DNA of 19,176 nucleotides, from the NCBI GenBank assembly GCA_016930515.1, contig JAFGGO010000006.1, positions 1 to 19,176 on the forward strand. The letters are read 5' to 3'. The position numbers were made by a program, and so were the translations under genes. Origin of the DNA: Promethearchaeota archaeon. Its GTDB lineage: Archaea > Asgardarchaeota > Lokiarchaeia > Sigyniarchaeales > SOKP01. This document shows positions 1 through 19,176 of the stretch, piece after piece. The notes below the pieces were generated by a model. It was not told where the DNA came from, ran no database searches, and saw nothing but the letters and a program-made list of their open reading frames with translations. Each line of letters begins with the position of its first letter. Positions within the stretch are counted from its first letter, which is position 1.

Positions 1-139
1 CGATGCCTTTATATCCGTTGTCAACGAACTCGTCTTTGATGTCCACGAGGACCACCTCGTATCCAGCCATGAGCGAGACTTGAGCAACGCCGCTACCCAT
101 CAATCCTGCTCCAACTACTGCTATCTTGTTTACAGCCAT
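1..139 (-). CDS. 3-hydroxyacyl-CoA dehydrogenase (possibly fused to enoyl-CoA hydratase), 5' part only; gene continues past the left edge
   Basis: Not in the ORF track. Manual translation from ATG at 139 gives MAVNKIAVVGAGLMGSGVAQVSLMAGYEVVLVDIKDEFVDNGYKGI, with the GAGxMGxGxA Rossmann motif and V-D-I typical of the 3HCDH_N domain. An AAGGTTG SD-like sequence lies just upstream. Confidence 0.92.
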   Translation of the reverse strand, partial: MAVNKIAVVGAGLMGSGVAQVSLMAGYEVVLVDIKDEFVDNGYKGI

Positions 140-214
140 TTTTTTTCAACCTTTATAAAATTCAAATTTTTTAAAATTAAATTACTAATTATAACATGGA
201 AGTAAATAAAAAAT

Positions 215-269
215 TGATGATCCAAATCGCACTGCCATATTTTCAAAAATTAAAAAGTGATGATCCAAA
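215..269. repeat. 12-bp direct repeat TGATGATCCAAA x2 (215-226, 258-269)
   Basis: Exact copies 43 bp apart in the intergenic region upstream of the dehydrogenase gene. Confidence 0.6.
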
Positions 270-401
270 CTAGTTATTTTTTTTTAATACAATAATTTTC
301 TCTTTTTTTTGTTTGGAGTAATGAATATTTCCTCAATAAAATTATCGTTAAAATAAATAATGGAAAACTCTTTTGGATAAACACGAACTTGTTGATTAAA
401 T

Positions 402-923
402 CTACTTATAAAATAACATTTCCTCGACGCAAGCATCTTGTTCTTCGCTATTTTCTAAAAAGTTAATTTCAACTTTTCGTATCTTTTCTCCAATCAAGTT
501 CTTTAAGGCGACTTCGTAATATCCCTTGTTGATGCGACAAAAAGCCTTGCCATATTGAAGCTTTTCCCTTTCCTTGAATGAATCTCTCAGAAAACAATGG
601 TTTTGGATGATAATTCTTATCTTTTCCTCGTCCTCAGTAATATCCTTAATGATAATGGAATAAAATTCCTTTAATTCAAGCGTCAATATTTCAAGTGCTT
701 CGATTATGTCAAAATCCTCTTTTCCGTATTTTGATTTCAATCTTTCAGATATTTTTTTCCCCGGACCGGCCCCAACTTGATATAACATGGTTAGTAAGCT
801 ATTTCTCCCAAATAAATCTCTTACTTTTTCCACGATTGATTCGGCAATAATTTCGTAGCCCTTGAGCGTTTTGAGGTTAGACGGAGGATTTTTAATTTTT
901 TCGTTAATCTCTTCTATGTTCAC
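402..923 (-). CDS. V4R / methanogen-output-domain-like protein (NO-signalling/Golgi-transport, Bet3-like fold)
   Basis: 173 aa, GTG start. Helical LYQVGAGPGKKI (LyxxGxxxG pattern), followed by IIIQNHCF, AFCRINKGYYEVAL and ACVEEM, which matches the Cys spacing and C-xxxx-G-x-x pattern of V4R domains. Confidence 0.65.
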   Translation of the reverse strand: MNIEEINEKIKNPPSNLKTLKGYEIIAESIVEKVRDLFGRNSLLTMLYQVGAGPGKKISERLKSKYGKEDFDIIEALEILTLELKEFYSIIIKDITEDEEKIRIIIQNHCFLRDSFKEREKLQYGKAFCRINKGYYEVALKNLIGEKIRKVEINFLENSEEQDACVEEMLFYK

Positions 924-1054
924 TTGTATGATCCCTTAGAAAGAATTAATTCCTATTAAATAATAGAACGGCTAATTTATTTTAAATTTATTTTTTATTT
1001 TTGAAAGGTACCAATCTTAATTGTTAAAAAAAATTCATTTAGGAAGATTAAATA

Positions 1055-1534
1055 TCATACATTTTCGTTTATTTTAATGATTTTATGAACCATCATCTTG
1101 ATGTTCTCATCGATTTCTTTCAAGATTTTTAAATAGGTTCGTCTATTAGTGTAATATGGATCAACGATGTCTCCTTTTTTATCATTAAAAGCTTTTAAAG
1201 TTATGGTCTTTTCCTTAATATTTTCAATATCGCCAAAATTTTCAATCAATTCGAACATGTGACGATTTTCCATGGTTATTATTAGGTCATGTTCCTTTAA
1301 GAGCGTTTTATTAACGATCTTTGGTTTGAAATCGGAATGATCGATTCCTTTTTCATCTAAGTATTGTTGCGATTCTGGTTGCATGTAGGTAAAAGCATTG
1401 ATAAAACCCGCGCTATCGAAATTTAAATCAATTCCAAGTCGGTCGGCGTGATATCTTGCGAGATATTCAGCAGCAGGACTTCTAGCCGTATTTCCCGTGC
1501 AAATGATTAAGATGTTTTGAATTTTTTTTTTCAT
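1055..1534 (-). CDS. Low-molecular-weight protein phosphatase (LMWPc family)
   Basis: P-loop CTGNTARS (CX5R), followed by SPAAE, DSAG, DLIITME and the general-acid loop DIVDPYY. Confidence 0.93.
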   Translation of the reverse strand: MKKKIQNILIICTGNTARSPAAEYLARYHADRLGIDLNFDSAGFINAFTYMQPESQQYLDEKGIDHSDFKPKIVNKTLLKEHDLIITMENRHMFELIENFGDIENIKEKTITLKAFNDKKGDIVDPYYTNRRTYLKILKEIDENIKMMVHKIIKINENV

Positions 1535-1723
1535 TTTAATATCAATGTGTTGCTTGATTTTTATTCATAACTGATTGAATTATATCCATCTCAAGAAGAA
1601 TTTCTTTAATATTATTTGCATTAGGTTATTTGCTTGCAAATTGAATTGAATCTGAATTTTGAACCATGAAACTCGAAATTCTCGAACATTTATTAGGGAT
1701 ATAAAATATAAATTCAATGCAAA

Positions 1724-2689
1724 ATGCTCGAGTTTATTTCATGGATAATATTGTTTATACTTGGCTATCTGATCATATTTTTTGCCGCAGATGTCTTTTT
1801 AGATAATTTGAAAGAAATATGTACCATATATGGCATCTCTCCATTCATATCGGGCGCCTTAATTCTTGGTGTTGACCCTGAAGAAACTATTGCGTCAGTA
1901 ATTGCTGCGATAAATGGTCTTTCTTATATCGCATTGGGAAATGTTATTGGCAACTCTATAATTGCGTTAACCCTGTGTTTCGCCATACCTGCGTTTTTTT
2001 ATAAAACGGAATTTAAATCCATTCCTCAGTTTTATTTTACATTATTATATACTTGCATGATTCTCGCTCTCGTGGGGCTCTTGATTCTTTCAAGTCTCTT
2101 TATAATTGGTATCGTTGTTCTATTGTTGTATTTTGTTTATTTTTATACAAATTTAAAACACATTTCAAATATAAGAAGCGACAATAACAAGATAGAATCT
2201 GATAAAAGAATAGTAAATAATATTTTAACGAAAAAATCAAAACCTAAAACGATATTATTGATAATTCTAAGCTTTTTGTTCATAATTCTAGGCGGAGAAT
2301 TACTCATAATTTCTACCGAGCAAATAATATTACTCACTCACATACCAGAATCTTTTTTTGGATTCGTCCTAATAGCTTTTGTTACGAATGTAGAAGAATT
2401 GACGCTGCTTATCAAATCAATCAAGAAACACAGTGTTGAAATCGGCTTGGGAGGAATGATTGGAAAGGTATTTTGGAATTTGGCCATGACTTTCGGAATA
2501 AGTGCTTTAATTCTTTTAAATATTGATTTCGTGTGGATTTTGTTATGGAATTGGGTGGTTTTATTCGTTTTAGTTGCTTATTTTAATTTAATCATCAAAA
2601 AAAAGACATTAAATTGGAAAAATGGTGTTGTTTTAAGCTTGATATTTTCCATCTTCTTAATTATTAATATTAGCTCAATTATGAGCTAA
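1724..2689 (+). CDS. Cation/Ca2+ exchanger (CaCA / Na_Ca_ex, YrbG-like) with divergent alpha repeats
   Basis: About 10 TM helices in two homologous halves around a hydrophilic loop. GISPFISGALILGVDPEE...IALGNVIGNSI and IPESFFGFVLIAFVTNVEE...IGLGGMIGKVFWN occupy the alpha-1 and alpha-2 repeat positions. Confidence 0.85.
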   Translation: MLEFISWIILFILGYLIIFFAADVFLDNLKEICTIYGISPFISGALILGVDPEETIASVIAAINGLSYIALGNVIGNSIIALTLCFAIPAFFYKTEFKSIPQFYFTLLYTCMILALVGLLILSSLFIIGIVVLLLYFVYFYTNLKHISNIRSDNNKIESDKRIVNNILTKKSKPKTILLIILSFLFIILGGELLIISTEQIILLTHIPESFFGFVLIAFVTNVEELTLLIKSIKKHSVEIGLGGMIGKVFWNLAMTFGISALILLNIDFVWILLWNWVVLFVLVAYFNLIIKKKTLNWKNGVVLSLIFSIFLIINISSIMS

Positions 2690-2804
2690 AATGTTAAAAA
2701 TTCGCAAGAATTACGTAATTTTTTATTATAAACAGAAGGGGATAGCTTTTTATTTTCTTAGGTTGATAATAAACCATTGAAAGAGTGTACTAATATTAAA
2801 AAAG

Positions 2805-3683
2805 ATGAGCTTCTTGGAAACTAAAACAAATATCATAATAGACGATCTCGGGTTCCCAGAAGGACCACGTTGGAGAAATAATAAATTATGGTTTTCTGAT
2901 TTTCGCATGAAAAGGGTGATGACTTTAAACCTTAAAGGGCATTTAGAACACATTGTGAAAGTAAGCGGTCAACCTTCAGGGTTAGGATGGCATCCCGATG
3001 GGGACTTGCTCGTCGTTTCAATGGTAGATCGTTGTTTATTAAAATTTAATGGAACCAATTTAAAGGTCTTCTCCGACCTGAGTAAATTAGCCTCATCTTA
3101 TTGCAACGACATGGTAGTTTCGAAAGAAGGAAATGCTTACATTGGAAATTTTGGGCATGTTCTTTTTCAAGAACCATTTCGACCCGCTGAACTCATCTTA
3201 GTTACTCCAAACGGAGAAGCAAAAATAGTAGCAAGAGATCTTGCCTTTCCTAATGGATCGGTAATTACAGCAGACGGTAAGACATTAATCGTTGCCGAAA
3301 CCCTCGCTGCTCGATTAACCGCCTTTGACATCAATAGTGATGGAACTTTGAAAAATAGGCGAATTTGGGCAAAATTTGATGATCTGGGCGTTATAACCGA
3401 TCAAAGACAACTTAGTCAACGTATTGTACCCGATGGAATATGTTTAAACGCAGAAGGATCCATTTGGATTGCTTCACCTAATATCAAGAACCAATTAGTT
3501 TGCACGCGAGAAGGCGGAGACATCGTGCGTATTATGGAATTAAAACGCACGCCATACGCTTGCATGTTAGGAGGAACAGATCGAAAAACGCTCTACATTG
3601 CGACATCTAGGATGGATTCTATTGGTAATTTGGGATGCATTGAAATTTTACAGGTTGATATTCCTGGAGATGGATTTCCTTAA
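2805..3683 (+). CDS. SMP-30/gluconolactonase/LRE family beta-propeller protein
   Basis: Motifs FPEGPRW, LWFSD, PSGLGW, CNDMVV, FPNG, PDGICL and ACMLGG...LYIAT; the metal ligands E, N, N, D are present. Confidence 0.95.
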   Translation: MSFLETKTNIIIDDLGFPEGPRWRNNKLWFSDFRMKRVMTLNLKGHLEHIVKVSGQPSGLGWHPDGDLLVVSMVDRCLLKFNGTNLKVFSDLSKLASSYCNDMVVSKEGNAYIGNFGHVLFQEPFRPAELILVTPNGEAKIVARDLAFPNGSVITADGKTLIVAETLAARLTAFDINSDGTLKNRRIWAKFDDLGVITDQRQLSQRIVPDGICLNAEGSIWIASPNIKNQLVCTREGGDIVRIMELKRTPYACMLGGTDRKTLYIATSRMDSIGNLGCIEILQVDIPGDGFP

Positions 3684-3807
3684 TTCGTTGAAAGGAGAAA
3701 TTTGGAATTACATTGAAAATTTCGCTTTTGTTAAGAATATGAGTTAAAAAGAATCACATATTAAAAACAATTAATTGCATTAAAAAGTCACAGTAAATCG
3801 CAGTAAA

Positions 3808-5382
3808 TTGAAAATAAAAACTGACATCTTGATCATTGGAGGAGGCATTTCTGGCCTTTCTTTAGCCATTAAATTGTCAGATTTGTTAAAAAACGCAAAT
3901 ATTTTATTAATAACTAAAGAGATGTTAGAAGAGTGTAACACTTTTCACGCCCAAGGAGGGATCGCTTGCGTGTGGGACACCAAGAACGATAATTTTGAAA
4001 AACACGTTCAAGACACACTTGTAGCAGGAGACGGATTATGCAAGGAAAAAGTAGTAAGAGAGATAATCAAACGAGCACCAGAAAGAATAGGTGATCTCGA
4101 GGATTGGGGCGTCAAATTTACAAGAAACAAAGAAGGAGACTATGACCTAGGACGCGAAGGGGGTCATTCGGAAAGGAGAATCTTACATGTTAAGGATTAT
4201 ACCGGAAAGGGAGTCGAACTTGCCTTAATCGAACGCGTGAAAATGTGCACCAATGTGGATATAAAACAAAAATGGTGTGCCGTTAATCTTTACGCAAAAA
4301 ACTTAAAATGCCTAGGTGCTTACGCGCTTGAACAAGAGACGGGACAGATGCACAATATCTCGGCAAAGACCACAATCTTGGCTACTGGAGGTGCCGGAAA
4401 GATTTATCTTTATACAACAAATCCCGATGTTGCTTCTGGAGACGGCATAGCAATGGCTTACAGGGCAGGAGCCGTAATTGCTAACATGGAATTCTATCAA
4501 TTTCACCCAACATGCTTATATCACCCCTTTGCAAAATCATTTCTAATATCAGAAGCGCTCAGAGGAGAGGGTGCCTTGCTGAAGGACATTTCTGGAAAAC
4601 AATTCATGAAAAATTATCACCCTCTCAAGGAACTAGCACCACGAGATATCGTATCCCGCGCGATTGACGCAGAATTAAAAAGATCGGGAGATGATTGTGT
4701 GTATTTAGATATTGCTTCTCAAAAAGACCCGGAATTCATAAAGAATCACTTTCCCGCCATATATAACGAATGCTTGAGATATAACATTGATATAACACGA
4801 GATCCGATCCCCGTCGTGCCAGCAGCCCATTATTGTTGTGGAGGGGTCCTTACGGGCATAGACGGAACCACGGCAGTAAAAAACTTGTATGTGGTTGGAG
4901 AGTCTGCCTGCACGGGATTACACGGTGCTAATCGCTTAGCAAGTAATTCTTTAATAGAAGGTCTTGTTTGCGCACACGAATGTGCAATAACTATTGCTAA
5001 AAATTACCAGGAGCTGAAATTAAGAGATTTCAGAGACTGGGAACCTGGTAGTGCCGTACCTTCCACGGAAGCCGTAGTGATAACACAGAATTGGGACGAA
5101 ATAAGGAGATTCATGTGGAATTATGTCGGTATCGTGAGGACAAAGCTTCGATTGCAGAGAGCAAAAAATAGGATTAATTTCTTACTTGACGAAATAAATC
5201 AGTATTATTGGGACTTTAAGATTGAGAAAAATTTAGTCGAGTTAAGAAATCTAGCTACAGTTTCGAAAATCATCATTGTAAGCGCAATATCGCGAAAAGA
5301 AAGTCGTGGAATCCATTACAACTTGGATTATCCTAATAAAGCAGAGTTATGTAGAGACACGATCGTAAAAAAGCCTTGGTAA
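3808..5382 (+). CDS. nadB: L-aspartate oxidase
   Basis: TTG start. Motifs IIGGGISG (FAD), AQGGIA, REGGHSERRILH, QFHPT, LISEALRGEGA, ELAPRDIV, PAAHYCCGG, GLHGANRLASNSL and RKESRGIHY. Confidence 0.96.
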   Translation: MKIKTDILIIGGGISGLSLAIKLSDLLKNANILLITKEMLEECNTFHAQGGIACVWDTKNDNFEKHVQDTLVAGDGLCKEKVVREIIKRAPERIGDLEDWGVKFTRNKEGDYDLGREGGHSERRILHVKDYTGKGVELALIERVKMCTNVDIKQKWCAVNLYAKNLKCLGAYALEQETGQMHNISAKTTILATGGAGKIYLYTTNPDVASGDGIAMAYRAGAVIANMEFYQFHPTCLYHPFAKSFLISEALRGEGALLKDISGKQFMKNYHPLKELAPRDIVSRAIDAELKRSGDDCVYLDIASQKDPEFIKNHFPAIYNECLRYNIDITRDPIPVVPAAHYCCGGVLTGIDGTTAVKNLYVVGESACTGLHGANRLASNSLIEGLVCAHECAITIAKNYQELKLRDFRDWEPGSAVPSTEAVVITQNWDEIRRFMWNYVGIVRTKLRLQRAKNRINFLLDEINQYYWDFKIEKNLVELRNLATVSKIIIVSAISRKESRGIHYNLDYPNKAELCRDTIVKKPW

Positions 5383-5504
5383 AAAACACTTTCATTTGAT
5401 TTAGGATATCATATAAATTTCAATTAATTATTTTCTTTTCCTAAAATATTTTATATCACTTCTTATATCTCATTATCAAAAATGTTTTTCTGAGGTATAA
5501 AAAA

Positions 5505-6116
5505 ATGGGTGCTTTTTGGGATTTTATCCTTCAAATAACAAACAATGTCGGGGCGGGAGTGTGTTTACTTATTTGTGGTGCCGTGTGGGTACTAGATACG
5601 GCTTTTGAGGCATCAAGAAGAGAAGGTTTTTTCAAGAGGGATGATAATTGGAATTTTGATGTGACAACCCTACTCAAGATCTTAACTATAATTGCGTGTA
5701 GCACGGGGTTTATTTTCATCATTATTGGTATCCTTGGGTATTTCAACGATACTATCACTACAACACTCACTTCGACTTCTTTAATAATATTAGGTTTTTT
5801 AACAATTCTCAAACCAGTAAATGACTTACCTATAGCTAGCATGATAGGATTTTTCTCGGCCACGCTTGTCGCACTAATAATTGCCACTATCATATATTTT
5901 TCACCGTTAGAATTGGCAGATTTTAAATGGCAATGGGGAGTCTTCATCGTGATCGTGCTCGTTATCGTGTTCATAGCATCCACCTTGATCGCAAAATTTT
6001 GGGTAGCATTACCGAAGTTAATCTCCAAGATCGTGTCTTGGCCGGTTGTTTCGGTGATCGGAGCAGCATATTCATTTATTCTTGGTGGTCTGGTGTTAGC
6101 AGGAATTTATGTATAG
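5505..6116 (+). CDS. Hypothetical polytopic membrane protein (about 6 TM helices)
   Basis: 203 aa with six hydrophobic segments. TGAGGT SD-like motif about 10 nt upstream and an oligo-T tract directly downstream. Confidence 0.8.
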   Translation: MGAFWDFILQITNNVGAGVCLLICGAVWVLDTAFEASRREGFFKRDDNWNFDVTTLLKILTIIACSTGFIFIIIGILGYFNDTITTTLTSTSLIILGFLTILKPVNDLPIASMIGFFSATLVALIIATIIYFSPLELADFKWQWGVFIVIVLVIVFIASTLIAKFWVALPKLISKIVSWPVVSVIGAAYSFILGGLVLAGIYV

Positions 6117-6120
6117 CCAC

Positions 6121-6148
6121 TTTTTCATTTTTTTTTTATTTTTTCTTT
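6121..6148 (+). terminator. Oligo-T archaeal-type terminator
   Basis: Run of T-tracts beginning 5 nt after the TAG of 5505..6116. Confidence 0.5.
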
Positions 6149-6353
6149 ATCTTGAGGTAATCAAAGAGATTGTAATTTTAATTCCTATATGTTAATTTAA
6201 AGGATAGAGAAAATTATTTTAAAAATATATTTGAGATTAAATCTTAAATATCTCTTGAGATAAAATCGTTTGAAGCATTCTAAAAATTTAGATAAACCTT
6301 TTTATTATCACATAATATTTATACCTATACTATAGAATTATTTATGATTAGAA

Positions 6354-7166
6354 GTGAAAACTACCTTGAACTTAGGAAAGAAAATAAGGATGGAAAGAAT
6401 ACTCGATAGAAAAACGAGAAGAACGATCATAATTCCAATGGACCATGGTATGACCATAGGGACGGTCAGGGGTATCGAAAACATCGCAGAAATGGTCGAT
6501 AAAGTAGCTTTAGGGGGTGCCAACGCCGTATTGATGCATTCTGGAATGGTCGACATGGGACACAGGGAACATGGCACGAAAGACATTGGATTGATCGTTC
6601 ACTTATCGGGTGCAACAACCTTAGCACCAGATCCAAACCGCAAGGTCATCGTGTGCTCAGTCGAACGTTCGTTAAAACTAGGTGCGGACGCATGTTCCAT
6701 TCATATTAATGTAGGAGCAGACACGGAACCTGAAATGCTTCGAGACGCTCACATGATTGTCGAGTCTTGTCGAGAATGGGGTGTACCCTTATTAGCAATG
6801 ATGTATCCTAGAGGAAAAAAAGTAGAAAGCGAACACGACCCCACGAATGTGAACATTGCGGCAAGAGCGGGTGCAGAATTAGGAGCAGATATAGTCAAGA
6901 CCAACTACACGGGAGATATCGATTCTTTCGCAGATATTGTGAAAGGAGCTAATGTCCCCGTCATCATAGCTGGAGGCCCTAAAATGGACACAACTCACGA
7001 TCTACTCCAGATGGTATCCGATTCGATTCAAGCAGGAGGTTCGGGTGTTGCTTTTGGCAGAAATGTCTTTCAAGCCGAAGACCCGACAAAGATTGTTAGC
7101 GCAATCGCTAAGATAGTACACGGAGATTGGTCCGTAGAAGAAGTCGAAAAGGAATATAAATTTTAA
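6354..7166 (+). CDS. aroA': 2-amino-3,7-dideoxy-D-threo-hept-6-ulosonate synthase (MJ0400-type class I aldolase, DhnA family)
   Basis: Motifs [63 protein letters not shown] (Schiff-base Lys), IAGGPK and GRNVFQ, close to the MJ0400 pattern as remembered. The start may be the in-frame TTG at 6366. Confidence 0.88.
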
Positions 7167-7180
7167 TTTTCTACATCTTT

Positions 7181-7186
7181 AGGTGA
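7181..7186 (+). promoter_or_regulatory. Shine-Dalgarno AGGTGA for the small ORF at 7192
   Basis: Canonical archaeal SD, 5 nt before an ATG. Confidence 0.55.
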
Positions 7187-7191
7187 TTTAA

Positions 7192-7335
7192 ATGGAAGGC
7201 GGAAAAGAAACAATCACTTATAACTATCTCGTTAAAAGAGCATTGAAGTTTTCCATCGAAACCGCCATTGTTTTTATTTTAATTTTTTGTTGGAAAGAAA
7301 TTTTCTTGTTATTTCGAATACTTTTCCATTTTTAA
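7192..7335 (+). CDS. Putative 47-aa small membrane protein (not in ORF track)
   Basis: MEGGKETITYNYLVKRALKFSIETAIVFILIFCWKEIFLLFRILFHF*. AGGTGA SD; starts 25 nt after the aroA' stop; hydrophobic C-terminal half. Confidence 0.5.
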   Translation: MEGGKETITYNYLVKRALKFSIETAIVFILIFCWKEIFLLFRILFHF

Positions 7336-7436
7336 CATCCAGAACATAAGAAATTAGACAAGCGTGTTATTTTTTTATTATAAATAAAAAAATTATATGC
7401 CTGTAAATATATAAAATTCTCAGATATTATTTTTAA

Positions 7437-8207
7437 ATGGTGACAGGGATTTTGAAAGTAATCGTGGATGTGAGAGAAAAGAAGCTCATGATGGAGCTTG
7501 ATAAGCGTAGAGAAAACGGAAGCGAGTTGGAGTACGAAATTGAAAGACTCGATGTTTCAGATATCGTTATTACAGACCAAGTGGCTATTGAACGTAAGGA
7601 AGGATTTGATTTCGTTGCGTCAATCAAGGATAATCGCTTGTTCGACCAATTATTAAGGCTTAAAGAAGCGTATCCTGAAGGAGCTATTTTAATCTTAGAA
7701 GGATTAAACAACGAGGTGTTTGAAAACACGGGCATGAATTTAAACTCGATATATGGTGCGCTTTCTTTCGTGTCTTACAAGCTCGGCGTTTCAGTAATTC
7801 CCACGAGAAATTTAGAAGACACGGCAGTTGTTATTGAAAGAGTTGCAATTCGGGAACAACTAAAAGATGAGATGCCCTTGATGAGCCGAGTTGCACCCAA
7901 AGGAATGAACGATGAAGAAAGAAGGTATTTCATCATTGAAGGTCTCGTTGATATTGGGTCTAAAAAGGCGAAAATGCTTGTTGACACTTTTAAAACTCCA
8001 TATAAAGTGCTAAAAGCTATTAGAGACACAGAAATTACATATACAAAGACTGGAAACCCAAAAGGAATCGTAGGGCCCTTAAAAGAATGCGGTTTAAAGG
8101 GTTTTTCGTGGAAATTTGTAAAAAAGAACAAGGAAATATTATTTGGTACAAAGCAAACCAATCCACAGAAACAAATAGTAGATCAAGATTTTTTAAACCA
8201 TATTTAA
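7437..8207 (+). CDS. xpf: XPF/ERCC4-family structure-specific endonuclease, short form without a helicase domain
   Basis: VIVDVRE, LDVSDI...VAIERKEGFDFVASIKDNRLFDQL (ERKxxxD nuclease motif), LILEG, then HhH-like GLVDIGSKKAKMLVDTF. Confidence 0.9.
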   Translation: MVTGILKVIVDVREKKLMMELDKRRENGSELEYEIERLDVSDIVITDQVAIERKEGFDFVASIKDNRLFDQLLRLKEAYPEGAILILEGLNNEVFENTGMNLNSIYGALSFVSYKLGVSVIPTRNLEDTAVVIERVAIREQLKDEMPLMSRVAPKGMNDEERRYFIIEGLVDIGSKKAKMLVDTFKTPYKVLKAIRDTEITYTKTGNPKGIVGPLKECGLKGFSWKFVKKNKEILFGTKQTNPQKQIVDQDFLNHI

Positions 8208-8320
8208 CACCAATTCAACTTTTTGATAAATATGACGAGGCAAAAAAGATACTTGAGACTTTTTTGGTTATTGTCAGGAGAAAAAAATAAAGAAATTATA
8301 AATAAAAAAATCAAAAATGT

Positions 8321-9589
8321 TTATAACATATTTTTATATCGACGTAAGGCGTTTTGGATGATAAAAAGCTGAATATTTCTTGCTCCGCCTACTACTTCTT
8401 CGATTTTACTTGCGTCACATAGATCGTCGACAAGAGTATTATCAGTGACGCTTATTCCGCCCATCTGTTGCTGGACTTCGTACAAGATATCGTGTGATAG
8501 TCTGGAACAGAGATATTTTGCTTGAGAACTCACGCCAGCTACCCATTTTTCCGCAGCTGGACTTCTTTTCTCGGCAAACAACACTTTCTCGTCGTAAATG
8601 GTGGCAGCTTGAAGAGCTAATGATGTTGCGGCAGTTAATCGCGAAAGTAAATCGGCTAATGTAAATCCAACTCCTTGGAAATTCAATATAGGTTGTCCGA
8701 ATTGGTGCCTGAGATTCGTATATATTATAGCATAAATCAATCCAGTCCAAGAAACACCCAAGGCAGAGCCAATGAGACCAAGTCGTTCAGGAACGAGCCC
8801 TTCAAAGAGTCTATTATATCCCTTACCATCGTCTGCAAGAATGAATTCTTTTGGAACTTTCACATTATTTAAGATCGTATGGGCAATGTGAATTCGAGGA
8901 ACCGAATTGATCTTGAGGCGTCTTGTTTCCACGCCCCATTCTCGCTTTATCATGGATTGGACCATTGAACCTCGAGGATTTGAAGTATCGTAAACACCAT
9001 ATACAACGAAATAATCTGCTTTTGCTCCATTCGTTGTGAATACTTTTTCACCATTATAAACGACCCCGTCGTCCACTTTCGTGCATCGGGTTTTCATATT
9101 TACGGAATCGCTTCCATTTTCTGGTTCTGTTATGCCTATGCTTCCGACCTTTTTACCAGACATCAAATCGTCTTGAATTTTTTGTATATCCGAACTTTCC
9201 CCACCTTCGTGAAAATAATGAAAAGTTGGATTAGCACACAGAATTCCACTCGACAGCCTTCCCAGTTCTAATTGACAATCCAAGCAAGACAGTTGAAGAC
9301 CAAGCAAAATATCCTTCTTCATTCCATAAGGAGTGAAATCGTTCCACTTGTTAATTCTTTGCATATATCCGTGCTTGCCTAATTCAGGAAATAATTCATA
9401 CACGGCCTTACTTCTGTCAATTTTGGGCTCTAAATCCATGCAAAACTCCTGAAGTTGATTGCTATATTCTACTTCTTCGTCCGTTAGCATTGGAAAAAGA
9501 TTATCTTGAAGTATTTTGAACACATTTTCAAGACTCATTTTCTCTAAAATGTGATCAGCTATAATTTTTTCTTGCATAATAGTTAGCAT
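8321..9589 (-). CDS. Acyl-CoA dehydrogenase
   Basis: Motifs IGITEPENGSD, YNGEKVFTTNG, LVPERLG, RHQFGQPILNFQGVGFTLAD, QQMGG and GARNIQ. The start could also be the Met at 9577. Confidence 0.94.
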   Translation of the reverse strand: MLTIMQEKIIADHILEKMSLENVFKILQDNLFPMLTDEEVEYSNQLQEFCMDLEPKIDRSKAVYELFPELGKHGYMQRINKWNDFTPYGMKKDILLGLQLSCLDCQLELGRLSSGILCANPTFHYFHEGGESSDIQKIQDDLMSGKKVGSIGITEPENGSDSVNMKTRCTKVDDGVVYNGEKVFTTNGAKADYFVVYGVYDTSNPRGSMVQSMIKREWGVETRRLKINSVPRIHIAHTILNNVKVPKEFILADDGKGYNRLFEGLVPERLGLIGSALGVSWTGLIYAIIYTNLRHQFGQPILNFQGVGFTLADLLSRLTAATSLALQAATIYDEKVLFAEKRSPAAEKWVAGVSSQAKYLCSRLSHDILYEVQQQMGGISVTDNTLVDDLCDASKIEEVVGGARNIQLFIIQNALRRYKNML

Positions 9590-9836
9590 TGTTCATTTGT
9601 TTGCAATTGAAAATTATTTTTTTCATTAAAGTTTATGTAATTTTTGGATCTAAATATCCAAAAAATGCAATGTAAATGACATAAATACTGAAGTAATTGT
9701 ATTTGATCGATTTTTTAAAAACGAATATTTCCGAATGTGTCAATAGAAAAAGCCAGATAAAAATGAAAAAAGTTATAAAATCATATTATTAATTAATTTA
9801 TAAAGAAATAAGGATATTAAAAAAATAACAAAGAAC

Positions 9837-11612
9837 ATGATAGCTTTTGGAGCCTTAATTTTTACCTCAATTTACGCATCGCTAACATCTATTTTTCGAA
9901 GGTTTTTGAAAAAAAAGCAATCAGAAAAAGAAGTAAAACCAAAACCAAAATCCGTAAATGAATTGTTAGACAAGTACGTTGAAGACGAGAAGAAAGACTT
10001 GATGAAAGACAAGCTTTCGAAAATATCCGAAATCATCGCAGAAACCGAAAGACACATAGAGAAAACGGTCAAACAAAAAGTAAAAGTCGCCGAAAAGCAG
10101 CATAAAGTTCAGGAAAAAGAATTTGAAGTAATTAAAAGAGCCAATATCGAGTATGTCTCTTTTTCTGCTGGCCTTCGTTCTGCAATGCCCACAACAGAAG
10201 AGGAGAAAAAGCAAGATATTAGCGATCTCCAAGAAGCAATGTCCATGTTAGAAACACTTGAAGAATTCTCAGTCGACATTTCAAATAAAAAAATAGATGT
10301 GGGTCTTGGCATGTTCTACGATAAAATGTCAAGGCAATTCAAAAAGATAATTAACGAAAACAATCTTTCAGCGTACCCTTTCATCCCTTCCGAGCGCCTT
10401 AAATATCACGCATTCTTAAACATAAAGAACATAAAGAATTCGGATATTTTACCCATCTTGAGCATCATGAAAGAAACAAACCTGCTTAACGACATTATAG
10501 AAATCAATCCTACCTTTCACCTGATTATATTTACCGAAACTCCCTTGGAAGTTACAACTCCCGAAAAAGTAGTTTTGACATTTGCTTACGACGAGGAGAG
10601 CCTTAACACTGAAAAGCTCATGGAGTTGACGGAATGGAAACAACCTTACGCAGAAAAGATTCTTGGTGGCTTGATTGACAAGGCTATTGTTAAAATGAAG
10701 GATGGAAGGATCACGGTAGATAGTTTCGGTGATCCCGAAGAAAGATCCAAGTGGAGAGATATCATACACCAACAACTTCTAATGGAAAAAGAAAAGGAAG
10801 AATTAAGATTCCAAAGATATTTAGATCGTAGAAAGAAGCTCCAAGGCACTATTAAATCTCAAGAAAAAACAGAAGAAGCTGAAATCGAAGAAGAGAGTTT
10901 AGAAGAAGAACCAGTAAAAAAGATAAGTTTTGAGAAAAAACCCACGGTCAAGTTACCACCTAAAAAGAAAGAAGATATTAGCGTGAAAATCAAGAGAACA
11001 AAGGATGAAGAGGCAGTAAAAGCTGAACCGGCAAGAATCATAAAGGAAAAAGACGATTTACTTAGCGCAATGGAAGCTTTAGACGAGGAAAAAACAGAAG
11101 GGGTCAATTCAGCTCAAGCAATTAGGAATTCCTCCGAAAGCGATTTTGAGTTAGACTTTAACTTGGACGAGGAAGAAAGAGATTTAAGCGATTTAATCCC
11201 GGAAAAGGTCTTGAATTTTCACGAAGATTTTTCTTTGATTAATGGTGGTCTCGTTCAATACGAAAAAATAAAGCAATACATTCAAGAGCAACTCGCCGAA
11301 ATAACGGCCGAAATACCTGAAGACTTATTATCGGCGATTTTAGAACAATTAAAAGAACTACAAATGATACAGGATTTAATTAAAATTGGTAATAGTAAAT
11401 TTCTCTTGTTTTCCGATGTTAAATTGAATTTCATGCACAAGAGGTTTATTGGTTTTGCGTTGGACAAAAAACCCTTGAAAAAACAAGATTTCATTGAAGG
11501 ATTGAGATGGAACGAGGAGAAGGTACTCAATACAATGAAAGAGCTCCAAGAAATGGGAATGATGCGCATTGAAAACAACGATATAATCATTCCAGGAATT
11601 ATTCAAAAATAA
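9837..11612 (+). CDS. Membrane-anchored protein with two EAP30 (ESCRT-II Vps22/Vps36)-like tandem winged-helix modules
   Basis: N-terminal hydrophobic segment followed by a basic cluster, then coiled coil. Module 1 (aa ~155-298): GLGMFYDKM...PLEVTTPEKVVLTFA...TEWKQPYAEKILGGLIDKAIV. Acidic/Lys-rich linker. Module 2 (aa ~450-587): INGGLV...LRWNEEKVLNTMKELQEMGM. Both resemble SNF8 motifs recalled from memory (GVGDFYYEL, NGGLI, PAELNMDHTVVLQLA, LKWETERARQVLEHL). The CDS is secure; the family assignment is by eye. Confidence 0.75.
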   Translation: MIAFGALIFTSIYASLTSIFRRFLKKKQSEKEVKPKPKSVNELLDKYVEDEKKDLMKDKLSKISEIIAETERHIEKTVKQKVKVAEKQHKVQEKEFEVIKRANIEYVSFSAGLRSAMPTTEEEKKQDISDLQEAMSMLETLEEFSVDISNKKIDVGLGMFYDKMSRQFKKIINENNLSAYPFIPSERLKYHAFLNIKNIKNSDILPILSIMKETNLLNDIIEINPTFHLIIFTETPLEVTTPEKVVLTFAYDEESLNTEKLMELTEWKQPYAEKILGGLIDKAIVKMKDGRITVDSFGDPEERSKWRDIIHQQLLMEKEKEELRFQRYLDRRKKLQGTIKSQEKTEEAEIEEESLEEEPVKKISFEKKPTVKLPPKKKEDISVKIKRTKDEEAVKAEPARIIKEKDDLLSAMEALDEEKTEGVNSAQAIRNSSESDFELDFNLDEEERDLSDLIPEKVLNFHEDFSLINGGLVQYEKIKQYIQEQLAEITAEIPEDLLSAILEQLKELQMIQDLIKIGNSKFLLFSDVKLNFMHKRFIGFALDKKPLKKQDFIEGLRWNEEKVLNTMKELQEMGMMRIENNDIIIPGIIQK

Positions 11613-11629
11613 AAGAAGAACAAACAAGT

Positions 11630-13381
11630 TCAAGCGTAATTATTTTTCACGAATTCCTTTACGCCCTCAATTTCCTTCGAATATGTCTCTCGTTTCCCGA
11701 AGATATAAAATCTTACTTCTGGTCCAGTACCAGAAGGTCTAAAATAAAGGATAGAGACGTTACTTTTTAATTGGTAAATATCTATCATGTTGTTATTATC
11801 AGAAAGTGCTGATATCTCGTATTTCTTACCGTTTATCTCTATGATTTTTCCGTCGTTTACTTCAAAATCTTTCATTATTTTTATTTTTTGTGCGTTAGAA
11901 GCCGGGATGGTACTGTTGATACCAACTATCGACATGTCGATCGAATCCGATATCTTATGACCCCTACAAACGAGTTCCGTTATCAAAACGAGTGCCGGAA
12001 CAGGATATTTATCCGCAATCAATGGGAAGGGTGAATTGAAAGATGCATCGTTCGAGTTATTTTCCTTGTTTACTTCAAGAAGAGCAATTGTGTGACCCCC
12101 GCTTTCTTCCCAAAGAACGATAACAAACTCTTCTCTTGAACTACCTGCTTGTTCCATTAACTTTAGGAGATGTTCTTTTAGGGGTTCGGGCCTATCAAGC
12201 TTGATTAGTTGTTGGTTTTGAACGAGCATGTATAAAATCGCAGTATCAATTTTAGATTTTTCGACATCCACACCCGTTAAAAAGTAAAGTATGGCGCCTA
12301 AATGCTTGTATCCCACTCCAGTGAGTAAATTTAAAAAAGCGCTCTTATCCGATCTCAAATCGCTTGGAATGGTCCTGACATTTATGATTTTTTTATTATA
12401 CTCGTTTATTAAAATGTTATGCATTGCGGTATAAATTTCATTAGGAATGTAAGAAATAAATTCATCACCTTGCTTGACATAAATAGCAATTCGGTCCCTA
12501 TCTGCATCTAATAGGAGTGCAATATTAGAATTTGATTCGTTCATTATTCTCTTCAATTTGTCTTCCTTTACTACTTTTATAGGATTCGGTGGGTTTATCT
12601 CTTCGTCAATAAGCGCCACATTTGCACCATAATATTCAAACAATCTCACAATACCGTTCGCCTTTCCAAGGTACGGCCAAATAACTATATTATTTCCTTT
12701 TATGTTTTCAATAGGGAGGACTCTCGAAAGGAGCTCAATCACATAATCATTATTCTTTTTTTCCGCATCTAATAAAATTGGTTGAAAATCCATATTTAGG
12801 AAAATTTCTTTGTATCCCAATGACTTTTTCGAGATCTCCTTTAATAAGTCTCCAGACATTGGCATTGGATATTGAATGTAAAATTTGATGCCGTTCCAGG
12901 ACAAATCGTTATGACTTGCGGTGATTACTATAATAAGGTCTATATCGTCGTATAAAGCAACCGAAGCGGCACCGTAAGGCGAAGAAAGCAAAGAAGTATT
13001 TTTATCTCCTTTCTGATGGTAAATTTGAAAACCCTCGTAAGAAAATATTGCTGAGCAATACCTAAGAAGAGGTTCGTTGCTCGGTCTATCGTCTGTAACA
13101 ATTAAGATTTTAAGATTTTGTTCAGTGTTTAATTCTTTATACTTATGACTAATTGCCCTAAAAAACCGTAAAAATAAGAATAAATTGTTTTTAGTCAATA
13201 GATAGTTGTTTTCGTCCTTAATTTCGTAGATTTGAATTCTAAGCCCCGAAGTAGGAGCAACGATCGGATCGAGAATTTCTTGTTCTTGCTCGGTTAAATC
13301 AGGTAATTTTATCGAGCTAATTCCGCCTTCAAGCTGTTTTAATTGGATTGTTTCCATTTCGAATTTAATCAGTCCCATCAC
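11630..13381 (-). CDS. Alpha-D-phosphohexomutase (phosphoglucomutase/phosphomannomutase family), divergent
   Basis: TSGLR, phospho-Ser motif ITASHN, metal loop DADRDR, sugar loop EESGGH and phosphate loop FRPSGTGPEVRFY. The start is probably ATG 13378 or a later Met. Confidence 0.92.
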   Translation of the reverse strand: MMGLIKFEMETIQLKQLEGGISSIKLPDLTEQEQEILDPIVAPTSGLRIQIYEIKDENNYLLTKNNLFLFLRFFRAISHKYKELNTEQNLKILIVTDDRPSNEPLLRYCSAIFSYEGFQIYHQKGDKNTSLLSSPYGAASVALYDDIDLIIVITASHNDLSWNGIKFYIQYPMPMSGDLLKEISKKSLGYKEIFLNMDFQPILLDAEKKNNDYVIELLSRVLPIENIKGNNIVIWPYLGKANGIVRLFEYYGANVALIDEEINPPNPIKVVKEDKLKRIMNESNSNIALLLDADRDRIAIYVKQGDEFISYIPNEIYTAMHNILINEYNKKIINVRTIPSDLRSDKSAFLNLLTGVGYKHLGAILYFLTGVDVEKSKIDTAILYMLVQNQQLIKLDRPEPLKEHLLKLMEQAGSSREEFVIVLWEESGGHTIALLEVNKENNSNDASFNSPFPLIADKYPVPALVLITELVCRGHKISDSIDMSIVGINSTIPASNAQKIKIMKDFEVNDGKIIEINGKKYEISALSDNNNMIDIYQLKSNVSILYFRPSGTGPEVRFYIFGKRETYSKEIEGVKEFVKNNYA

Positions 13382-13464
13382 TTTCAGAGAGTAGTAATTA
13401 AGAAAATTATATTTATAATAATATAAATGGTTTATTCTTCGTAAAATGGATATAAACTTTACTA

Positions 13465-14349
13465 CTATTTCTGGATGCTCTTAATTGCGTCCCTAAGAAT
13501 GGCGTGGATTTTTTCCCGATATAATGGTTCAATTGCCACCATGGTGTGGAAGGTTATGCTTCGTTCCTTGGTGGAAAGTAACTTTTTACAAAACTCTGGT
13601 GTTAATCTATTTGGAAGGTCTTGTTTGTTGGCAATTCCAATGACCAACTTATCTTTATAATGAGTCTCCAAAATGTCTTGAATGATGAGTTTCGAGGAGT
13701 TTAAGTTCTCAAAGGTGGAATCCGTAACTAAAAGCGCTATATCCGTCCCCTCCAATAAACTACCCCATAGGGAGCGAAAGTTGGATTGTCCAGCAAAGTC
13801 CCAAAACACGATTTCCCTGTGTAATTCCGAATCGAGATCTTCTCCCTCGAGAGAAGTAATGTCTGCAGTTATCGTTGGAACATATTCTAAATTAAGCTCC
13901 TTGCCGCAAATCAAGTGTAGAAGGGAGGTTTTTCCCACACCGCCAAGACCGATAATGGAAACCTTTATTGACCCTAGTATAATATTATCTAATTCTTTTG
14001 TAAAACCGTAGAAAATGGATCGATCTCCTTTCCAACGACCCTCTTGGATGTAGTCTTGATATTTCTCCATGAATTTAGTTTTTATACTCGCGATTTTTGG
14101 GTTGATCTGAGCATCGTCATCGTTGAGATCGGCACAAACAACGATTATAATACTTTCTATAATGGTGTAATAATATTTATTATCCTCTGTTGAGGTGCTC
14201 TTGATATCTGATTGTGAGATTTCTTTCATAAATCCAGAAAAAGCGCTGAGAAAACCAGCTAATAGATCCCTATCAACATCGCTATCGCCGTAATTTCGAA
14301 ACAAAAGCGATTTGCCGTCCTTAGTAAGAATGTTTATGTATTGAATCAT
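13465..14349 (-). CDS. Longin-domain + Ras-superfamily (Arf/Rab/Roc-like) small GTPase fusion
   Basis: Start moved to ATG 14349 (the track begins at TTG 14370). N-terminal longin pattern MIQYINILTKDGKSLLFRNY...DLLAGFLSAFSGFMKEI...YYY...IIIVVCAD...IKTKFMEKY. GTPase motifs G1 GLGGVGKTS, G2 YVPTI, G3 WDFAGQ, G4 NKQD. Confidence 0.9.
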   Translation of the reverse strand: MIQYINILTKDGKSLLFRNYGDSDVDRDLLAGFLSAFSGFMKEISQSDIKSTSTEDNKYYYTIIESIIIVVCADLNDDDAQINPKIASIKTKFMEKYQDYIQEGRWKGDRSIFYGFTKELDNIILGSIKVSIIGLGGVGKTSLLHLICGKELNLEYVPTITADITSLEGEDLDSELHREIVFWDFAGQSNFRSLWGSLLEGTDIALLVTDSTFENLNSSKLIIQDILETHYKDKLVIGIANKQDLPNRLTPEFCKKLLSTKERSITFHTMVAIEPLYREKIHAILRDAIKSIQK

Positions 14350-14525
14350 ATCTTGCGTAGTAAAAAACAAAATTGATCAAGTAAGTCTTATCTACTTGAC
14401 TAAAATTATATATTAAATTGTTTTTATTTAATTAATAAAGCGCGATTAATATAAAAATTTCTTTTTCTCGTGTTTCGTTGTATCGAGAAATACCCTACTA
14501 TTGAAAGCTTTTCAAGGGATAAAAA

Positions 14526-15122
14526 ATGTCGGAACCCAACTCACAAAAAACAGATAAAGCGGAAAAATCTGAATCGATTAGCCAAAAAATCGAAAGCTTA
14601 ACCAGCGTAATGCAGAAGTTTGGATTGGACCTGATAACGAAGCTTGGAAAAACGGAATCGAGACTCAACATCCTCGCCGATAAAATCGATAACTTAGCCG
14701 AAGCAACAATAACAATAAAAGCTTTTTCTCCGATATTGAGCAAGATTGTTGACAACCAGAAATATATTGAATCTGAACTTGATTTGCTCAAATCGTTGGC
14801 TCAAAAATCTCAAATCAACAATCGCTCAGTATCGGGGGGAAGCTTGATCGAACGTGACGAATCGATCACAAATAATTTTACCTCAATCGAAAATCAATTC
14901 TCTTCTTTAAGAGAACAAGTAGATACTCTCGAGGACGCAACTAAGGCGATTGCCTCGTTAACGAAGATTAAAGAAGATTTGTTTGAATTGACCGGAGGGC
15001 ATCGAATATTATATGAAATATCCCAATTCATTACTTTTCTGGAAAATTCAGGCAATTTTAATGATAAAAGCAAGAATTCTCTCAAGGAAAAAATCGTATT
15101 TTGGAAAAATAAGTTAAAATAA
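14526..15122 (+). CDS. Hypothetical coiled-coil / helical-bundle protein
   Basis: 198-aa ORF filling the gap between flanking genes. Heptad pattern in aa ~15-95; helical C-terminal part with TGGHRILYEI; AAGGGA SD-like sequence upstream. Confidence 0.85.
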   Translation: MSEPNSQKTDKAEKSESISQKIESLTSVMQKFGLDLITKLGKTESRLNILADKIDNLAEATITIKAFSPILSKIVDNQKYIESELDLLKSLAQKSQINNRSVSGGSLIERDESITNNFTSIENQFSSLREQVDTLEDATKAIASLTKIKEDLFELTGGHRILYEISQFITFLENSGNFNDKSKNSLKEKIVFWKNKLK

Positions 15123-15193
15123 TGACGAGATTAAAAACCCTCGTTGATCTTTAAATATATTCTGAATAGACATCGTTTTTATTCTGGATTTTA

Positions 15194-18151
15194 TCAAGAA
15201 TCGTTAATCTCAGCAAGTATCTTCTCGTTCAGATAATAATATTTCTTTTGCTTACTCGAGATGATGTCCAACTCTTCAAGTTTCTTCACATATTTTTTTA
15301 TAGTGTTATAATGCATTCCCAATTCTTTAGAAAGTTCCGTTAGCAGGCATCCCTCGTCGTTCTTCTTCAAGTATTCTATGATATTTTTACTTTTTTCTCG
15401 AGATATGAAATGCATGAGTTCTGTATCTTGATGTTTCGTTTCGTTATCAAAATATGCGTGTTGATTCCCAATTTGTTCCAACCGTACGAATTGAAATTTA
15501 TTTAACATGTTTACGTGCCATCGAACCACCATCCGGGCAATTTTCGTCTTTTTTATTATCTTGTTAAAGTGAATGCCTGGATTATCTTTAACGCATTTGT
15601 ATATCTTTTTCCTGTTATTATTATTGAGAATATCATCTTTTGTCAATATGGACCCTTCAATGATTAAATTCTTTTTGATTAGAGAACGTATGACTTTTTT
15701 AATTCCGTTTACATTCACATTAATCGAGGCTTTCGAAAACCTCGAATTAAGGTAAGACACGATGGTTATAGGATCAAAATGCTTGTGTTTTTCCACATAT
15801 TCTTGTATCAATTCCAAGGCATAATCCTCGTAAACTAAAACGTCTTCTTTCTTCTTTTCTTCTAATATTGGGGGAACTGTTTCAAGATCTATTAATACGC
15901 CATCTAGGGTTTCTAACCTCTCGCTTGGAGACAAAGAGAGCATTTCCCGTAGAAACTCCTCCTTCATGCTCGGACTAAATCCCAATGTGTCAATATTAGT
16001 AAGAAATTCGTTCGAGACTGTCGTAGTTAAGGGTTTTCCTGCCAAACCCGAAATTTGTTCGAGGGGAATATCGTCTTTGAAGATTTTTAGGAGTTCATCC
16101 TTGTTCGTTAGCTTATTTAATATTTCTTTCGAAGATTTTATTGGTTGTTTTAGTTGTTTTACATTTTTTCCGTGTTTACTTGATTTCTTTCCCTTTATTT
16201 TCTTTTTAGCTATTTTTGACGCCTGCGTGGTTGCTTGTTTTGCGTGATAAACCGAATAACTGGCAGCCGTTGCAACTCCCCCCACGCCAACACTTGCTAC
16301 GACGGTAGTAACAATTATCATCGTAGGGTCGTCTTGATCTCGATGATCTTGATTATCGTCATTAGGAGTTACTTGAATTAATATTTCACATGTGCTTTGG
16401 TATCCCCCATAATCCGATACTTCCAAGACCACCGTATAAATTCCTTGGACCAAGTATTGATGTTGGGGATTTCTATTTGTCGAATTAGTTCCATCGCCGA
16501 ATTCCCAGAGAAAAGAGACTGGGCCAAACCCTCCCGTACCCGTGAAAGTAAATTGAATGATCTCTCTTTCAGAAATACGCGAAATATTTACGATAAAGGA
16601 CACATGCAAGGTCGTATCAATTAACGGATAGTGGTCTCGCGCCCCTGAGGTACCACTTAGATCGTAGGAACTATCTCCTATACCATAAGGTAAAGCCTCG
16701 TCAATGCCCCCATAATCGCTCCATAAATTACCTATTGAACCGTTATCCCATTGATTATTCGTACCGTTATCCATGCCATTTACACCGTTTTGCGTAAAAA
16801 TATTGAGATATATGAGACTATATTCACAATCGTCGTCTAAATTTATTCCATATATCGTATTATAGCTGATATTATTACCTATAACTGAATTATTCACACA
16901 AGTGTCGCTTATATATATCCCACGGCTATTATAGTTAATTGTATTTCTTAATAAAAAGTTAGAACTTCCCTTATATGAATATATTCCGTAAAAGTTGTTA
17001 TTGTCGATATAATTTTCCGAAATGGTGTTATTATCGCAGTTGCCATTTATATAAAATCCGTTATTGTTATAACTTGCGTTGTTTTCTGTAAATGTATTGT
17101 TATCGCAATGGGAATTTAAATAAATCCCACGATAATTATATGAGACATTATTTTCTGAAATGGTATTATTTTCACAATTCTGATGTAAATATATCCCAAA
17201 TTGATGATTGTAAATGTGATTTTCCGTAATATTATTATCAGAACTCGAATAGAAGTGAATAGCCGCATACGTATTTGTAAAGCTCTCCCCTGAGATTACT
17301 GAATGCGAGCAATTGACTAACATAATTTGCCCTGCGTTAGAAAAGTTATCAGATTTTAATCCGATTTGATTTACATAATAATAAAATGGTTTATCATCTA
17401 CTCGATTCGATGTATTGATATCATGGGTGTTTAAATAATCAATTAAACCAGATCCAGTTACATATAGGCCACCTCCATAAATCATATTGTCAAACATATT
17501 TAATCCAAGACAGGAGGAGGAATAAATCCCACAGTAATGTGAATTACGTACCGTGTTTCCCGAAACGATTGTATTAATACATTCGTCGTATATATAAATC
17601 CCATAATCGTTATTACTAACATTATTCCCAAAGATCGTGTTATTATTCGAGTTTTCGCTTATATATATTCCAATACCTTGGTTGTATGAACAATTATTGT
17701 TCAAGATCTGCCCGTTTGAAGCGTTTAAAAGGAAGATTCCCGCGTAAGGACCAGAAGAAGAGTTGAATAAAGTACAATTTCTGACGATAAAATGAGCATT
17801 TGAATTCCTAATTTCGATACAGGAATCTGAACCACCTCCATTAATCGTCACATTCTCGATAACATAAGGGTTTCCTTCCGAACCATTTCCTATCGTGCAC
17901 CAATCTTGCATTCTCGCCCAAGTCCAGTTATACTCTCCCAAATCGTCTATATAAATTGGATCTAACGATGGCCAAAAATCTGAAATTCTCTGCTTTTCCA
18001 AGGGTGAAGCTATTTCAGAAGGCTTTTCAGTTAATGTAATAAAACCTTGAATCAAACATGTGGTAAATATGAAAGTAAATATCGCAAGTAATATTAGGAA
18101 TGATCTTTTCCTCTTGATCTCATATACTTTTCCTGATTTCTTTTTTAACAA
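15194..18151 (-). CDS. Transmembrane protein: NosD/CASH beta-helix + PKD ectodomain, TM helix, cytoplasmic tandem winged-HTH (COG3398/ArsR-like) regulator
   Basis: TTG start with AGGGGA SD. Signal/TM at aa 18-40. GxGSEGNPYVIEN and GIY...N.I..N repeats ending in GNLWSDY...DHYPL (aa 65-510). PKD WEFGDG...NPQHQY..GIYTVVLEVSD (aa 515-595). TM at aa 611-635, then a Lys-rich stop-transfer segment. wHTH units NRKKIYKCVKDNPGIHFNKI...WHVNML and IIEYL...LTELSKELGMHYNTIKKYVKKLEELDII. Confidence 0.88.
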   Translation of the reverse strand: MLKKKSGKVYEIKRKRSFLILLAIFTFIFTTCLIQGFITLTEKPSEIASPLEKQRISDFWPSLDPIYIDDLGEYNWTWARMQDWCTIGNGSEGNPYVIENVTINGGGSDSCIEIRNSNAHFIVRNCTLFNSSSGPYAGIFLLNASNGQILNNNCSYNQGIGIYISENSNNNTIFGNNVSNNDYGIYIYDECINTIVSGNTVRNSHYCGIYSSSCLGLNMFDNMIYGGGLYVTGSGLIDYLNTHDINTSNRVDDKPFYYYVNQIGLKSDNFSNAGQIMLVNCSHSVISGESFTNTYAAIHFYSSSDNNITENHIYNHQFGIYLHQNCENNTISENNVSYNYRGIYLNSHCDNNTFTENNASYNNNGFYINGNCDNNTISENYIDNNNFYGIYSYKGSSNFLLRNTINYNSRGIYISDTCVNNSVIGNNISYNTIYGINLDDDCEYSLIYLNIFTQNGVNGMDNGTNNQWDNGSIGNLWSDYGGIDEALPYGIGDSSYDLSGTSGARDHYPLIDTTLHVSFIVNISRISEREIIQFTFTGTGGFGPVSFLWEFGDGTNSTNRNPQHQYLVQGIYTVVLEVSDYGGYQSTCEILIQVTPNDDNQDHRDQDDPTMIIVTTVVASVGVGGVATAASYSVYHAKQATTQASKIAKKKIKGKKSSKHGKNVKQLKQPIKSSKEILNKLTNKDELLKIFKDDIPLEQISGLAGKPLTTTVSNEFLTNIDTLGFSPSMKEEFLREMLSLSPSERLETLDGVLIDLETVPPILEEKKKEDVLVYEDYALELIQEYVEKHKHFDPITIVSYLNSRFSKASINVNVNGIKKVIRSLIKKNLIIEGSILTKDDILNNNNRKKIYKCVKDNPGIHFNKIIKKTKIARMVVRWHVNMLNKFQFVRLEQIGNQHAYFDNETKHQDTELMHFISREKSKNIIEYLKKNDEGCLLTELSKELGMHYNTIKKYVKKLEELDIISSKQKKYYYLNEKILAEINDS
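16991..17197 (-). repeat. Degenerate 69-bp (23-aa) coding repeats of parallel beta-helix coils
   Basis: GIYLHQNCENNTISENNVSYNYR / GIYLNSHCDNNTFTENNASYNNN / GFYINGNCDNNTISENYIDNNNF. Confidence 0.75.
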
Positions 18152-18577
18152 ATGATATCCCCTTATTTCTCTTGGTTTCTTATTATTATTCCAATATCAT
18201 TTTATTACTTGAATTTATAACAATTCGTGAAATTATAATTTAGAACAATTGATGAAAATCTTGCAAGAATTATTATACCTTATTATGATTTAAAATATTT
18301 AATAAGGAAAAGCATTGACATTCTTGCCAACATCTATTTAGTATTCAACTTATCGTTAATATCCCTAAACTATTTGATTTTAATAAATTTAAATCAAGCA
18401 AGGCGATATATAAATGGGTATAGAACCTTTTTGAAATTTGATTTCTTTAAAAATGGCCAAAGATAACGGATACTTATCAATCTAATACTTGTTAAGAATA
18501 GATTAAGGATCTTGCTTCCATGGATAATTATATCGGAAAAAAAGGAAAAATAAAAAAAATAAATAATATTTAGCTGT

Positions 18578-19176
18578 TTATTTTTGCGATCTATTGTTTC
18601 GAATTCTTTTCAAGTAAATCGTGATCATCGAAATAAAGCAAGTTAATCCAGAAAATATTATTAAATCAAAACCTATGACAGAATTCTCTTCTTCTTTTAT
18701 CGAAACTATGATATAATCGACTTTTGTTTTAGTACTATTATACCCATAACTATCGGTAATTATGAGAGTCACCGTATAGTTGCCTGCAGTAGTGTATTGA
18801 TGCATTGGGTTTTGTTCAGTTGATGTAATACTATCACCAAAATCCCAGAAAAATGATAATTGTCCATTTCCTTCGGTTCCATTGAAGGTGAATCGAACAA
18901 CATCACCTTCAGATATGGTCGTTGCGTTTGCGTAAAAGTCCGCTTCGGGAAGGATCTCGACAAAATCATCAAGAACCTTGATATAGAAGGTCTTGATCTC
19001 AATGTCCCAATCACCATTAGCGTCAGTAACATTTAATATTACAGTATAGATTCCTGCGATTGCGTATAGATGGGTTATCGTGTGAGAGGTCGTCGTAAGA
19101 ATAGGTGTTCCGTTCCCAAAATCCCACGAGTATAACGCAGGAGAGTTTCCTTCGGTTCCATTGAAGGTGAATTGAA
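18578..19176 (-). CDS. PKD-repeat cell-surface protein with C-terminal Loki-CTERM-like anchor; 3' part only, gene begins beyond the right edge
   Basis: The frame of track ORF 18578..18805 is open to the window edge: QFTFNGTEGNSPALYSWDFGNG...HLYAIAGIYTVILNVTD...PEADFYANATTISEGDVVRFTFNGTEGNGQLSFFWDFGD...NPMHQYTTAGNYTVTLIITD...VIGFDLIIFSGLTCFISMITIYLKRIR. This gives two PKD domains, a TM helix and a basic tail. Confidence 0.9.
   Translation of the reverse strand, partial: QFTFNGTEGNSPALYSWDFGNGTPILTTTSHTITHLYAIAGIYTVILNVTDANGDWDIEIKTFYIKVLDDFVEILPEADFYANATTISEGDVVRFTFNGTEGNGQLSFFWDFGDSITSTEQNPMHQYTTAGNYTVTLIITDSYGYNSTKTKVDYIIVSIKEEENSVIGFDLIIFSGLTCFISMITIYLKRIRNNRSQK
18867..19172. repeat. 27-bp exact direct repeat TTTCCTTCGGTTCCATTGAAGGTGAAT (18867-18893, 19146-19172)
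   Basis: Identical copies 279 bp (93 codons) apart, encoding FTFNGTEG in successive PKD domains. Confidence 0.9.

Follow-up and report, generated by a model that had tools for sequence, protein, structure and literature searches.

The locus analyzed here lies in a window of 19,176 nucleotides from the genome of a Promethearchaeota archaeon, and raises the question as to whether a cell surface protein and a transcription regulator are really encoded in a single polypeptide, and how the two halves might work together. The segment from 15194 to 18151 on the reverse strand consists of a single open reading frame of 985 codons with no internal stops, as the earlier note on this DNA had claimed. 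Translation starts at a TTG codon located at 18151, with the AAGGGG sequence 7 nt upstream. When the 350-nt stretches preceding the four fused genes of the host genome were compared, no common 9-mer or longer sequence was detected, and the two 8-mers they share are within the background. The features of the locus are listed in Table 1.

Table 1. Features of the 985-codon gene and its upstream region.
Feature	Position	Strand	Basis
Upstream intergenic region, 426 bp, AT-rich, presumed to carry its own promoter	18152..18577	(-)	AAGGGG 7 nt before TTG
Signal peptide or signal anchor, aa 16-40, after a Lys/Arg-rich N-terminus	18032..18106	(-)	Kyte-Doolittle window >1.6
Right-handed parallel beta-helix ectodomain, aa 94-511, NosD/CASH type, sequon-rich	16619..17872	(-)	Pfam NosD 5.8e-32, Beta_helix 2.3e-29
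PKD domain, aa 524-587	16391..16582	(-)	PKD_4 2e-12, PKD 1.1e-6
Single transmembrane (TM) helix, aa 609-631, Gly/Ala/Val/Thr-rich, acidic stretch outside	16259..16327	(-)	Hydropathy
Basic juxtamembrane stretch, aa 632-665, low-confidence/disordered in the model	16157..16258	(-)	Charge, AF2 model
LINK domain, aa 666-755, conserved, six-helix, cytoplasmic	15887..16156	(-)	Alignments; AF2 pLDDT 79
Disordered connector, aa 756-774	15830..15886	(-)	pLDDT <50; site of the stop codon and next start in split relatives
Winged helix 1 (wH1), aa 775-842, no Pfam model, predicted LINK contact surface	15626..15829	(-)	AF2 model, complex prediction
Winged helix 2 (wH2), aa 843-904, HTH_24/PF24266	15440..15625	(-)	Pfam; PDB profile match 5duk_A 8.7e-10
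Winged helix 3 (wH3), aa 905-985, ArsR/SmtB-like fold and C-terminal helix, HTH_11	15197..15439	(-)	VIA-align, Pfam

The junction and the surface half of the protein

A misassembly or a sequencing error joining a surface-protein gene to an adjacent regulator gene would be in keeping with the fact that the split point of most relatives is exactly the fusion junction. However, the junction is open and conserved in four diverged paralogues carried by four contigs (the tails of the three paralogues on other contigs are 52-56% identical), as well as in two proteins from independent assemblies (NCBI GCA_016839425.1 and ENA ERZ27256988), and these proteins fall in one clade. An artefact of this kind is therefore extremely improbable, and the junction, which the earlier note had singled out as the point to be confirmed, can be taken to be real.

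The order of the domains was confirmed: a signal peptide or anchor is followed by a NosD-type beta-helix, a PKD domain, one TM helix, a basic inside flank, and three winged helices. The Pfam matches obtained with NosD (111 bits) and Beta_helix (102 bits) in aa 94-482, and with PKD_4 (47 bits) in aa 524-587, all exceed the curated cut-offs, and the TIGR03804 repeat occurs nine times in the beta-helix ectodomain. Identity with NosD, the nitrous oxide reductase maturation protein, was rejected, since TIGR04247 scored 79 bits as against a cut-off of 300 and only the generic beta-helix repeat is common to the two. The Kyte-Doolittle profile shows only two hydrophobic segments (aa 15-41 and 608-631), the second of which corresponds to the membrane-spanning segment previously placed near aa 611-635, and is preceded by acidic residues and followed by a Lys-rich stretch. 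The sequon counts given previously were exact, with 24 N-x-S/T in aa 75-556 and two after the TM helix. In composition-preserving shuffles, 13.5+-3.1 sequons are expected in the ectodomain (P about 0.001) and 2.9 in the tail, the excess in the ectodomain being partly due to the N-N-T/S consensus of the beta-helix repeat. In the only Asgard glycoproteome published (PMC11284389), PKD proteins were undetected and glycosylation was concentrated on one binding protein, so that the sequon excess is only suggestive as an argument about topology. Taken together, the Pfam matches, hydropathy, charge, and sequon counts support the domain order and the out/in topology initially put forward.

The winged-helix tail and its putative docking domain

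Three winged-helix units are present in the AF2 model of aa 640-985 (pLDDT 72.7), in agreement with the previous estimate of about three. The second unit is matched by HTH_24 (43 bits, cut-off 21.9, aa 844-908) and by HTH_HVO_0163_N (PF24266; 38.8 bits, gathering score 31, aa 845-908), and the third by HTH_11 (27.8 bits, cut-off 25, aa 922-972). In VIA-align, wH3 superposes on the ArsR protein 6j05_A over 81 residues, the helix that follows the wing among them (Z 13.9, rmsd 1.9 A), but it lies within a three-wH array and the likeness is in the fold only. Membership of the ArsR/SmtB metalloregulators was rejected (NF033788 19.2 bits, cut-off 55). The sequence matches of the tail are archaeal DNA-binding wHTH proteins, its net charge is +11, and the paralogues have a conserved scaffold but differ in the residues that open the recognition helices. 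The wH units belong to the DNA-binding type and, judging from their fold and family, would bind DNA.

Protein or RNA binding is another role of tandem wH arrays, and those of the ESCRT-II, ScpB, and RPC34 type are adaptors. The array might accordingly be not a transcription factor, but a protein (or RNA) adaptor or scaffold placed under adhesins or envelope proteins and linking them to the cytoplasmic machinery, all the more so as eukaryote-like wH proteins abound in the host, an Asgard archaeon. SelB, RPC34/RPC62, ESCRT-II, and ScpB were listed by Foldseek with the whole tail at E 1e-3 to 1e-2, which is as good as the regulator matches, but the TM-scores range only from 0.15 to 0.3, and all the matches were generic tandem-wH ones. 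The EAP30, Vps25, and ScpB families gave no Pfam match at E<=1, the tail is basic, and both in sequence and in fold, wH2 and wH3 match ArsR, Lrp, TrmB, Lrs14, Sso10a, and TFE DNA binders. Conversely, the recognition helix of wH2 makes a protein contact in the complex model described below, and its Trp-His pair (W878-H879), which is invariant across paralogues, may indicate that this helix is a protein interface rather than a DNA reader. In the light of these data, the adaptor reading seems rather doubtful, and we continue to regard the tail as a probable transcription regulator.

The stretch between the membrane flank and the array (aa 666-755), previously taken to be a linker, turned out to be a conserved cytoplasmic domain, called LINK here, which is predicted to hold wH1 and wH2. 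Its core reads L-T-x-V-S-x-x-F-L...F-[IL]-R-E-M-L-x-x-S-P-x-E-R, where F733 and R745 are invariant or nearly so. The LINK hmm matches aa 641-771 (3e-46) and the wH-array hmm matches aa 775-977 (5e-82). The module was defined as a LINK core with the invariant Phe/Arg right after the last TM helix, followed or adjoined by a three-wH array with the invariant wH2 Trp-His; F733, R745, W878, and H879 are all present in the 985-aa protein. LINK has no match in Pfam, and no match in the PDB profile search had an E value lower than 0.07. In VIA-align comparisons with 48,161 chains, the best Z (5.4, with AAA+ lid-like helical bundles) was below what is meaningful for helical domains, and the ESM Atlas yielded only matches with a TM-score of about 0.5. 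The modelled domain is therefore one with no clear fold match, which is no proof of a new fold.

The complex prediction performed on a split pair gave a score of 0.77, as compared with 0.31 in the best control; the mark adopted is reached by 58 of 80 solved complexes and by two of 110 mismatched pairs. The runs had at least 81% of their contacts in common, with partner pLDDT values of at least 84, and since no solved structure is related to LINK in sequence, the prediction is unlikely to reproduce a known complex. These predictions support a model where LINK would act as a clamp on wH1 and on the wH2 recognition helix, leaving the ArsR-like C-terminal wH free. The modelled interface pairs the most conserved residues, since the wH2 Trp (W878 here) is predicted to pack on the LINK Phe (F733 here), and both are invariant even in the fused clade, where tethering no longer requires docking. 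The two halves of the module were also shown to co-diverge, judging from their sequence distances: the Mantel r between LINK and wH was 0.81, which none of 5000 permutations reached (r 0.47 and 53 of 5000 permutations when own split pairs alone are considered).

Split and fused forms of the module

Both in the host genome and in further genera of the same family, LINK is usually the last domain of a membrane protein, and a three-wH protein of ~210-220 aa is encoded by the next gene, the spacing between the two genes ranging from an 11 nt overlap to 27 nt. The host genome carries about 15 LINK/wH modules (13 pairs or fusions in the LINK-to-wH order, plus reverse-order loci) among about 20 wH-array genes: four genes are fused, at least nine LINK genes are tightly coupled to the wH gene that follows, and two loci are reversed. 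In the loci fetched by LINK in other genomes, a wH gene adjoins in nine out of nine cases, and a LINK match was found just upstream, on the same strand, of all the 20 best wH matches. LINK is present in 113 of the 134 genomes of the host's family, is scarce among the other genomes of its class, and was found in none in the rest of the phylum sampled; strong wH-array matches occur in 126 of the 134. The earlier notion that a surface module is linked directly to a wHTH regulator is supported.

The fused forms are restricted to one clade (SH-aLRT 98) comprising the four paralogues of the host genome and two proteins from other assemblies, which shows that the fusion in this clade had a single origin. 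The earlier note had allowed for the HTH part being always encoded separately in relatives: most relatives do encode it separately, but these six fused proteins exist. The 985-aa protein is not a stand-alone invention but the rare fused form of a module which usually consists of two adjacent genes. Ectodomain swapping was another expectation, and the ectodomains of LINK proteins do vary (beta-helix, PKD, Big_7, beta-propeller, or none); since some LINK proteins have no ectodomain at all, the term "sensor" does not suit every member. Attachment to the membrane is a recurrent trait of the family: in about 30 of the 150 best representatives, the wH array is joined to TM segments in the absence of LINK, and there is one 6-TM-LINK-wH fusion of separate origin.

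These forms bear on the possibility of a Notch/SREBP-like release, in which the fused protein would be inactive at the membrane until proteolysis, either within the membrane by a site-2 protease or in the connector, freed the wH array, which would then act as a soluble regulator like its split relatives. The wH protein is indeed soluble in most relatives, and the connector sits exactly where they divide into two proteins. The TM helix is rich in Gly, Ala, Val, and Thr, but small-residue TM helices are also present in the split partners, which require no cleavage, and the direct fusion of the array to TM hairpins in the 30 or so relatives mentioned above argues that it can work at the membrane. 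The genome carries one Peptidase_M50 gene; however, M50 proteases were found in 14 of 14 control genomes, and being universal, they say little about cleavage. No rhomboid was found in the host genome, which is 94% complete. Release by proteolysis is distinctly unlikely in our opinion, and regulation by a membrane-coupled module remains the preferred reading.

Comparison with known systems and proposed mode of action

In ToxR, CadC, and TcpP, a sensor located outside is joined to a wHTH domain located inside, which is thought to act on DNA while tethered, and partners are encoded next door (ToxS, VtrC). The 985-aa protein is likewise bitopic, with the sensor outside and the wHTH inside, but its sensor is N-terminal and its wH array C-terminal, it has three ArsR/Lrp-type wH units and LINK, and the transcription machinery is archaeal. 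The precedent of ToxR/CadC invoked previously therefore holds as an analogy only, the orientation being opposite and the OmpR-type domain absent (Trans_reg_C gave no Pfam match at E<=1). ECF sigma factors and their membrane anti-sigma factors also form adjacent, co-diverging genes with many paralogous pairs per genome. The anti-sigma factor is a single-pass protein with a variable outside domain and a small cytoplasmic helical domain covering the DNA-reading surface of the regulator, as LINK does in the model, and the CxxC...CxxC zinc ribbon present beside the docking domain in some LINK proteins recalls zinc anti-sigma domains. Archaeal transcription works without sigma factors; the 985-aa protein showed no match with the sigma-70 family in Pfam and NCBIfam, and no known anti-sigma domain. 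By analogy, the resemblance is one of logic, not of ancestry. With the PF24266/HVO_0163-like (COG3398-type) proteins, the 985-aa protein shares a wH2 matching PF24266 above the cut-off and a tandem wHTH array, but the Loki-family subgroup adds a third, ArsR-like wH and a LINK partner.

In the census of transmembrane transcription regulators (TTRs) by Demey et al. (2023; PMC10269533), which deals with one-protein systems only and does not mention Asgard archaea, such regulators were reported in 367 of 404 archaeal species, at about four per genome, and were mostly single-pass. The TM segment and Pfam DNA-binding domain that define TTRs are both present in the 985-aa protein, but the LINK family usually consists of two proteins joined by a dedicated docking domain, with about 20 wH-array genes per genome. 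The suggestion that this is an undescribed signalling system therefore holds in part: the family appears to be undescribed, but the class is not new, since membrane-bound transcription regulators have been reported to be widespread in archaea (PMC10269533). Our literature search yielded no paper on the LINK/wH family beyond this general census, no publication on COG3398-type proteins, no experimental study of any member of the PF24266/HVO_0163-like wH family or of LINK, and HVO_0163 only in an acetylome listing. One relative is labelled "hypothetical protein" at NCBI, in line with the prediction that these proteins are poorly described. The LINK domain and the expansion of the family likewise appear to be undescribed.

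The locus probably encodes a membrane-coupled transcription-regulator module with an anti-sigma-like logic, which is ToxR-like when fused. The protein would be bitopic, with its sequon-rich beta-helix and PKD ectodomain outside, and its cytoplasmic tail joins covalently what is typically encoded by two genes in this Loki-type family, namely the ~90-aa LINK docking domain and the three-wH array. LINK would grip wH1 and the recognition helix of wH2, and the ArsR-like C-terminal wH would be exposed. A change in the ectodomain, whether through a ligand, contact with a surface, or clustering, might alter the hold of LINK on the array, or alternatively the number of tails brought together, and either change would switch DNA binding and transcription. 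We infer that the module binds DNA, receives a signal, and controls target genes in a given direction; it is conceivable that glycans or partner cells, as proposed in the earlier note, might be what the ectodomain senses.

More tentatively, LINK/three-wH pairs could possibly be the archaeal counterpart of ECF sigma/anti-sigma pairs: a lineage-specific, heavily duplicated system in which surface proteins with interchangeable ectodomains would sequester dedicated wH regulators via a new docking domain, and an outside cue would lead to their release or activation; this would be a main transmembrane route to transcription in Loki-type Asgard archaea, with the gene in the window as its covalently fused variant. 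The large number of paralogues per genome suggests a major signalling system of the lineage and not a curiosity, and the natural fused and split forms provide a built-in Rosetta-stone test of the LINK-wH interaction. Asgard archaea are the closest prokaryotic relatives of eukaryotes, and to our knowledge, little is known about how they sense their surroundings or partner cells. The LINK/wH family offers a concrete, testable route from the cell surface to gene expression, involving a small new docking domain, a soluble or tethered three-wH regulator, and swapped ectodomains. If the sequestration model is true, anti-sigma logic would have been invented independently alongside a eukaryote-like transcription machinery.

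Architecture of the receptor-like protein and its neighbours

ORF 15194-18151(-) is open over 985 codons without interruption. Its G+C content is 32-38%, that of the surrounding DNA being 29-43% (1-kb windows), and long open frames rarely arise by chance in DNA of this kind. The start codon is a TTG (18151), with AAGGGG located 7 nt 5' of it. All the Pfam domains of the protein exceed their curated cut-offs, and membrane-spanning hydrophobicity is confined to aa 15-41 and 608-631, the latter segment being flanked by acidic and Lys-rich stretches. The AF2 model of aa 640-985 (pLDDT 72.7) contains three winged-helix (wH) units, called wH1, wH2, and wH3 and together the wH array. The stretch aa 75-556 contains 24 N-x-S/T sequons, more than the 13.5+-3.1 of composition-preserving shuffles (P about 0.001); only two follow the transmembrane (TM) helix, and the tail shows no excess over such shuffles. 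The one Asgard archaeon examined in this respect, a cultured one, uses N-x-S/T as its sequon; since PKD proteins were undetected in the glycosylation study on that organism (PMC11284389), the sequon pattern supports the putative ectodomain-out topology only weakly. The earlier note's description of a beta-helix/PKD ectodomain joined by a TM helix to tandem winged helices was right in each detail open to checking (ORF, Pfam, hydropathy, sequons, and AF2).

Two genes downstream, an Asgard-type small GTPase gene encodes a protein of 301 aa, the ~130-aa N-terminal extension of which has no Pfam match. The upstream neighbour, cut by the contig end and separated from the ORF by a 426-bp AT-rich spacer, encodes a protein with PKD repeats (two PKD_4 units, 8.7e-31), which may act as a partner, secreted or at the surface, or may just happen to be adjacent. 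Two further ORFs of the window (591 and 203 aa) match no Pfam family at E<=0.001.

Location of the features described (G, genomes, G000 being that of the window; C, contigs; L, loci; P, representative proteins)
Feature	Location	Remarks
NosD/Beta_helix region	aa 94-482	Pfam
PKD domain	aa 524-587	Pfam
HTH_24 and HTH_HVO_0163_N (PF24266)	aa 844-908	Pfam
HTH_11	aa 922-972	Pfam
Small GTPase gene	13465-14370 (-)	Roc/Arf/Ras-type domain, aa 134-276
PKD-repeat gene	18578-19174 (-)	
ORF, 591 aa	9837-11612 (+)	
ORF, 203 aa	5505-6116 (+)	
Zinc-ribbon-like motif proteins	L013:2084-2479(-), L015:4424-4783(+), L018:1203-1559(+), L021:7324-7707(-), L017:3480-3818(-)	
Tandem-LINK loci	L039-L046	G258, G192, G214, G209, G218, G219, G204, G205
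Three-gene order	L032, L033, L036; L020 (G000:C32:1-8000)	L020 in own genome
Two-TM/three-wH class	G000:C48:2937-4001 (+) (L024)	representatives P0009-P0065
LINK and wH genes in one frame	L016 (G000:C151) 1615-4353 (-)	

The LINK domain and its partner genes

The genome (4.0 Mb, 190 contigs, 94% complete) was searched with aa 640-985. Three further full-length paralogues with the same plan, the tails of which are 52-56% identical, were found on contigs C45, C172, and C27; about fifteen proteins of ~220 aa match aa ~775-985 only, and several large ORFs match aa ~666-755 only. Once all the ORFs of the genome had been laid out and separate profiles built for the two parts, aa 666-755, regarded in the earlier note as a linker, proved to be a conserved domain, here named LINK, with the core L-T-x-V-S-x-x-F-L ... 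F-[IL]-R-E-M-L-x-x-S-P-x-E-R. LINK forms the C-terminus of membrane proteins, where it comes right after the final TM helix and a basic segment, and the next gene encodes the ~220-aa three-wH protein. The genome carries at least nine such split pairs, with boundaries ranging from an 11-nt overlap to a distance of 27 nt; the gene order is reversed at two loci. The ectodomains of the membrane partners are of the NosD beta-helix, PKD, Big_7, or SBBP beta-propeller type, unrecognised, or absent, and Pfam gives no match over LINK in any of them.

The relatives fetched are Promethearchaeota and Hodarchaeota MAGs. The LINK profile matched 113 of the 134 genomes of the same family and a few more from its order or class; the sampled genomes from other families of the phylum gave no match. 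Strong matches with the three-wH array occur in 126 of these 134 genomes; elsewhere in the phylum they are weaker and single. The wH gene adjoins LINK at all nine loci fetched through LINK, and a LINK match lies directly upstream, on the same strand, of all the 20 best wH matches. One relative of the LINK proteins is labelled "hypothetical protein" at NCBI.

Several split LINK proteins carry, immediately N-terminal of LINK, a zinc-ribbon-like Y-C-x-x-C-A ... C-W-x-C motif (CxxC-x10-11-CxxC) which recalls zinc-binding anti-sigma domains and is absent from the window's protein. The membrane partner preceding the wH gene bears a tandem pair of LINK domains in further genera of the family. Another recurrent order consists of a three-wH gene, a short wH gene (141-165 aa), and a gene for a very large membrane protein (1000-1500 aa) with a beta-helix and a C-terminal LINK. 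In the ESM Atlas, the cluster nearest to the LINK model (aa 668-760; TM-score 0.52 over 58 residues) is a 262-aa Promethearchaeota protein family auto-named "ubiquitin-like domain-containing" (PF00240 in 23% of members), which may correspond to the conserved ~266-270-aa LINK proteins of the profile searches.

Fused forms and their origin

When 1.84 billion representative proteins were searched exhaustively with a profile, only five matched LINK plus the wH array at full length, four of them from the window's own genome; a separate search yielded a sixth fused protein in an NCBI assembly. The earlier note named, as part of one refuting condition, relatives that always encode the HTH part separately: they mostly have split pairs, yet these six fused proteins exist. 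The two external ones lie on contigs from independent assemblies, which for practical purposes rules out a misassembly of the junction. One of them has a PKD-only ectodomain, and the ectodomain swapping envisaged among relatives is thus borne out inside the fused clade.

In the wH-array tree, the beta-helix/PKD-type fused proteins form a single clade (SH-aLRT 98), and a fusion with six TM helices groups apart from it; the architecture of the window's protein thus had a single origin, followed by duplication. Soluble proteins with all three wH units make up 75 of the 150 best representatives of the array. In about 30 others, which lack LINK, the array is joined directly to one N-terminal TM segment or two (seldom more), and one is the 6-TM-LINK-wH fusion; membrane attachment of the wH regulator has been reached independently several times. 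A common class of ~350 aa has two N-terminal TM helices directly joined to the three-wH array, without LINK. At locus L016, a beta-helix-TM-LINK gene (678 aa) and a wH gene (224 aa) share one frame, with a single TAA and 27 nt between them, and the wH part falls outside the fused clade; either a fused gene was recently split, or the TAA is occasionally read through.

Predicted contact, putative DNA binding, and proposed mode of action

LINK distances track wH distances over 21 pairs (Mantel r 0.81, reached by 0/5000 permutations; nine split pairs of the own genome alone, r 0.47, 53/5000). Related pairs inflate these figures, and what they show is that the two halves were duplicated together, not that they bind. 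The complex predicted for the split pair on contig C47, with alignments supplied for both chains, scored 0.77 versus 0.31 for the best control; 58/80 solved complexes and 2/110 mismatched pairs reach that mark. At least 81% of the contacts were common to three runs, with a partner pLDDT of at least 84. Since no sequence relative of LINK was found among solved structures, the prediction is unlikely to echo a known complex. The model supports, short of proof, the binding of LINK to the array. The modelled interface on the wH protein consists of the N-terminal helix, wH1, and the recognition helix of wH2, and the lowest-error contact joins a near-invariant wH2 Trp to a near-invariant LINK Phe (residues W878 and F733 of the protein discussed here). 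No residues past 122 of the wH protein belong to it, and the C-terminal wH is therefore free in the model. The fact that the interface residues are still invariant in the fused clade, where fusion makes docking needless for membrane hold, suggests a role of the contact beyond anchoring.

The C-terminal wH superimposes on ArsR/SmtB repressors (Z 13.9, rmsd 1.9 A, 81 residues, helix after the wing included), the wH-array profile matches archaeal DNA-binding wHTH proteins in the PDB (5duk_A, 8.7e-10, then TFE, AF2008, Lrs14, and Sso10a), and the net charge of the tail is +11. In the alignment of own-genome paralogues, the scaffold of the recognition helices is conserved and the residues at the N-terminal ends of these helices differ between subgroups, a pattern known from sequence-specific regulator families. 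Against DNA binding, the fold matches of the whole tail include RNA- and protein-binding wH arrays, the reading helix of wH2 may be a purely protein interface, and a search for an upstream motif common to the four fused paralogues found none. As a rival reading, a non-transcriptional adaptor role of the array seems unlikely. No experimental study on any member of the wH-array family was found in the literature.

The protein belongs to the PF24266-type multi-wHTH group, itself uncharacterised; judged by their defining features, it falls outside the ToxR/CadC, sigma/anti-sigma, NosD, and ArsR families. Since membrane-bound transcription regulators have been reported to be widespread in archaea (PMC10269533), the class is not new. 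In the literature searched, the LINK domain, the conserved LINK-gene/wH-gene operon, the multiplication of wH-array genes to about twenty in a single genome, the restriction of the module to one Asgard lineage, and the natural occurrence of both fused and split forms all appear to be undescribed.

The likeliest reading, which we regard as reasonably probable, is that of a membrane-coupled transcription-regulator module. Where the two genes are separate, the wH regulator would be retained by its membrane partner, which might also mask it, much as anti-sigma factors do; in the fused form, tethering of the array would resemble that of ToxR/CadC, with reverse polarity. Release of the array by proteolysis, which might be read from a TM helix rich in small residues, a disordered connector (aa 756-774) coinciding with the place where relatives are naturally split, and the presence of an M50 protease gene, is quite improbable; all three features are unspecific, and a rhomboid was looked for in the genome and not found. 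For a membrane-coupled regulator, the simplest idea about signal passage by a single TM helix is that clustering or dimerisation of the ectodomains would bring two ArsR-like wH units together.
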